Of a stretch of DNA of 64,000 nt, positions 1 through 64,000 are shown piece after piece. Position 1 is the stretch's first letter, and the number at the start of each line of letters is the position of its first letter. The position numbers and the translations under genes were made by a program. Origin of the DNA: Planctomycetota bacterium (lineage in GTDB: Bacteria; Planctomycetota; JAJSAM01; JAJVHW01); contig CBDFJG010000003.1 of NCBI GenBank assembly GCA_965248445.1, positions 224,001 through 288,000 on the forward strand. The letters run 5' to 3'. Under the pieces are notes generated by a model, which had not been told where the DNA came from, did not search any database, and saw only the letters and a list, made by a program, of their open reading frames with translations.

Positions 1-501
1 CGAGTACCCGACGGGCCGCGCGTACGCGCACCACGTCGTCTCGGCCCAGTCGGTCGAGATCGCGGAACCGCCGCCTGCAAGACCCGTCAGACCGCCCTCG
101 CCGATCGCCGACTGGTTGGTGCCCTGGAGCCAGATGCGCATGCGGTAGCCGGAACTCGAGGCCCAGCCGCCGGTCTCGATCCCGCCGAGTCCGCGCGAGA
201 GCACGTTCGGGTTCAGGATCTTCCCGGCGCCCGATCCGTCCGCCGCCACGCGCAATTCGGCGACGCCGGTGAGTTCGCGCATGAGCCCGTATTCGCCCTG
301 TGCATCGCGGTCCACGTCGATGCGTTGCGCGGTATGGAACTGCCCCTGCGCCGTCGAGACGCTGCGCATCATCGAGATGGCGGCGCTCTCGTTGGCGCGC
401 ATCCGCGCGGCCAGAGCCTGCGGGATCACGATGGCCGCCAGAATCGCGATCGTCACGACGACGATCATCAACTCCACGAGCGTGAAGCCTTGCTGTCTCA
501 T
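1..501 (-). CDS. Prepilin-type N-terminal cleavage/methylation domain protein (type IV pilin-like), runs off the window edge
   Basis: Manual translation from ATG at 501: MRQQG|FTLVELMIVVVTIAILAAIVIP..ARMRANESAAI, a class III signal (GFTLVE); absent from the ORF track because there is no stop in the window. Confidence 0.9.
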   Translation of the reverse strand, partial: MRQQGFTLVELMIVVVTIAILAAIVIPQALAARMRANESAAISMMRSVSTAQGQFHTAQRIDVDRDAQGEYGLMRELTGVAELRVAADGSGAGKILNPNVLSRGLGGIETGGWASSSGYRMRIWLQGTNQSAIGEGGLTGLAGGGSAISTDWAETTWCAYARPVGYS

Positions 502-616
502 ATCCCCCGGATCTCCCACGCGGGTGCAGCGTTCCGCGTTGTGACGCACTCTCTCGTCCCGCTTATGCGGTCGGTAGGCTGTGCGGCGGGCTTTAGGCCG
601 AAACCGGGAGGGCGCG

Positions 617-973
617 ATGGATCTGAACCACCTGCACCTGGGGGCGGCCGACGTGAGCAGTTCCCGCGCGTTCTACGAGCGGTACTTCGGATTCCGCCAC
701 GACGCGGACCACGGGGACGGCGTGTTTCTGCGCAACGACGACGGCTTCATGATCGCGATCGATCCGGTGAGCGACGTCCCGGTGTTGCCGTCGTGGTTCC
801 ACTACGGCTTCTGTCTCGCGGAGGGCTCCGCAGTGCGCGCGCTGCACGCGCGGATGACGGCCGAGGGCGTCGACCTCGCATCCAAGCTCATGGACTTCGG
901 CGACGACTGCGTCGTGTTCTACTGCAACGACCCGGACGGATACCGCATCGAGGTCAGCTTTCACGCGAACTGA
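617..973 (+). CDS. VOC/glyoxalase family protein
   Basis: LNHLHL..SRAFYERYFGF..FHYGF..FYCNDPDGYRIEV; GGGAGG RBS before ATG 617. Confidence 0.9.
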   Translation: MDLNHLHLGAADVSSSRAFYERYFGFRHDADHGDGVFLRNDDGFMIAIDPVSDVPVLPSWFHYGFCLAEGSAVRALHARMTAEGVDLASKLMDFGDDCVVFYCNDPDGYRIEVSFHAN

Positions 974-1216
974 CGCGTCGTCTCGCGGTCTCCGCGGGTT
1001 CACACGGCAGGCGACCCTCCGAAAACCGTGATCGCGGGTGCCAACGGCGGGTTCCGGGAATCCCGCGCAGGCTCGCGGGCACGGTCTTGTGATGGGTGGC
1101 GACCCGGCCGCCCGGGTTCCTGGTTGGTTCCTGTACCGTAACGGGGTCCGCAGCGGCTGGCGGCCGTCCGACGCCGGCGGCGAACGCTGGACGACACACG
1201 AAAAGGGAGTAACTCG

Positions 1217-1465
1217 ATGCGACTGAACTCAGTGATGTTCCTCGCGCTGGGCGCGTTGGCGCTGGCGACCGCCGGTTGTGAGGCGAAGGTCGACGACGCG
1301 ACTCCGGCCGACACCGACGAAGGGTGCGCCGATTGCGCCAAGGGCGAGGGCGGCGACAACGTCTGGTGTGCGGAGTGCTCGCACGGCTTCATCGACGGCG
1401 AGATGGCCACGGAGTGCAAGGGCTGCTTCGACGCGAAGAACGGCGGGGATCCCTGCCCGACTTGA
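1217..1465 (+). CDS. Small Cys-rich lipoprotein
   Basis: AAGGGAG RBS, lipobox TAGC, three CxxC motifs. Confidence 0.75.
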   Translation: MRLNSVMFLALGALALATAGCEAKVDDATPADTDEGCADCAKGEGGDNVWCAECSHGFIDGEMATECKGCFDAKNGGDPCPT

Positions 1466-1524
1466 AGCTGATTATCATCACGCTACGGTTCGTAGCACAT
1501 CTCAAGAGCGTCGCACCTGCGGTC

Positions 1525-1947
1525 ATGCTGACTGCAGTGGCGGCGCTCTCTGCGTGTTCCAAGACACCCAGCGAGTCCGCAGTCGAGAAGCTGTTCAAGG
1601 GCGAGCGCGCGGTCCCTGAGTACATCGCGATCAAGAACTTCTCGAAGACCGACGGCCGGCTGGACGACGCCGCCGGCCGGTACACATGCAGCGTCGAGTA
1701 CGACCTGGTCTTCCTCAAGAGCAGCGACGACTTGATGAAGGGGTTGGCTGAGGACCTCGAGGTCTCGGCGAACGCCAGAGAGTCCGGCGCGGCGCTCGCG
1801 GGGATGTTCGGACAGCTCCAGGCGGGGATCTCGATCTTTGCGTTGAAGATGCAGTACGGCGACTTCGAGGCCGGGCACACCGTGCACAAGACCGAAGCGC
1901 TCACACTCGAGCGCTGGGAGAGCGGCTGGAAGTTCGCGGAGAAGTGA
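1525..1947 (+). CDS. Hypothetical lipoprotein (start uncertain)
   Basis: Lipobox LSAC followed by a globular, Lys-rich domain. Confidence 0.7.
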   Translation: MLTAVAALSACSKTPSESAVEKLFKGERAVPEYIAIKNFSKTDGRLDDAAGRYTCSVEYDLVFLKSSDDLMKGLAEDLEVSANARESGAALAGMFGQLQAGISIFALKMQYGDFEAGHTVHKTEALTLERWESGWKFAEK

Positions 1948-1951
1948 CGCG

Positions 1952-2815
1952 TCAGATGCGCCCGTAGGCGCGCAGCGTCATCACCGCCTCCAGCGTCCAT
2001 CGTCCCCGCCACTCCTGCAGTGCGCCGGGACCGGGTGGCTGCCAGAACACCGGCCATCCGCCGTCGTCCTCTTGGCGCGCGACGAGATCGTCGAGGTGTG
2101 CGTCGATCACCGCGTCCTCGAAGCGCGAGCGCAGCGGGGCGTCCGGCCGCGGCGCGAAGTGAAGCGGCGTCTGTGTGTACGTGGTGATCGGCACCTCGAC
2201 TGTGAACCACCCCGCTGATCCGAGTTGGTCCATCAGACGGTCGACGTAGCCGTCCGCGCGGTCGCGGTCGGGCACGTGCTCGAGCAGTAGGAGGGCGCCA
2301 CGGAGCGTGTGCGCGCTCCCGAAGCGCTCGCGCTCGATTTGGTCGAGGCACCACTTCGCCGCCCGGTCGATCCACGGGTGCTGCACGCCGAGCGCGAAGA
2401 GCCAGGCTGCCAGAGTCGCGGTGGGGTTCACACCCGGCGTCACCGCCCACGGGATCTGCCAATGGTCGGCACATGGCGTGTCCGCGCCGCCGGCCAGCAC
2501 AGGCGATACGGCGCCGTCTGCAGTTGCAATGCTCGCGAGGAATGCGCACGCGCCGGACGCGAGCGCGTCGTCCCGTGCCCCCGCCTCGAACAGCGTCTGC
2601 AGTGCGAACTCCGTGCAGATGGGCTGACTCGCCGGCGCACGAAGATCCGGTTCGAGGCCGTGGCCGAACCCGCCGTCCGGGTTGCGGTAGGGGAGGAGCG
2701 CAGTGACGACGTGCTCGGGAGACGCTCCGTGGAATCGTGTCGCGAACAGCCGCCTCTCGAGCAAGCGCGCGTTGGCGTGCAGGAATGCGGTGGCGTCAGC
2801 GAGCACGTTACGCAT
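1952..2815 (-). CDS. Prenyltransferase/squalene-oxidase repeat-like protein
   Basis: NPDGGFGHGLEPD and QEDDGGWP repeats. Confidence 0.75.
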   Translation of the reverse strand: MRNVLADATAFLHANARLLERRLFATRFHGASPEHVVTALLPYRNPDGGFGHGLEPDLRAPASQPICTEFALQTLFEAGARDDALASGACAFLASIATADGAVSPVLAGGADTPCADHWQIPWAVTPGVNPTATLAAWLFALGVQHPWIDRAAKWCLDQIERERFGSAHTLRGALLLLEHVPDRDRADGYVDRLMDQLGSAGWFTVEVPITTYTQTPLHFAPRPDAPLRSRFEDAVIDAHLDDLVARQEDDGGWPVFWQPPGPGALQEWRGRWTLEAVMTLRAYGRI

Positions 2816-3287
2816 GCGCGTCCCTTCCGTACGGCAGCCGCAGATACACCTCGCCGTCCTTCTCGTCGAACGGCTCGAACCCGAGTGACACGTACAGCGC
2901 CATGGCGCCCTCGTTCGCTGGGATCACGCTCGTGGCGATGCGCTCGACCAGCACCTCGCCCTTTAGCCGGCGGATCACCTCCAGCATGGCCGCCCGCCCG
3001 TACCCCTTGCGCTGGTGCTCGGCGCCGATCATCAGTCGCATGACGAATCCGATCTCGTCCCAGATCTGGTACATGACGAACCCGACCATCGCATCGTCCG
3101 CCGTCATGTCCCGCCCGAACAGGTCGCCGCGGTAGATCGCACAGGGGTAAAGGCGCTTGTTCACGTACGCCTGCGCCAGGGATTGCATGTTCGTCGCGAC
3201 GTACGCCTTTTGGTCTTCACGCACCGACAGCTTCACGCACTCGCGGAAGTTCTCGAACGTCACGGGCCGGAGGCAGATGCTGGTCAT
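2808..3287 (-). CDS. GNAT N-acetyltransferase (spermidine acetyltransferase-like)
   Basis: RLMIGAEHQRKGYGRAAM acetyl-CoA motif, NEGAMALYVSLGF. Confidence 0.9.
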   Translation of the reverse strand: MTSICLRPVTFENFRECVKLSVREDQKAYVATNMQSLAQAYVNKRLYPCAIYRGDLFGRDMTADDAMVGFVMYQIWDEIGFVMRLMIGAEHQRKGYGRAAMLEVIRRLKGEVLVERIATSVIPANEGAMALYVSLGFEPFDEKDGEVYLRLPYGRDAHA

Positions 3288-3368
3288 GATGCCGCGGATC
3301 GTAAGCGGCCGGGCTCAAGACGCGAAATGCCGACCTGCTACGATGAGCAGCGGCAAGGAGGGGGAGGC

Positions 3369-4853
3369 ATGCGCGTGGGCGGCGCCCGTTCTCTGCTCGC
3401 AGCGGCGGGCATCTGCTTCGCAGCGGCGGTTGCCGTTGTCGGCAGCGGTGTCGACGTCGGCGCAGCGCCGTCCCTCTGGGAGTTCACCCCGGAGCCGATG
3501 GAGCAAGTGCCGTTCGGGCGCACGCAGATCGTCGGTGCCGAGCTTCCCGAGGGCGGTGTTCGGTTCATCCTGAAGAACCTGACGCCGGAGATGCCGGTAC
3601 AGCTGACGCTCGTCCCGAGCGACGCCACGACGGACCTCTCTCTCGAGGTCTACAAGGACAAGTGGGACGCTCCGCTGTTCACGATGACGACGGGCATCGA
3701 GGGCGAGGCGACGCTTCGCCTGCGCACCGGCGATCACGTCGCGATGCAGGTGAAGGGACCGGCCGGGGCGTCCTACCAGTTATTGGCGTGGGTCGGTCCC
3801 GAGATGGAGTCGGTTCCGATCCCGCCGCTCGTGACCCCGGAGACCTACACGCAGCGCACCGGCAAGCCGACCGCTTACGGGACGGCGCCCACGTCGCCGG
3901 CGGACGCCGATCCTGCACCACAGCCCGAGACGGCCACGGATACCAACACCGCCGCCGTTCCACTGCGAGCGCCGCTGATCGCGCCTTCGCCGGTGCCCGC
4001 GGAGGACGACAGCGACGACAAGATGGGTCTGATCGTCGGCCTGCTCGCGGCGATTCTGGTTGCGCTGGTCGTGATCGCGTTCCTGCTGATGAAGAAGCAC
4101 GGACCGCCGGCCTCGGCCGCGCTCCTGCTGGCAGCGCTGCTGTTCGTGCCTGGCGCCGCCACCGCACAGGACGACAAGACCGAGCCGGGAAAGATGAAGC
4201 CCGAGGAGCTGAACGACCGGATGAACGCGACGTTGCACAAGTTGCGCGAGCTGACGTCGGGGTACAGCGGCAATGACCCGTTCAACCCCGACGACAAGTT
4301 CACCAAGGGCTTCACCGACGTCGTGAAGGCGACCGGCGCGCTGCTCACACTGATGGAGCACTTCGGGTTCATCGATCCCCGCGAGGCCGCGGTTCGTCCG
4401 GACTACAACCCGAGCGATGCGCCGCCATTACCGGCGCGGGGTTTCGAGGACATCTGGAACTCGGATGCGCAGACGTGCCTGCGACAGGGCGGAGTCGCGC
4501 AAGATCTCCAGAAGTGGCCGCGGCTGCTCGAGAATCTGCGCGTCATCTACAAGCAGACGATGCTCGAAGCCGGGCGGATCGTCGAGCTGGCCGACGCCGC
4601 CGCCGGCATGAGCAGCATCGCGAAGCTCAAGTGGACGATCGACAAGAACAACCCGAGTGAGGCGTTCAATCAGAGTCAGGCGCAGTTCTACGCTACGTAC
4701 GACGACGCGTACACCAAGCTCATGGACAAGCTGAACAAGTCGCTCGTCGAGATCGCCGACTGCGAGAAGAAGGTGTACGGCGTGGATCGGTGGTACGAGC
4801 TGTACGGGATGCCCTACTACCTCTACATGCGCGACCGGTACAAGCGGCCGTAG
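3369..4853 (+). CDS. Hypothetical secreted/membrane protein with an internal second signal-like segment
   Basis: GGAGG RBS; N-terminal signal, Pro-rich linker, TM helix, then LLLAALLFVPGAATA|QDDK. Confidence 0.8.
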   Translation: MRVGGARSLLAAAGICFAAAVAVVGSGVDVGAAPSLWEFTPEPMEQVPFGRTQIVGAELPEGGVRFILKNLTPEMPVQLTLVPSDATTDLSLEVYKDKWDAPLFTMTTGIEGEATLRLRTGDHVAMQVKGPAGASYQLLAWVGPEMESVPIPPLVTPETYTQRTGKPTAYGTAPTSPADADPAPQPETATDTNTAAVPLRAPLIAPSPVPAEDDSDDKMGLIVGLLAAILVALVVIAFLLMKKHGPPASAALLLAALLFVPGAATAQDDKTEPGKMKPEELNDRMNATLHKLRELTSGYSGNDPFNPDDKFTKGFTDVVKATGALLTLMEHFGFIDPREAAVRPDYNPSDAPPLPARGFEDIWNSDAQTCLRQGGVAQDLQKWPRLLENLRVIYKQTMLEAGRIVELADAAAGMSSIAKLKWTIDKNNPSEAFNQSQAQFYATYDDAYTKLMDKLNKSLVEIADCEKKVYGVDRWYELYGMPYYLYMRDRYKRP

Positions 4854-4870
4854 TCGCGACCCGCCGCGCG

Positions 4871-6124
4871 CTAACTCGCGGTCGGGGATCCGTTCAGCTC
4901 GAGCGCGCGCGTGTGACACGGCTCGCAGATCCCGTGCGTCACCTGCATGCACTCCGGCGGCAGCACGACTTCACCGACGTCGAACCACATGCCGTCCGGT
5001 CCGCTGACGAAGCCGCACCACGCGCAGATCGAGAGCTGACCCTCGCGTCCGCCCTGCGCCGTGTCCCGCGGGTTCGGGGCGCCGCCGTTCGTGATGAAGC
5101 GCGAGGCGGCCTCGACGGCATCTCTGTACCGGGACCGGACGCGCTCCCGGTAGTCCGCGAGCGCCCGTTCGTCGTCGGTCGACAGTTCGAGGACGTCCGG
5201 GTGCATGGCTGCGAACTCCTTGAGTTCGGGGACGCGCTCGAGTGCCGCAGATCCCGCCAGATCGAGAGCGTGCTGGGCGGTTTCCGTCTCTTCGAGGCGC
5301 ACGGCGAGCTGGTGGACGGCCTGGGCGAGCGCGAGGCGGCGGCCGGCACTCATGCGCGGGACGGCGCGGCGAGAGGCTCGGGCGAGCGCGTCCTGTGCCG
5401 TCTGACGCGCAGCGTCGATGCGCCCCAGCTCCAGCTGCGCCTCGATCTCGGCGAGTTGCACGCGATCGGCGTAGCCGTTGTTCTTCGGGAACTCCGTCGC
5501 GTGCGCGAGGACGTCCGAGTGGCGGCCCTCGACGGCCGCGATCATCGTGTCGTAGGCGCGCTGTGTGAGAGCGTCGAGCGCATTCGCTGCCGCCGCCGCG
5601 TTGCGCGCGATGTGCATGATGCCCGCGTCCGACTCGAGCACGCCCAGTTCGAAGCGGTGGCCGATAATGACGCGTTCACCCTTGGGGCGCCTGTCGGAGT
5701 CGAGGGCGGAGACGACCGTCGAGAGTGCGTCGATCTCCTTGATGCTGCGCGGGACGTCTTCGAGCTTGAGGAAGGACGCCACGATGTGGCTCTGCGCGAT
5801 CGCGACGCGAGCAGCGTCCGAGCGCGAATCCGCGAGCCGCGCGGCGCGTCTCGAGATCGCGAGCGTCTCCACGAACTGGAGCGACTCGCGCAGCGCCAAG
5901 GCCAGGTTGTTGCATGCAACCAGTTCCTCGCGACGGCCGCTCCCGGCGAACTGCTCGAACGCCTCCTGCAAGTACGGGAGCGCGGCGTCAGCCTTGCCGC
6001 TCACGAGCGAGAGCGCGCCGATGTTCAGCGACGCCACCGCGCGTTCGGTGACCGAAGGCGCCGAGTCGCGCAGCGCCAGAAGCGCGGGCAGGTCGTCCTC
6101 CGTCGGGCGCACGCCCTCTTGCAT
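4871..6124 (-). CDS. TPR-like protein with a C-terminal ICAWC..THGICxxC Cys domain
   Basis: TPR-like helices (SLNIGALS..ALPYLQEA, ACNNLALA); LSICAWCG...VTHGICEPC. Confidence 0.65.
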   Translation of the reverse strand: MQEGVRPTEDDLPALLALRDSAPSVTERAVASLNIGALSLVSGKADAALPYLQEAFEQFAGSGRREELVACNNLALALRESLQFVETLAISRRAARLADSRSDAARVAIAQSHIVASFLKLEDVPRSIKEIDALSTVVSALDSDRRPKGERVIIGHRFELGVLESDAGIMHIARNAAAAANALDALTQRAYDTMIAAVEGRHSDVLAHATEFPKNNGYADRVQLAEIEAQLELGRIDAARQTAQDALARASRRAVPRMSAGRRLALAQAVHQLAVRLEETETAQHALDLAGSAALERVPELKEFAAMHPDVLELSTDDERALADYRERVRSRYRDAVEAASRFITNGGAPNPRDTAQGGREGQLSICAWCGFVSGPDGMWFDVGEVVLPPECMQVTHGICEPCHTRALELNGSPTAS

Positions 6125-6354
6125 GCACGCCGGCCGGCGACGGGCCGGCGCGCCGGCTCCCGGAGTCGCTCTGTCGAACCGAGTGCTCACAGGTCCACCG
6201 AGTCCCCCGAGGTCCGCCGTGCCAGGTCGCGATCCGAGCCCGAGGCCTCTCGTTCAGGATCGGCAGACGCCGAGCGCGAACTTAGCCGAGCCTCGGCCGA
6301 GCCTGGCGAAGGGCACCCTCCAGCCTCGCGGGGCGACGCGCGCCCAGCCGGCCG

Positions 6355-7530
6355 TCAGAAGGCGTCCTGCATCCACGGGGACCCGCCGCGGAACACCTCG
6401 GCGAGCGCGACGAGGTCGTCGTCCGGTCCTGAGATCGGGCGCGCGTTGCGCAGAACCTGCGGTGAGACATACCCGGTGTAGATGGACGCCAGCTCCCGCA
6501 CATGCATGGCGACGCGGCCGTCGCCGCCGCGTTCCACCGTGCCGCGGCCGTCGTTGACGCGCAGTACGAAGCGTCCGGCGTTTCCCGGGCAGACGTCGTC
6601 GGTGAGATCCAGGTGCACCTCGGCCGTGAGGCTCCGCGGGTATCCGCGCTCGGTGAGTGCGTTCTCGACGTGCGTGAGCCGCAACATCCACACGTCGGCG
6701 ACCAGAGTGTCGAAGCACAGCGCGTCGGACGCCGTCTGGAGCGGACCGGTCGGGTGTCCCAGCCAGCGCGCCTTCTCGGTCTGCGAGGCGAAGTCCGCGA
6801 GGAAGGCGAGGAGACGGCGGGCGGCGGCGGGGGTCGAGGCGACGACGTCGCTCAGTCGCAGAAATCGCTCGCCCTTCACCGTGCCGGGTTTGAGACGCAC
6901 GAATCCGGTGGGTACCCCGTCTTCTTCCACGAGGTGCGCTTCGGTGGGATCGCCGCCGGGCTCGCGAACTCGACTCCACATGATGTCGTCACGGTCGATG
7001 TTCCCGTCGTTGGCTGCGGCTCGCTGTCGCTCGAGTGCTACCAGCGCGGGTTCGTCGTCGGCGGTGGCAGTCCGAAGTGGAAGCGTGCGGTCGACGGGCG
7101 CGACGTTCTCGAGATGCGCATCCACTCGATACAGGTATCCCGACCGCTCGTACCCGGCGCGCCGGTACACGGACTGCACCGCCGGGTAGAGCGTGGAGAG
7201 CGCGACGCCCTTCTCGTGCATCTCGCGCACCGCTGACTGCATGATGCGCGTCCCGACTCCCGCACCGCGGTCTTGCGCGTCGATTCCGACCGCTGCGACG
7301 CCCCACATCGGGACGCACCGCCCGCCGAACCACTGGCCCATCGGGTAGAGGAACAGCCCGCCGCGGATCCGGCCGTCCTCGTCGTGCACGCGTCCGACGT
7401 GTGCGATGCTGTCGATCCACTTGGTCGTGCGCTCGATGTTGCTGCCGAACGCGTGGCTCATGATCCGCACGACGGCGTCCATCTCGCCCTCGCGATCCGG
7501 TTCGTACGGTCTGTACGCGGCGTCGGACAT
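6355..7530 (-). CDS. Eis-family GNAT acetyltransferase
   Basis: VAAVGIDAQDRGAGVG, STLYPA..YRRAGY, DVCPGNAGRF, SCP2-like end PWMQDAF; AGGAGG RBS. Confidence 0.9.
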   Translation of the reverse strand: MSDAAYRPYEPDREGEMDAVVRIMSHAFGSNIERTTKWIDSIAHVGRVHDEDGRIRGGLFLYPMGQWFGGRCVPMWGVAAVGIDAQDRGAGVGTRIMQSAVREMHEKGVALSTLYPAVQSVYRRAGYERSGYLYRVDAHLENVAPVDRTLPLRTATADDEPALVALERQRAAANDGNIDRDDIMWSRVREPGGDPTEAHLVEEDGVPTGFVRLKPGTVKGERFLRLSDVVASTPAAARRLLAFLADFASQTEKARWLGHPTGPLQTASDALCFDTLVADVWMLRLTHVENALTERGYPRSLTAEVHLDLTDDVCPGNAGRFVLRVNDGRGTVERGGDGRVAMHVRELASIYTGYVSPQVLRNARPISGPDDDLVALAEVFRGGSPWMQDAF

Positions 7531-7593
7531 TGCTCTGCCTCCTCCTGACATCTTCCGGAACACGGGCCCGCGCGTGCGAGGTATGCTCGATCC

Positions 7594-8931
7594 ATGCGGC
7601 GGAGACTGGTTGCTGTCGTGGTGATGCTGGTGATCGTCTTCCTCTGGTGGGGCGTGATTCACCGCGGCCGCGATCGCGGCCCGCCTTGGACCGACACAGA
7701 TTGGACCGAGACAGACGACTTCCAGACGGCGCGCGGCGGAGACGAGCCGAGACGCAGCGGTCAGCGCCGCGAGCGCGTGCGCACGGGTGAGCCGAGCGAT
7801 GGTGGGAGCGGCGGCGACGTCGCGCCGCGACCTGGAGAGTCCGGCGGGACGGATGCCGGAGCGTCCGCTGCCGTCGGTACGGGCAACGGCGCGGGTGGAG
7901 CGGTTGGCGGCGAAGATGGCGAGGATGGCGAGGGTGCGGACGAAGCGTCGGTCGGTGGCAGCGGTCGTGGCGCGGACTCCGACGACGACGTGCCGCCGCG
8001 ACAGCGCGTCCTGCGCACGCGCGTCGTGGACGCGGCGACGGGCGATCCGGTCAGCGGCGTGCGCCTGCTCGTCGCGTACGTGACCGACGGAGGCGACAGC
8101 TGGTACGGAGGCACGACCGGGAAAGACGGAGGCGAGATGCACCGTCTGCCGGAGGACTTTGGCGGAGAAGAGGGGCGCTTCGAGATGCGCGTGGGCCGGC
8201 GAGGCTACGAGTACAAGATCGTGCCGCTCGAACTCCCGGAGCTGGGAGAGTCGCAGGACGTCGACGTCACGCTCACAGCACTCGATCACTTGCCGAATCC
8301 CGGCCGGCTCGTCGTCTTCGCGACGCGTCCGGATGGCACGCCGATAACCGGCATCGTGCTGGTCGGCGGCAGCGATGGACTCGACGGCATCTGGCAGTGG
8401 GGTATCGCCGACTCGTCCGGGACGGCAACTCTCGAGGGCGTCCCCGCCGGCCACTGGACGCTGCGACTCGAGGAGTCGCGGCATCGCATCGAGACGATCC
8501 TCCCGGACGACGGCGAAACGCGCGTGCACCTGGTGGGGCCCGAGTTGGAGTGGCCCGGAGTCCTGTCGCGTCCCGGCTACGAGTTGTTGCGGGACCAGAT
8601 CCAAGCGGAGTGGCGGGATGCCGACGACGCCGGGCCGTCGATCTACGCGTTACAGCGACTGAACACCAGGTGGCGGGCGGTGGCAGATCGCCGCGAGGTA
8701 ATCGTCATGGGACTGCCGGCCAAGGTCCCCGCGTGGTTGCGCGCGCAGCCCTCCGGCCCGCAGAACTTCTGGCGCGTGAGAATCAAGGACGGCGAGGCAC
8801 ACTTCCCCGGACTGACCCTCGAAGACTGGAGCTTCCGCATCGAGCGACCGGGCGAACAGACGGCGTGGCAGAAGTTCGCGATCGAGGAAGGCGACGGCCC
8901 GCAGCGCATCTCACTCGTGCACTCCGAGTAG
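7594..8931 (+). CDS. Membrane-anchored protein with carboxypeptidase-regulatory-like (beta-sandwich) domains
   Basis: N-terminal TM, G/D/E linker, [14 protein letters not shown] and [19 protein letters not shown] motifs. Confidence 0.7.
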
Positions 8932-8959
8932 CATCCCCGCACCACTACCAGGAGGACCC

Positions 8960-9370
8960 ATGCCGAATCAGCCTGACATCTCACTCGAGCAGGCGCACAG
9001 CGTCGTCAAGGCGGCCCGTCATCACGCCGCGGGCATCAACTGCAAGATGGACATCGCGGTGGTGGATGCCGGCGCGAACCTGAAGCTGTTCGTCCGCATG
9101 GACGGTGCCTGGCTCGGCTCGATCGACATCGCGATGAAGAAGGCGCGCACTGCTCGCTATTTCGACATGGACACCGGTGACATCGGCAGTCTCTCCCAGC
9201 CCGGTGGTCCGCTGTACAACATCGAACACAGCAACGGCGGGCTGATCACGTTCCCCGGCGGTGTCCCGCTGCGTGACGGGAGCGGAGCGATCGTCGGTGC
9301 GATCGGCGTGTCCGGAGACTCCGTCGAGAACGACCACGCGGTTGCCGTCGCAGGCGCCGCCGCCCTGTAG
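8960..9370 (+). CDS. GlcG/HbpS heme-binding family protein
   Basis: [50 protein letters not shown]. Confidence 0.92.
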
Positions 9371-9375
9371 CGGTA

Positions 9376-10098
9376 CTACGCGCCGAGCGCTTCCATGAGG
9401 TGCCGGATCTCCTCGTCCACCGCGGCCGGGTCCGTCACGGTTCCGGCGATCTCCTCGCGGAGGACGTCGCGGTATCGCAGGCGCAGGCGCCGGATCGCGG
9501 ACTTCACGGCCGACTCGCCGAGACCGAGGCGCTCCGCGGCCTCCTCGTAGCTCGGCCGGATGGTGCCCGCGGCGAGGTAGGGCTCGAGCGCTGCGAAGTG
9601 CTGCGTCTTGTCCTCCGCCTCGTGCTGGACGCGCAGGCGGTCGAGGGCGCGGGCCAGGACGGTGAGCGCCCACCGCTTCTCGAACACGCGCTCGGGAGTG
9701 AGATCGGAGACCGGCTCGAGCTGGTACCGGCGTTCGCCCTCGTCGAAGTCGAGCGACATGAGCGTGTGTCCGCCGCCGCGCTTCTGTGCCGCCGCCTTCT
9801 CCCGCTCCTTCGAACAGTAGTTGCGGAACGACCGGATCAGGAACGTCCGAAAGCGGCCGCGCCCCCGGTCGGCGTCGCGCACGTAGTCCTTCTCCAGGAG
9901 TGTGGCGAAGTACCCCTGCGTGAGGTCCGCCGCGTCGTGCTGCTTCGCGCCGCCACGCCGCGCGAACGCATACAGCGGGTACCAGTACGCCTCGCAGAGC
10001 TCGGCGAGCGCGTCACGGGCTTCCGCCGTGTCGCTCCCGCCGGCTGCGAGCACCACGCTCCACTGCGTGGTGAGGAACCGGTTGCGGGCCACGGTCAT
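9376..10098 (-). CDS. ECF RNA polymerase sigma factor (kinase-associated, PVC type)
   Basis: FLTTQWSVV..ALAELCEAYWYPLYAFARR..DLTQGYF..RGRFRTFL; region 4 SYEEAAERLGLGESAVKSAIRRLR. Confidence 0.9.
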   Translation of the reverse strand: MTVARNRFLTTQWSVVLAAGGSDTAEARDALAELCEAYWYPLYAFARRGGAKQHDAADLTQGYFATLLEKDYVRDADRGRGRFRTFLIRSFRNYCSKEREKAAAQKRGGGHTLMSLDFDEGERRYQLEPVSDLTPERVFEKRWALTVLARALDRLRVQHEAEDKTQHFAALEPYLAAGTIRPSYEEAAERLGLGESAVKSAIRRLRLRYRDVLREEIAGTVTDPAAVDEEIRHLMEALGA

Positions 10099-13013
10099 CG
10101 CTCTTCCGGAGCTTCGACGCGATACCCCATCCTGGCCAGATCGAGCGGCGGGAACCAGAGTCCGTCGGCGCTCCGCCGCAGGCCGAACCACGCAGACGCG
10201 GCGCCGTCGTCGGAGAGCGAGATCTGTGCACCCGAAGCGTCCGCGGGGGCGTAGCGGATCGAACGTACCTCCATCTTCGGAATGCGCGCCATGTGCTCCT
10301 CGCTTCTGAGGAGTACGGGGATTCCGGACGGGAACTGCTCTCGCAGGAACGCGAGTTCGTCGTCGGTGTACGCCAGCACGCGCGCGCGATGGTCCTCCGG
10401 GTACACCGCCGCGAGCGCCTCGCGGCTGGTCTCGGCGGACAGGTTCCGCACGCGTTCCCAGATCTCGAGCACTCGTTTCACGTCGGCGTCGCGCTGGGCC
10501 ATCGTCATCGACTCCGGCATGGCCAAGACGTCGGGTTCTCCGACGGGCGGATTGCTGCGCCGCCGGGACACGTACTTCGCGCTGAACACCCAGTTGTCGT
10601 GTTCGGCACGGTGCATGTCGAAACTGACGACGTCACGTCCGGCTTCGGCCTTCACCCGTGCGATGGATGCGTCCTTGTAGAACGTGACCTCGGTCAACTC
10701 GTACTTCCACAGCGGTGCGCCGCGCAGTGGGAACTCGACCAACGGCAGTCCTAGCTTGCCGGACTTCGCGCGCTCGTCGAACTCGGACGACCGCAGCCCC
10801 TGGATGCGCGTGTAGTGCTCCCTGCCGTAGAGGAACTCACCGGCTTCGTGGAGCATCTCCTGCCGTGTCTGCGTGCGGGATCGCTCGAGCAGGCTCCTCC
10901 ACGTGGCGTTCAAGCGCGCGAACAGTTCAGCGCGGTCTGCAGCAGTCATCGAGTCAGGCGCGCCGCTGATCACCGGCCGGCCGCCTGCCTCATCACCCGC
11001 CACAGCCGGCACGCCGTTGACGGAAACGGGCGCGCTGCTGAAGAACCACTCGCCTGCGTCCCGGACCATGTCGAACGCGAGGGTGGCCCCCCGGCCGTCT
11101 GCCGCGGTGACGTTCGCGGCGGCGCCCTGCTCGTCGAACTCGACCTGCCGGATGTGCAGATCCCAGAGCGGTGTCTCGTCCCGCTGTCTGAAGAGCAGCG
11201 GCAGCCCGTACTCGCCGGCCGAGGCCCGCTGGTACGCGTCGTCGTCCTTCGTCGAGACCACCTCGCGGTTCACCCGCTCCCACTCCGTCGGTCCGTAGAG
11301 GGACCTGCCGTCCATGTGCACGAGTGCCGAAAGCTCGTCGCCCTTCGCCATGACCTGCACGACGCGCCACTGGTGCAGCACCTCGCGGAGCGCGTCTTCC
11401 TGCGATCCGGCGAAACGCCAGTCGGCCCCGCCGCTGAACGTCGGTACGTCCTGCAGGCGCTTGCCGCCGATGAACACACCGCGCTCGTCCACGGTGATGG
11501 GTCCGACGACCACGCTGTTCTCGTCGACCTTGATCGGCCCGAAGTCGACGCCGTGCTCGTCGATCTTGATGTTGGGGAGTTCGAGTCCGCTCGCGTCGAT
11601 GTGGACGCCGCCGACGTCGACCGGGATCTGCGGCGTCAGCCAGAACGGCGCCGCGATCAGCCCGCAGCAGCCGATGACGAAGGGGGCGCAAGTGGCGCCG
11701 ATCGCGTACGGATATCCGTAGAGGGCTCCCTTGCTCGCCGCGATGCGGATCCACGACACGATGCCGAGCACGCACGAGATTGCGGTCAGCAGCCCGGCCG
11801 CGAGTGTGAACGGTATCCCGAACGCGAACGAGCCGGCGGTGGCGGCGATCACGATCAGGAGGGCCAGCACACCGCCCGCGAGCACGGCGGCGGTCACAGC
11901 CATGCGGCAGAGCCGTGCGTCGGGGCGCCGTTTGCCGGAAGACCACTCGAGCTCCTTGTGCACCGTGTGTCCCGTGGCCGCGGCGGCTGCGGCGCCCGCT
12001 GCGGCGGCTGCCGCAGCGGGCTGGGCCTGCGCCTCGCGGTGCGGCGGCGGCGCTTCCGGCTGCTCCGTGCTCGAGATCTGCGTGACCCGTGTGCCGATCT
12101 CGGACGCGCGCTGATAGCGGCGGTCCCGTTCCCGCTCGAGTGCGCGCAGCACGACCTTGTCGAGCCGCACGTCGATCTCGACCGTCTCGGACGGAGGGCC
12201 GAACCGGCCCATCGGCACGTCGCCGGTGAGCATCTCGTAGAAGACGACGCCGAGGCTGTAGATGTCGGCGCGGTGGTCCACGTCGTTCGGCGTCTTGTAC
12301 TGCTCGGGCGCCATGTAGTGCAGGGTTCCCATCACCTGCCCGGCCCGCGTCAGCGTGTGGTCGTCCTTCGAGTCCACCATCAGCTTCGCGAGCCCGAAGT
12401 CCGCGATCTTGACAGTGCCGTCCGTGGCGACGAGCACGTTGGCGGGCTTGATGTCGCGGTGCACCACGCCCTGGTCGTGCGCGTACTGCAGCGCTTCGCA
12501 GATCTGCGGGACGATGGCCAGCGCTTCCGCCGGCGAGATCAGCCCGTCGTCCATGAGCGTCCGCAGGCTGGCGCCCGCGACGTACTCCATCACGAGGAAG
12601 TAGAAGCCGTCCCGCTCACCGAACTCATGGACGCGCACGATGTGGGGGTGGTCGAGCCGCGCCAGCGCGCGCGCCTCGCGAATGAAGCGGTCCGCGAACG
12701 TCTGGTCCGACCCGAGTTCCGGCCAGAGCACTTTCAGCGCGACCTGCCGGTCGAGCGTGCGCTGGCGCGCCTGGTAGACGATGCCCATCCCGCCGAAGCC
12801 GATCAGCTTCTGGATGTCGAGCGCGGGGAAGTGTCCGTTCATCTCCTCGATGGTGGGGGCCGTGCGAGCCGGACGGACCACCGGTCCATCAGCTACGTCC
12901 GGGTCGGCGGACTCGTCGAGTCCGACGGCCATCAGGCACCGCGGGCAGGCGCCGGCCGGAGCCTCCGGCGGCAGGCTCGCTCCGCAATCGGGACACTTGC
13001 GCGTTTCGCTCAT
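10095..13013 (-). CDS. Membrane Ser/Thr protein kinase with DUF4190-like TM segment and repeated extracytoplasmic domains
   Basis: N-terminal CPDC..CPRC, GFGGMGIVY, VALKVL, HRDIKPAN, DFGLAK, YMAPEQ, DIYSLG; stop overlaps the sigma start (ATGA). Confidence 0.93.
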   Translation of the reverse strand: MSETRKCPDCGASLPPEAPAGACPRCLMAVGLDESADPDVADGPVVRPARTAPTIEEMNGHFPALDIQKLIGFGGMGIVYQARQRTLDRQVALKVLWPELGSDQTFADRFIREARALARLDHPHIVRVHEFGERDGFYFLVMEYVAGASLRTLMDDGLISPAEALAIVPQICEALQYAHDQGVVHRDIKPANVLVATDGTVKIADFGLAKLMVDSKDDHTLTRAGQVMGTLHYMAPEQYKTPNDVDHRADIYSLGVVFYEMLTGDVPMGRFGPPSETVEIDVRLDKVVLRALERERDRRYQRASEIGTRVTQISSTEQPEAPPPHREAQAQPAAAAAAAGAAAAAATGHTVHKELEWSSGKRRPDARLCRMAVTAAVLAGGVLALLIVIAATAGSFAFGIPFTLAAGLLTAISCVLGIVSWIRIAASKGALYGYPYAIGATCAPFVIGCCGLIAAPFWLTPQIPVDVGGVHIDASGLELPNIKIDEHGVDFGPIKVDENSVVVGPITVDERGVFIGGKRLQDVPTFSGGADWRFAGSQEDALREVLHQWRVVQVMAKGDELSALVHMDGRSLYGPTEWERVNREVVSTKDDDAYQRASAGEYGLPLLFRQRDETPLWDLHIRQVEFDEQGAAANVTAADGRGATLAFDMVRDAGEWFFSSAPVSVNGVPAVAGDEAGGRPVISGAPDSMTAADRAELFARLNATWRSLLERSRTQTRQEMLHEAGEFLYGREHYTRIQGLRSSEFDERAKSGKLGLPLVEFPLRGAPLWKYELTEVTFYKDASIARVKAEAGRDVVSFDMHRAEHDNWVFSAKYVSRRRSNPPVGEPDVLAMPESMTMAQRDADVKRVLEIWERVRNLSAETSREALAAVYPEDHRARVLAYTDDELAFLREQFPSGIPVLLRSEEHMARIPKMEVRSIRYAPADASGAQISLSDDGAASAWFGLRRSADGLWFPPLDLARMGYRVEAPEER

Positions 13014-13130
13014 CTTCAGTCTCTCCAGCGTGTTACCACCCCTCCATGACGGAATGCACCGCGGAAGTTGCGCGGCCGGCAGTGAACACCGTGGATCGCT
13101 GCCTCCGCTGAGGCCCAGATAGGGGACGCC

Positions 13131-13634
13131 ATGAGCGAAGTCAACCGGGGTGCGGGTGCTGCGAGAGCGATGTTCGGCTATGCGGCCGTGCTGGTCGTGG
13201 CCGGTGTCGTGGCGTTCTTGCTGGCTCCGGAAGGAGCCAATGCGACGACGGCACTGGCGGTGCCCGCAGGGTGCGGCGTGGTGATGGTCGTCTGCGGCCT
13301 GCTCTCGCGCATGATCGGGAAGAGCAAGCCGCTCGGGATGATCGGTATCCACCTCGGCCTGCTGTTCGCGCTGATGTTCGCGGCCGTCATCGGCATGCGC
13401 GCGGTGAAGACGGGGGAGGCGGTCGATGCATACCGAGAGGCCGATGCCGTCTGGCAGCCGCGCGCCGCGGCCGGGGCGTCGGACGCGCTCCGCGAGATGC
13501 ACTTCGAGGGTGCCGGAGCGCCCGATCACGACAAGACGTACCTGCGCAACACGCTCTGGTTCCTCGCTGCGGCGAGCGTGCTGGCGTTCTTCGTCATCCT
13601 GAAGCAGCGTCCGAAGAAGGCCGACCGCGGATAA
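13131..13634 (+). CDS. Hypothetical membrane protein (4 TM)
   Basis: Hydrophobic helices; GGGG RBS. Confidence 0.75.
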   Translation: MSEVNRGAGAARAMFGYAAVLVVAGVVAFLLAPEGANATTALAVPAGCGVVMVVCGLLSRMIGKSKPLGMIGIHLGLLFALMFAAVIGMRAVKTGEAVDAYREADAVWQPRAAAGASDALREMHFEGAGAPDHDKTYLRNTLWFLAAASVLAFFVILKQRPKKADRG

Positions 13635-13694
13635 CGGTCGCCCTGGCTGGCGCGTCTAATCCTCTGAGTGAGGTCGTACGCACGGAGGAACACG

Positions 13695-14318
13695 ATGCAC
13701 ACAGCCATTCGCACGCTTGTCGGAGCCGCTCTTCTGCTCGCGCTGGCCGTCGGCGGGACGCCCCGCCAAGCGGACGCCAAGGACGAGATCCGCGCGCCCA
13801 GCCTCGCAAAGTCCGGCCGGTCAATTGCCGACGACAACTACCGCACTGTGATGTTCGCCGTGCTCGAGGGCCTCTACGAAGCAGGCGTCGAGAACGACGT
13901 GGTCGACCGCGTGCTCATGCCGGATCCGGAGACGAACGAGGCCATGCACTTCGTGCCGGGGTGCCCGATCTGCCAGCCCGCGCTCACGGCGTTCCGGATG
14001 TACCGCGAGCGTCCGTCACTCGGGCTCAAGGGCGGTGACACGTTCGGGCCCGGCGTCCACGAGGACATACGCGCTCGTCTCGAGAGCGAAGTGTTCGAGG
14101 ATCGCATGCGGGGAGTGTGGGACATCATCGAGGCGTCCATTCGGAAGCGCATCGAGCGCATGCGTCTCACGCCGGAGGAGCGCGCCGAGTGGGAGCAGAG
14201 CATGGCCGAGCGCCGCAAGAAGGGCATGGCGATGCTGAAGCGCAGCGCCGGCGCCATCGCGCAGTCCGATCGCTGCGCGGCCTGCGACGCCGCGAACGAC
14301 GCCTTCGACGCGCGCTGA
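13695..14318 (+). CDS. Hypothetical secreted protein with CPIC and CAAC motifs
   Basis: GGAGG RBS, signal peptide ending ADA, two CxxC motifs. Confidence 0.75.
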   Translation: MHTAIRTLVGAALLLALAVGGTPRQADAKDEIRAPSLAKSGRSIADDNYRTVMFAVLEGLYEAGVENDVVDRVLMPDPETNEAMHFVPGCPICQPALTAFRMYRERPSLGLKGGDTFGPGVHEDIRARLESEVFEDRMRGVWDIIEASIRKRIERMRLTPEERAEWEQSMAERRKKGMAMLKRSAGAIAQSDRCAACDAANDAFDAR

Positions 14319-14400
14319 CAGCAGCCGCCCAGTGCTCCTCTGCTAACTTGGCGCGGACAGCGAGCCGCGTGCTCGCGTTCTTCCACAGAGGGGATCACAC

Positions 14401-14901
14401 ATGCGTATCGCGCTGGGAATCATGACGTCCACGCTGGTCATCGCTGCTGCCGCGGCCACACTGTTCGCCAACGGTGGCCCGGTGGTTCAAGCCAACGGAA
14501 TCCCGAACATGGAGGGCTTCTACGAGGGCACGATCAAGCTCAAGATCAACGGGATGGACGACGGGAGGACGAAGGAGAAGGGGAAGCTCGACATCACGCT
14601 GAACATCACGCAGACGGATGACACGCTGCGCGCGGACGTCGTGATCGGCGAGCCGCCCGTGCAGGGACTCCACTCTGCCGAGGCGGACTTCTCCATGGAC
14701 GGGGGCGTCGGTAACGGGACGTTCTATCTCTGCACCGGCGTCGGCGACGATCCGGAACTGACGTTGATCGGGAAGGCGAAGGAGAAGGGCGAGGGGAAGA
14801 TCAAGCTGACCGCGAAGGGCTTCTACATCGGGTTCACGCCGTCCGAGGCGGGCACCGCGACGTTCAAGGCCAAGCGCACCGGCCCGGCGATCCTCAACTG
14901 A
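14401..14901 (+). CDS. Hypothetical secreted beta-rich protein
   Basis: GAGGGG RBS, signal peptide, typical codon usage. Confidence 0.75.
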   Translation: MRIALGIMTSTLVIAAAAATLFANGGPVVQANGIPNMEGFYEGTIKLKINGMDDGRTKEKGKLDITLNITQTDDTLRADVVIGEPPVQGLHSAEADFSMDGGVGNGTFYLCTGVGDDPELTLIGKAKEKGEGKIKLTAKGFYIGFTPSEAGTATFKAKRTGPAILN

Positions 14902-14912
14902 AGCAAGCACGT

Positions 14913-15656
14913 GTGCTCGATCTCGCCATCCTGAACAACGCGACGTGGTGCACGGCGGTACTCCGGGCGCACGGCATCCGGAGTGTGCTCGCTACCGACT
15001 ACTGGTCAACGGACGGCGTGCTCCCGCCCTTCTACGGGAACTTCGTCTCGCGGACCCGCGATGGGTCGCGTGCCCAATTCGCGCGGATCCGCGAACTGGC
15101 CGCGTTGGCGCCGCAGCCCGCATGGGGCATGAAGGACAGCTACGCGTGCCTTGATGGCGATGAACTGTGCCGGCTCGGTATGCAGCCCTTGTTCGATGCG
15201 GAGTGGTACGGCCGTGAGCCGCGCCGCCTCCCTCGCGACGACCGAGAGACCGGCTTGCGTGTCACGCAGATGGCAACGGCAGCCGACCTTGCGCGCTGGG
15301 AGACGGCATGGAAAGTGACGTCACCGTCACCGGGTGTACGCGTGTTCCCGCCCTCGATACTCTCCGACCCCGCCGTGACGTTCCTCGCTGCGTGGCGCGG
15401 GACCGATCTCGTCGGGGGCGCGATCACGAACCTCTCGTCGGGGGCGGTCGGGCTGTCCAACGTGTTCACGGCCGATCCGCAGGACTACGTGCCGGTGCTG
15501 CGCGATCTGGCGCGGCATGCGGTCCGTTCGCACCCGGAGCGTGCGGTGGTGGGGTACGGGCCGCGGAGCGAGGCCGTGGCGCTTGCCCCGCTGGGCTTCG
15601 ACGCACTCGGTCCGCTGCGAGTCTGGACCGCCGACGTCCCGTACCGGGACCGCTAG
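14913..15656 (+). CDS. Conserved hypothetical protein (GNAT-like fold)
   Basis: NNATWC..KDSYACLD..LFDAEW..AVGLSNVF..GFDALGPLRVW pattern. Confidence 0.7.
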   Translation: MLDLAILNNATWCTAVLRAHGIRSVLATDYWSTDGVLPPFYGNFVSRTRDGSRAQFARIRELAALAPQPAWGMKDSYACLDGDELCRLGMQPLFDAEWYGREPRRLPRDDRETGLRVTQMATAADLARWETAWKVTSPSPGVRVFPPSILSDPAVTFLAAWRGTDLVGGAITNLSSGAVGLSNVFTADPQDYVPVLRDLARHAVRSHPERAVVGYGPRSEAVALAPLGFDALGPLRVWTADVPYRDR

Positions 15657-15694
15657 ACGGTCGCGGCGCGGATCCGTGCGGCCCCGATTCGGCG

Positions 15695-15967
15695 TTACGA
15701 AGAAGGCGTCGCCGAGGGCGCGCCGGCCTTGTCGTAGTAGATGATGACCGTGACTTCGCGGTTCCCGAGCGTGTGACGCTGCTCGTGCCTCTCCTTGTTG
15801 GGATCGGCTTCCGCCGTCTTCCGCGAGAAGTGTGCGCCCTCCGATGAGTGCTTGCGCTTCTTCCTGCCGGGAACGAGCACAAACACCGTCGTTCCGGCGC
15901 GCTTGAACTCGCCGCCGGGCGGATTCGGATCGACCAGCATCTCTGGCGGGATCACGAGTGCGACCAT
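15695..15967 (-). CDS. Small hypothetical protein
   Basis: AGGAGG RBS upstream of ATG 15967. Confidence 0.5.
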   Translation of the reverse strand: MVALVIPPEMLVDPNPPGGEFKRAGTTVFVLVPGRKKRKHSSEGAHFSRKTAEADPNKERHEQRHTLGNREVTVIIYYDKAGAPSATPSS

Positions 15968-16169
15968 GGAGACCCTCCTGTTGCGCCGCCACTACGAGAG
16001 CCGGCAGCGAGGACGCGCGCTCTTCGATCCGGACCGGGACGGTCGGACGAACGAGCGCGTGGAGTTCTCCCCGACAGCTCGGGCGTCGTCTCCATGCAGC
16101 GTAACAGCACGGATGCCTCCGACGTGCGACTCGTTCTCACGCAGCCTGGGCACGCACGCGAGAGAAGGC

Positions 16170-17248
16170 CTACTCCCCGCGGAAACTCGCGACGGCCGCA
16201 GCCGTCTTGTCGTCCCATGGGGCATAGCCGCGCAGGAAACTGGCAGCAAGCTCGCGCACGGTGTCGGGGACGTCGGTGTCCTGCATCACGCCCGTGAGCC
16301 GGTCGCGCGCGCCCTTCTCGAACGCGCCGGCCAGCCGCGTGTCGCGGCGGAACGCGTTGAGGTAGTACTGCGCGGCGTTGTTGTCTCGACTCTCGTTGGC
16401 GCCCTGGAGCAGCACGCTGATTCGCGTGAAGTCCCCCGAGTCGCTGCTCCACTCTGCAAGCGCCCCGCCGGCCCACGCCCCGCCGCGTTCTCCGCAGCGT
16501 TGCCGCAGCCCCTCGAGCAGCGGCTTGGCTTGCTCCACTGTGAGCCCGTGTCCCAGCGCCGCGACCGACAGCTCGGCGAGCAGAACCTCGCGCACGACCG
16601 CGTCGCGTTCCTCACCGAGCCTCGCGATCCCGAACAGGACTTCTTCGAGCGACGTGGCGTCGTAGCCGTACAGAGCCTCGATCGCTGCGGCGCGGCGGTG
16701 GGGGAGAGCGTCGCTGGCCATCTCGCGTGCGCTCTCGTGGATCGCGACTCTCACGTCGCGCGACGAGGTCAGCGCCGTGAACGGATTGTGGACCAGTAGT
16801 GAGAGCACCTCGTGCGCCTCGTCCTCACTTGCCGCCGTGCGCAGTCGCTGCATGAGAGCGATGTGCGTCGAGGTGTCCCCCGCGAGGAGGGCGTACATCT
16901 GGCGATCGAGCGCCTGCGACGCCTGCATCGTCCACCCGTCGCCCTCGGACAAGCGGCGGGACCTGTCGAGCAAGTCGAGTAGCTGTGTTGCGCGCGTGGG
17001 CGCCGCCAAGCCCCGGCGGGCTCGGGCAGCGGTTCCGTGACGACAACGCCTGCGAGCGCGGCACGCAGGCGTTCGACCCTCTCCTTCAGGCGCCGCGTCG
17101 TGCGCTCGGCGTATGCCTCCACGCGATCGACTTCGGTGGTATCCGGCGCGGGCAGCGGCGCCTCGGGCGCGCGCAGCCCGAGCATGATGGCGACACCGGT
17201 CGCCGCCACGGCCCACATGATGATCAAGGGCGCGACCCATGGCTTCAT
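16170..17248 (-). pseudogene. Membrane-anchored helical-repeat protein split by a 1-nt frameshift near 17011-17014 (or sequencing error)
   Basis: The N-terminus (MKPWVAPLIIMW.., GGAGG RBS) is in one frame and the helical remainder in another; one extra G in the G4 run fuses them. Confidence 0.6.
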
Positions 17249-17343
17249 GACATCCCTCCCCGGAGTGTCGGTCCGGTGGACACGTTACCGCGACGCCGGT
17301 GTGAGGAGCGCGGCGGAACTGACCGTGACGGAGGGCGTCGGCG

Positions 17344-17923
17344 TCAGCTGGCGGCGAGGTTCGTGACGAACTTCTCGGCGTTGATCGTGACGTCGTCCTC
17401 GCCCACGTTGTCGAACGGGTTCTCGAGGTGCTCTGGATGTTCTCGAGCGACACGAGGATGACGCTGAACAGGATCGGCATCACGTACAGGAGGCCGGGAG
17501 AGAAGTCCGTCGAGATCTCGGCGAAGTACGGCCCGTAGAGGATCGGCAGCACATAGATGAAGAACTGGCTGTACGCGCGAAGAGCCCCTGGTGTCCGGTA
17601 CTGGTAGATGTGCTTCACGCTCTCGAACGAGATGATCATCTTGCTCAGGAACTGGTTGCAGCGGGACGCCTCCGCCCGTGCGCCTTGATCGATCCGTACT
17701 CATCGAGTGCGGCCTCGCGTCGCTTGTACGCACCGCCGATCGAGGACACGATCGGGAACACGATGGCCGTGCCGATCAGGGTGAGCGGGAACTCTGCGAG
17801 CAGACCGTTCTCGCGGCAGAGGTACGTGGACACGACCGAGAGCAGTGTCACGACGAACGTCTGCACGCTCACGAGTTGGCGCAAGCTGGAAATCGTGTTC
17901 ACGTTGCCTCCAGCATGCTGCAT
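17344..17923 (-). pseudogene. Bestrophin-like membrane channel gene, broken into three frames
   Basis: IVFPIVSSIGGAYKRRE / YRTPGALRAYSQFFIYVLPILYGPYFA / LENPFDNVGEDDV segments lie in different frames. Confidence 0.65.
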
Positions 17924-17978
17924 CCATCGGACGCAGCGCGGGAGGTCTGCAACGGACCGGCGCGCGAGTCTCTCCGTG

Positions 17979-18626
17979 CTAGCGCACTTCCTCGGTCTCG
18001 GTCTTGTCGGGCTTGTCGGTCTCCTCGATCTTGTCCGGCTTGTCGGCTTCCTTGCGCGTGTACGTCATTCGCACCGACGTCTGCTCCGTGCCGTCGGGTC
18101 CGATGCTGAGCATCTCCACGACGCCGGTGTTCTCGTCCGTCCAGCTGACGTTCAGCTTCCCCTTCTTCTTCTCGCCGGTCATCCAGTCCGGGTCGTTCGT
18201 TTCGAGCGAGATCACGCCGTCCTTGCTGGCACCGCGTGACACGGAGATGTACGTCGACCCGCTGTCGATCCAGATGGCGACGTACTCCTTGTCGACGCGG
18301 TCGAAGCCCATCAGCAGGCGGCCCGTGAAGGACGTGCCCATCATCTCTCCTTGGAACGAGCTCTCGAGGTACCGGTCGTCCCACAGCGACGCGTAAGTCG
18401 CGGTCCCGGCGGACTCCATCGGCGCCGCGCCGGGTGCCATCCAGATCTCCGTCTTCACATCCCAATCGCCGACCCACTTCATGAGTTCGGTATTCTCCGG
18501 GCCCTTCTGCGCCCACTCGGGCGTCGGGAAGCCGCCGCCGCCGTCCTCCTGGGCGCTGACCTGCCCGGCCACGAAGCACGCGCCGCACACCGCCGCCGCC
18601 ATTGCACTTGTCATCCACTTCCGCAT
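17979..18626 (-). CDS. DUF1579 family protein
   Basis: WVGDWDV..WMAPGAAP..FTGRLLMGFDRVDKEYVAIWIDS; AAGGAG RBS. Confidence 0.8.
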   Translation of the reverse strand: MRKWMTSAMAAAVCGACFVAGQVSAQEDGGGGFPTPEWAQKGPENTELMKWVGDWDVKTEIWMAPGAAPMESAGTATYASLWDDRYLESSFQGEMMGTSFTGRLLMGFDRVDKEYVAIWIDSGSTYISVSRGASKDGVISLETNDPDWMTGEKKKGKLNVSWTDENTGVVEMLSIGPDGTEQTSVRMTYTRKEADKPDKIEETDKPDKTETEEVR

Positions 18627-18782
18627 CTCGAGCTCCTTTCAGTCCGACCTGGGTGGGGAAGAACGTAGCACGCGCCTGGGCTCGGCGGCTCGGTTCGTCA
18701 CTCCAGATTGCCGCTCTCCTGCTACGCTCGGGCCACGAGCCACGCTGGCGGGACGCGACTCCAAGGTGACGCCGCTGCCTTC

Positions 18783-19820
18783 ATGACGAGCACCACCCAA
18801 CCGCTCGACCCCTCGACCTCCGCGCCGCTGCGTCATCCGGAGCGGGAGGGGCTGACCGAGGAGCAGCGGTGGCAAGGCAAGCGAGACCGAAAGCGAGCCA
18901 GGGCCAAGCGGGCGCGTCTTCGCAGTTTCTTCTTGAAGCCGGCGATCGCCGTCGCGGGCTTGTTGCCCTTGCGCGTCGCGGGCGCACTCGGCGAATTCGT
19001 TGGCCTGATGGCCTACCTCCTCGTCGGCAAGTACCGCAGGCGCGTGCTGGAACACCTCGAGTTGGCGTTCGGCGACGAGTACGACGAGCGCGCCCGGCGT
19101 GCACTCGGTCGTCGCAACTTCCGGTTCATGGGCCGCTCGATCATGTCGTTTTTCGCGTATCACCGGCTCGGCACCGAGCGCGCACTGGCGCATGTGCGCG
19201 CAGAGGGTGAGGAACACCTCCATGCGGCGCTCGCCGAGGGCCACGGCGTGCTCCTGGTGGGCGCCCACTACGGACTCGTGGAGTTGGCGGCGTGCTGGTG
19301 TGCCGCGCGGCATGGTGCTTCAGTTGTCGGGCGCCGCGAGAGCGGCACCAATCCCCTGCGCCTGCTCTACACCATGCGCGAGGAACTCGGTTGCCCGACC
19401 ATCCGGCGCGGAGATCCGCGGCAGATTCTGCGTTGCCTCCATGCGAACAAGCCGGTCGGGATCCTCGTCGATCACGCCATCGCCGATGTTCAGGGAGTGT
19501 TCCTGCCGTTTTTCGGCCGCCTTGCCATGACCGTGACCGGGCCCGCAGTCATCGCACATCGCACGGCGTCTCCGCTGGTCCCCATGTTCATCGAATGGGA
19601 CGGACCGACGACACACCGCGTGATCGTGCAGCCAGCGTTGCACCTGCGAACGGACCTGCCGCGGCACGAGGCGATCGTCGATCTCACCGCTCGTCTGAAC
19701 TCCGTCGTCGAGGCACAGATCCGGCGGCTCCCGGAGCAGTGGTTCTGGCTGCACAAGCGTTGGGACGAGAACCCCGAGGACTTCCCGGAGCACCCCGTCT
19801 ACGACCGGCCGCGGCACTGA
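18783..19820 (+). CDS. Lysophospholipid/lipid A lauroyl acyltransferase (LpxL/HtrB family)
   Basis: GVLLVGAHYGLVEL, VGILVDH, FLPFFGR, IRRLPEQWFWLHKRW. Confidence 0.88.
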   Translation: MTSTTQPLDPSTSAPLRHPEREGLTEEQRWQGKRDRKRARAKRARLRSFFLKPAIAVAGLLPLRVAGALGEFVGLMAYLLVGKYRRRVLEHLELAFGDEYDERARRALGRRNFRFMGRSIMSFFAYHRLGTERALAHVRAEGEEHLHAALAEGHGVLLVGAHYGLVELAACWCAARHGASVVGRRESGTNPLRLLYTMREELGCPTIRRGDPRQILRCLHANKPVGILVDHAIADVQGVFLPFFGRLAMTVTGPAVIAHRTASPLVPMFIEWDGPTTHRVIVQPALHLRTDLPRHEAIVDLTARLNSVVEAQIRRLPEQWFWLHKRWDENPEDFPEHPVYDRPRH

Positions 19821-19845
19821 GCCTGCGGCTGCGGTACCGTACGTC

Positions 19846-20202
19846 ATGGCGTCTGGGGGAGTGGTCTGGTCGAGTGATCGCGGTCGCATGTGTCCGCGCT
19901 GCGGCGGCGCGAAAAGCGAGTGCACGTGCGCGAGCGCCGCGCCCGGCGTCGCTCCGGCAGCCGGCGCGACCGTGCGCGTCGAGCGCCAGACGAAGGGACG
20001 CCGGGGGCGCGGTGTCACCGTCGTAACCGACCTGCCTCTCTCCAAGACGGACCTCGCGACGCTGGCGAAGTCGCTCAAGCGCCGCTGCGGTTCGGGTGGG
20101 ACGGTCAAGGACGGCGTCATCGAGATCCAGGGCGACCACCGCGACATGCTCGTTGCGGAGCTTGGGAAGCAGGGCTACACGGTCAAGCGGGTGGGCGGCT
20201 GA
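19846..20202 (+). CDS. yciH: SUI1-family translation initiation factor YciH
   Basis: KGRRGRGVTVV..LAKSLKRRCGSGGTVKDGVIEIQGDHRD..KRVGG. Confidence 0.93.
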   Translation: MASGGVVWSSDRGRMCPRCGGAKSECTCASAAPGVAPAAGATVRVERQTKGRRGRGVTVVTDLPLSKTDLATLAKSLKRRCGSGGTVKDGVIEIQGDHRDMLVAELGKQGYTVKRVGG

Positions 20203-20998
20203 TCCGCGCCAGCCGCAATGCTGCGAACACCATGGCGGCGGCGGCGAGCAGAAGCGTGACCAGGCCGCCCGACGAGCGGGAGGCCGGATAGAGCACGCCG
20301 ACGGACAGCGTCGTGAACGTGGAGCGCAACGACGGTGCGGCGGAGACCGAGAGCATCTCGCGCTGCACGGACGCATCGGCACCGACGCGGACGATCTCGA
20401 CACTCACCTCGTCCGACTCGGATTCCGCCGAGAAGGCCGCGGCCCAACCGAGTTCCGGAGCGGCCTCCGGCGCCGTCGTGAACAGGAAGCGCGCCGCGAC
20501 GTCGTCGGCCGGGACGCGCTCCGCGTTCCCCTGCGAACCGGGTCCCCAACTCGTGAAGAGGCAGTCGCGATCGCGGAACGACCAGTCCGGAGCGCAGACG
20601 TACTGTTGGAACTGAGCGAGCTGCCGCACATCTTCGTTTCCCGCGACGGCCACGAGCGGCGTTCCGGACGACCGGATCGTCACCGCGATCCGGAGAGGAT
20701 CGCCGTCGCCGAGAACGTCGCCGAGCAGGATGACCGAGCGAAGTCCATCCACATCGGAGACGAGGGACAGCGCCCGGCCGAGTGCAGCGTGGCTGCCACG
20801 GATCGGCCCGACGACCGCGAACGCGAACGGCGAGAACGGCTCGTCGCCGCCGAGCTCCGGAAGGCCGCCGTCGTACTCGCCGACGCGCACGGCGCCGGCG
20901 GTCGCTTCGGCAGCCGCGGTGCGACCGGACATCGTGGCGGCGACGAGCAGGAGCGCAGATGCGAGCAGCAGTGCAGCGATGGCGTGGCGGAGCAGCAT
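20183..20998 (-). CDS. Degenerate metallophosphoesterase-fold protein with signal peptide and C-terminal TM
   Basis: FAFAVVGP, VILLGDVL, VAVAGNED (from GD/GNHD motifs); GAGGA RBS. Confidence 0.6.
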   Translation of the reverse strand: MLLRHAIAALLLASALLLVAATMSGRTAAAEATAGAVRVGEYDGGLPELGGDEPFSPFAFAVVGPIRGSHAALGRALSLVSDVDGLRSVILLGDVLGDGDPLRIAVTIRSSGTPLVAVAGNEDVRQLAQFQQYVCAPDWSFRDRDCLFTSWGPGSQGNAERVPADDVAARFLFTTAPEAAPELGWAAAFSAESESDEVSVEIVRVGADASVQREMLSVSAAPSLRSTFTTLSVGVLYPASRSSGGLVTLLLAAAAMVFAALRLARISRPPA

Positions 20999-21073
20999 GA
21001 TCCGTCCTCGAGAGGTCAGCCCAGGAGAGCGGCGAGCTCTGCGTGGTGCAGAACCCGCCGCGTGGGGGAGTGC

Positions 21074-22012
21074 CTACTCAACTTCCTCGAACAGGACTTC
21101 GTCCTCGGGCAGAGGCACCGGCACCGGCACCGGATCGGCAGGATCCGTGTTCGGCATCCGGCAGCGGTAGCCCATGACTCCGTCGAACCACCAGCCGACC
21201 TTGCGGAGCTGGCAGAAATCGAACGGGTCGGCGGCGTCTGCATCGACACCCAGCCGGCCCTCGAACGTGCCGATGAGCACGGACTCGCTGATCGTCTTGA
21301 GGTGCGCGATCGCGACGGTGTCGTCCCCGAAGTACTTGTTGAGGAGCCTCAGGCCGGGCTTGTGCGGGGAGCCCTGGTAGTAGCCCTCGTCGTGGAACGG
21401 GGCGCTGCAGCGACCGGCTTCGGCGGTGTCCACGACCGGCGTGATGCCCCGGCGCGGGCGCAGGCCCTGTGTTCCGATCAGGCCGACGTCGAAGAGCACG
21501 GCGCGATGGACCGAGTCTTCGCAGCCCTGCACGACGGCGACGATCCGCATGCGGCCGATCCAGCCGCCGACCGGCGTGATGCCGTTCGGGCCGATGTCTC
21601 GGATCCAGCGCGAGGTGTCGGCCTGGACCCGGTAGCGGACGCCCTCGTCCGTGATCGGCCCGAAGATCTCGTCGCACTGCGTGGTGCTGAGCTCGCGGTC
21701 GACCTGAATCGAGCGCACGAACTGGTAGGTCTCGGACGTGCCGGGCTGGATGCCGGGGCAGCGGTAGTCCCAGCACGAGACCACCTTGACGGCAGCTCCC
21801 ACGTCCATTGAGTTGACGCGCAAACCGAAGAACGGGCCGCGTGTGTCGTCCACGGGCCGCGTGTTGTCGCGCTCGTTGGCGAAGCTCGCCACGGCGCTCT
21901 TGCCGCGCCGGTTCTTGGCCTCGGCCGGCGTAGTACCAATGAACGGTGCTGCGGCCAAGCCGACGACTGCGACCGCGGTCAGCGCGGTGCGTACGTTATG
22001 CGTGATTCGCAT
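21074..22012 (-). CDS. Hypothetical secreted Cys-containing protein
   Basis: AGGAG RBS, signal peptide ending AEA. Confidence 0.75.
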   Translation of the reverse strand: MRITHNVRTALTAVAVVGLAAAPFIGTTPAEAKNRRGKSAVASFANERDNTRPVDDTRGPFFGLRVNSMDVGAAVKVVSCWDYRCPGIQPGTSETYQFVRSIQVDRELSTTQCDEIFGPITDEGVRYRVQADTSRWIRDIGPNGITPVGGWIGRMRIVAVVQGCEDSVHRAVLFDVGLIGTQGLRPRRGITPVVDTAEAGRCSAPFHDEGYYQGSPHKPGLRLLNKYFGDDTVAIAHLKTISESVLIGTFEGRLGVDADAADPFDFCQLRKVGWWFDGVMGYRCRMPNTDPADPVPVPVPLPEDEVLFEEVE

Positions 22013-22250
22013 CTCTCCTGAACCTCCTGCGGCGCGATGAGTGGTGCGCTGCGAACGTCCCACTCGTCCTGTCATCGGGCCGCGTCTCTGACCGTTTCTC
22101 AGATCGGGAGACGCGCGCGTTACGCGAGGAGGTCGTGCGCCGGGATTCGTGCCCCGACGACGCTTCGACCCTCAGCGCGTCCGCCTGTTGCACCGCCGTT
22201 ACGTCCGCCGGCCGCTCTCTGTCGTTTCATGACTGTGGAGACGACCCGAC

Positions 22251-22931
22251 GTGCGAACCCTCACAGCCAGAGCGCCCCTCCGAGCGATCACGCCGCCCGT
22301 CTTCTGGGCGGCCACGCTCGCGCTGAGCGTGCTGATCGTCGTCAATGCGGTGCCGTACTTCTCGTTCGGACGGGACTTCGACTTCCTGATCGAGAAGGGC
22401 GCTCGGGCCGGCGACCCGATCTGGCGGGCGGCGTTGTTCCATCACATCGCGGGCTCGCTCGTGTGTCTCGTCACCGGGCCGGTGTTGCTGTCCGGGCGCG
22501 CGCTGCGCGCTTCGAAGACGCTCCACCGCCGGCTCGGCTGGACGTACGTGCTCAGCGTGCTCTGTGTCGCGGCGCCTGCCGGGCTCTACCTCGCGCTCTT
22601 CGCGAAGGGCGGGTTCCTCGGCCAGAGCGGATTCGTCCTCGCGGGGCTGGCGTGGTTCGCGTCGACGTGGTTCGGCCTCCGCGCGATCCAGCAGCGCCGC
22701 ATGGCGGTGCACCTGACGTGGATGGCGCGGTCCTACGCCATCGCGTGGTCCGCCATCTCGTTCCGAGTCTTTCAGGTCGCGCTCTACGCAATCGGCGTCG
22801 GCGCGGACACCAACTACGTCGCCTCTCTCTGGCTGAGTCTCGGCACCAGTGTCGTGCTCGGCGAGTGGGGGGCCGCCCATCTGCGCGGGACGCTGCGAGC
22901 CCGCGCCCTCTCGACTGGAGTCATCCCATGA
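22251..22931 (+). CDS. DUF2306 family membrane protein
   Basis: HHIAGSLV, LHRRLGWTYV, HLTWMARSYA..FRV. Confidence 0.85.
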   Translation: MRTLTARAPLRAITPPVFWAATLALSVLIVVNAVPYFSFGRDFDFLIEKGARAGDPIWRAALFHHIAGSLVCLVTGPVLLSGRALRASKTLHRRLGWTYVLSVLCVAAPAGLYLALFAKGGFLGQSGFVLAGLAWFASTWFGLRAIQQRRMAVHLTWMARSYAIAWSAISFRVFQVALYAIGVGADTNYVASLWLSLGTSVVLGEWGAAHLRGTLRARALSTGVIP

Positions 22932-23422
22932 AGCCCCTCCTCCCGTTCGCATTCGTGAGCGCCGTGTCGTTCGCGTTCATGGCCGGACAACTGGCGCCCG
23001 CCCCCGAAGCGCTCGCGTGCGGCGACTACATGTCGCTGATGACCGAACTCACGCAGGCCGACGTCGATCTCGCTGTCAGCCTGCTCGAGAAGCAGGTGCC
23101 GGACCGCCTGACGGCGCTCGGTACCGCGCAGCCCGAGCGAAAGCTCTTCTCTCGCGCCGCACCTCGGCCCGTCACGGCGTCGTCCGTCGTGGTGCTGTCC
23201 TACCAGGCGCCCCGCGTCGGCGACCGCGCGTGGGCCGAGTCGAAGACGGTGTTCGGCCCGCTGACCGTTGCCGCCAACGGCACGACCCGCACGAGCACCC
23301 GCTACCGCATCGACCTCGCGACCGAGACCGTCCAGTTGCTGAAGGCAGACAAGTGGGTCGCGGCCGCCGAGTGGACGCGCACAGCCCAGGCGAAGACCGA
23401 GGAGGCGGCAGCGGGTCGGTAG
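22928..23422 (+). CDS. Hypothetical secreted protein
   Basis: GGAG RBS, ATGA overlap with the DUF2306 gene, signal ending ALA|CGDY. Confidence 0.7.
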   Translation: MKPLLPFAFVSAVSFAFMAGQLAPAPEALACGDYMSLMTELTQADVDLAVSLLEKQVPDRLTALGTAQPERKLFSRAAPRPVTASSVVVLSYQAPRVGDRAWAESKTVFGPLTVAANGTTRTSTRYRIDLATETVQLLKADKWVAAAEWTRTAQAKTEEAAAGR

Positions 23423-23427
23423 GCCCG

Positions 23428-24489
23428 TCAACCTGCGAGCGCGGCGCGCGCGACGGCACGCTTGAGTGCGCCGGAGCGGCGGGCGACGCCGAGGGCGAAT
23501 CGCGCAAGGCTCCCGGTGACGAAGCCGGATGCCGCGATGAACCTCCGCGCCCGCTCGCTGTCTCGGATGACCCTCGCTCCGGCGGCGTGCCGCGACGCGC
23601 GGTAACCACTCAGCGTTCCCGCCACGAGACGCTCTGCGAGTTCCGCCGCGTCCGCGATGCCGAGGTTCATGCCGCGGCCGCCGACGGGGGAGTGGCAGTG
23701 CGCGGCGTCGCCCGCGAGGTAGACCCGTCCCGCGGAGTAACTCTGCGCCTGCCGGACGGAGATCTCGAACTGACCCACGCGCCGCACGTTGGTGACCCGC
23801 AGTTCGAGCGGCAGCGTCGCGAGGGCATCGCTCGTGTTCGAGACCACCCGGTAGCGGTCCGGTTCGAGAGGGACCACCACGACGAACTGGCCACTCGGAA
23901 GCACGCAGATGGTCATGGTCGTCGGACGTGGCCACTCCTCGGCGTCGACGTCGGCGATGGACCAGGTCTCCGGCAGATCGATGCCCGCGTACGCGATGCC
24001 GACCGCATCGCGTGTGGCGCTCCCGATCCCGTCTGCGCCGATGACGTAGTCGCACTCCATCTCGTCGCCGTCGCTCGTCACGACACGGACGTGCTCGCCG
24101 GCATCCCGCACGCCGACGAGCGCGGTGCCGTATCGGACGCTCCCCCCGAACCCCGTGAACGCGTCCCGCAGCGCCTCCTCAGTCCGGTCCTGCGGAAGGG
24201 CGAGCGCGTAGTCGCGCTCCGGATGCGCGCCCGCGAACGCGATGCGGAGGCGGCTGCGCGCGCCGCGGAAGATCTCCAGTCCCTCGATGCGAATGCCCTC
24301 GGACAGCAGCCGCTCGGCAACACCCGAGGGACCGAGCGTCCGCAGGCTGCTCGGGAGGATGCCGACCGCGCGCGACAACGTGGACGGGCCAGTCTTCTTG
24401 TCGACGACCACGGGGACTACGCCCCGGCGGGCGAGTTCGACGGCGGCCGTCAGCCCGGTGGGGCCGGCCCCTGCGATCACGACGCGCAT
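23428..24489 (-). CDS. FAD-dependent monooxygenase
   Basis: GAGPTG, IGADGIGSATR, YLAGDAAHCHSPVGGRGMNLGIADA. Confidence 0.92.
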   Translation of the reverse strand: MRVVIAGAGPTGLTAAVELARRGVVPVVVDKKTGPSTLSRAVGILPSSLRTLGPSGVAERLLSEGIRIEGLEIFRGARSRLRIAFAGAHPERDYALALPQDRTEEALRDAFTGFGGSVRYGTALVGVRDAGEHVRVVTSDGDEMECDYVIGADGIGSATRDAVGIAYAGIDLPETWSIADVDAEEWPRPTTMTICVLPSGQFVVVVPLEPDRYRVVSNTSDALATLPLELRVTNVRRVGQFEISVRQAQSYSAGRVYLAGDAAHCHSPVGGRGMNLGIADAAELAERLVAGTLSGYRASRHAAGARVIRDSERARRFIAASGFVTGSLARFALGVARRSGALKRAVARAALAG

Positions 24490-24692
24490 GGTTCGCATGA
24501 TGGGTAATGGGTCATCCAGACCCGTGAATTCCTTCACCGTGCGCTATGACTCGCGCGAACCCTCGTGCAGGCGCTTCGCCTCGTCGTACGAGCGGAAGAG
24601 AAGCCACGCACTGAACCCGAGGGCATAGACGAGGCCGCCCGCCATCCACCAGGTCAGCGTGTCACGTCCCGCGTGGCACGTAGCCTGTACCC

Positions 24693-25847
24693 GTGACTCA
24701 CGACACGGGTGCGGCCGACCCGGAACAGCCCGAGTACGGCGTCAACCCGCCGCGGCGGCCCGGGGAACCCCGGCAGGCGTTGCCCGGCCCGCCGGTCGCT
24801 GCCGTCCCGTTCTCGCCGGTGCGGTACTGGGCTCCCGGCGTTGCCTTGGCGTTGGCGGTCGTCGTCACAACGGCTTTCATCTACGTGCTGCTGTCTTACG
24901 GCGAGCGGTTCCAAGCGCTCGGGCTACCGTTGATCCTCGGCGGTCCGGTGACCCTCGGATGCGTGCTGGGATACGGGCTCGCGTTCCGGATGGTCGTGCG
25001 CGCGTACTTCGCGGTGACCGTGCTCGGCACGGTTGTGTGGTGCCTCGTCAGCTTCTCGGTGGCCGGACTGTTGTGCGCCCCCATCCTGGCTCTGCTCGGC
25101 GCCCCCGGTGTCGCCATCGGAACGACCCTCGGTGTCGTGCTGCGCAAAAAGCTGAAGAACACGTCATTCTCGCAGCGTCGCTTCCTGCCCGGACTCCTGC
25201 TGGCCGCGCTCACCGTGCTCGGCACCGCGATGCAGTCCGCACTCTTACCACCCGCTGACGAAGAGACGGTGGTGACGACGGCGGTCGTGGATGCTCCGAT
25301 CGAAGCCGTGTGGGCAGCCCGCGCGTTCGACGATCCGAGCCGGATGGCGCCGGCATCGCCGTACTCTCGCCTGGGCCTCCCGTCACCGCGCGGCAACGTC
25401 GGCTCGCTCACAGAGGTGGGGGACCGCAAGGCCTGCCACATCGGGAGCGGCATCCTCCGGCTGCTCGTTGTCGAGTCCGAACCGCCCACCTCGCTCGCGT
25501 TCGTCGTCACCGAGCAGTCCGGTTTCGAGGACAACAACGTCGCGTTGCGTCGTGGACGGCTCTCGCTCCGTGCGCTCGGACCGGACCGCACGCGCGTCGT
25601 GCTGTCGACGACCTACGCGCCGCTGCTGCGCGACCGTCTGCTCTGGCGTCCGATCGAACGCTTCATCGCTCGGGAGTTGCACGGCCACGTCGTCCGCGAG
25701 ATGCGACGGGCGGCGAAGGCTCAGCAGGTCTCGGCCAGCACGACCTCGCGTGGGCAGTTCCAGCGCACCGGAAGCGTGTCGCCCGCGCCGCGGGAGACCA
25801 CGAGCGTCGAGTCGCCCTCCTCGAAACGCAGCCCGTTCCAGCGATAG
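24693..25847 (+). CDS. Membrane protein with SRPBCC-like C-terminal domain
   Basis: Five TM helices, then VVTTAVVDAPIEAVW..LGLPSP..RTRVVLSTTY. Confidence 0.75.
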   Translation: MTHDTGAADPEQPEYGVNPPRRPGEPRQALPGPPVAAVPFSPVRYWAPGVALALAVVVTTAFIYVLLSYGERFQALGLPLILGGPVTLGCVLGYGLAFRMVVRAYFAVTVLGTVVWCLVSFSVAGLLCAPILALLGAPGVAIGTTLGVVLRKKLKNTSFSQRRFLPGLLLAALTVLGTAMQSALLPPADEETVVTTAVVDAPIEAVWAARAFDDPSRMAPASPYSRLGLPSPRGNVGSLTEVGDRKACHIGSGILRLLVVESEPPTSLAFVVTEQSGFEDNNVALRRGRLSLRALGPDRTRVVLSTTYAPLLRDRLLWRPIERFIARELHGHVVREMRRAAKAQQVSASTTSRGQFQRTGSVSPAPRETTSVESPSSKRSPFQR

Positions 25848-26404
25848 AACCACGCGCCCGGGTACATGCGCCCACGGGCGGTGTACGCGACCCATTGGCA
25901 GCCGTGCAGGTGACCGGCGAGCGTGAGCCGAACGCCGCTCTTGCGGGCCTCCGGCCAGACCTGCGGGTAGTGCGCGCAGAGCACGTGTGCGTCACGCCGC
26001 ACTCGCCCCTCGATCACGACGCCGTCCAGGTCGAGCGGTGCGTCGGGAAGCCAGCGCCCACCGGCGCCGACCACCGCATCGCGAACCGCGCGAACCCCGG
26101 CCAGCGCGTCGTGATTGCCCGGCACCGCCGCGACGGTCACGGTCCTCGCGAGACCGGCGATGGCCTCGCCGAGCGCGCGCACGCCACGCGGGCCGTCCGC
26201 GAGGTCGCCGCCGAGCAGCAGCGCGTCTGGTTCCGTCTCGGCAACCGCTTCGAGAAGTAGCGCGGGGACGTTGCGCGTCCACGCCCGGCCCAGGTGCAGG
26301 TCACTTGCGTAGAGCAGTCGAGGGCCCGATCCGCCGAGACCGATGTCGACGCTCTCCTGACGCACGTGCAGGTGCAGCGAGCGTCCGACCACCAAACGAC
26401 TCAC
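25721..26404 (-). CDS. Metallophosphoesterase (YkuE-like)
   Basis: ASDLHLG, LGGDLAD, VPGNHD, LAGHLHG, VSRGAG..RWNCPREV. Confidence 0.88.
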   Translation of the reverse strand: MSRLVVGRSLHLHVRQESVDIGLGGSGPRLLYASDLHLGRAWTRNVPALLLEAVAETEPDALLLGGDLADGPRGVRALGEAIAGLARTVTVAAVPGNHDALAGVRAVRDAVVGAGGRWLPDAPLDLDGVVIEGRVRRDAHVLCAHYPQVWPEARKSGVRLTLAGHLHGCQWVAYTARGRMYPGAWFYRWNGLRFEEGDSTLVVSRGAGDTLPVRWNCPREVVLAETC

Positions 26405-26982
26405 GCCACCACGCTGTTTCGAGACTTGGGGAGCGACTTGGCGCTCTCTGTCGCCGTGCGTGCGTGCTCGTACCAGAGCAACACCGCGAGGCAACCGAGG
26501 CACCATGAGCGCACGATCCCGCGGCCGCCGAGACCGCCGAAGAGCATCACCGTGGCCAGGACAGAGACGGTGCCCATCGCTGCGATCACACCGCCCGCAC
26601 GCGCGACGAGCGCGCGGGACGCAGCGAAGGGGCTCTCCGCGCCGTCGAGGGCCGCGGGGAACGCGAACACGAGCGACGCTTCGACGGCATAGAACGCCGG
26701 AAGAGCCGCCAACAGCCACCACGCGGATCCCGTTACCCACGCGAGTGCCGCGGGGACGAGCGCGGCGACCGTGCACGCGCCGTACTTCAGCACGCCGAGT
26801 TGAGTGAACGACCGGTGTCCCTCCGGCGCCCGGCCGCGCAGCACGCCGAGGGCGGCGCGCATCCACTCCGCTCCGCCGCGGAACCCGGCGCGAGCGGCGC
26901 TTCGCGCACGTCCCGCCAAGTCGTGCGCCGGATCGTCATAGACGAGTGCGGCATCGCGCATCAGGTGGATCGCTTCACGCAC
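26401..26982 (-). CDS. Hypothetical membrane protein
   Basis: TM helices, FYAVEASLVFAFP; overlaps both neighbours (operon). Confidence 0.65.
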   Translation of the reverse strand: MREAIHLMRDAALVYDDPAHDLAGRARSAARAGFRGGAEWMRAALGVLRGRAPEGHRSFTQLGVLKYGACTVAALVPAALAWVTGSAWWLLAALPAFYAVEASLVFAFPAALDGAESPFAASRALVARAGGVIAAMGTVSVLATVMLFGGLGGRGIVRSWCLGCLAVLLWYEHARTATESAKSLPKSRNSVVA

Positions 26983-27499
26983 CGCCGTGTTCCACGAAAC
27001 ACCACTGCGCCCACGCGAGCCATGCGATGCCCATGCCGATGGTGAGCACGCGGTGCAGCATCGACTCGAGGCGGCTGCAGCGGCGATGGAACGTGAACTC
27101 GTCGTAGCAGATGAGAACCAACGTCGCACCCGCGACCACGAGCACCGGAATCAGTAGGTGTCGCGGCTCAGGCGAGAGCGTTGCGAGCGACATGAGGACG
27201 AACAGCGGCAGTCCGCCGCCGAACAGTGCGAGGAACTCCGCGCGGCGCTCCGCGTGCCCGACCCGCCGGCCGCCGCGCCGGTGGTATTGCCAGTCGGCAA
27301 CGCCGGCCGCCGTCGCGAGCGTTCCGGCGACGGCGACGATGCCGAGCTGCCACGGCAGGGGCGCATCTCCCGTCAGCCACGGGAACCGCATGTCGCCGCG
27401 CAGCACGAGCAGGCCGACCGCGAACAGCACACCGGGAAGGACCGCGGCGCAGACGTTCGCAACCTGGAGAGGCTCGAACCTGCGAACGGCGACGGACAT
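26975..27499 (-). CDS. Hypothetical membrane protein with His-rich motifs
   Basis: DWQYHR, YDEFTFHRRC, ESMLHR; TAGTTT -10 box 7 nt before ATG 27499. Confidence 0.7.
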   Translation of the reverse strand: MSVAVRRFEPLQVANVCAAVLPGVLFAVGLLVLRGDMRFPWLTGDAPLPWQLGIVAVAGTLATAAGVADWQYHRRGGRRVGHAERRAEFLALFGGGLPLFVLMSLATLSPEPRHLLIPVLVVAGATLVLICYDEFTFHRRCSRLESMLHRVLTIGMGIAWLAWAQWCFVEHGGA

Positions 27500-27562
27500 C
27501 CGCGACAAACTACGACGCGACGCCGACGCCGCCGGACGAGCCAGCTTGCTGGGCAGCGGGGG

Positions 27563-28090
27563 TCAGAGACCGAAGTGGAAGAGGTGGTAGATCCGACCTC
27601 GCTTCAAACCGCCACCGAAGTGACGTGTGGCGGAGTGGAACACCCCTCCCGGGAACAGCAGCGCACGGTTGTAGAGATTGCCGATCCGGCCCACCTCTTC
27701 CCAGCGTCGCTTGCGCGGGCTGTCCTCCTCGAGTTCTTCCAGTATATCGGCGAGAGGTGTGCGCAGTCGTTTGGCATCGCGCCACGTGGGCTTGGCGAGG
27801 AGACCCGTGCGCCGGTGGCGCCAGAACGACGTGCCGGCGTCCGCGGGCGCACCGGGCGTGAGGTAGACGAGCATCGAGATCCACGCGGTCGGCTCGTCAT
27901 AGTGCACGCCGACGGCCTCTGCCTTGTGGCCCTTGGCGAGCGCACTGAAGAACACGCCCTGGCCGAAGTCCTTATGTGCGTTGTCGGTGTGCCACTCGCG
28001 AATCCGCTGGCCGAGCGCCTTCTCGATCCGCCCGCGAATGCCTCGGGGGAAGTACGGCGCCGTCCGCCAGCCGGTCACCTCTTCGTACAC
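27563..28090 (-). CDS. DUF6445-like / 2OG-Fe(II) oxygenase-like protein, probably 5'-truncated
   Basis: VHYD, LVYLTP..GTSFWRH, NLYNRALLFPGGVFHSA..GRIYHLFHF (HxD..H triad). Confidence 0.65.
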   Translation of the reverse strand: MYEEVTGWRTAPYFPRGIRGRIEKALGQRIREWHTDNAHKDFGQGVFFSALAKGHKAEAVGVHYDEPTAWISMLVYLTPGAPADAGTSFWRHRRTGLLAKPTWRDAKRLRTPLADILEELEEDSPRKRRWEEVGRIGNLYNRALLFPGGVFHSATRHFGGGLKRGRIYHLFHFGL

Positions 28091-28185
28091 CGGGGTCGGC
28101 CTGAGGCATCTCGCTTCCGACGGTCGGCCACCGGCACTCGGCTGAGCTTGCGGCCACCGCCGCCGGCAGGAGTCCCGCGCCGCCC

Positions 28186-28315
28186 CTACTTGATGTGAGA
28201 CTCCGTCCGGTTCCGTTCAGGACCGGTACAGGCTCCGACGTTCCGCAAGCGCATCGCCAACGCGGGACAACGAAGCGCCTTCGCGAACTCCGCGTATGCA
28301 CAGGATGGGCACAAG
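28186..28315. repeat. 130-bp cassette left-end repeat, copy 1 (15-bp att-like core plus terminal GCACA(A/G)G direct repeats)
   Basis: Ungapped alignment to 31511-31640, 114/130 identical (manual count). Confidence 0.92.
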
Positions 28316-28316
28316 C

Positions 28317-28832
28317 TCAGGAACGCGCGTTGGCGCTCGGAGCAACGGAAGGCCGCTTGCGGCGCAGCAGGAACCAGGCCATGAAGACTCCGAACGCGGC
28401 AGCGACGAAGGCCAGCGGGATCGTTTTCGGTTCGTCCTCCACGAACATCATCGCCGTGAACCAGCAGGCGCCCATCCACAACGCAACCAAGACGAAGACG
28501 GCGGCTCGGCGACCTGCAGAGGCTTGTCCAACCACTCGTTCGAGCCGCTCTCGCGCGTTCTTGCCCTCTTCGTAGTAGCGCCAATCCCGGCAGATGCTCC
28601 AGTGCGCCCACGCGCCCAGTGCGACGGCGGAGACCGGCACGAGCCACCACATCTCGCTCCAGTATTCGGTCGTCGGGTCGCGCGAGATCATCGCAGCCCA
28701 AGCGAGGGGTGCGATTGCCGCCAGCGCGTAGCCGATGATGATCAGGCGTGTGAGGCCGAGACGCCGAAGGACCAGCCACACTCCTGGGGAAGTGATTCCG
28801 AACGGGCGGCGCTGTGGGGCGAGGAGACTCAC
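28317..28832 (-). CDS. Hypothetical membrane protein (cassette cargo)
   Basis: Four TM helices; stop 2 nt from the left-end repeat; TAGAAT 7 nt before GTG. Confidence 0.7.
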   Translation of the reverse strand: MSLLAPQRRPFGITSPGVWLVLRRLGLTRLIIIGYALAAIAPLAWAAMISRDPTTEYWSEMWWLVPVSAVALGAWAHWSICRDWRYYEEGKNARERLERVVGQASAGRRAAVFVLVALWMGACWFTAMMFVEDEPKTIPLAFVAAAFGVFMAWFLLRRKRPSVAPSANARS

Positions 28833-28892
28833 GGTACTGATTCTAACCGCTCGATCGGTTCCGCGGTTCCGGGGTGACCGCGCGCCACACCG

Positions 28893-28912
28893 GGCGCGCC
28901 ATACCGAGACCG
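28893..28912. repeat. Cassette right-end motif GGCGCGCCATACCGAGACCG
   Basis: Identical 20-mer at 32214-32233. Confidence 0.85.
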
Positions 28913-28914
28913 TC

Positions 28915-29655
28915 TCAGCGGCGGCCGACGAACACGAACTCCTTGCCTGGCCGATCGGGTGCGTCGCGAACGTCGGCGATCTCGAAGCCGGCGCTGACCA
29001 ACGAGCGTTCGATGGCGGCTCGGGACCGGAATCGCAACGTCGACTCCGACGTCAGCCTGCGGCCGTCGCTCTCGAAGACGTAGACCGCATCGAACGTGAC
29101 GAACTCGCCGCGCACTGCGGTGACGTCGACCCACGTGTCGACGCGTTCCCCGTCCGGCATCGTCACCGTGCCGCGCGACGCCGCCTCCGTCCTCTCCTCC
29201 CAGTCACGTCGCGCCGGGTTGCGGGTCTCGAACACGAGATGACCTCCGGGGTGAATGCAGCGCGCCAACGCACCGAGTGTCTCCGACCAATCGTCGTCGG
29301 TCAGGAAGACCTGGGCCACGTTGCCGGTCATGGTCGCGAGGTCGACGCGGACCGGTGTCTCGAGCCGGGCAAGCGCAGTGGCGTCACCGTGCACCCAGCG
29401 CACGCGGTCGGCCGCCGGCTTCACCGCGGCCAGAGCGAGCGATGCGGCGGCCGGATCGAGCCCGGTCACCTCGATGCCGCGAATCGCCAATCGGCACACC
29501 AGCTCGCCGGTGCCGCAGCCGATGTCGAGCACGGATCGCGCGGCGAGCTCGTCGACGATCGACTCGTAGTGACTGAGGTCGTCGCGATGGCCTTCGGACG
29601 GGTCGTAGACGGCGGCCAGTCGCGGGTCGGAGAATGCCGTGTCGGCGGTCAGCAC
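28915..29655 (-). CDS. Class I SAM-dependent methyltransferase (cassette cargo)
   Basis: SVLDIGCGTG, VTGLDPAAASL, DLATMTGNVAQVFL, PGGHLVFETRNP. Confidence 0.92.
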   Translation of the reverse strand: MLTADTAFSDPRLAAVYDPSEGHRDDLSHYESIVDELAARSVLDIGCGTGELVCRLAIRGIEVTGLDPAAASLALAAVKPAADRVRWVHGDATALARLETPVRVDLATMTGNVAQVFLTDDDWSETLGALARCIHPGGHLVFETRNPARRDWEERTEAASRGTVTMPDGERVDTWVDVTAVRGEFVTFDAVYVFESDGRRLTSESTLRFRSRAAIERSLVSAGFEIADVRDAPDRPGKEFVFVGRR

Positions 29656-29706
29656 GCCCGCCACTCTACGGACGATACCGAGTGCGCTGAATTCCATCAC
29701 CGTGCG

Positions 29707-29741
29707 TGGACATACCGTGACCGGTGTCCGTTGCCACACGG
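29707..29741. repeat. Cassette right-end motif TGGACATACCGWGACCGGTGTCCGTTGCCRCACGG
   Basis: 33/35 identical to 31454-31488. Confidence 0.88.
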
Positions 29742-29783
29742 TGGAACACGGGACCCGCTGTCCGTTCAGTCATCTGCCGCAAG

Positions 29784-29844
29784 TGACGCCCGAGCGCGGA
29801 GCCGGCCGAGTCGCTTGCGACCGGCCGGCTCCGCGCCGGGCGCA
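29784..29844. repeat. Long imperfect palindrome with three extrahelical bases
   Basis: Arms pair perfectly once A29786, A29793 and A29809 are looped out; TT at the apex (29815-16). Confidence 0.85.
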
Positions 29845-30078
29845 TCCCTGCCGAGATCATGCGCGACCCGCCTCCTCCGCGGCAACGGCTCCATCGAGCG
29901 GTCGCACGCTGACCGATATCCAGTTGCGAGTAGCGAGCCAGTTGTCTGTGCGCGGAGACGCAAGCCAGTGGCGGATGCTCGGAAGGCCCTGCTCTAACAG
30001 GGGGGTAGGGATAGTGGAGAGGCAGTGAGGACGGCGAACGGGCGGGGCAACGTGACCGCGCGGTAGTGTGCTCGTGTC

Positions 30079-31422
30079 GTGACAACCGGCCGGAAGATCG
30101 TCGTTGCCTTGGTCGTGTTCGCCATCGCGGTGGCGACGGTGCTCGTCTTCGTCGTGGTGCACGTGCTCGGTTCCGTGCACGACGGAGAGCGCGGGCGGTT
30201 CGACGCGATCCTCTCCGACCTGGCCGCGCGTGGAGAGCCCGTGTTTCCCGGCGACCTGGCTGGACCGGCGGTGGAGCCGGGTGACGACGGTGCACCGCTG
30301 ATCCGCGAGGCGTGGGCTTGGCTCGACGAACACGCGCCGCCAGCCGAGGAGCGGCCGGGGACGTGGGAACTGGACCTTGACGCGTGGGGAGCGCTCTCGG
30401 ATGAGGAGCGCGCGCGGCACGCGGGGTTCGTGGGGTGGTTGCAGCCCTATCTGGACCTGGTTCGCGCGGGGACGGAACGGCCGGTGTTGCGTCTGTTCGA
30501 TCGACCGAAGGAGTTCGGTTTCGGAGAGCGGACCACGGAGACCGTCGAAGGCGTACAGTCGACGCATCGACTGCTCAGCGCGAGCGTCGTCGTGGCGGAC
30601 GACTCGGACTCCAGACTGCGTGCCATGCGAGCGCTCGGGCTGCTGGGCGCGCGACTGGAGCGGCACGAGAGTGCGGTGATCACCCTGATTGCGGTGGTCT
30701 TACAGCATGGGCCGCTCGAGCGCCTTCGCGAGCACGTCGAGCGCGATCTTGTCGATGCTGCATCCGCGGTCGAGGTTCTCGCGCCGGTGTTGCGCTCCGA
30801 CGTGCGGAGCCAGGTGCTCGCCGGGGTCCGGGCCAGCCGGGTGTCCGCCATCGGCATGCTGCGTACCACCGTGGGCGACGCGCCGGACACCTGGGGCCAC
30901 GACGGGCCAACGGTGGATGGCTGGACGGCCGCGCTGTCGCGCGATGCGGTGGCCGACTTCGCACTGGATGTGCAGGCGATTCTCGACGCGAACCCCGACA
31001 CATGGTCCGACCTGACTCGTCGGCTCAGCGGACTGTCCGACAGGGCGCGTCCGCGCTGGCGCACGCGCCCTTGGGAATTGAATCCCGGCCAGACGACTGC
31101 CGGCGCTTGCGCGGTTCTCCTCCCCAAGCTGGCGACGCAGGGCGCGCGCGCGTCGGCGCTGCAGTCGCTCGCCCGGCTCTCGCTCGCCGCGGTCGCGGCC
31201 TTCGACCGCACGGGCGTGTGGCCAGCGTCGCTCGACGAGATCGGCGTGCCGGACGGTGTACGGATCGATCCCTTCACCGATCGTCCGTTCGTGTTCGAGC
31301 GGCTTCCCGACGGCGTGCGCATCTCTTCCGCCGTGCCGGTGGATGCCGACGTATGGGGCTCGAAAGCCGTGGAGCAGAACTCACCCGCGGACGACGGTCT
31401 CGTCTGGACACTGCGGCGGTGA
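30079..31422 (+). CDS. Hypothetical membrane-anchored protein with pseudopilin/GspG-like C-terminus (cassette cargo, inverted)
   Basis: N-terminal TM; C-terminal TGVWPASLDEI..IDPFTDRPFVFER..ISS..DD pattern. Confidence 0.7.
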   Translation: MTTGRKIVVALVVFAIAVATVLVFVVVHVLGSVHDGERGRFDAILSDLAARGEPVFPGDLAGPAVEPGDDGAPLIREAWAWLDEHAPPAEERPGTWELDLDAWGALSDEERARHAGFVGWLQPYLDLVRAGTERPVLRLFDRPKEFGFGERTTETVEGVQSTHRLLSASVVVADDSDSRLRAMRALGLLGARLERHESAVITLIAVVLQHGPLERLREHVERDLVDAASAVEVLAPVLRSDVRSQVLAGVRASRVSAIGMLRTTVGDAPDTWGHDGPTVDGWTAALSRDAVADFALDVQAILDANPDTWSDLTRRLSGLSDRARPRWRTRPWELNPGQTTAGACAVLLPKLATQGARASALQSLARLSLAAVAAFDRTGVWPASLDEIGVPDGVRIDPFTDRPFVFERLPDGVRISSAVPVDADVWGSKAVEQNSPADDGLVWTLRR

Positions 31423-31453
31423 GACGGCGTGACCGCGAGAGGTGTCGGACCCA

Positions 31454-31488
31454 TGGACATACCGAGACCGGTGTCCGTTGCCGCACGG
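31454..31488. repeat. Cassette right-end motif, 53 bp before the att-like core at 31511
   Basis: Matches 29707-29741; contains CATACCGAGACCG. Confidence 0.88.
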
Positions 31489-31510
31489 AATAGTCGTCCG
31501 GCAACGCGGG

Positions 31511-31640
31511 CTACTTGATGTGGGACTCCGTCCCGTTCCGTGCTGGACCGGTACAGGCTCCGAGATTCCGCAAGCGCATCACCAACGCGGTACCACGAAG
31601 CGCCTCGGGGAACTCCGCGTAGGCACAAGTTAGGCACAAG
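31511..31640. repeat. 130-bp cassette left-end repeat, copy 2
   Basis: CTACTTGATGTGGGA core ... AGGCACAAGT-T-AGGCACAAGT direct repeat. Confidence 0.92.
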
Positions 31641-31650
31641 TTGGCCGGTG

Positions 31651-32184
31651 CTAGGCGGCGGCGCGGTGGCGCGCGACGAGCCAGCGCCATGCTGCACGAA
31701 GCGTTCGGAGCAGCCACGTCGTTCCCTGAAGGCTCCACCAGTAGAGCCCCAGGGGAACGAGCAGGAGCGCGGTCGCTGCGAGAGCCAGCCGAACGCCGTC
31801 TTCGACTGTGCCGAGAAGCGCACCAGCGACCACGCCGACGAGGACGGAGACGGCGAACGACATGACGACTGCGATCGGGATCTCGGTGATGAGCGGCCAG
31901 TTGAGGCGTTGCCGCGCACCGTGCGTCAGCAGGGTGGACGGGAACAGTACGAGGATGACCGAGGCGGCACTGCCTACGAGTGCGAGGAGCAGCATGAACG
32001 GGAGGGCGAGCGCACCGCCTATCGGCTCACCCATGAGCACGGCCCAGGCCAGCATGCCGAAGTAGGCGAGCATGGTGAGGACGATCGTGGTGCCGACCAC
32101 CGTGGCGGCCGCCAGGGCGTGCCCGAGGGCGGTCTGCGTGTGGGTCACGACACGTTCGGGCCGGCGGCTGTCGTCGTCAGGCAC
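31651..32184 (-). CDS. Hypothetical membrane protein (cassette cargo)
   Basis: Four TM helices, PLGLYWW; TACGCT 6 nt before GTG 32184 (alternative ATG 32223). Confidence 0.7.
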   Translation of the reverse strand: MPDDDSRRPERVVTHTQTALGHALAAATVVGTTIVLTMLAYFGMLAWAVLMGEPIGGALALPFMLLLALVGSAASVILVLFPSTLLTHGARQRLNWPLITEIPIAVVMSFAVSVLVGVVAGALLGTVEDGVRLALAATALLLVPLGLYWWSLQGTTWLLRTLRAAWRWLVARHRAAA

Positions 32185-32213
32185 GGCTCTAGCGTACCGC
32201 GCGGGCCGGTGGA

Positions 32214-32337
32214 GGCGCGCCATACCGAGACCGGACTAGGATTCGTCACGGAGTCGTCGCGCGGAACGGGCGTGGCTACTTGATATGGGAATGCCCATTG
32301 AGCCTGGAGCGGCGACCTGGGACACTATCTGGGACAC
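32214..32337. other. Junction: right-end motif (32214-32233), att-like core (32276-32290) and arm-type repeats CTGGGACAC x2 (32317-25, 32329-37)
   Basis: Directly visible repeats that abut the integrase ATG. Confidence 0.8.
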
Positions 32338-33450
32338 ATGCCCAACCGACGCTCCTTCGGCTCCGTGTACCGGCGCAAGCGCCCTGACGGCTCCGAGATG
32401 GACGGCTACTACATCCGCTGGAGCGACGCGGGCGGACGGCGGCGCAAGCGGTTCGGCGGGCTGACCAAGGACGCCGCCGAGACGACGCTCCTCGAGATCC
32501 GGCGCGCCGTGCTGCGGGAGCGCCTCCTCGGAGAGCCCCAGGTCGAGGACATCTCGCTCAGCGCGTGGCTCGACCGCGTGCCGAAGATCATGCGAGCGCG
32601 CAAGCAGGCGCCGCGCACGATCGCGAACCGGCGCGCAGCGATGAAACGCCTGCGGTCCAAGTTCGGTCGCCGGCCAGCAGTGAAGATCACCCAAGCCGAC
32701 ATCCAAGCGCACATCGACGCGCTCTCGCTCGCCGGCATGAAGAACAGCACGCTGCGCACCGAGGTCGGGACGATCAGCGTCGTATTCGCGATGGCGGTTG
32801 CGGCCCGCGTCGCGCTCGTCAACCCGGCTCGCGGCGTGAAGGTCGGGCGCGTTGTCCACAAGGCCGTCTCTTGGCTGCGCGCCGACGAGCTGATGCGCGT
32901 GCTCGTGGCGATGCCTCGGAGCATCCGGTCGTGCGTCGTGCTGCAGGCCGAGCTTGGTCTCCGACCCGGAGAGGCGCGCGCGCTGGCGTGGGAGGACCTC
33001 GACGACAGGTTCGAGGTGCTCACGGTGCGTCGCACAGACGGCAGCGACACCACCAAGTCCGGCCGGGAGCGCCGCATCCCGTCGAGCCAATTAGCCATCG
33101 ACACGCTCCGCCACCTGTGGGGGCGCAGGCACGTACGCTCGCTCGCTGGGCTGACCCCGGTCTTCCCCGACATCACGGGGTCGAATTACAACCGGGAGTT
33201 CCGAGCCGCGGCTGACCGGATCGGTAGGACGACGCTCGTTCCGCACGATCTCCGGCACAACTGGATCGCGCATCTGGTTCGCACGCCCGGAGTGGACCTC
33301 GAGAGCGCCCGACGCATGGCGGGGCACGAGTCCCTCACGACGACGCAGAAGTACCTGCGCGCCATCCCGGACGACGAGGCGTTCGACGCCATGCATGCGC
33401 GCGACACGATGCAGAGTGGCGGTCACGACTCGCTCCTCGCGACCCCGTAG
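32338..33450 (+). CDS. Phage-type tyrosine integrase
   Basis: N-terminal arm-binding-like GSVYRR..YYIRW; catalytic LGLRPGE (R), TKSGRERRIP (K), HDLRH, GHES..TTQKY. Confidence 0.95.
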   Translation: MPNRRSFGSVYRRKRPDGSEMDGYYIRWSDAGGRRRKRFGGLTKDAAETTLLEIRRAVLRERLLGEPQVEDISLSAWLDRVPKIMRARKQAPRTIANRRAAMKRLRSKFGRRPAVKITQADIQAHIDALSLAGMKNSTLRTEVGTISVVFAMAVAARVALVNPARGVKVGRVVHKAVSWLRADELMRVLVAMPRSIRSCVVLQAELGLRPGEARALAWEDLDDRFEVLTVRRTDGSDTTKSGRERRIPSSQLAIDTLRHLWGRRHVRSLAGLTPVFPDITGSNYNREFRAAADRIGRTTLVPHDLRHNWIAHLVRTPGVDLESARRMAGHESLTTTQKYLRAIPDDEAFDAMHARDTMQSGGHDSLLATP

Positions 33451-33599
33451 CCGAAGTACCTGCGGAACTCGACCTGGTCGATGACGTAGCTACCCGACCG
33501 CTTGACCATCGGGAGACCGCCGCCCTTCTTGCGCACTCGCTTCCGTACCGAGTCCTCATCGATCCCGAGGATCTCGGCGACGTGCGCGGTTGTGAGCAC
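33423..33599 (-). CDS. Excisionase-like HTH protein
   Basis: VLTTAHVAEILGIDEDSVRKRV..LPMVKRSGSYVID; convergent with and overlapping int. Confidence 0.75.
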   Translation of the reverse strand: MLTTAHVAEILGIDEDSVRKRVRKKGGGLPMVKRSGSYVIDQVEFRRYFGYGVARSES

Positions 33600-33610
33600 A
33601 AGCGGGTACA

Positions 33611-34700
33611 GGGGCTCCCCCCTTCGCTCAGGTTGAGCGTCCGATCGGGTGACTAACATCGCACTTACAAGGAGGTGCGATGACCGGTGCCATGATCCCC
33701 TTTGCGCGCGACGACTCGCTGCCGGGCACACTCGCCGAGTTTGTCGTGAGGTTCTCCGACGAAGATCGGTGTGCAGCCCTGCTGCGCCGGTGGAAGTACG
33801 GCGAGGGCGGCTTCCGCTGTCCAGCGTGCGGCGGCGAGGAGGCGTGGTTCCTGCCGTCACGCCGGCTCGACGAGTGTTGTGCCTGCCACAAGCAGGTTTC
33901 GCTCACCGCCGGCACCGTCATGCACGGGTCTCGCAAGCCGCTACGGCTGTGGTTCCTGGCCATGTATCTGTTCGTGTCGAGCAAGCGAGGCATCTCCGCA
34001 CTCGAGCTGCAGCGCGAGCTTGGACTGGCCAAGTACCAGACCGCTTGGACATGGCTGCACAAGTTGCGAAACGCCATCGCGATGCGATCCACCGCGCCGC
34101 TGCGCGGACACCTCGAGATCGACGAGACCTGGGAAGGCGGACTGCGACATGGCCGGCCGGGGCGTCCCAAGGTCGGCGACCGCAGCGCGCTGGTCATGGG
34201 AGCCGTCGAGATCTCACCGCGTCACGCCCTCATCGGTCGCATCCGTCTCGAATCCATCGCCGATGGTTCGGCTGACACGGTCAAGGCGTTCCTCGAGCAG
34301 CACGTCGCCGCACGCTCAGTGCTGTTCACCGACGACTGGCGTAGCTATCGAAAGCCGGCTGACGACTTGGAGCACGACCATCGACCGACCAACGTGTCGA
34401 AGTCCGACGACGAGGCACACGTTGTGCTACCTGCGATCCACCGCGTCTTCTCGCTGCTCCATCGCGTGCTCTTGGGCACGTTCCAGGGCGGCGTGCGACG
34501 CAAGTACCTCCCCAGCTACCTGGCGGAGTTCGAGTTCCGGTTCAACCGACGCACATCGAAGCGACGTGGACTGCTGTTCCAACGACTACTCGCCTGCGCC
34601 GTGCGGCGATGCCCTCCCTTCCACTGGGAGATCGTTGGGCGAACCGATGCGCGCACGCCACTCGCCGCCGCAGCCTGACCTGAGTGAAGAGGGGATCCCC
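33611..34700 (+). mobile_element. IS1595-family insertion sequence (ISSod11-like, DDH)
   Basis: TIRs GGGGCTCCCCCCTTCGCTCAGGT (33611-33) and GGGGATCCCCTCTTCACTCAGGT (rc of 34678-34700), 20/23; no clean 8-bp TSD. Confidence 0.88.
33692..34678 (+). CDS. IS1595-family transposase
   Basis: Zn ribbon CPAC..CCAC, ISALELQRELG, EIDET, LFTDDWRSY, LPAIHRVFS, YLAEFEFRFNRR; AAGGAGG upstream. Confidence 0.93.
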   Translation: MIPFARDDSLPGTLAEFVVRFSDEDRCAALLRRWKYGEGGFRCPACGGEEAWFLPSRRLDECCACHKQVSLTAGTVMHGSRKPLRLWFLAMYLFVSSKRGISALELQRELGLAKYQTAWTWLHKLRNAIAMRSTAPLRGHLEIDETWEGGLRHGRPGRPKVGDRSALVMGAVEISPRHALIGRIRLESIADGSADTVKAFLEQHVAARSVLFTDDWRSYRKPADDLEHDHRPTNVSKSDDEAHVVLPAIHRVFSLLHRVLLGTFQGGVRRKYLPSYLAEFEFRFNRRTSKRRGLLFQRLLACAVRRCPPFHWEIVGRTDARTPLAAAA

Positions 34701-34708
34701 TGTGCGGG

Positions 34709-35077
34709 CTAGTGGATCTCGACGCCGGTCAGGTCCATCAGGGCGTCGAACTTGATCGCGAACGCGCGCACGACGCTCTCGCCGTCGAAGTACCGCTCGC
34801 TGCGAAGCACGTTGCCCTCGCGGGAGTGCTCCTCGAGGTTGCCGTCCCGGTTGAGCGTGAAGCGCACGATCACCCGGGCGTTGTCCTCGATCAGGACCTC
34901 GAGGTTGTCCGTCGCGAAGAAGACCCCGCCCGCGCCGATGTTCTCGACGGCGCCGGTCAGTTCCTTCTCGGCACAGGCCAGCGACGCTTCCAGCCGCGTC
35001 TCGGTGCGCGGGTGGATACGACGCTCGCGGCCGGTCGCCTGCGTCTCCGTGTGCTCTTCTGGAGCCTGGTTTGCCAT
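34709..35077 (-). CDS. PilZ domain protein
   Basis: ERRIHPR (RxxxR) and NIGAGG (N/DxSxxG-like) c-di-GMP motifs. Confidence 0.85.
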   Translation of the reverse strand: MANQAPEEHTETQATGRERRIHPRTETRLEASLACAEKELTGAVENIGAGGVFFATDNLEVLIEDNARVIVRFTLNRDGNLEEHSREGNVLRSERYFDGESVVRAFAIKFDALMDLTGVEIH

Positions 35078-35347
35078 CGTCGTCCTCGCTTGCTGCGCCG
35101 TCGTTGCCAGTCCGCTTCGGGCGGAACCCGGTGCGGGTCGGGTGCCGTCCTAGGAGCGGCGCCCTCGAACTCATCGGTACAAGAGGGCATCGGGATGTAG
35201 CCCCCGGCAAGACGACCTGCGAGGCTCACGCCGGGCTCGATCGGGGCGCCGATCTGAGTTGGGGACCGCATCCCGGGCACCGAGCCTGGAAACCACTGAC
35301 GCCCGGACCCCTCGGGAGCCGAGGATCCGTACAGGAGGCGAGAGAAC

Positions 35348-35845
35348 GTGAAGCCTGGAGACGAGAAGCCTGGAGACGCAGTCTGCGCAGCCCCAGATCC
35401 GCTCTGCGCACGCGTCTGGGAGTTCGCACCGCAAGTCGTCGAGGGCGGACTGCCCGCCGACGAGGCGGGGGCCCTCCGGACGCACGCATCGGCGTGCGGC
35501 TCCTGCGCGAGCGTCCTGGCGCGGCAGACGCGGCTCTCGAGCATCCTGCGCTCCCTTCCGGCCGCCCCGTCGGTCGAACTGGTGGCGCCGTCGCTGCCTC
35601 GCGGACGTGTGCTGCGAGTAGCTGGGGCTGCGGCCGCGGCGGCCGCCGCCGTCGTGATCTCCGTGACGCTTCTGATGGTCGAGGATCGCGACCTGGAGGC
35701 GGCGTTCGTGCCCGTGCGTGTGCTGCACGTGCAAGATCTCGCGGAGCGCGCTCCGCTGCCGGACGACGACATCCTCTCGCTCACGTCCGGTCTCGAGGCC
35801 GTCGCACTGCGCCGCCCGGTAGGCTTCGCGTCCGAGGGACGATGA
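35348..35845 (+). CDS. Zinc-finger (zf-HC2) anti-sigma factor
   Basis: ALRTHASACGSC (HxxxCxxC) followed by a TM helix; AGGAGG upstream. Confidence 0.75.
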   Translation: MKPGDEKPGDAVCAAPDPLCARVWEFAPQVVEGGLPADEAGALRTHASACGSCASVLARQTRLSSILRSLPAAPSVELVAPSLPRGRVLRVAGAAAAAAAAVVISVTLLMVEDRDLEAAFVPVRVLHVQDLAERAPLPDDDILSLTSGLEAVALRRPVGFASEGR

Positions 35846-36822
35846 TCCGCAGACGCGGACGACACGTCGCCACCACAACAGTTCTGCCTCTGGCAGGACT
35901 GTTCTTCGTTGGGTTGTTGGGGGTTGCAGGACTGACTGGCTGCCGCGATGACGTTCCGGACGATCCCGCTGACGACATGGCCGCCCTTCCGGCGCCGGAC
36001 CCGAGCGCCGCGGAACTGATCGGCAAGATCCGCGACGCCGAGACGAAGCTCGCCTTCGCCGGCTGGAAGACCGCCCACCACGGGCCGCGGGAGAGTTCGC
36101 GCACATCGCGGGTTCACGTGCAGCACGCCCCCGGCGGCCTAACGCTCCTCACCTGGGAGGGTGACGGCGAGCGGCACCAACGATGGAACTTCCGGCAGCG
36201 CCACCGCTGGATCGAGGACCCGGACCTGCTCCTCTCGAACTACACGGTCGAACGCGCTCCTGAGCCGGGCCCGCAGATCGCCTGGCGTGACACGATCACG
36301 ATCCGCGTGCGCGGGCGCGCACCGCATCGCCCGAGTCTCGACATCGACGTCGATGCCGAGACGTGGCTGCCGCTGGCGGAGACGCAGCGCAATCACGTGG
36401 GCGAGGTCTCGTTCGCATGGGCGTACGAGTCAGTGGAGTTCGATCCGGAGCCGCCGGCCAATGCTCCAGCGCCGCCTGAGACGATCGAGACGCCGGACGA
36501 CCAGGATTGGGGCGGCTGCTCGTTCGATGCCCTCGTGGCGTCGAACGTCCCGGCCGGGTTCCGCCGGGTCGCCTGCCGCCTCCTGGACTGCGGCTCCCAG
36601 CGGGAGTTCTGGTCCGATGGGCTAGCCGCCTTCTCGGTCCGGCAACGGCCTGCCAAGGACGACGACACGCTCGCCGTGGGCGCTCTCGAGCGCCGCACCG
36701 GCACGGGCCGCGCGCACGTCCGGGGCCACGTCGGAGGCATGATCGTCGAGGTGGCCGGCTCCCTGCGGGTCGAGGACCTCGAGGACGTCGTCCGCGGCCT
36801 CGCCTCCCGTCCTACGGACTGA
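35842..36822 (+). CDS. MucB/RseB-like lipoprotein
   Basis: Lipobox LTGC; LLLSNYTV, IAWRDT, DVDAETWLPL, WSDGLAAFSV; ATGA overlap with the anti-sigma gene. Confidence 0.75.
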   Translation: MIRRRGRHVATTTVLPLAGLFFVGLLGVAGLTGCRDDVPDDPADDMAALPAPDPSAAELIGKIRDAETKLAFAGWKTAHHGPRESSRTSRVHVQHAPGGLTLLTWEGDGERHQRWNFRQRHRWIEDPDLLLSNYTVERAPEPGPQIAWRDTITIRVRGRAPHRPSLDIDVDAETWLPLAETQRNHVGEVSFAWAYESVEFDPEPPANAPAPPETIETPDDQDWGGCSFDALVASNVPAGFRRVACRLLDCGSQREFWSDGLAAFSVRQRPAKDDDTLAVGALERRTGTGRAHVRGHVGGMIVEVAGSLRVEDLEDVVRGLASRPTD

Positions 36823-36994
36823 ACCGTCCCGATCCGGCCTGATCAGGCGGGATTCCCGGATTCCGTGCTACCCAGGTGGGGCCCCCAGCGTTCAGAATCC
36901 CACAGAGAAGCCCACATGCGGCCGAACCGGTGTCGCGGCGCGACGCTCGATGCCCTCGGCCGCTTCGACCCAACGGTCGCCTCGGAGGATCGAG

Positions 36995-39076
36995 ATGCAA
37001 CGCCCCGCCAGTACCAAGACCCGCAAGACCTGGTTCCTGATTCGCACCCCGCTGATGCTCACGCTGGCTACCGCCGCGATGCTCTGCGGCGACGTGTTCT
37101 ACGCAGACCAGGCGTTCGCCGAGTCGGGCGGTAGCCGTCTCTACGGCAACTACCGCGGTCCGGAAGATGCGCAGGCGGCCGACCAGACCGTCGAAGAGGA
37201 CACAACCGAGACCGAGGGTCCCGAGGACACCGGCCCGTCAGCGGGCGGCAGTGGTGACGACGGGGGCGGCATCGGCGCAGGCGGCGAGGGTGAGGGCGAA
37301 GGCGAGGGTGAAGGCGAAGGCGAAGGCGAAGGCGAGGGCGAGGGCGAGGGCGAGGGCGGCGGTGAAGGCGGCGCTGATCTCGGCGGCGCGGGCGGCGGCG
37401 GTGAAGGCGCCAGCGCCGGCACCGGTGAGACTCCGGGCGCGGGCGGCGGCATCGGCGGCGGCGGGTTCGGCGGCGGTCGCTCCGCGTCCGCCGCGACCGA
37501 GCGCTTCGAAGTCGTCTCCTGGTACTGGGAGCACAACCGCGAAGAGGCGATGGCCAACCTGGTCGCAGAGCAGGGACGGCGCGTCGATCTTCCCGACGCA
37601 TCGGCGGTGAGGGTGTTCGGCATCATGCCGGAGGACGAACGTCTTCGCAGCGCGATCACGCCCGAAGACCGCGAGCGCATCTTCGACGTGCTGAAGAGCG
37701 CGACGATCGACAAGCAGGGCATGGTCCGCGACACCGCGGTCATCGCGCTCGGTAAGCTTGGCGGCCCCAAGGCCGTCGACGTGCTACTCGAGCGGTTGTC
37801 CCTCGAGACGAACCTCGCAGTCAAGCAGGACACACTGCTCGCGCTCGGTCTCACCCGTTCGCCCGACGTCGTGGACGCTCTGATCGAGAAGCTCGGACAG
37901 CGCAACCTGAACGCGTTCGCCGCGCTCGCACTTGGCCTGACCGGTGACCTCGAGAAGGCCGCGCCCGCGCTCCTCGAGAGCTACCGTGAGATGAAGAAGC
38001 ACAAGGGGCGTGACCGCGAGAAGGCCTGTCACGCCATCGCCCTCGGCGCATTGCGCTACGAAGACGCCGTCCCGGATCTCTCGGCGGCAGTCAAGTCGAA
38101 GGCCTCGGCTCGCATCGTGCAGGTCTACTCGGCCCACGCACTGGGTCGGATCGGCAACGACGCGGCGCAGAAGGCGCTCACCAAGGCGCTCAGCAGCGTG
38201 AAGAATCTGCAGACGAAGCGCCAGGCCGCACTGTCGCTCGGGGACTTCCCCAACACCGACGCCGCAAAGGCCCTGTCAGGCAAGAACGGCATCAAGAACA
38301 GCGCGGACCAACTGGGCGCCGGCTTCGCCGCGGTCAGCCTCGGCCGCGTGCTGGCCGCCATGCCGGAGTCCGATTGGGGTAAGCACCCCGCCTTGCTGCG
38401 TGCGGTCGCGCTCGCGCCGCAGAAGAGCAAGATCAAGGCGCAGTACGCGAACCTCGGACTCGCGCTCTTCGAGGGCATCGACAACGAGGTGCGGAAGTTC
38501 TACACCGAGGAACTCGAGGACCGCTCCCGCGACGCGGAGACGCTCTCCGCGTTCTGCATGTCCGCCGGACTCGCGCGCGAAGGCGGCGTCGGACCGATGC
38601 TCGCCGAGATCGCCTCGGCATCCGCAAGCGACCCGAAGCTGGGTTCGTACGCGGCGATGGCGCTCGGCATGATCCCCGGCACGCCGGCCGAACAGGCGCA
38701 GGAACTGCGCAAGATCTACACCGACGTGGACCGCGCCGACGTGCAGCGCGGCGCGGTGGTGGCGCTCGGACTGGTGGGCGATCGCAAGGACGTCCCCTTC
38801 CTGATCAAGGTGATCTCGACCGCAGACGACAACTGGCTCTCGCGCTACACGCGGGGAGCAGCGGTCGTGGCTCTCGGGCGGATCCGCGATGGCGAGAGCG
38901 TTGCGAAACTGCAGGCGCTCCTGTCGAGCCAGAGCAAGGAGACGCGCGCGTTCGCGGTCGCCGCACTGGGCTACCTCGGCGACAAGGACCGCCGGCCGGT
39001 GTTGTCGCAGCTCGTGTCGCACAACAACTTCCGAGAAGAGTTCGACGTGGTGAAGGTCGTCCTCGGCCACCTGTAA
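36995..39076 (+). CDS. Secreted HEAT-repeat protein with a Gly/Glu low-complexity linker
   Basis: Signal ending AFA, repeated (A/V)xALGxxG helices; GGAGG RBS. Confidence 0.85.
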   Translation: MQRPASTKTRKTWFLIRTPLMLTLATAAMLCGDVFYADQAFAESGGSRLYGNYRGPEDAQAADQTVEEDTTETEGPEDTGPSAGGSGDDGGGIGAGGEGEGEGEGEGEGEGEGEGEGEGEGGGEGGADLGGAGGGGEGASAGTGETPGAGGGIGGGGFGGGRSASAATERFEVVSWYWEHNREEAMANLVAEQGRRVDLPDASAVRVFGIMPEDERLRSAITPEDRERIFDVLKSATIDKQGMVRDTAVIALGKLGGPKAVDVLLERLSLETNLAVKQDTLLALGLTRSPDVVDALIEKLGQRNLNAFAALALGLTGDLEKAAPALLESYREMKKHKGRDREKACHAIALGALRYEDAVPDLSAAVKSKASARIVQVYSAHALGRIGNDAAQKALTKALSSVKNLQTKRQAALSLGDFPNTDAAKALSGKNGIKNSADQLGAGFAAVSLGRVLAAMPESDWGKHPALLRAVALAPQKSKIKAQYANLGLALFEGIDNEVRKFYTEELEDRSRDAETLSAFCMSAGLAREGGVGPMLAEIASASASDPKLGSYAAMALGMIPGTPAEQAQELRKIYTDVDRADVQRGAVVALGLVGDRKDVPFLIKVISTADDNWLSRYTRGAAVVALGRIRDGESVAKLQALLSSQSKETRAFAVAALGYLGDKDRRPVLSQLVSHNNFREEFDVVKVVLGHL
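37283..37357 (+). repeat. In-frame (GGYGAR)n hexamer repeat encoding (Gly-Glu)~12
   Basis: GGCGAG/GGTGAG/GGCGAA/GGTGAA units. Confidence 0.9.
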
Positions 39077-39102
39077 CCGCCCTGATCGAGTCAACAATCA
39101 GA

Positions 39103-39138
39103 AGCGGAGGCCGCGGCGAGCACGCCGCGGCCTCCGCT
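39103..39138. terminator. Probable bidirectional terminator hairpin between convergent genes
   Basis: Perfect 16-bp stem AGCGGAGGCCGCGGCG-AGCA-CGCCGCGGCCTCCGCT. Confidence 0.65.
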
Positions 39139-39187
39139 GATTCATGCGCCCAGGGCCGTCTCATGCGGGCCGTCGCTACGGGCTTCG

Positions 39188-39631
39188 TTACGGTCCGGGG
39201 CGGCAGGTCTGGCACGGGAGGAACCCGGCGTCGAGCGCGTCGTAGGCCGTCTCAAACGGCCGTGTCGTACCCGTCGCGAGCGTGCAGCCGGCCTTGTGGT
39301 ACTCGCCGGTCGAGCTCGTCACGTGCACCGAGTCCTTGTGGGTGGGCACCGGCGGCGGGACGTCCACCGAGGGAGTCTCGCGCATGTCCGGTCCCGGTCC
39401 CGGCCGCTTGCCGGGCTCAACCGGATCACCGTGTTGGTCCACGGCGGGATGCTCCCCCGGTCGAGGCAGCGGGTTGCCGCTTCTCTCGACCGGCTCGTCC
39501 CGGCGGTCTCCGTAGGGCAGCGGGCCGGTATCCTCGTACGTGATCTCGCAACCGACGAGCGTCATAGCGAGGACGGCCGCGATGACCGGTGTGGACCGGC
39601 GGCGCGGCGCGGGGGACTGCGGAGTCGACAT
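39188..39631 (-). CDS. Lipoprotein with Ada-like metal-binding C-terminal domain
   Basis: Lipobox LVGC; TGEYHKAGC..ALDAGFLPCQTCRP. Confidence 0.75.
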   Translation of the reverse strand: MSTPQSPAPRRRSTPVIAAVLAMTLVGCEITYEDTGPLPYGDRRDEPVERSGNPLPRPGEHPAVDQHGDPVEPGKRPGPGPDMRETPSVDVPPPVPTHKDSVHVTSSTGEYHKAGCTLATGTTRPFETAYDALDAGFLPCQTCRPGP

Positions 39632-40019
39632 GGAGCTTTTCTACCACGCCAGTCGCGACATCGAGCTGCCGCGCTCCGGTCGGCGGGTCCGCTTCCAGCC
39701 CGGACCGCGAGCCTGCGAGGCATGCGGCGCGCAGCTGGAGGGCGGAGAGCCCTCAGAGGGCGGCACCTACGGTCTGTCGTTCTGCAACGAGTGTCGCGAT
39801 AGCCTCGACAGGAGCGCGATCCAGATCCACTTCTGCGATGGCTGTGGCGTCTCAATCCCGCTCTACGCCGTCGAGGGAGGGGCGGCGCTGGCCGGCGACG
39901 GGCGCATTCTCTGCCTGCCCTGCCGCGCGCCGGAGCGGCCGCGGCAGACGCTGTGGTGGCTTGTCTTCACGGCTGCCGCGGCTCTCCTGGCCGGCCTGGC
40001 TGCGGCGCTGCTCTTGTGA
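39630..40019 (+). CDS. Zinc-finger protein with C-terminal TM
   Basis: Four CxxC motifs (CEAC, CNEC, CDGC, CLPC); GGAG RBS. Confidence 0.7.
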   Translation: MELFYHASRDIELPRSGRRVRFQPGPRACEACGAQLEGGEPSEGGTYGLSFCNECRDSLDRSAIQIHFCDGCGVSIPLYAVEGGAALAGDGRILCLPCRAPERPRQTLWWLVFTAAAALLAGLAAALLL

Positions 40020-40199
40020 GAGGGGTGGGGCCGAGGAGCGCCGTGGTCGCGGCGGGGTACGCTGCCTCGGGGCGGTCCCAAAGCGGAGGCTCCGCGGGCT
40101 CATCAGAATGTGGGACGGCACAGTGAGACACGTACTCAGGCAGGTGCCGGGCCGAGCGACTCCGGGTCGCGCCGGCCACTCTCTACGGGAGAACTGCAG

Positions 40200-42260
40200 G
40201 TGAACCTCAGGTCGCTGAAGCTGGTCAACTTCCGCGGAGTCCGCGAGTTGACGGTCCGCGATCTGCCGCGCGACGGCATCGTGCGGGTCGACGTTCCCGA
40301 GGACGCAGAGCCCGGTGCACTCGCCGACGCGGTGCGTTTCGCGCTGACCGGAAGCGATCCCGAGGGCGGCCCGCCGATGGCCCGCGGCGAGGGCTTCGCG
40401 TACGTCGAGGCCGGGTTGCGACTCCCCGGTGACGCACGCGCCTCCGTGTTCCGCGGAGTCGATCGCCGTGGCAAGGGCCAGGCGTCGCTGCGGGAAGCCG
40501 GCGGCCAGCGAGTGACGGGCGGATCCGATGGCGTCGCGTCGCGGCTCTCGGAGCTGACCGGAGGCGATCCGCAGCGCTTCGCACGTGCGGCGGTCATCGA
40601 CACAAGTGGCGGCACGTCGCCCGCGCGGACCGCCAGATCGGGCGGATCGGGCGGAATGAGCGGAATGAGCGGGACGACACGATCTACCGACTCCATGGCC
40701 ACCGACTCCATGGCCACGGGCCCCATGGCCGCCGGACCGGTTGCGAGTGTGGTTGCCGATCCGGTTGCCGACGCAAAACTCCGCGTAGAGCGCGCCGTCA
40801 CGGACCTGACGCGGTCGCTTCGTGCCGAGCGCCTGCGCAGCCTGGCCGGCGCCTCTCACGAGGATCTCGTCGCCGCCGCGGGGCGGCTCCGACGCGAGCG
40901 AGAGGTCCTGTCGCAGCAGATCGACGGGCTGCACGCCGAGCGGGCCCGCGTCCGCGCGCGGCTGCCGCGACTGGAGGAGTACCGCCGCCTCGCGCAGCCG
41001 GACACCGGCCGCCTCAGCACCGGGAGCGGCGCGGAGCGGAGGGACGGCGCGCCCCCTCGCGCGAACGGCGCGCTCGAGTGGTGTCTCGCAGTGATTGCGC
41101 TCGCGCTCTTCGGACTCCTCGCGTTCGTGACGGCGTCGGAGAACACCGCGTTCGAAGACCATCGCTTGCGCGCGTTCGTCGGCATGGCCTTCGTCGCCTC
41201 CGCCGCCAGCTTCATGGGAGTCGCCTCGGCCCGTCATCGTCACGGCGGGCGTTATACGGCGGGGCTCGCGCAGCCCGCCGAGCCCGCCCGGGCCGAGATC
41301 GGAACGCTGACCGGCGCTGCGGCTGCTACGCATGCTGCGATCGCGGCGGGCGGCCCGGAGCGCGCCGAACACCGCGATGCCCTTCGCAGCCGGTTCTCCG
41401 ATCTCGGCAATCCGGACGACCCCGCCCTGCCCGGCCGGCTTCGGGACGACCTCGCCGCCCTCGATCAGGAGCTATCTCCTCTGCACGATCGCATGGAGTC
41501 GCTGGACGACGGCCTCGCCGTCGCGGAGGTCGAGATCGGGCGCTCCGCTCGCGCGTTGCACACGCCACTACCGCCGAAGGAACTCCCGGCAGCGGGCCTC
41601 GCGGACGGCGAGTCCGTGCGCGATGCAGTTGACCGTGCGCGCGAGATGGGGGATCTGGTGTTCAAAGCGTGCGTCGAGCGCGACGCGCTCCTCGCGGACA
41701 CAGCGCCGGACACGGCGACTGCGAAGCGGCACGCCGTCGATGCGCTGACCGCCCTCGGAGCAGCGACCGGTCGGGACGCTGATCTGGTGTTCGCCCGTGA
41801 GCGCATCGCGAGCGCGCACACCGAGGCGATCGCGCACGCGGCGGAGGACGAACTCGCCGCCACCGTGCTGGCCGATGTCGCCCGGGCGTCGTCCGGCGGT
41901 GCCGCGCACCGGGATCCCGTCGCGCACCCGGCTCCCGTCGCGCGGCCCTCAGGCGATGCGGGCCTCGCCCGCGTCGTGTCCGCCGTCACGCGAGGGGCGT
42001 ACAACGGCATCGATCACGGAGACGGCGAGCCGGTGCTGCTGCGCAGCGACGGAGGTCGGGACGCCCTCGACGCCGTCGGGCCCAGTCTGCGCGCCCGTGT
42101 CATGCTGGCCTGTCGCATCGTGGAGAGCGGTGCGGACGGTCAGCGTCCCGGGTTCCTGGTGCTCGAGAGGGCTCCGGATCTGCTGGCCGACGAGGACCTG
42201 CTCGACGTCGTGCGCGCGGCAGCGCCCGACGTCTCGCAGATCCTCGTTCCGTCCCGTTGA
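40200..42260 (+). CDS. SbcC/YhaN (SMC-like) family protein with degenerate ATPase motifs and two central TM helices
   Basis: LRSLKLVNFRGVRELTV..AVRFALTG head, coiled coil, VSAVTRGAYNGI..RVMLACRI..FLVLE..QILV tail. Confidence 0.65.
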   Translation: MNLRSLKLVNFRGVRELTVRDLPRDGIVRVDVPEDAEPGALADAVRFALTGSDPEGGPPMARGEGFAYVEAGLRLPGDARASVFRGVDRRGKGQASLREAGGQRVTGGSDGVASRLSELTGGDPQRFARAAVIDTSGGTSPARTARSGGSGGMSGMSGTTRSTDSMATDSMATGPMAAGPVASVVADPVADAKLRVERAVTDLTRSLRAERLRSLAGASHEDLVAAAGRLRREREVLSQQIDGLHAERARVRARLPRLEEYRRLAQPDTGRLSTGSGAERRDGAPPRANGALEWCLAVIALALFGLLAFVTASENTAFEDHRLRAFVGMAFVASAASFMGVASARHRHGGRYTAGLAQPAEPARAEIGTLTGAAAATHAAIAAGGPERAEHRDALRSRFSDLGNPDDPALPGRLRDDLAALDQELSPLHDRMESLDDGLAVAEVEIGRSARALHTPLPPKELPAAGLADGESVRDAVDRAREMGDLVFKACVERDALLADTAPDTATAKRHAVDALTALGAATGRDADLVFARERIASAHTEAIAHAAEDELAATVLADVARASSGGAAHRDPVAHPAPVARPSGDAGLARVVSAVTRGAYNGIDHGDGEPVLLRSDGGRDALDAVGPSLRARVMLACRIVESGADGQRPGFLVLERAPDLLADEDLLDVVRAAAPDVSQILVPSR

Positions 42261-42405
42261 CGGACACCCGCGGTGATCGGCGGGTGACTGGGGGGCAGCA
42301 CCGTCGGCAGCACCCCCCGGTCAGTCGTCGACACCGACCTCCCGTTTTCCGAAACGCGCGCTGACGCTCCGGTCACACTCTCCCTTCCAGCAGAATCCAC
42401 CGCCC

Positions 42406-43821
42406 GTGTATCCCATCTTCCTCTCGCTCCGGTTCGTGCAGCGTCACTGGCTCATGACGCTGATCGGTGCGTTCTTCGTCGGCGCCAGCCTCGTCGTCCT
42501 GATCCTCGTGATGGCCGTCATGGACGGCTTCCAGTCGCAACTGAAGGCGACGTACGTCGGCTCGACGGCCGACCTGATCGTGACGCCGCGCTTCGAGGCC
42601 GATCTCGACCAGCTCGCCGTCGCGATGAAGGGCCGCTTCCCGGACTCCATCGCTGCGACCGCTCCGCACTACGAGACGATCACGATGGTGCGCCGCTCGG
42701 GTGACGTCGACCGCTCGATCATGGACGAGTTCCAGGTCGGGCGGGTCTTCGGGATCGACGGGATCCGCGAGCAACAGGTCAACAGCTTCGGGCAGTACAT
42801 CACGACCAAGGACTCGAAGTCGAAAGAGCGGCTCGTACCTCAGGTCGACCTGACGAAGCCGTTCGACGTGTGGGATCCGGATCTAGCTGTGATGGGGTTC
42901 CACGGTGTGATCCTCGGCCATGACCTGATGCGCGAACTGCACGTGCTTCCCGGCCAGAAGGTGAAGCTGTTCTCCCTGCGTCAGCACGAAGCCGATCCCG
43001 CCGGGAATGGCGGCAACGTGGCTCTCGACGACTTCGAACTGAAGCAGGAGCTCTTCGTCGTCGTCGGCATCTACAAGAGCGGCAACAGCGAGATCGATGG
43101 CCGCAGCGTGTTCATGTCGCACGAGAAGTTCGACAGCTTCTTCAACGCGCGGACGTCCCGCCGGGCCGTGCGGGCGCGGCTGCGGCGTGGCGACAATGAC
43201 TTCCCTGAGATCGAAGAGGTGTTCCAGAGCGAGTGGCGCGAGTTCTTTCACAAGAGCCTCCCGCAGGGAGTGCGCGCGCCGCCCGCGATCGCGAATCCCG
43301 ACACGCCCATGATCGCCGCGTTCCGCGTCGAGCCGTGGTGGGCTCAGTACCTCCACCTCGTGCTCGCGATCCAGAGCGAGAAGCGGATGATCCTCGTCAT
43401 CGCGTTCCTCATCGTGCTCGCGGGCACGTCCTCGATCTTCGCCGCGCAGTGGTTGCTCGTCTCCGACAAGGTCCGCGAGATCGGAATCCTCCGGTCACTC
43501 GGTGCCGGCGTGAAGGGTGTCGCGGCGACGTTCATCCTGAACGGCTTCTTGATGGGTGTGCTCGGCGCGGTCGGCGGCACGCTGGGCGGTCTTCTCGTAG
43601 TGCGCCACATCGACACGATCCACGACTGGATCTCGGCGCTCACCGGCCAGGAGGTCTTCGACTCGAAGATCTACCTCTTCGAGAAGATCCCGACGGAGGT
43701 CGATCCGCAGCAGGTCACGATGTTCGCGACGGCGGCGCTCGTGTGCACGCTGATCGCCGCCGCGATCCCGGCGCTGCGGGCGGGCCTGATGGACCCCGCC
43801 AGGGCTCTGCACCATGAGTGA
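42406..43821 (+). CDS. Lipoprotein-releasing ABC permease LolC/E
   Basis: LILVMAVMDGFQ, EKRMILVI, DKVREIGILRSLGA, IYLFEKIP, IPALRAGLMDPARALHHE. Confidence 0.9.
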   Translation: MYPIFLSLRFVQRHWLMTLIGAFFVGASLVVLILVMAVMDGFQSQLKATYVGSTADLIVTPRFEADLDQLAVAMKGRFPDSIAATAPHYETITMVRRSGDVDRSIMDEFQVGRVFGIDGIREQQVNSFGQYITTKDSKSKERLVPQVDLTKPFDVWDPDLAVMGFHGVILGHDLMRELHVLPGQKVKLFSLRQHEADPAGNGGNVALDDFELKQELFVVVGIYKSGNSEIDGRSVFMSHEKFDSFFNARTSRRAVRARLRRGDNDFPEIEEVFQSEWREFFHKSLPQGVRAPPAIANPDTPMIAAFRVEPWWAQYLHLVLAIQSEKRMILVIAFLIVLAGTSSIFAAQWLLVSDKVREIGILRSLGAGVKGVAATFILNGFLMGVLGAVGGTLGGLLVVRHIDTIHDWISALTGQEVFDSKIYLFEKIPTEVDPQQVTMFATAALVCTLIAAAIPALRAGLMDPARALHHE

Positions 43822-44549
43822 GCAGCATGAGTAAGAGCCAGAAGAACGACGTCGTGCTGTTCGCCGAGGAGGTGCGCCGTTCGTTCCGCATGGGCCGGGT
43901 GGAGATCGAGGTGCTCCAGGGCCTCGGCCTGACCCTGCGCCGCGGCGACAAGGTCAGCGTCGTGGGCACGTCGGGCTCGGGGAAGACCACGATGATCAAC
44001 GTCCTGGGACTGCTCGACCGGCCCCAGCGGGGTCGCGTGGAACTTCTCGGTCAGGACGCGCTGGCGGCTTCGCGCAAGCGGCGCAACGCGCTGCGCAACC
44101 GCGGGATCGGCTTCGTCTTCCAGTTTTATCACCTCGTCCACGAGCTCACCGCGATCGAGAACGTCTGGCTCCCCGCGATGATCGGGGGCAAGTGGCTGGG
44201 CCGCCGGGCGGACATGAAGCGGCGGGCGGCCGAGCTGCTGGAGCGCGTGGGGCTCGAGGATCGCGCGAAGCACCGGCCTCAGGAGCTCTCGGGCGGGGAG
44301 CGGCAGCGGGTCGCGATCGCCCGCGCGCTCATCAACAAGCCGGCCGTCCTGTTCTGCGATGAGCCGACGGGCAACCTGGACCCGCGCACGAGCCGGGGTG
44401 TCCAGGAGTTGCTCCTGGGACTCGATAGCAAGGAGCGCGCCATGCTGCTCGTGACGCACGACGAGCGCCTGGCCGCAAGAACCGGTCGCGTCTATCGTCT
44501 GAGGGACGGGACGCTCGAAGTTGATCCCGCAGTCGGAGGTGCCGCGTGA
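43818..44549 (+). CDS. lolD: Lipoprotein-releasing ABC ATP-binding protein LolD
   Basis: GTSGSGKT, IGFVFQFYHL, ELSGGERQRVAIARAL, CDEPTGNLD. Confidence 0.9.
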   Translation: MSSMSKSQKNDVVLFAEEVRRSFRMGRVEIEVLQGLGLTLRRGDKVSVVGTSGSGKTTMINVLGLLDRPQRGRVELLGQDALAASRKRRNALRNRGIGFVFQFYHLVHELTAIENVWLPAMIGGKWLGRRADMKRRAAELLERVGLEDRAKHRPQELSGGERQRVAIARALINKPAVLFCDEPTGNLDPRTSRGVQELLLGLDSKERAMLLVTHDERLAARTGRVYRLRDGTLEVDPAVGGAA

Positions 44550-44848
44550 GTCCGTCCACACGTTCGCTACTCGCAGGGGCATTGCTCGCTGCCGTTACCC
44601 TCTTGCCCGCCTGCCGTTGCGACGGCGGAGTCGGCCGCAAGTGGCGCGGTAGGTCGCTCGACTTCACGATGTCGCAGCTCGGTCGGCGCACGTGCGACGA
44701 CACGTCCGCGTTCGCCGCGCATCTCGGCAACGCGGGCGAGTTGTTCACACCGGACATCCAGTCGTCCGGAATCGAGATCTCGCGGACGATCAACCTGTAC
44801 ACGACGGGCAAAGCCGAGGCGTGCTGGTGTCCCGCGCCGGCCGAATAG
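44546..44848 (+). CDS. Small lipoprotein
   Basis: Lipobox LPAC; GTGA overlap with lolD. Confidence 0.6.
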   Translation: MSPSTRSLLAGALLAAVTLLPACRCDGGVGRKWRGRSLDFTMSQLGRRTCDDTSAFAAHLGNAGELFTPDIQSSGIEISRTINLYTTGKAEACWCPAPAE

Positions 44849-45038
44849 CGCGCGCGGCTTAGTCCGGAATCATTCCGCCCACGCATGAATTCGTGAGCGA
44901 AGACGTGCCCAAATGTCGTGCAGGGAACGCGATACTCTCGGTGTGCCGGGGTTGGGGACGACCCCCCCGTAAAATGACTCGCCGCGAACACTCCACATCA
45001 CATTCCCCTTTTCTCTACCGGCAGTCGTGTTCCTCGGC

Positions 45039-45076
45039 ACACCACCCCGCGCAACTTTTGTTGCGCGGGGTGGTGT
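45039..45076. terminator. Perfect 17-bp stem hairpin (terminator or ncRNA element)
   Basis: ACACCACCCCGCGCAAC-TTTT-GTTGCGCGGGGTGGTGT. Confidence 0.6.
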
Positions 45077-45223
45077 CGTCTCTGAGTTCGCCTTCTGACG
45101 AAGTCGAGACCGGCCCGCAGTTGCGCAGCGGGGGGGGGTGTCGTTTTCTGGCTCGTCTTCTGACGAACACGATGCCGGGCCGCACGCGTCCGCGCGCGGC
45201 AGCCGCACACCGATTCTGTCGGT

Positions 45224-45763
45224 GTGACTGCAGAGGGCGACGGGACTCGCACTGCGAAGCGGACGCCGTCGGTTGCGTTCAACGACGCTGCGACGGCGAG
45301 CGCACTGCGACGTGAACGCCATGTGCAGCCGGTGTGGTCGTTGACCTCCACTGCGCAGCTGTCGTCTGAGTCGCCCCGGCCGTCCCGGCGTTCGCTTGCA
45401 GTGCGGCGGAGCTTTGGTGTGGCGCTGACGGCGCTTGTTGTGCTGCTGCTGGCGGCGTTCGTCGCGTGGCCGGACTCGCCGGGTGTGTGCGAGCGTTGCG
45501 AACGCGTGGTAGCGGTTCGCTCCGGTTTCCGCGACGCGCGGCACTCGATAACCGGCTCTGACGCTTTGGAGTGGCACAAGAAGTACACTGCGAACACCGC
45601 GACGTACGTCGCGCTCAAGAGGGCTGCCGGAGTCTGTTCGTGTCCCCGCCGGGACAGCAGCTTCACGGTGACCGCGTTGCGCGGACATGTCGATCCGGCG
45701 ATCACCGTTCAGCGCGGGGCCGCGGCACTGCAGCGCGCGCTGAACTCCGCCGGCGTCAAGTGA
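45224..45763 (+). CDS. Hypothetical membrane-anchored protein (start uncertain)
   Basis: TM helix followed by CERC..CSC domain. Confidence 0.5.
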   Translation: MTAEGDGTRTAKRTPSVAFNDAATASALRRERHVQPVWSLTSTAQLSSESPRPSRRSLAVRRSFGVALTALVVLLLAAFVAWPDSPGVCERCERVVAVRSGFRDARHSITGSDALEWHKKYTANTATYVALKRAAGVCSCPRRDSSFTVTALRGHVDPAITVQRGAAALQRALNSAGVK

Positions 45764-45927
45764 CCGGGTCCCCGGTGTTCACGACGGCGCGAGTCGTCCG
45801 TCGAAGCCACGCCAGCCTTCCGCCGATGAAGGGGATGTGAACCTGAGGGAGGGGGACTGGCCCCTCCCCGTACGTGTCCTACACTTCCGGCCGGGCCTGC
45901 TGTAGGCGCCGTAACAAGGAGAGTCCT

Positions 45928-45999
45928 ATGCGTTTGCTCATCGCGCTCGTCTCGCTGCTCGCTCTGTCCGCATGCTGCACTGGGTGCTGCACGGGCTGA
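45928..45999 (+). CDS. 23-aa Cys-rich lipopeptide MRLLIALVSLLALSACCTGCCTG
   Basis: AAGGAG RBS, signal peptide II with lipobox LSAC; below the ORF-track cutoff. Confidence 0.6.
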   Translation: MRLLIALVSLLALSACCTGCCTG

Positions 46000-48900
46000 G
46001 TCGCCTCGTCTCTAGACCAGACGTACGCCGGTCGCGACGAAGTCGCGGCCGGTGTTCGCATTTACAGACGGTCTCGGCGACCGCCGGCGCGCCCCAGGGT
46101 CCATCCCTGCTACCGTCGCCGCCGTGATCGGCGAGAGCCTCGGCCCGTATCGCATCGACTCGGAGCTCGGCTCCGGCGGCATGGGTAGCGTCTTTCGCGC
46201 GACGGGTCCCGACGGCGTCGTCGCGCTCAAGGTCATGCACGCGCACCTGCTCGAGGGCGGGGACGCGGCTGAGCGCTTCCGCCGCGAGGTCGAGATCGGC
46301 AAGACGATCCGCCACCCGAACGTCGTCACCACGTTCGACGGTGGGGAGATCGACGGGCGGCACTACCTCTCGATGGAGTACGTCGAGGGGCAGACGCTAG
46401 CCGAACTGCGCGCCGAGCTCGAGCGGGTGCCTGAGGAACTCTGCCGGCACATCGGCCGCGAAGTGAGCAAGGGACTCGCAGCGATCCACGCCGCCGGCGC
46501 CGTGCACCGGGACGTGAAGCCGGAGAACGTGCTCATCACTCCGGCTCACGTTGTCAAGATCATGGACCTCGGGGTCGCGCGGTCCATGGACGACGCCTTG
46601 CGGCTCTCGCAGACGGGCGCGTTCGTCGGGTCGCTGCACTACGCGGCGCCCGAGCAGCTCGAGGGCGGCGGCAAGGGCCTCGACGGTCGCGCCGATCTCC
46701 ACGCACTCGGGCTGGTGCTCTATGAGCTGTCGAGTGACGTCAACCCGTACGACGGCGACGAAGTCGGGCAGGTGATCCGCCTGGTGCTGTCCAAGGAGCC
46801 GCGGCGTCTCGGGGAGATCAACCCGCAGCTGAGCGCGTTCTTCGAAGAGGTCGTGCACTGCCTCCTCGCCAAGGACCGTGACGAGCGGTTCGCGACTGCG
46901 TCCGACCTGCTGGCGGTGCTGGAATCGGGCGAGGACTGCCAGTGGTGGCGTGCTCGCGCCCGTGCTCTGCAACTGAACACGCGGCGTCCGATCCGTCGCA
47001 TCCGCATCCCTCGCGAGACCGCCGTGTACGGCCGGGACGACGAGATCGCAGTCCTCCGCGCTCTCTACGAATGCGCCAAGGCCGGCGAAGGCAACGTTGT
47101 CTTTGTCGAGGGCGAGGCAGGCATCGGCAAGTCACGTCTCGTGGACGAGCTGATCGGGCGCCTGCAGCGCGACGGCGAGGATCTCAACTTTCTGTGCGGG
47201 AGCTACCCGCCGGGCGGCGCAGCCGCGGCCGAGGGCGGGTTCTCCTCGGCGTACCGCGCGCAGTTCGGCGAAGCGGGCAGCGCGACGTACTTGCCGGAGA
47301 ACCAGGTCCTGGTGCCCGCTTTCGATGCGCTGCTGCGCGGCGAGGGGGCGCCACCCGATGCGCAGGTACTCAGCAAGGGCTCACTGCAGACCTGCTTCGT
47401 CCGCGCGACGCAGACCCTCGCGGCCGAGCGGACGACCGTCGTGCTGATCGAAGATCTGCACTTCGCCCCGGAGGAAGGCCGCTCTCTCTTCACGTCACTC
47501 GCGATGTCGGCTCCGGGTCACCGCGTGCTCTTCGTCGGCACGGCGCGACCCGGAGTCTCGCAGGACTGGCTCGCCGGACTCACGCGGCTCGACCAGACGA
47601 GTCAACTCCCGCTGCAACGGCTCGGCGCGAAGGACCTCGCGCGGCTGCTGCAGGACACGCTGCACTCCGAGCAACTCGCGAGCGACCTCGGCACGCAGAT
47701 CGCGATCAAGTCAGACGGCAACCCGTTCTTCGTCTTCGAGATCCTGCGCGGCCTGCGCGATGGGCAGTTCATCCGGCAGACGGAGGAGGGCACGTGGATC
47801 GGAACGCAGGTAATCGACGAGATCGAGATTCCGTCGTCGGTCCTGGATCTCGTCAATGCTCGCGTCTCCGGGCTGAGCCAGCAGGACCGGGACGTGCTCG
47901 ACGTGGCCGCGTGCTGGGGGTTCGAGTTCGATCCCGCGCTGATCGCGGAGGTCACGGGCACTCCCCGCATCCCGCTCTTCAAGCAGCTTGCCCAGATCGA
48001 GAGGGCGCACCGTCTGGTGCGCTCTTCGGGGCGCAGGTTCGCGTTCGACCACCATCAGGTGCAGGAAGCCCTCTACGGTTCCCTACCAGAGGTGCTTCGT
48101 GAGGAGTATCACGCCGCTCTCGCCGACGCGTTGGCGACGCGCACCAACGCCGCCGACACCGACCCCGCGGCGCTCGACGGTGCGCTCTGCGTCGACATCT
48201 GCGAGCACTTCCTCAAGGGCGCGCGAGGCGAGGCGGCGCTGCGCTACCTGCCGGCAGCGGAGACTCACCTGACGAAGGGCTACTTGGAAGCCCAGGTCGC
48301 GGCGCTCACCGGGCGCGCGCTTGCGATCCCGGGCCTCCTCACCGGCGTGGCACGCGCGAAGGTGCTGCTTCGCCGCGTTGCGGCGCTCATCCCGCTGGGC
48401 CGCCCGGCGATCACGGAGGAGTGCGCGCGGGAGGCGGAGCGCCTGGCCGCGGAGGCCGGGGACCAGGCGCTGCAGATTCGGGCTGCACGGACACTCGGTC
48501 GCGCTCTCCTCGGGTTGTTCCGCAACGAGGAGGCCGCGGCGGCGCAGACCCGCGCGCTCGACCTCGCACTCGCGAGCGGCGACCGGGAGGCAGAGGCCGA
48601 TGCCACGGTGAACCTCGGCGCCGCGTTCCGCTCCGGCGGCCGCCTGCCCGAGGCACGGGAGCACCTCGAGCGCGGACTCGCCCTCTGCGCAGAGATCGGC
48701 TACCGAAACTGCGAGGCAAGAGCCGCTGGCGGCCTCGGCCTCGTCTGCTGGGACGAGTGCCGCCTGGTCGAGGCGCACGATCACATCGAGCACGGTCTCG
48801 CGCTCAGCCGCGAAGCCGGCGACCGGCAGCTCGAGTCGAACCTCACCTCGAACCTGGGGATCATCCACTGGTCCGCGGGCCGGATGCCCGAGTCGCGGGA

Positions 48901-49115
48901 GTGCTACCTCCGGAGCATCGCCATCAGCCGCCAGATCGGGAACCGGGTGGGCGAGGCCAACGCGCTGGGGAACCTGGGCCTGGTCTTCGGTTCCGAGGGC
49001 CGTCTGCGCGAGTCGCTCGAGCACCAGCAGCAGTGTCTCGCACTCAGCCGCGAGGTCGGGAGCCGCGCACTGGAGGTGAACTGCCTGGGCAACCTGGCCG
49101 GAGCGTTCTACGCCG

Positions 49116-50647
49116 GTACCCGTTCAGCCCTTGGTTCTGAGCTCGGATCCAGATCGCTTTCCGTTCGGTCGATGAATCGGATGTGGGCACCGATGAGCTG
49201 CGTGATCTGGTCGAGCGCCTGACCCGTCGTCTGGACGCTCGGGACGAGACGATTGCCGAGCAGGCGGAGGTGATCGAGCGGCAGGCGGCACGGATCGACG
49301 ATCTCGAGAGCCGTCTTCGCCGGGACTCCCGCACCTCCTCGCGCCCACCGTCCTCGGATCCGTCGTGGTCCAAGAAGCGGCGGCGGCGCAAGCCGCCGTC
49401 GGACAAGCGCCAGGGTGCGCAGCCCGGCCACAAAGGGGCGACGCGCAAGCTCGTGGACGAGTCCGAGGTCGATGGCGTAGAGGACCACCGCCCGCGCGAG
49501 TGCAGCGCGTGTGGGAGCGACGTGCTCGTCCCGATCGATCGCGCCCCGACACGCCAGCAGGTCTTCGAGGTCCCGCCACGGCTGATCCAGGTGACCGAGC
49601 ACCGGTTGCACCGGGCACGGTGCACGGACTGTGGCGCCACGTCCACTGCCTCGCTGCCAAGCGGTGTGACGGCGAGTCCCTTCGGCCCGCGACTCTGTGC
49701 GCTCACCGCGGCTCTGGTCGGCGTCTTCCGCCTGTCGCGGCGCGAGACCAGTCGTCTGTTGCGTGACGTCATCGGCGTCTCGATGTCACCGGGCACGGTC
49801 AGTGCGATCGAGGAGCGGGTGTCGGGAGCCATCTCCTCAGCGCACATCGAGGCCCTCGGGGCCGTACGCACGAGCAGCGTCGCCTATGTAGACGAGACAC
49901 CGTGGTCGCGTCGTGGCACGCTGCATTGGCTGTGGAGCGCGGTCTGTGAGCACGCCACGGTCCATCGTATCGATCGGCGCAGGAGCGCCAAGGCCATGCG
50001 GCGACTCGTGGGCAAGCGCTTCAGGGGCGTCCTCGTGACCGACCGTATGGGCGCTTACGACCAGCATCCCACCGAGCGCCGCCAGATCTGCTGGGCGCAT
50101 CTCGAGAGGGACTTTCGAGCGCTGGCCGAGGGCTCGCGCGGCGGCCGGCGCTTCGGCAAGCAGGCCGTGCGTCTCGCCCAGGCTGTCATGCGAGCTCAGC
50201 GTCACTTCGGCGAGCACGGGGACCGCGACCGCATGCGGCGTGAGCTGCGTCTCACATGGGACCGACTCCTGACGCTGCTCGTGCGCGGCGCAGACAGCAA
50301 GCACCGCCGAGTACGCGGAACGACTCGGCATCTGCTCGACCGAGCGGAGGCTCTGTGGACCTTCGCCGACGTCCCTGGCGTCTCCCCGACGAACAACGCC
50401 GCTGAGCGCGCGGTGCGCAAGCCGGTCCTGTGGAGACGCGCAACGCACGGAAGTCAGAGCGAGCGCGGACTCCGCTTCGTCGAGCGCATCCTGACCGTCA
50501 CCGCCACGCTCCGCCAGCGTGGCGAGAGCGTCTTCGATTACCTCGCAGACGTCAGCGCGGCACTCGCGCACAACCGCTCGCCGCCGGCTCTCGTCGCGCT
50601 CCCGATCACGCGCTGAGGCCGCGGATCGTCATACCCTGAACGGGTAC
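49116..50647 (+). mobile_element. IS66-family IS (single-ORF ISBst12-like), 1532 bp
   Basis: 12-bp perfect TIR GTACCCGTTCAG; 8-bp TSD CTACGCCG at 49108-15 and 50648-55. Confidence 0.96.
49183..50616 (+). CDS. tnpC: IS66 transposase TnpC
   Basis: DSRTSSRPPSSD, GAQPGHKG, CSAC..CTDC, YVDETPW, LVTDRMGAY, QICWAHLERDF, TNNAAERAVR. Confidence 0.95.
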   Translation: MGTDELRDLVERLTRRLDARDETIAEQAEVIERQAARIDDLESRLRRDSRTSSRPPSSDPSWSKKRRRRKPPSDKRQGAQPGHKGATRKLVDESEVDGVEDHRPRECSACGSDVLVPIDRAPTRQQVFEVPPRLIQVTEHRLHRARCTDCGATSTASLPSGVTASPFGPRLCALTAALVGVFRLSRRETSRLLRDVIGVSMSPGTVSAIEERVSGAISSAHIEALGAVRTSSVAYVDETPWSRRGTLHWLWSAVCEHATVHRIDRRRSAKAMRRLVGKRFRGVLVTDRMGAYDQHPTERRQICWAHLERDFRALAEGSRGGRRFGKQAVRLAQAVMRAQRHFGEHGDRDRMRRELRLTWDRLLTLLVRGADSKHRRVRGTTRHLLDRAEALWTFADVPGVSPTNNAAERAVRKPVLWRRATHGSQSERGLRFVERILTVTATLRQRGESVFDYLADVSAALAHNRSPPALVALPITR

Positions 50648-51250
50648 CTACGCCGAGGGTCGCCTGCGGGAGGCGCGCGAGAACTTTGAACAGAGTCTGG
50701 AACTCAGCCGCGACCTGGGGCACCGGGAAGCCGAGTCGCGCGCGCACTTCAATCTGGGCAGACTCTCCCTTGAGGAGGGCGAGAGCGAACGCGCGCTGGA
50801 GAACCTGACCGCGAGCGTGGTTATCGCCGACGAGGTGGGGCTGCCCAACCTGTCGGCGGTGTCGCTCGTCACGATCGGGGCACTGCACGCCGCAGCGGGC
50901 GACGAAGAGGCCGCGCGCGAGTCGCTCGTCAAGGGGCGCGACATCGCGGCGGCCAACGAGTGCGTGGACGAGGAGGCGCTCGCGCGCGGCCACCTGGCGT
51001 GCCTGCCCGGCGGGGACGTGGAGGACGCGCTGGTATTCGTCGCCGAGAATGCCGAGCGCGTCGCTGTCGACGAGCGCCGTGACGCGTACTGGCTCCTCTT
51101 CCGCGCGACCGGCGACCGGGCGCATCTCGAGGACGCCAAGGGCTTGCTCGACAAGTCACTGGCGCACGTCGATGACGAGACCCGCCAATCGATGCTCACG
51201 AACCGCTGCGTGAATCGCGAGATCATGGCCGCGTGGGAGAGTGCTCGCTC

Positions 51251-51326
51251 TGGTGGAGCCTAGGAGATTCGAACTCCTGACCTCCTGAATGCCATTCAGG
51301 CGCTCTACCAACTGAGCTAAGGCCCC
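51251..51326 (-). tRNA. tRNA-Ala(GGC)
   Basis: rc = GGGGCCTTAGCTCAGTTGGTAGAGCGCCTGAATGGCATTCAGGAGGTCAGGAGTTCGAATCTCCTAGGCTCCACCA; G3:U70 pair, anticodon GGC, encoded CCA. Confidence 0.97.
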
Positions 51327-51538
51327 ACCGCTCGCGGTCGCGCCGATCCGGGACCCCAGGGCCCCAGGGAGCGCGACGGAGCGCGGACGATAGGCAGGCG
51401 CCGCGCGGGGGGCAACTTTCGCAGGCGGCAGCGAGCCGGTCAGGGCACCGGGAATGCCGGGCGCACTGAACCTCGGGCTAACCTCGCGCGTTTCCCCTCG
51501 GACGACCCGCGCGCGTGTGGCGCACGGGGGAGGCCCCG

Positions 51539-54046
51539 ATGAGCACCAAGTACGACTTCCGAGCTACCGAGCAGAAGTGGCAAGAGCGCTGGAGAGAGAA
51601 TGGTCTCTTCACGGCGCCGGAGGCTCCCGACGCCGACCGGAAGTTCTACCTCCTCGAGATGTTCGCCTACCCCTCGGGCGACATCCACATGGGCCACTTC
51701 CGGAACTACGGCATCGGCGACGCCGTCTGCCGGTACCTGCTGATGAACGGCCGCCAGGTGCTGCACCCGTACGGGTGGGACGCCTTTGGCCTGCCGGCGG
51801 AGAACGCCGCGATCCAGCGGGGCACGCACCCGCGTGAGTGGACGCGGGCGAACATCGCCACCGGAGGCGACACGCTGCGGGCCGTCGGAATGGGCTACGA
51901 CTGGAGTCGCGAGTTCGCGACCTGCAACCCGGACTTCTACCGGTGGACGCAGTGGATCTTCCAGCTGCTGCACCGGCGGGGTCTGGCCTATCGCAAGGAC
52001 GCGCCGGTCAACTGGTGCGACGACTGCAACACGGGGCTGGCGAACGCGCAGGTCCAGGACGGCAAGTGCTGGCGCTGCGGCAACGAGGTGCGCAAGCGCG
52101 ACCTCGAGCAGTGGTACATCAAGATCACCGACTACGCGCAGCGGCTGCACGACGGCCTGGACGACCTGCCGGCCTGGCCGAACAGCACGTACGCGTCGCA
52201 GCGCAACTGGATCGGCCGCAGCGAGGGCGCCACGATCCGCTTCGAGGTCGCGGACGCCCCGGCGGACTGCCCGCAGGTGCTGGAGGTCTTCACGACGCGT
52301 CCGGACACCGTATGGGGCGCTACGTTCATGGCGGTCGCGCCCGAGTCCGCCTTCGGCCGCTACTGCGCGGAGAGCGGACCGAATGCGGCTGCGGTCGCGG
52401 CGTACGCCGCCGAGGCCGCGAACAAGACCGAGATCGAGCGCAGCGCCGCGAACCGCGAGAAGACCGGCGTCAAGAGCGGGTTCCTGGCCGTGCACCCGTG
52501 CACCGGCGACGCGATCCCGATCCTGGTCGCCGACTACGTCCTGGCCGGCTACGGCACGGGCTACGTCATGGCGGTCCCGGCCCACGACGAGCGCGACTTC
52601 GCGTTCGCCAAGGCGCACGACCTGCCGATTCGCGTCGTCATCCAGGACGACTCGGGGGAACTGGCGGGCGCGACGCTCGAGGCCGCGCACACGGGCGCCG
52701 GCCCGATGGTCAACAGCGGACCGTTCGACGGCCGGGACTGCGCCGAGGCAATGAGCGACCTGATCGCGTGGCTCGAGGAGCAGGAGATCGGCGCGGGCAA
52801 GGTGAACTTCCGGTTGCGTGACTGGCTGATCAGCCGGCAGCGTTACTGGGGCTGCCCGATCCCGATGATCCACTGCGACGCGTGCGGCGTCGTGCCGGTG
52901 CCGGAGGACCAGCTGCCGGTCCTGCTGCCAGAGAACATCGAGAACTGGGTCCCGAAGGGCCGCAGTCCGCTGGCCGACGTGCCGGAGTTCATGAACGTCG
53001 CGTGCCCGGAGTGTGGCGGCGCGGCGCAGCGCGACCCGGACACGATGGACACGTTCATCGATTCGGCCTGGTACCACCTGCGCTACGTCGACCCGAAGAA
53101 CGAGACCGCGTTGTTCTCACCCGAGTACGCGCGGGCCTGGCTGCCGGTGGATCTCTACATCGGCGGCGCCGAGCACGCCAACGGCCACCTGATCTACTTC
53201 CGTTTCATCACCAAGGTGCTGAAGGACGAGGGGCTGCTGGACGTCGAGGAGCCGGTCACGCGCCTCTATCACCACGGGATGGTGTCGGACGAGGACGGCC
53301 GCCCGATGTCGAAGTCGCTCGGCAACGTCATCTCGCCGATCCACGTTTGCCGCGACTACGGCATCGATGCCGCCCGCGTCGCGATGTTCTTTTTCGCGCC
53401 GTCGGACGAGGAGATCGCGTGGAAGCCGACGGGGGTGGCAGGAGCGCGCAAGCTGGTTCAGCGGCTGTTCGCGACCTACTCGGAATACGCAGAGATCCTG
53501 GGCGCCCACGAGCCGAACGTGCGCGGCATGCCGAGCGCCTGCGACGACGCGCGCGAGGTGCGCCGCCGCGCGCACGTGTTCCTCGACCGGATGACCCGTG
53601 CGTTCGAGAAGGACCTGGCTCTCAACACGGCCGTGGCCGCGATTTACGAGTTCCTGAACGTTCTGCCCGCCGCGTCGGCCGCCGCGGAGGCCGACGAGAA
53701 CGACCAGTGCTGCTACGCCGAGGCGTTGCGCGTCGTAGCCCTCGGCATGGCACCGCTGATGCCGCACCTCGCAGAGCAGATTCACGAGATGCTGGGCGGT
53801 GAGGGCAGCGTCTTCGCGCAGCCCTGGCCGAGCGTCGATCAGGACGCGCTCTCGCTCGACGAGATCGAGATCGCCGTTCAGGTCCGTGGGAAGGTGAAGG
53901 CGCGCGTCACGATTGCCGCTGATGCCCCTGAGGAAGTCGTCAAGATGGCGGCGCTCGCCGACCCCGACGTCCAGGCGGCGATCGGGGAACAGAAGGTCAA
54001 GCGCGTCATCGTCGTCCCCGGACGGCTCGTCAACGTCGTCGTGTAG
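51539..54046 (+). CDS. leuS: Leucine--tRNA ligase
   Basis: LEMFAYPSGDIHMGH, GWDAFGLPAENAA, QRNWIGRSEG, FTTRPDT, DWLISRQRYWG, PMSKSLGN, IVVPGRLVNVV. Confidence 0.98.
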   Translation: MSTKYDFRATEQKWQERWRENGLFTAPEAPDADRKFYLLEMFAYPSGDIHMGHFRNYGIGDAVCRYLLMNGRQVLHPYGWDAFGLPAENAAIQRGTHPREWTRANIATGGDTLRAVGMGYDWSREFATCNPDFYRWTQWIFQLLHRRGLAYRKDAPVNWCDDCNTGLANAQVQDGKCWRCGNEVRKRDLEQWYIKITDYAQRLHDGLDDLPAWPNSTYASQRNWIGRSEGATIRFEVADAPADCPQVLEVFTTRPDTVWGATFMAVAPESAFGRYCAESGPNAAAVAAYAAEAANKTEIERSAANREKTGVKSGFLAVHPCTGDAIPILVADYVLAGYGTGYVMAVPAHDERDFAFAKAHDLPIRVVIQDDSGELAGATLEAAHTGAGPMVNSGPFDGRDCAEAMSDLIAWLEEQEIGAGKVNFRLRDWLISRQRYWGCPIPMIHCDACGVVPVPEDQLPVLLPENIENWVPKGRSPLADVPEFMNVACPECGGAAQRDPDTMDTFIDSAWYHLRYVDPKNETALFSPEYARAWLPVDLYIGGAEHANGHLIYFRFITKVLKDEGLLDVEEPVTRLYHHGMVSDEDGRPMSKSLGNVISPIHVCRDYGIDAARVAMFFFAPSDEEIAWKPTGVAGARKLVQRLFATYSEYAEILGAHEPNVRGMPSACDDAREVRRRAHVFLDRMTRAFEKDLALNTAVAAIYEFLNVLPAASAAAEADENDQCCYAEALRVVALGMAPLMPHLAEQIHEMLGGEGSVFAQPWPSVDQDALSLDEIEIAVQVRGKVKARVTIAADAPEEVVKMAALADPDVQAAIGEQKVKRVIVVPGRLVNVVV

Positions 54047-54076
54047 CGCTCACCACAACCCGAAGAAGAGCACACC

Positions 54077-55510
54077 ATGTCACGCAGGAAGATCGCCAAG
54101 CGCAGCGAGGACTACGCCCGCTGGTACCAGGACATCGTCGCGGCCGCCGAGATGGCGGAGAACTCGCCCGTGCGTGGCTGCATGATCATCAAGCCGTGGG
54201 GCTTCGGCATCTGGGAGCGCATGCAGCGTGAACTGGACGACCGCATCAAGGCGACCGGCCACGAGAACGCCTACTTCCCGATGCTGGTTCCGCAGAGCAT
54301 GTTCACCAAGGAGGCGGAGCACGTCGAGGGGTTCGCTCCTGAGTGCGCCGTCGTCACGATGGGGGGCAACAAGGAGCTAGAGGAGCCGCTGTACCTCCGC
54401 CCGACCAGCGAGGCCATCATCTGCACCACGTACGGCAAGTGGGTGAACAGCTGGCGTGACCTGCCGATCCTGATCAACCAGTGGGCGAACGTCGTGCGCT
54501 GGGAGATGCGTCCGCGCTTGTTCCTCCGCACGATGGAATTCCTCTGGCAAGAGGGACACACGGCTCACGAGACGCACGAGGAGGCGTACGAAGAGGTCAT
54601 GCGGATGCTCGACGTCTACGCCGAATTCGCCGAGACCGTGTGCGCGGTGCCGGTGGTCAAGGGCGCGAAGACCCCGCAGGAACGATTCCCGGGCGCCATC
54701 GACACCCACACGGTCGAGGCCATGATGCAGGACGGCCGTGCGCTGCAGAACGGAACTTCGCACGATCTCGGCCAGGTCTTCTCGAAGGCGTACGGCATCG
54801 AGTTCCAGGGGCGGGACGGGAACATGCAGCACGCGTGGTCCACGTCGTGGGGCGCCTCCACCCGCATGGTCGGCGCGCTGATCATGACCCACGCCGACGA
54901 CGACGGCATGGTCGTGCCGCCGAAGCTCGCGCCGATCCAGGCGGTCATCGTGCCGATCTACCGTGGCGACGAGGCCGGTGAGCTGGTCGCCGACGCAGAG
55001 AAGATCGCCGCGGATCTGCGCGCCGCGGGAGTCCGCGTCAAGGCCGACACCCGCGACGCGCTCCGTCCGGGTGCGAAGTTCTTCGAGTGGGAGAAGAAGG
55101 GCGTGCCCGTGCGCCTCGAGTACGGCGCCCGGGACAAGGAAGCCGGTGTTGTGATCGTCAAGCGGCGGGACAACGGCGAGAAGCAGACCGTGCCGCTCGC
55201 CGATGTCGTCGCGACCGTGACGGCGCTGCTGCCCGCGATCCAGGACGACATGTTGGCTCGCGCGAAGAAGTACCGGGACGAGCGGACATGCGACCTGGAC
55301 AGCTACGACGACTTCAAGGCGCGGATCGAGGAGGGTGGCTTCTTCCACATGCGCTGGTGCGGTGGAGAGGACTGCCTGAACCGGGTGAAGTCCGATACCA
55401 AGGCGACCTCGCGGTGCTTCCCGCACGGCGCGCCGGACGATCCGGGTCCCTGCGCGATCTGCGGCGCGGATGCCACCGGGCCGAGGCTGATCTTCGCGCG
55501 CGCCTACTGA
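54077..55510 (+). CDS. proS: Proline--tRNA ligase (archaeal/eukaryote-like type)
   Basis: KEAEHVEGFAPE, LRPTSEA, QWANVVRWE, FLRTMEFLWQEGHT, QNGTSHDLG, C-terminal FARAY. Confidence 0.98.
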   Translation: MSRRKIAKRSEDYARWYQDIVAAAEMAENSPVRGCMIIKPWGFGIWERMQRELDDRIKATGHENAYFPMLVPQSMFTKEAEHVEGFAPECAVVTMGGNKELEEPLYLRPTSEAIICTTYGKWVNSWRDLPILINQWANVVRWEMRPRLFLRTMEFLWQEGHTAHETHEEAYEEVMRMLDVYAEFAETVCAVPVVKGAKTPQERFPGAIDTHTVEAMMQDGRALQNGTSHDLGQVFSKAYGIEFQGRDGNMQHAWSTSWGASTRMVGALIMTHADDDGMVVPPKLAPIQAVIVPIYRGDEAGELVADAEKIAADLRAAGVRVKADTRDALRPGAKFFEWEKKGVPVRLEYGARDKEAGVVIVKRRDNGEKQTVPLADVVATVTALLPAIQDDMLARAKKYRDERTCDLDSYDDFKARIEEGGFFHMRWCGGEDCLNRVKSDTKATSRCFPHGAPDDPGPCAICGADATGPRLIFARAY

Positions 55511-55549
55511 TGGGGTGCCTGCGTCCCATCCATCGGGCAGAATGACACC

Positions 55550-56134
55550 GTGCCGAACAAGTTCCTGAAGGCGATCTTTGCTGGCGACGACGAGGACGTC
55601 GGTTCGTCCGCAGGCCGTGCGGACGGCGCCCCCGCCGTTCCCGAGAACCGTCCACGCAGCCTGGCAGACGCGTGGGAGCGGCTGGCCGAGAGCAACCGCA
55701 AGATCGAGGAGCGTCTCGCGTCCCTCGACGCCGCGGAGCGCGCACGCAACGAACTGCTCGACGGACTGCGCGAGACGTCGAAGCAGCAGCTCGACGTGCT
55801 GCACGTCCTCGGCAAGTTCCACGAGGCCGCCGAGAAGCGCGGCCGCGAGATGGAGAACCAGCTCCGCGGCGTCCCCGACGTGCTGCGCGGTTTGCCGACG
55901 GCGACCCGCGAGCAGGCCGAGAGACTCTCCGAGATCGCGGCGCGGCTCTACGAGAAGGCGCAAGACAACACGGTCAGTGCTCTGAAGAGCGCGCAGGCAA
56001 ACCACCAGCGCACCGTCGAGGACCTGATCGACAAGAGCCTCGGAGCCTCGCGACGTCTGACGGTGTGGGCGATGCTGCTCGTGCTATTGGCCCTCGCGCT
56101 CGTCGTCTTCGCCTGGCTGCAGAACCCGGCCTGA
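55550..56134 (+). CDS. Coiled-coil protein with C-terminal TM anchor
   Basis: Heptad-like helices, terminal hydrophobic helix. Confidence 0.7.
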   Translation: MPNKFLKAIFAGDDEDVGSSAGRADGAPAVPENRPRSLADAWERLAESNRKIEERLASLDAAERARNELLDGLRETSKQQLDVLHVLGKFHEAAEKRGREMENQLRGVPDVLRGLPTATREQAERLSEIAARLYEKAQDNTVSALKSAQANHQRTVEDLIDKSLGASRRLTVWAMLLVLLALALVVFAWLQNPA

Positions 56135-56249
56135 CTCCCAGTTCGCGCACCGGATAGTTGCGGCACGGACTTCGTTGCCCCGGTACGGTCCCCGCGTTCT
56201 TTCAGATCTCGATCTGTCTCACGGGTGCCGCCCGGACGTGTTCTCACGA

Positions 56250-56442
56250 CGGTCGGCAGAGGCGCGCTGCGAACGGTGCGCCGAAGAGGGAAGTGGGGTG
56301 CAACACCCCCGCGGGCCCGCCGCTGTGACCGGATGACGTGCTGTCTCGCGACACCACTGGGCGACTCCCGACCGAGGGGGCCCGGGAAGGTCGAGACGGC
56401 CACCGCGCGAGCGGTCGTCCGGAAGCCAGAAGACCTGCCCGG
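56250..56442 (+). promoter_or_regulatory. Cobalamin riboswitch
   Basis: AAGAGGGAAGTGGGGTGCAACACCCCCGCGGGCCCGCCGCTGTGA, CCACTGG..CCGGGAAGG and B12 box AGCCAGAAGACCTGCC, upstream of B12 transport genes. Confidence 0.93.
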
Positions 56443-56490
56443 TGAGCGCTTCACGTCAGCATCTCCGTGGAAAGGGAGAGTGAGGCCGTC

Positions 56491-57399
56491 ATGTTCCGTG
56501 CAGCCATCCTCCGCATCGCGGTGCTGCTCGCCGCCGCCCTGTCGGCAGCGTGTGGTGACCCCGCCAACACAACCGGTCCGCCCGCCCCCGTTGCGGCGGT
56601 CGATCGCATCGTGTCGCTCAATCCTGCGCTGACCGAGACGATTCTCGCGTTGGGCGCAGGGGACAAGCTGGTCGGACTCGGGAAGTACGACCCGCCGGTG
56701 CCGGGGAAGCCCGACCTTCCCCGGCTCGGCGACGCGCTTTCGGTCAGTCTGGAGGCGGTCGTGGCGCTCGAACCGGATGCCGTCCTGGTCAACGGCGTCG
56801 GTCTCGCCGAGCGGCTGCGGCCGATCGACGGGCGCGCACCCGTGTACTTGATCCCGACGGACTCGTTGCTCGACGTGCGTCGCGCGGCCGTCCAACTCGG
56901 CGAGATGACGGGACGGGCCGACGCGGGGTGGCGACTGCAGGGCGGCATCGCCGAGGCCGTGGAACTCGCCCGCGTCCGCGCCATGGTGCGCGAGAAGGAA
57001 CGTGCCTCTCCGGGGCCGCGCGTGCTCGTCGTCGTGCAGCGCCGGCCGATCTACACCGCGGGCGCCGCGTCGTACCTGCACGAACTGTTGCAAGCCGTCG
57101 GTGCGCAGAACGTTGCAGGCGACCTGGAGGCCGCCTGGCCGACGCTCTCGGAGGAGAGCGTGCTCGCGCGTATGCCGGACGTCATCCTCGACGCATCCGT
57201 GGGCGACTCGGACACCGCGGAGGGCCGCGCGAAGCTCCTCGCGGGCTGGCGCGAGCATCCCGGGATTCCCGCCGTGGCGAACGACCGCGTCATCGTGCTC
57301 GGCAAGGAGGGTGAACCTCTCTTCCGGGCGGGCCCGCGCGTTCCCCAGGCACTGGCGCTGCTCGAGAGGCTCCTCTACGACGAGGAACGCGCCGAGTGA
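56491..57399 (+). CDS. btuF: Cobalamin ABC transporter substrate-binding lipoprotein
   Basis: Lipobox LSAAC, RIVSLNPALTETILALGAGDKLVG, IPAVANDRV, RAGPRV. Confidence 0.88.
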   Translation: MFRAAILRIAVLLAAALSAACGDPANTTGPPAPVAAVDRIVSLNPALTETILALGAGDKLVGLGKYDPPVPGKPDLPRLGDALSVSLEAVVALEPDAVLVNGVGLAERLRPIDGRAPVYLIPTDSLLDVRRAAVQLGEMTGRADAGWRLQGGIAEAVELARVRAMVREKERASPGPRVLVVVQRRPIYTAGAASYLHELLQAVGAQNVAGDLEAAWPTLSEESVLARMPDVILDASVGDSDTAEGRAKLLAGWREHPGIPAVANDRVIVLGKEGEPLFRAGPRVPQALALLERLLYDEERAE

Positions 57400-58421
57400 C
57401 ACGTGGCGCGCCGGTCACAGCCGGCCTGTTCGCGCGCGTCGTTCTCGCGGCGCTGGTGATCGCAGTCGTCTCGGTGGCGGTGGCGTCGTCAGTTGGCGCC
57501 GAGTCGGTCGACGTCGCCGCCATCCTCGGGGGAGGCGGTAGCGATACCCACCGCGCGATCCTGTTCGACATCCGGCTGCCGCGCGTCCTGGCGGCGGCCC
57601 TGGTCGGCGGCGTGCTCGCCGTCGCCGGGACGACGTTCCAGGCGCTGCTTCGGAACCCGCTGGCCGAGCCGTATCTGTTGGGGATCTCCGGTGGGGGAGC
57701 GTTCGGCGCGGTGCTCGCCATCGTGGCGATCGGAGCGACGGCCGGAGCGCTGCCGGCCCGAGTGCCCGCCGCGTTCGGCGGGTGTCTCGTCGCACTCGGC
57801 GTCGTGTACGCGATCGCCGTCCGGCGCGGTGCGTTCCATCCGGCGACGCTCCTGCTCGCGGGTGTCGTCGTCAACGCGTTCTTCCTCGCCGCGCTCGCGG
57901 CACTGCAATACGCGGCATCGCCCGAGGAGTCGCAGGCGATCTTGCGATGGGTGATGGGCGGCTTCACGGCGCCCGCCGCCGCAGAACTGTGGCTGCTTGT
58001 GGCCGCTGCCGTGCTGGTGCTCGTCGTGGTCCTGCGGGACGCGAGGCGTCTGGACCTGCTCGCGTTCGGGGAGGCGACCGCGCGTGGACTCGGAGTCGAC
58101 GTGCACGGCACCCGCCGTCGGTTGTTCGTCGTGGCGGCGCTGGCCACGGCGTGTTCGGTTGCCGTCGCGGGGCCGATCGGGTTCGTAGGCCTGGTCATCC
58201 CACACGCGGTCCGCCTGGTCGTCGGGAGTGGCCACAGACTCGTCGTGCCCGCGTCGTTCCTCGTGGGCGCCGGGTTCCTCGCGCTGGCCGACGCGCTGGC
58301 GCGCGTGGCCCTGGCACCGGCTGAGTTGCCGGTCGGGATCGTGACGGCGGCGATCGGAGCGCCGGCGTTCGTCGCGCTGCTCCTGCGGTCGCGGGCACGG
58401 GGGGGGGCACTCGTTGCCTGA
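57396..58421 (+). CDS. btuC: Cobalamin/iron-chelate ABC permease
   Basis: IRLPRVL, QALLRNPLAEPYLLGISGG, GPIGFVGLVIPH, ELPVGIVTA. Confidence 0.9.
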   Translation: MTRGAPVTAGLFARVVLAALVIAVVSVAVASSVGAESVDVAAILGGGGSDTHRAILFDIRLPRVLAAALVGGVLAVAGTTFQALLRNPLAEPYLLGISGGGAFGAVLAIVAIGATAGALPARVPAAFGGCLVALGVVYAIAVRRGAFHPATLLLAGVVVNAFFLAALAALQYAASPEESQAILRWVMGGFTAPAAAELWLLVAAAVLVLVVVLRDARRLDLLAFGEATARGLGVDVHGTRRRLFVVAALATACSVAVAGPIGFVGLVIPHAVRLVVGSGHRLVVPASFLVGAGFLALADALARVALAPAELPVGIVTAAIGAPAFVALLLRSRARGGALVA

Positions 58422-59217
58422 AGCGCCGCTGCTGCTGACCGGTGTCTCCGCTGGGTACGGGGCCCGCACGGTCGTGCGCGACGCCTCGTTCAGCGCGGGA
58501 GCGGGAGAGATCGTTGCACTGCTCGGCGCCAACGGCTGCGGCAAGACGACGCTCCTGCGCGTGGCCGCCGGCCTGCTCGTCCCGAGCGCGGGCACCGTTC
58601 GCGTGGCGGGGGCGGACCCGGTCGCGCTGGGACCGCGCGAGACCGCTCGGCGCGTGGCGGTCCTGCCGCAGGACTCCGGTCCGGTGTTCCCCCTGACTGC
58701 GATCGAGTGCGTGCTGCTCGGCCGCGCGCCGTGGCGTCCGGCGTTCGCGTTCGAGAGCGAGGATGACGTCACCGCCGCACGCGCTGCGCTGGCGACGGTT
58801 GGCGCCGAGGCGTACGAGAGCCGTTCGATCGACACGCTGTCGGGGGGCGAACTCCAGCGCGTGCACGTCGCACGGGCGCTCTGTCAGGGCGGCGACGTGC
58901 TGCTCTCCGACGAACCGACCGCGCACCTCGATCTGGCCGGTCAGGCCGAGGTGTGGCGGCTGTTCGTGCGTCTCGCTACCGAGAGGCGCGCCATCGTGGT
59001 CGTGACCCACGACGTCAATCTCGCGGCACAGGCCGCACACACGGTCGTGCTGCTGGCACCGGGTACCGACGGCGTCACCACCGTCCGCGCCGCCGGTGCG
59101 CCGCGGGACGTGCTGACGGCCGAACACCTCTCTGCGGCGTTCGGCACCGAACTCGACATCGTTCACGGTCCCGACGGCACGCCACACGTGCGGCGCCGGG
59201 TCCACCTCACCCGCTGA
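58414..59217 (+). CDS. btuD: Cobalamin/iron-chelate ABC ATP-binding protein
   Basis: GANGCGKTT, LSGGELQRV, DEPTAHLD, VTHDVNLA. Confidence 0.88.
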   Translation: MPEAPLLLTGVSAGYGARTVVRDASFSAGAGEIVALLGANGCGKTTLLRVAAGLLVPSAGTVRVAGADPVALGPRETARRVAVLPQDSGPVFPLTAIECVLLGRAPWRPAFAFESEDDVTAARAALATVGAEAYESRSIDTLSGGELQRVHVARALCQGGDVLLSDEPTAHLDLAGQAEVWRLFVRLATERRAIVVVTHDVNLAAQAAHTVVLLAPGTDGVTTVRAAGAPRDVLTAEHLSAAFGTELDIVHGPDGTPHVRRRVHLTR

Positions 59218-59228
59218 AGGACTCCTCC

Positions 59229-61250
59229 ATGCTCCGTGTACCCGCCATTGCGCTCTCGTTGTGCATCTCCGCTCTCTGCTTCGCAGACGACGGCGGTTCG
59301 AGCGACCTCGAGAAGGAGATCCTCGTCGTCGCGAAGCGCTGGAAGGACGTCGTCGGGAATGAGACCGCCTCGGTGGCGGTGATCGGGGCGAGCGACATCG
59401 CGCGGGAGCAGTCGTCCCGGGTGGACTCGCTCCTGCGAGAGGTGCCCGGCGTGTACGTCGTGCGCGACGGTCCGGCGGGTCAGTTCTCGCGGCTGTTCAT
59501 CCGGGGTGCGGCATCGAACCAGACTCTCGTGGTCGTGGACGGTATCCCGCAGAACGACGCCACCACCGGTGGCGGGTTCGATTTCAACGATCTGACCACG
59601 ACGGGCATCGAGCGGATCGAGGTGCTGCGCGGGAGCTACGGCGTGCTGTACGGGAGCGAGGCGATCGGTGGAGTCGTGCACGTGACGACCCGGCGGGGCA
59701 GCGGTCCGGGCCGCGGATTCGTCCGCTTCGAGGGTGGCTCGTTCGGGACGCACCGGGAGAGCGTGGGCTATTCGTTCGGGGACGACGTGTGGGACGCCGC
59801 GCTTACTCTCGGCAACTTCCGCACGGACGGAGAGCGGGACGACGAGGAGCACACGACGCGAGACCTGTCCGCCCGTCTCGGGTACCAGGCGCACGAGCGG
59901 CTTCGGTTCGACGCGACGGTGCGCGTTGCCGACTCCGAGACCGAGTCCCCGTTCGACTTCCCGTTCGGGACGATCCTCCCGCCCGACGGGAACATCACCC
60001 GGACGCGCGACACGGTCTCCGTCGGTGGCATCGTCACGTGGGATGCGCTCGATTGGTTGACGGTGCGCGCTGCTGTGTCCCGGCTCGACGTCGAGAGCGA
60101 GTTCGAGAACGGCCCGGACGGTCCGACGCTCATCGACCCCGACTTCACTCCGGGCAGCGGCGACGAGTTCACGGTGACGCGCGACGAGTTCACATCTCGC
60201 AGCGACGAGACAGACGACCGCTGGCGGCTGGAGGCGACGGCGTTCCTGGGCGATGCGCTCGGCTGGACGGCTCCGGAGGAAGGCGGCATCGACGTCGAGA
60301 TCACCGCCGGCCACGAGTGGATCGAGGAGGAGAGCGCCACGAGCAACACGTCGCCGGAGTTCAATGCGGCGACGACCACGACGACCGAGCGACGGGACGT
60401 GGTCGACACCCGGGCGGGGTTCGCTCAGGCATCGGTGTACCTGCCCGACCTGCTCGGACTCACGGACGGCGTCGTCACGGCGGGCGTCCGCCGGGACCGG
60501 CACGAGGCGTTCGGGTCCGAGTCGTCGCCGTACCTCGGAGCGCGTGCGCGTGTGCTCTCGACGGACACGACGCTGCGCGCGGCATACGGAGAGGGCATTC
60601 GCGCGCCGAAGCCGAGCGAACTGTTCGACGCGTTCGTCGGCAACGCGACACTGGGTGCGGAGACCTCCGAGAGCGTCGACATCGGTGTGGAGCAGCCGCT
60701 GCTCGACGGCGACGTCACGATCGGGGTGACCTGGTTCCGCCTGCGTGTGGAGGACCTGATCGCGTTCGACTCGACCTTCACATCGGGCACGCGGCCATTC
60801 GGCGCACTGGTCAACTTCACGCGCACGGAGACAGAGGGCACGGAGTGGTCCGCAGTGTGGGACTTGGGGGACGGATTCCGCGCGCGCGGCACGTACACGC
60901 GCCAGAACCCGCGCGACCGGACGACCGGCGATCCGCTGCCGAACAGGGCGCAGCAGTTCGGCAGTGTGGGGGTGACCTGGGAACGTGGTGCCGTGGCCGT
61001 CTCGCTCACCGGCACGTTCTCCGGCCGGCATCACGGGCAGGGCGGCGAGATCGTGTACCCCGAGGGCCGCGAACGGGAGGAGCCCGGCCGCCGCCGCGTC
61101 GTCGATCTGGCCGCGCGCTACGGAGTCTCGCCGTCCGTCACTGTGTTCGGCCGCATCGAGAACCTGTTCGACGACGATTGGGTAGCGACCCCGACGAGCC
61201 CGGCCGGCCCGCCGCTGGGGGTCTACGCCGGCCTGCAGATCGACTTCTGA
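59229..61250 (+). CDS. btuB: TonB-dependent receptor (cobalamin)
   Basis: Plug LLREVPGV..FIRGAASNQTLVVVDG..IERIEVLRG..LYGSEAIGGVV; RIENLFD; terminal Phe; riboswitch context. Confidence 0.88.
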   Translation: MLRVPAIALSLCISALCFADDGGSSDLEKEILVVAKRWKDVVGNETASVAVIGASDIAREQSSRVDSLLREVPGVYVVRDGPAGQFSRLFIRGAASNQTLVVVDGIPQNDATTGGGFDFNDLTTTGIERIEVLRGSYGVLYGSEAIGGVVHVTTRRGSGPGRGFVRFEGGSFGTHRESVGYSFGDDVWDAALTLGNFRTDGERDDEEHTTRDLSARLGYQAHERLRFDATVRVADSETESPFDFPFGTILPPDGNITRTRDTVSVGGIVTWDALDWLTVRAAVSRLDVESEFENGPDGPTLIDPDFTPGSGDEFTVTRDEFTSRSDETDDRWRLEATAFLGDALGWTAPEEGGIDVEITAGHEWIEEESATSNTSPEFNAATTTTTERRDVVDTRAGFAQASVYLPDLLGLTDGVVTAGVRRDRHEAFGSESSPYLGARARVLSTDTTLRAAYGEGIRAPKPSELFDAFVGNATLGAETSESVDIGVEQPLLDGDVTIGVTWFRLRVEDLIAFDSTFTSGTRPFGALVNFTRTETEGTEWSAVWDLGDGFRARGTYTRQNPRDRTTGDPLPNRAQQFGSVGVTWERGAVAVSLTGTFSGRHHGQGGEIVYPEGREREEPGRRRVVDLAARYGVSPSVTVFGRIENLFDDDWVATPTSPAGPPLGVYAGLQIDF

Positions 61251-61356
61251 TCCGGCTGATTGTGACTGTGGTTGCGGGCTCGGAGCCGATCTTGTGTTCA
61301 CCCCCTTGTGGACCTCGTTCGGGGGTCCCGTACGCTGTTCCGACAGGGGGTGCGAG

Positions 61357-62591
61357 ATGACAAGACTGGGCAAGTCACTTCGTCTGAGTTGCTGCGCCGT
61401 CGCGGCGACGATGGCTCTCTGGGCCACGTCGGCCACCGCGGAGGCCGCGACGATCAGGGTGCCGAATGATGCTCCGACGGTCGCCGGCGCGCTGGCTCTG
61501 GCGGAGAACGGGGACAAGATCATCCTCCTCGGCGGCTCGTACAACGAGACCGTGGAGGTCAACGGGCTCTCGGATCTCACGATCAAGGCCAGGGGGGGGC
61601 CTCGATGGTGCAGGCCGCCAACGGTCCGACACCGCTGACGTTGAGGAATTGCACGCGAGTACGGGTCATCGGACTGGCGATCGTCGGCGGCTTCTACGGC
61701 CTGGACGTCTTCGACTCCGCCGACATCAAGATCAACAAGTGCGACATCCGGGCCGGTGACGGCGACGGGATCCGCGTCTTCGACTCCGCACGCGTCAAGG
61801 TGGCGAAGTGCCTGATATCGGATCGAAAACTGACCGGCGTGTACGTCGCGCAGCTCGGCGCGTCGCCGCCGACGGCCGTGCAGGTCGTGGCCTGTACGAT
61901 CTCGCGTGCCGGACTCTACGGCGTGCTCGCCCAGCAGGGCTCCGGCCATGCGGTGCTCCGCTGCCGGGTCTTCGACACAGGGAGGGTCGGAATCGAGTTG
62001 AACTCCAGCGACGGACTGATCGAGCGGAACTTGGTGGTGCGTGTGACGACCTTCGCAGCGCAGGCGGTCCGTGGTGACAACAACGTGGGCCGCAAGAACA
62101 GGGCCGAGGCCGCAGGGAAGGAGGGGTTCTTCGTCGGTGGGACGAATGCACTGATCGAGAAGAACCAGCTCCGGAACTGTGCGTTCGGCATCTGGTGTCC
62201 CGGCGCGAACAACACGATCCGGAAGAACCTCATCGACACGACGACTTCCTGGGGCATCCTCATGTCCGTCGGCGAGGGCAACCTGGTCGAGCAGAACACG
62301 GTCATCGGCGCCGGGATCACCGCGCTCGGGATCTACTCCAACAACGGGGAGTACCGGTCGAACAAGTTGAAGCTCGGCAAGTCGTTCGGCGTCGACGTCC
62401 ACAGCGACGGGAACGAGATCGTATCCAACACGACGGTCATGTCGGCGGGCACGGCATTCGTGGCTCGGGCAACGGCGACCGGCAACACGATTGCGCTGAA
62501 CAAGGCGAAGAAGAACCTCGGGAACGGTCTCGACGACCTGAGCGCGCCAGGCGCGAACACCTTCCTCGACAACGTGTTCACCGGTCTCTGA
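61357..62591 (+). pseudogene. Secreted right-handed beta-helix (NosD/pectin-lyase-like) protein, frameshifted at a G8 tract (61592-61599)
   Basis: Signal plus ATIRVP..GDKIILLGGSYNETV in one frame, Asn-ladder repeats in the next; G9 restores a single ORF. Confidence 0.75.
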
Positions 62592-62707
62592 CGGGACGTC
62601 GCTCCGCGGGATGTTGTGGCGCGGTGCTGGGCACCGCGCCACCGCCCAGTCCGGGACCTCTGCTACGGCGTCCGCTAGGCTCCGCAACCGCGGAGGTGGA
62701 AGGGGCC

Positions 62708-64000
62708 ATGCAGAGACGAATTGGACTTGCTCTGGCGGCGACGATTGTGCTCGCGGCCGGGTGCTCGCAGGAGTCACCCACACCCCCGGCAGCGCCTTCT
62801 GCCGTCGACGTCGCCGATGCTCCGTCCGTCCCGTTCGAGGGGATGGAGGCGCCCGAGGGCGCGCGACCGAAGAGCGTGGTGCTCGTCATCGCGGACGGCA
62901 TGGGCCCGCAGCAGGTGGCGCTGCTGCTCGACTGGGCGGAGGCGGCGGATGCGGGGATCCCGAGCTTCCAGTACCTCGCCGCGAGCGGCACGCTGGGGAT
63001 CGTGCGCACGGGCGCATCGAACTCGCCGCTGACGGATTCAGCGTCCAGCGCGACCGCGTTGGCGACCGGCGTCGAGAGCTACAACGGCGCGATCGGGGTT
63101 GATGACGCGAAGGAGGCGGTCGCGACCTGTCTCGAGGATGCGCAGAAGAGCGGCCGCCGCACGGGACTCGTATCGACGACGCGGCTGACACACGCGACAC
63201 CGGCGGCGTTCGCCTCGCACGTCGCGCGGCGGAACCTTGAAGCCGAGATCGCTACGCAACTGCTCGCGAGCGGTGTGAACGTGATGCTCGGTGGGGGTGG
63301 CCGCTTCGTGAAGCGCGCGGCCGGCGAGGCCGCTGGCTACACCGTGGTCGACAGCGAGGAAGGGTTGAACGCTGTTCCGACCGGCACGGACAGGCTGCTC
63401 GGCGTGTTCGCCGACTCGCACCTGCCGTACTTCATCGACCGCGACGGCGTCGGTGATCCCGACGACGCGCCGCAGTCGCCGACGCTGGCTGAACTCACCT
63501 CCCGTGCTCTAGAAGTGCTCGAAGGTCCGCAGGGCTTCTTCCTGATGATCGAGGCGGGTCGTATCGACCACGCCGGGCACATCAATGACGTGGCCGGTGT
63601 GCTGGGGGAGCTGCGCGAGTTCGACGACGCGCTCGAGGTGTTGATCAAGCACCAGCTCCACAACCCAGACACTCTGGTCGTGGTCACCGCGGACCACGAG
63701 ACCGGCGGTCTCGCGATCACCCAGGGGGGCGCGCCACTGCGGCCCGAGCACTTCCTCGAGATGGCGAAGGCAGAGCGTTCGCTCGAGGCGATCGCGCGAG
63801 ACGAGCCCGAGAAGGAGACGGTCGACTCGAAGGCCACGTTCGGCGTCGGGCGCCGCCACTTCTACCCGCCGTATTCGTGGTGGGAGACCTCGCGCGCGCT
63901 GGAGCGATCCGCGCAGTACAACGTCTCGTATGCGTCGCAGACGCACACGACGACGCCGGTCGTGTGTATCGCCGTCGGCCCCGGGCAGGAGCACTTCGGA
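62708..64000 (+). CDS. Alkaline phosphatase lipoprotein (runs off the window edge)
   Basis: Lipobox LAAGC; VLVIADGMG, TDSASSATALATG, THATPAAF, FFLMIEAGRIDHAGH, VVTADHETGG. Confidence 0.93.
   Translation, partial: MQRRIGLALAATIVLAAGCSQESPTPPAAPSAVDVADAPSVPFEGMEAPEGARPKSVVLVIADGMGPQQVALLLDWAEAADAGIPSFQYLAASGTLGIVRTGASNSPLTDSASSATALATGVESYNGAIGVDDAKEAVATCLEDAQKSGRRTGLVSTTRLTHATPAAFASHVARRNLEAEIATQLLASGVNVMLGGGGRFVKRAAGEAAGYTVVDSEEGLNAVPTGTDRLLGVFADSHLPYFIDRDGVGDPDDAPQSPTLAELTSRALEVLEGPQGFFLMIEAGRIDHAGHINDVAGVLGELREFDDALEVLIKHQLHNPDTLVVVTADHETGGLAITQGGAPLRPEHFLEMAKAERSLEAIARDEPEKETVDSKATFGVGRRHFYPPYSWWETSRALERSAQYNVSYASQTHTTTPVVCIAVGPGQEHFG

Follow-up and report, generated by a model that had tools for sequence, protein, structure and literature searches.

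Repeats beside a tyrosine integrase in a Planctomycetota genome: probable remnants of small integrative elements stacked at the 3' end of rho

Features of the locus

The window, a stretch of 64,000 nucleotides, belongs to a 5.40-Mb Planctomycetota genome (G000, 92% complete) and contains an array of short repeats and single genes next to a tyrosine integrase (Table 1). An earlier note had described this array as a gene-capture platform of miniature cassettes. Relatives of the same family (G002, G004, G005, and G006) and eight genomes of other families were used for comparison.

Table 1. Positions of the features of the array within the window
Feature	Position	Strand	Remarks
Predicted att core, displaced copy of rho 3' end, outermost rho-distal junction	28186..28200	-	minus strand reads S-H-I-K-stop; G006 rho ends CACTTCCACATCAAGTAG
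Predicted 130-bp long att arm, Rep_trans element family	28186..28315	+	GGCACAA arm site +122 from core; 70-73% to three G005 copies
Slot cargo A, membrane protein	28317..28832	-	59% over 70 aa to G005 slot gene
Truncated REP, 5' tag only	28900..28912	+	abuts cargo B stop
Cargo B, class I SAM methyltransferase	28915..29655	-	Methyltransf_25 E 5.2e-15; likely start GTG 29655, longest ORF from 29739
REP copy	29711..29743	+
58-bp near-perfect hairpin	29787..29844		93% to G005, -37.1 kcal/mol; in G005 directly after rep stop
Putative nick-site (oriT/dso-like) remnant CTAACAGGGGGGT, left arm weakened	29987..30006	+	2 genome matches
Cargo C, 447-aa protein, no Pfam family	30079..31422	+	96% copy, lacking REP and att ends, at G000:C3:29560-30908
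REP copy	31458..31490	+	36 nt past cargo C stop
Predicted second att core and long arm	31511..31640	+	GGCACAA at +111 and +122
Slot cargo D, membrane protein	31651..32184	-	likely start GTG 32184, longest ORF from 32223
REP copy	32221..32253	+
Predicted third att core and short arm, prophage-type element	32276..32337	+	TGGGACAC twice at 32318-32337
Prophage-type tyrosine integrase with catalytic motifs, not IntI	32338..33450	+	Pfam Phage_integrase E 1.2e-18
HTH_17 excisionase-like gene, convergent, 5' part truncated by the IS	33423..33609	-	HTH_17 E 1.2e-6; paralog at G000:C2
IS1595-family element, no matching target duplication; marks break to unrelated host genes	33610..34701	+

Cargo genes A, B, and D each have their own -10-like box. 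Cargo D gave no Pfam, PHROG or NCBIfam match, and cargo A and C gave no PHROG match. Cargo B occupies the place that rep holds in the intact elements of relatives. The match between cargo C and its chromosomal copy begins at codon ~7 and extends to the stop. The 58-bp hairpin and the nick site are kept in the G005 order. The CT'AA nick site in its G/C-rich hairpin is present at 29994-30006 and eroded, with a hairpin energy of -4.2 vs -9.5 to -13.7 kcal/mol in four other copies. Still present in the window are the arm, a single arm-adjacent gene in each unit, the nick-site remnant, and the 58-bp hairpin, in unit remnants of 0.8-3.3 kb. Neither rep nor a cognate integrase lies within 28186-32275, and the second arm is missing at all three cores.

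The window is found in four sequencing runs (at most one sample and one study), in all of them as contigs. All core-arm-gene junctions are supported, because independent contigs from three runs cover 26500-30147 (inside a single 17.7-kb contig) and 31346-33638 (inside a single 2.3-kb contig) with 0 differences. The circle junction of 31511-32275 that the earlier note had named was absent from the run contigs of the one sample, as was a core-to-core joint at any core; three joints listed in these contigs have sides of 20-21 letters and are located away from the cores. The missing joint does not prove that excision never happens, since contigs drop rare variants.

Cores, arms and the rho target

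The 15-bp core CTACTTGATRTGRGA is present exactly at 28186, 31511, and 32276 and nowhere else in the genome, where up to two mismatches yield 11 matches including these three; the Markov expectation is 0.0001-0.002 per word. Two of the cores open the 130-bp repeat, whose copies agree at 114/130 positions and are the only ones in the genome, with cargo stops at 28317 and 31651 following 2 and 11 nt past it. The coordinates given in the earlier note proved correct. Read as its reverse complement, the core is a rho 3' end, namely that of relative G006, whose rho ends CACATCAAGTAG. Furthermore, the arm motif GGCACAA occurs at +110/111 and/or +121/122 in all eight ends from four genomes (at both positions in six), its spacing being conserved. 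A short arm (-42/-30) is found at 2 of 12 junctions, namely those of the two intact elements, and at none of the three window cores. Comparison with the relatives supports lambda-type att chemistry with cores and arms, as the earlier note had proposed. The stacking of elements in tandem at a single attB is likewise supported by the core copies in the arrays, which number three in the window, three in G005, two in G006, and one in G004.

The rho 3' end is occupied in four of the five same-family genomes with this rho orthologue (G000, G004, G005, and G006, not G002) and in none of the eight other-family genomes examined. In G000, rho lies on another contig, at C4:1441650, and ends HFHIR-stop; over the 12 positions before the crossover, this end and the 32276 core agree at only 9. 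The TGGGACAC arm pair has two genome occurrences, one in the window and one ~95-125 bp past the rho stop (G000:C4:1441533). This unique shared pair would link the array to the rho contig in an IS-scrambled assembly. Rho-downstream synteny is of no help in placing the array, as none was found between the relatives' genes downstream of rho and the left flank of the window.

An RNA-gene target was rejected, since the array has no tRNA nearby and 26000-36000 gave no Rfam match at E<=0.1. A coding remnant was also rejected as the nature of the 130-bp repeat, given its many non-synonymous differences (judged by eye). Scanning genome_contigs for the arm pattern gave seven stretches, of which three are overlapping loci on one Planctomycetota contig and not independent support, the other four being chance matches without core or arms; all six stretches from metagenome_contigs were chance matches. 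Rho as an integration site was not found in the literature searched, though TIGER/Islander target tables or supplements may list it.

The parent element family in relatives

The long arms are assigned to a family of 5-6 kb integrative elements composed of a tyrosine integrase, a CTAA-hairpin nick site, and a Rep_trans protein. Both G004 and G005 carry an intact member at rho, and decayed members form stacks in G005 and G006. The G004 element (5146 bp) has the order rho-int-nick site-rep-arm-core, which is repeated in the 5.7-kb intact element of G005, and beyond the latter lie decayed units with rep 5' stubs. As the units of G005 and G006 end in rep stubs, they are deletion products. The rep product belongs to PF02486 (Rep_trans; E 6.4e-15 in G005), with 49% identity between G004 and G005, and the two element integrases share 52.6%. 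The CT'AA nick-site hairpin is intact in G004, G005, and G006. A PF02486 protein is absent from the window, and the best G000 matches to the G005 integrase reach 36-37%, besides a 42% N-terminal fragment; no intact cognate enzyme was found in this 92% complete genome. The slot beside the rho-distal arm holds five unrelated gene types in seven filled of eight ends, one being empty. The expectation that the ends would flank different single genes was thus realised in relatives, while further 130-bp copies in G000 were not found. Additionally, a second integrase-less stack was noticed in G000 at C4:535-549k. Rep_trans elements in Planctomycetota were not found in the literature searched, where a single listed paper names the phylum once. 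Sequence comparison establishes core identity, family anatomy, REP identity, and the missing arms; the intact elements of G004 and G005 are presumably mobile.

The integrase in the window, 62 bp before whose start lies the last core, belongs elsewhere. It is 62.7% identical to the integrase of a prophage with portal and tape-measure genes, whereas its identity to the two element integrases is 36.6% and 31.5%. Its different arm motif and prophage type indicate that it is not the cognate enzyme of the Rep_trans units, contrary to its earlier casting as the enzyme of the array. Relatives of it were absent from viral_contigs. The window integrase and the rho-side stump probably once formed one element, although the term prophage is weakly supported on the rho side because one of eight tested proteins there has a PHROG match (HNH). 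For the C2 prophage no partner att was found, and comparison of this prophage and the rho-side stump with the genome located no missing middle part (tblastx, the matches listed being mostly noise).

REP repeats and the Y1 transposase

The motif CATACCGWGACCG at 28900, 29711, 31458, and 32221 had been taken as the right end of the cassettes, since the last two copies lie 53 and 55 bp before the next cores. Comparison identifies it instead as the genome-wide REP of a Y1 transposase. It has 16 exact genome copies, 12 of them outside the window; an inverted 34-bp REP pair surrounds the only Y1_Tnp of the genome at C4:497083-498096, and copies are dispersed in intergenic positions. Seven of nine homologous loci tested possess their own inverted pair, three of them tagged ATACCGA. 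Elsewhere in the genome, REP copies lie 0-11 nt past the stops of ordinary genes, as is usual for REPs, and the homologous arrays of G005 and G006 do not contain the REP tag. One copy does accompany each of the four cargo genes at the positions reported, but in the three minus-strand genes it lies at the 5' side and not after the gene.

The window REPs are nevertheless dense, with 4 of the 16 co-oriented within 3.4 kb against 0.01 expected if uniform. Moreover, both window units have the slot gene followed by GGCGCGCCATACCGAGACCG (20/20 at 28893 and 32214) and share the succession of a REP, 22-24 nt, and a core, although the similarity of the 26 nt adjoining the cores is only marginal (shuffle p 0.02-0.05).

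Origin of the array

Most likely, the repeats are what is left of the ends of small mobile elements that inserted successively at the rho end, together with a short repeat unrelated to them and a prophage stump, and not a working gene-capture platform. In our judgement the locus is probably a fossil tandem-accretion array at a hotspot for integration formed by the final codons of rho, and it subsequently decayed. Small rolling-circle integrative elements, with integrase, excisionase, CTAA-hairpin nick site, Rep_trans protein, and a one-gene slot by the rho-distal arm, would enter at the rho end via core-and-arm recombination. Each integration would restore rho and leave a displaced core copy. 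Deletions would then strip each element of its rho-proximal arm, integrase, and rep, only core, long arm, and slot gene being kept, and the next would enter rho-proximal to the previous remnant. The last arrival would be the prophage-type element, with its integrase end at 32276-33609. REPs of the resident Y1 transposase would accumulate between genes and may be deletion endpoints; this role and the order of events are what we infer. Finally, an IS-linked rearrangement or an IS mis-join would separate the array from rho. The units cannot be called complete cassettes, because they lack the second arm; they appear as remnants of larger autonomous elements. The outcome largely agrees with the deletion scars of ordinary islands that the earlier note itself had named as a refutation, except that the parent islands are small (5-6 kb). 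Against this accretion stands that rho is not adjacent in the assembly and that its end agrees only partly with the 32276 core, and the shared end pattern of both window units, beyond chance position, counts against simple independent decay. The swappable slot (five gene types, eight ends) and four REPs in 3.4 kb are left unaccounted for.

More active readings can be drawn from these residual features. Units without int and rep might stay mobile as one-gene cassettes, moved in trans by the integrase of the Rep_trans family, and form a living capture platform. Such a platform is unlikely. It would suit the common end pattern, the variety of slot genes, the -10-like boxes of cargo A, B, and D, and the similar stacks in G005, G006, and C4:535-549k; however, the second arm is missing at every window core, the 130-bp end has two genome copies only, a 92% complete genome yields no intact cognate integrase, and the G005 and G006 units are deletion products. 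A bolder version, to which we give equally little credence, would make the slot a dedicated single-gene capture site, in which the Y1 transposase swaps ORF-precise genes via co-oriented REPs on a single-stranded DNA intermediate and strips int and rep, while the family integrase moves units in trans without IntI or attC.

It is also improbable that the Y1 transposase (RAYT) built the cargo train, with co-oriented REPs as cut-and-join points on rolling-circle single-stranded DNA at which int and rep were deleted and genes such as B and C brought in. The REPs are located exactly where rep and int are missing, four are co-oriented in 3.4 kb, cargo B lies between two of them (one of which breaks off at the cargo B stop), the likeness of cargo C to its chromosomal copy extends almost from end to end, and TnpA-REP cleaves and recombines single-stranded REP in vitro, as described in part of PMC8266576. 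However, the G005 and G006 arrays decayed alike without the REP tag, REPs past ordinary stops are usual, and the cargo C paralog has no REP. Least credible of all is that the array is partly an assembly artefact, its gene order produced by mis-joins across the duplicated cargo C or IS1595. IS flanks are scrambled across the whole G000 assembly, with no matching 8-bp target duplication at 38 of 40 IS66 copies and 5 of 10 IS1595 copies genome-wide, and the independent contigs break within cargo C and at IS1595. Still, the contigs of three runs, with 0 differences, support every core-arm-gene junction, cargo C is flanked on both sides by element sequence in the G005 order, and an artefact could account for the separation from rho, not for the repeats.

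As a fossil array, the locus has modest significance. What it contributes is rho as a hotspot for integration and a small Rep_trans/CTAA-type element family in an uncultured Planctomycetota lineage, together with predicted integrase-att pairs from G004 and G005. It also advises caution in scans, as REPs and displaced att ends can mimic an integron. If the slot or the REP clustering did reflect active capture, RAYT transposases, whose function is still debated, would gain a concrete gene-shuffling role.

Comparison with known systems

Accretion of the ICESt1/ICESt3/CIME type has reportedly been treated by Pavlovic (2004) and Bellanger (2011). Accretion and decay are themselves known; the rho target and the Rep_trans/CTAA family in this lineage were not found in the literature searched. 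The likeness to integrons lies in an array of small single genes mostly pointing away from a tyrosine recombinase. In contrast, the window has neither IntI nor an attC-like site, as the earlier note had held: the TIGR02249 score is 32.7 bits vs a cut-off of 265, which nothing in the genome exceeds, and the attC pattern (RYYYAAC...GTTRRRY) had 0 regex matches on either strand of 27901-32400. Its predicted sites are double-stranded core-and-arm sites, its cargo has its own -10-like boxes, and its integrase is not cognate.

With REP/REPIN/RAYT systems, as presented in parts of PMC8266576 and in NF047646, the locus shares short tagged imperfect hairpins, intergenic positions, an inverted pair flanking a Y1 transposase, and inverted doublets. 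It differs in the tag (ATACCGAG vs GTAG; the tag here is CATACCGAG and not the GTAG tetranucleotide), in having 16-25 copies only, and in a Y1 transposase score of 58.1 bits, below the 80-bit cut-off of NF047646. A lanthipeptide-TnpA-REP preprint, in the portion available, associated the REP-transposase with gene arrays, and its authors withdrew the causal claim (10.1101/2020.03.09.984088).

The larger window unit keeps an oriT-like site without a relaxase, like the iOriT islands in the excerpts of bioRxiv 10.64898/2026.01.13.699239; those mostly keep an integrase and nearly all exceed 4 kb, whereas the window lacks the integrase and one arm and its nick hairpin is eroded. The parent family resembles the MOBT/Rep_trans IMEs of Firmicutes and the ICESt3/Tn916/ICEBs1 nick site in its PF02486 protein, the CT'AA in the loop of a G/C-rich hairpin (the nick-site definition in sections of PMC9371924), a tyrosine integrase, a size of 5-6 kb, and no mating-pore genes seen (compared with sections of PMC5704250 and PMC9371924). 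The intact form is present only in relatives, the window having lost rep, and with no helper or coupling protein identified, conjugative mobilisation is a candidate alongside plasmid-like or satellite replication. The sections of PMC5704250 seen also describe how IMEs, prophages, and decayed elements line up in tandem at the 3' ends of genes. CIMEs keep both att sites, whereas the window remnants have the target-distal arm only; the target here is rho and the host a Planctomycetota lineage. The likeness to ICESt1/ICESt3/CIME arrays is that tyrosine-integrase elements are stacked at a conserved gene 3' end, with decayed members beside unrelated elements such as prophages and with integration and transfer genes lost (PMC5704250, same sections), a loss that is also seen in the window.

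Probable integration at the 3' end of rho

In the 5.40-Mb source genome (G000), the 15-bp att core is present in three exact copies, all of them in the window, and the 130-bp repeat, composed of the core and a rho-distal long arm with a GGCACAA arm site, in exactly two; both are far above chance. Among 40 relatives searched at the DNA level, three copies of the repeat were found on one contig (G005:C97), where a fourth core forms the final codons of the rho gene. Moreover, rho in G006 ends in CACTTCCACATCAAGTAG, which is the window core read on the opposite strand, and on this sequence match the window core is the end of rho. The G000 rho orthologue scores 468.7 bits against NF006886 (cut-off 315). 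Among kin genomes, which are non-independent and incomplete, element DNA lies at the rho 3' end in four of the five same-family genomes with this orthologue (G000, G004, G005 and G006, not G002), and in eight genomes from two further families, one with only 1.9 kb available, no integrase, rep or nick-site matches were found there. Literature searches, covering mainly openly accessible article texts, returned nothing relevant on rho as integration target or on Rep_trans-type elements in the phylum.

The parent element family

In G004, rho is followed by the short arm, the integrase gene, the CTAACAGGGGGGT hairpin and rep, and then by the long arm and a core copy (5146 bp in total), and G005 keeps this order over 5.7 kb, with an additional HTH gene and cargo and a 58-bp hairpin immediately 3' of the rep stop. 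The family rep belongs to PF02486; according to PMC9371924, MOBT relaxases and Rep_trans initiators nick at a CT'AA placed in the loop of a G/C-rich hairpin. All eight distal ends examined have the arm motif +110/111 and/or +121/122 from the core, and two of 12 junctions, namely those of the two intact elements only, have the short arm at -42/-30. Beyond its intact element, G005 carries decayed units in which a core and long arm are joined by a single gene and a rep 5' stub. Additionally, related elements with the same rep occupy other sites in G004, G005, G006 and G016. In relatives, further members of the family (L136, L137, L138, L139) lie at different targets and have direct repeats of 62, 22 and 52 bp, the first of which resembles a tRNA 3' end by eye. 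Inspection by eye at G006:C47 (L026:3555-3660) shows almost nothing between a rep 5' stub and the right half of a nick site, a hint that the nick is the endpoint of some deletions.

The window units

The larger window unit follows the G005 order, with long arm, slot gene and the 58-bp hairpin (93%), followed by an eroded nick site; its slot gene is related to one in G005, and rep was not found in it. Since the short arm is missing at -42/-30 of all three window cores, the units are, judging by their arms, one-armed remnants behaving like decayed tandem islands. A search of G000 for an intact integrase cognate to the GGCACAA arms found none. TANNNT boxes stand 6-7 nt before the GTG starts of cargo A, B and D, suggesting leaderless transcription of these genes; the slot genes of G005 and G006 show, by eye, similar boxes. 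Independent contigs (four runs, one sample) support 26500-30147 and 31346-33638, with 0 differences in three runs, and break inside cargo C and at the IS.

Features of the window and of related loci in G000
Feature	Coordinates	Remark
15-bp core	28186; 31511; 32276	
130-bp repeat	28186; 31511	
REP (second motif)	28900; 29711; 31458; 32221	
Cargo A	28317..28832	slot gene
Cargo B	28915..29655	
Cargo C	30079..31422	
Cargo D	31651..32184	slot gene
TANNNT boxes	28832-28845; 29655-29668; 32184-32196	cargo A; B; D
Adjacent integrase	32338..33450	
IS1595	33610..34701	
Y1 transposase locus	C4:497026-498173 (L003)	perfect inverted 34-bp REPs at 497026 and 498173, resembling IS terminal repeats
REP inverted doublet	C4:862034-862152	118 bp
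Family remnant	C4:630613-632551 (L030)	intact nick hairpin near broken rep
Family remnant	C1:213575-214063	integrase 5' half with short arms, IS-cut
Second att stack	C4:535540-548633 (L028, L029)	integrase-less; five GGCACACA-type arm pairs
Target gene of second stack	C4:548567-549154 (L029:2568-3155)	minus strand
Prophage remnant	C2:786000-809600 (L001, L002)	about 22 kb; portal, head-tail adaptor, tape measure, integrase paralog; IS66-cut

The second motif

The earlier note had taken the second motif for the right end of its cassettes. The motif is not local: 16 exact copies are spread across G000, four inside the window, and it is a lineage-specific REP. Inverted copies flank a 337-aa gene, the sole Y1_Tnp match of G000, which matches NF047646 (REP-associated tyrosine transposase) with E 8.6e-16 and 58.1 bits, below the 80-bit cut-off. 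Other copies in G000 lie 0-11 nt beyond stop codons of ordinary genes. Of 16 relatives from the order, 14 have homologues of the transposase, and seven of nine homologous loci tested show the same one-pair layout, with inverted pairs of their own sequence (ATACCGA start in three). Counts of the REP 14-mer are 15 in G000, zero across 15 relatives from the order, and one or two in each of nine among 300 phylum genomes. The tag's one match in the G004 element is unrelated.

The adjacent integrase and a second stack

The adjacent integrase shares 62.7% identity with an integrase at C2:808-809k, versus 36.6% and 31.5% with the element integrases of G005 and G004. Portal (E 1.2e-60) and tape-measure (E 9.8e-32) genes lie in the region that the C2 integrase terminates; the partner att of this prophage remnant was looked for and not found. 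The arm pair TGGGACAC-N-TGGGACAC is present twice in G000, at 32318 and roughly 95-125 bp beyond the rho stop on C4, and we infer that these sites are the opposite ends of a single prophage-type element integrated at rho. The rho side on C4 holds small ORFs, including one HNH gene, over 5 kb up to IS66. IS1595, which has non-matching flanks, cuts an excisionase-like gene. Furthermore, an own 8-bp target duplication is absent in 38 of 40 IS66 and five of 10 IS1595 copies of G000, and flanks often match another copy; therefore G000 is either heavily rearranged by massive IS-mediated shuffling or has contigs joined across IS repeats, which bears on any synteny claim for it.

In the second att stack, unrelated cargo separates displaced copies of the 3' end of an AhpD-like gene; rep, nick site and REP were not found in it. 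Its target gene is probably a selenoprotein, because it has one in-frame TGA (motif CFY-stop-Y) and both halves match TIGR01926 and NF041238.

Origin of the array

The stack quite probably arose by integration at the rho 3' end: an element would integrate site-specifically, the resident would decay, and the next would enter. We infer this order of events, as well as mobility and, in G000, the link to rho. Mobilisation of the units in trans as cassettes is unlikely, and REP-driven assembly on single-stranded intermediates slightly more so. Both could draw on the slot between long arm and rep start, which is empty in G004 and holds five unrelated gene types in the other seven ends, the stop codon in each case being no further than about 25 nt from the arm. 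Both could likewise draw on the REPs (four in 3.4 kb versus 0.01 expected if uniform), the identical 20-nt REP flank after both window slot genes, the shared ending of REP, 22-24 nt and core (final 26 nt only marginally alike), and cargo C, whose 96% match to a chromosomal copy coincides nearly exactly with its ORF.

However, the second arms are missing, the 130-bp end has none of the further genomic copies that had been predicted, and the homologous G005 and G006 arrays decayed with no REP tag found in them, which count against both routes. The coordinates of the integron-like array all proved correct on rechecking; its lack of IntI and attC stands, as the adjacent integrase is not IntI and no attC-like site was found. 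CIMEs retain two att sites, which sets the window units apart from them. The three-step route, and tandems including prophages, are described in PMC5704250; tandem accretion and decay is a known process, of which the window array is a new instance.
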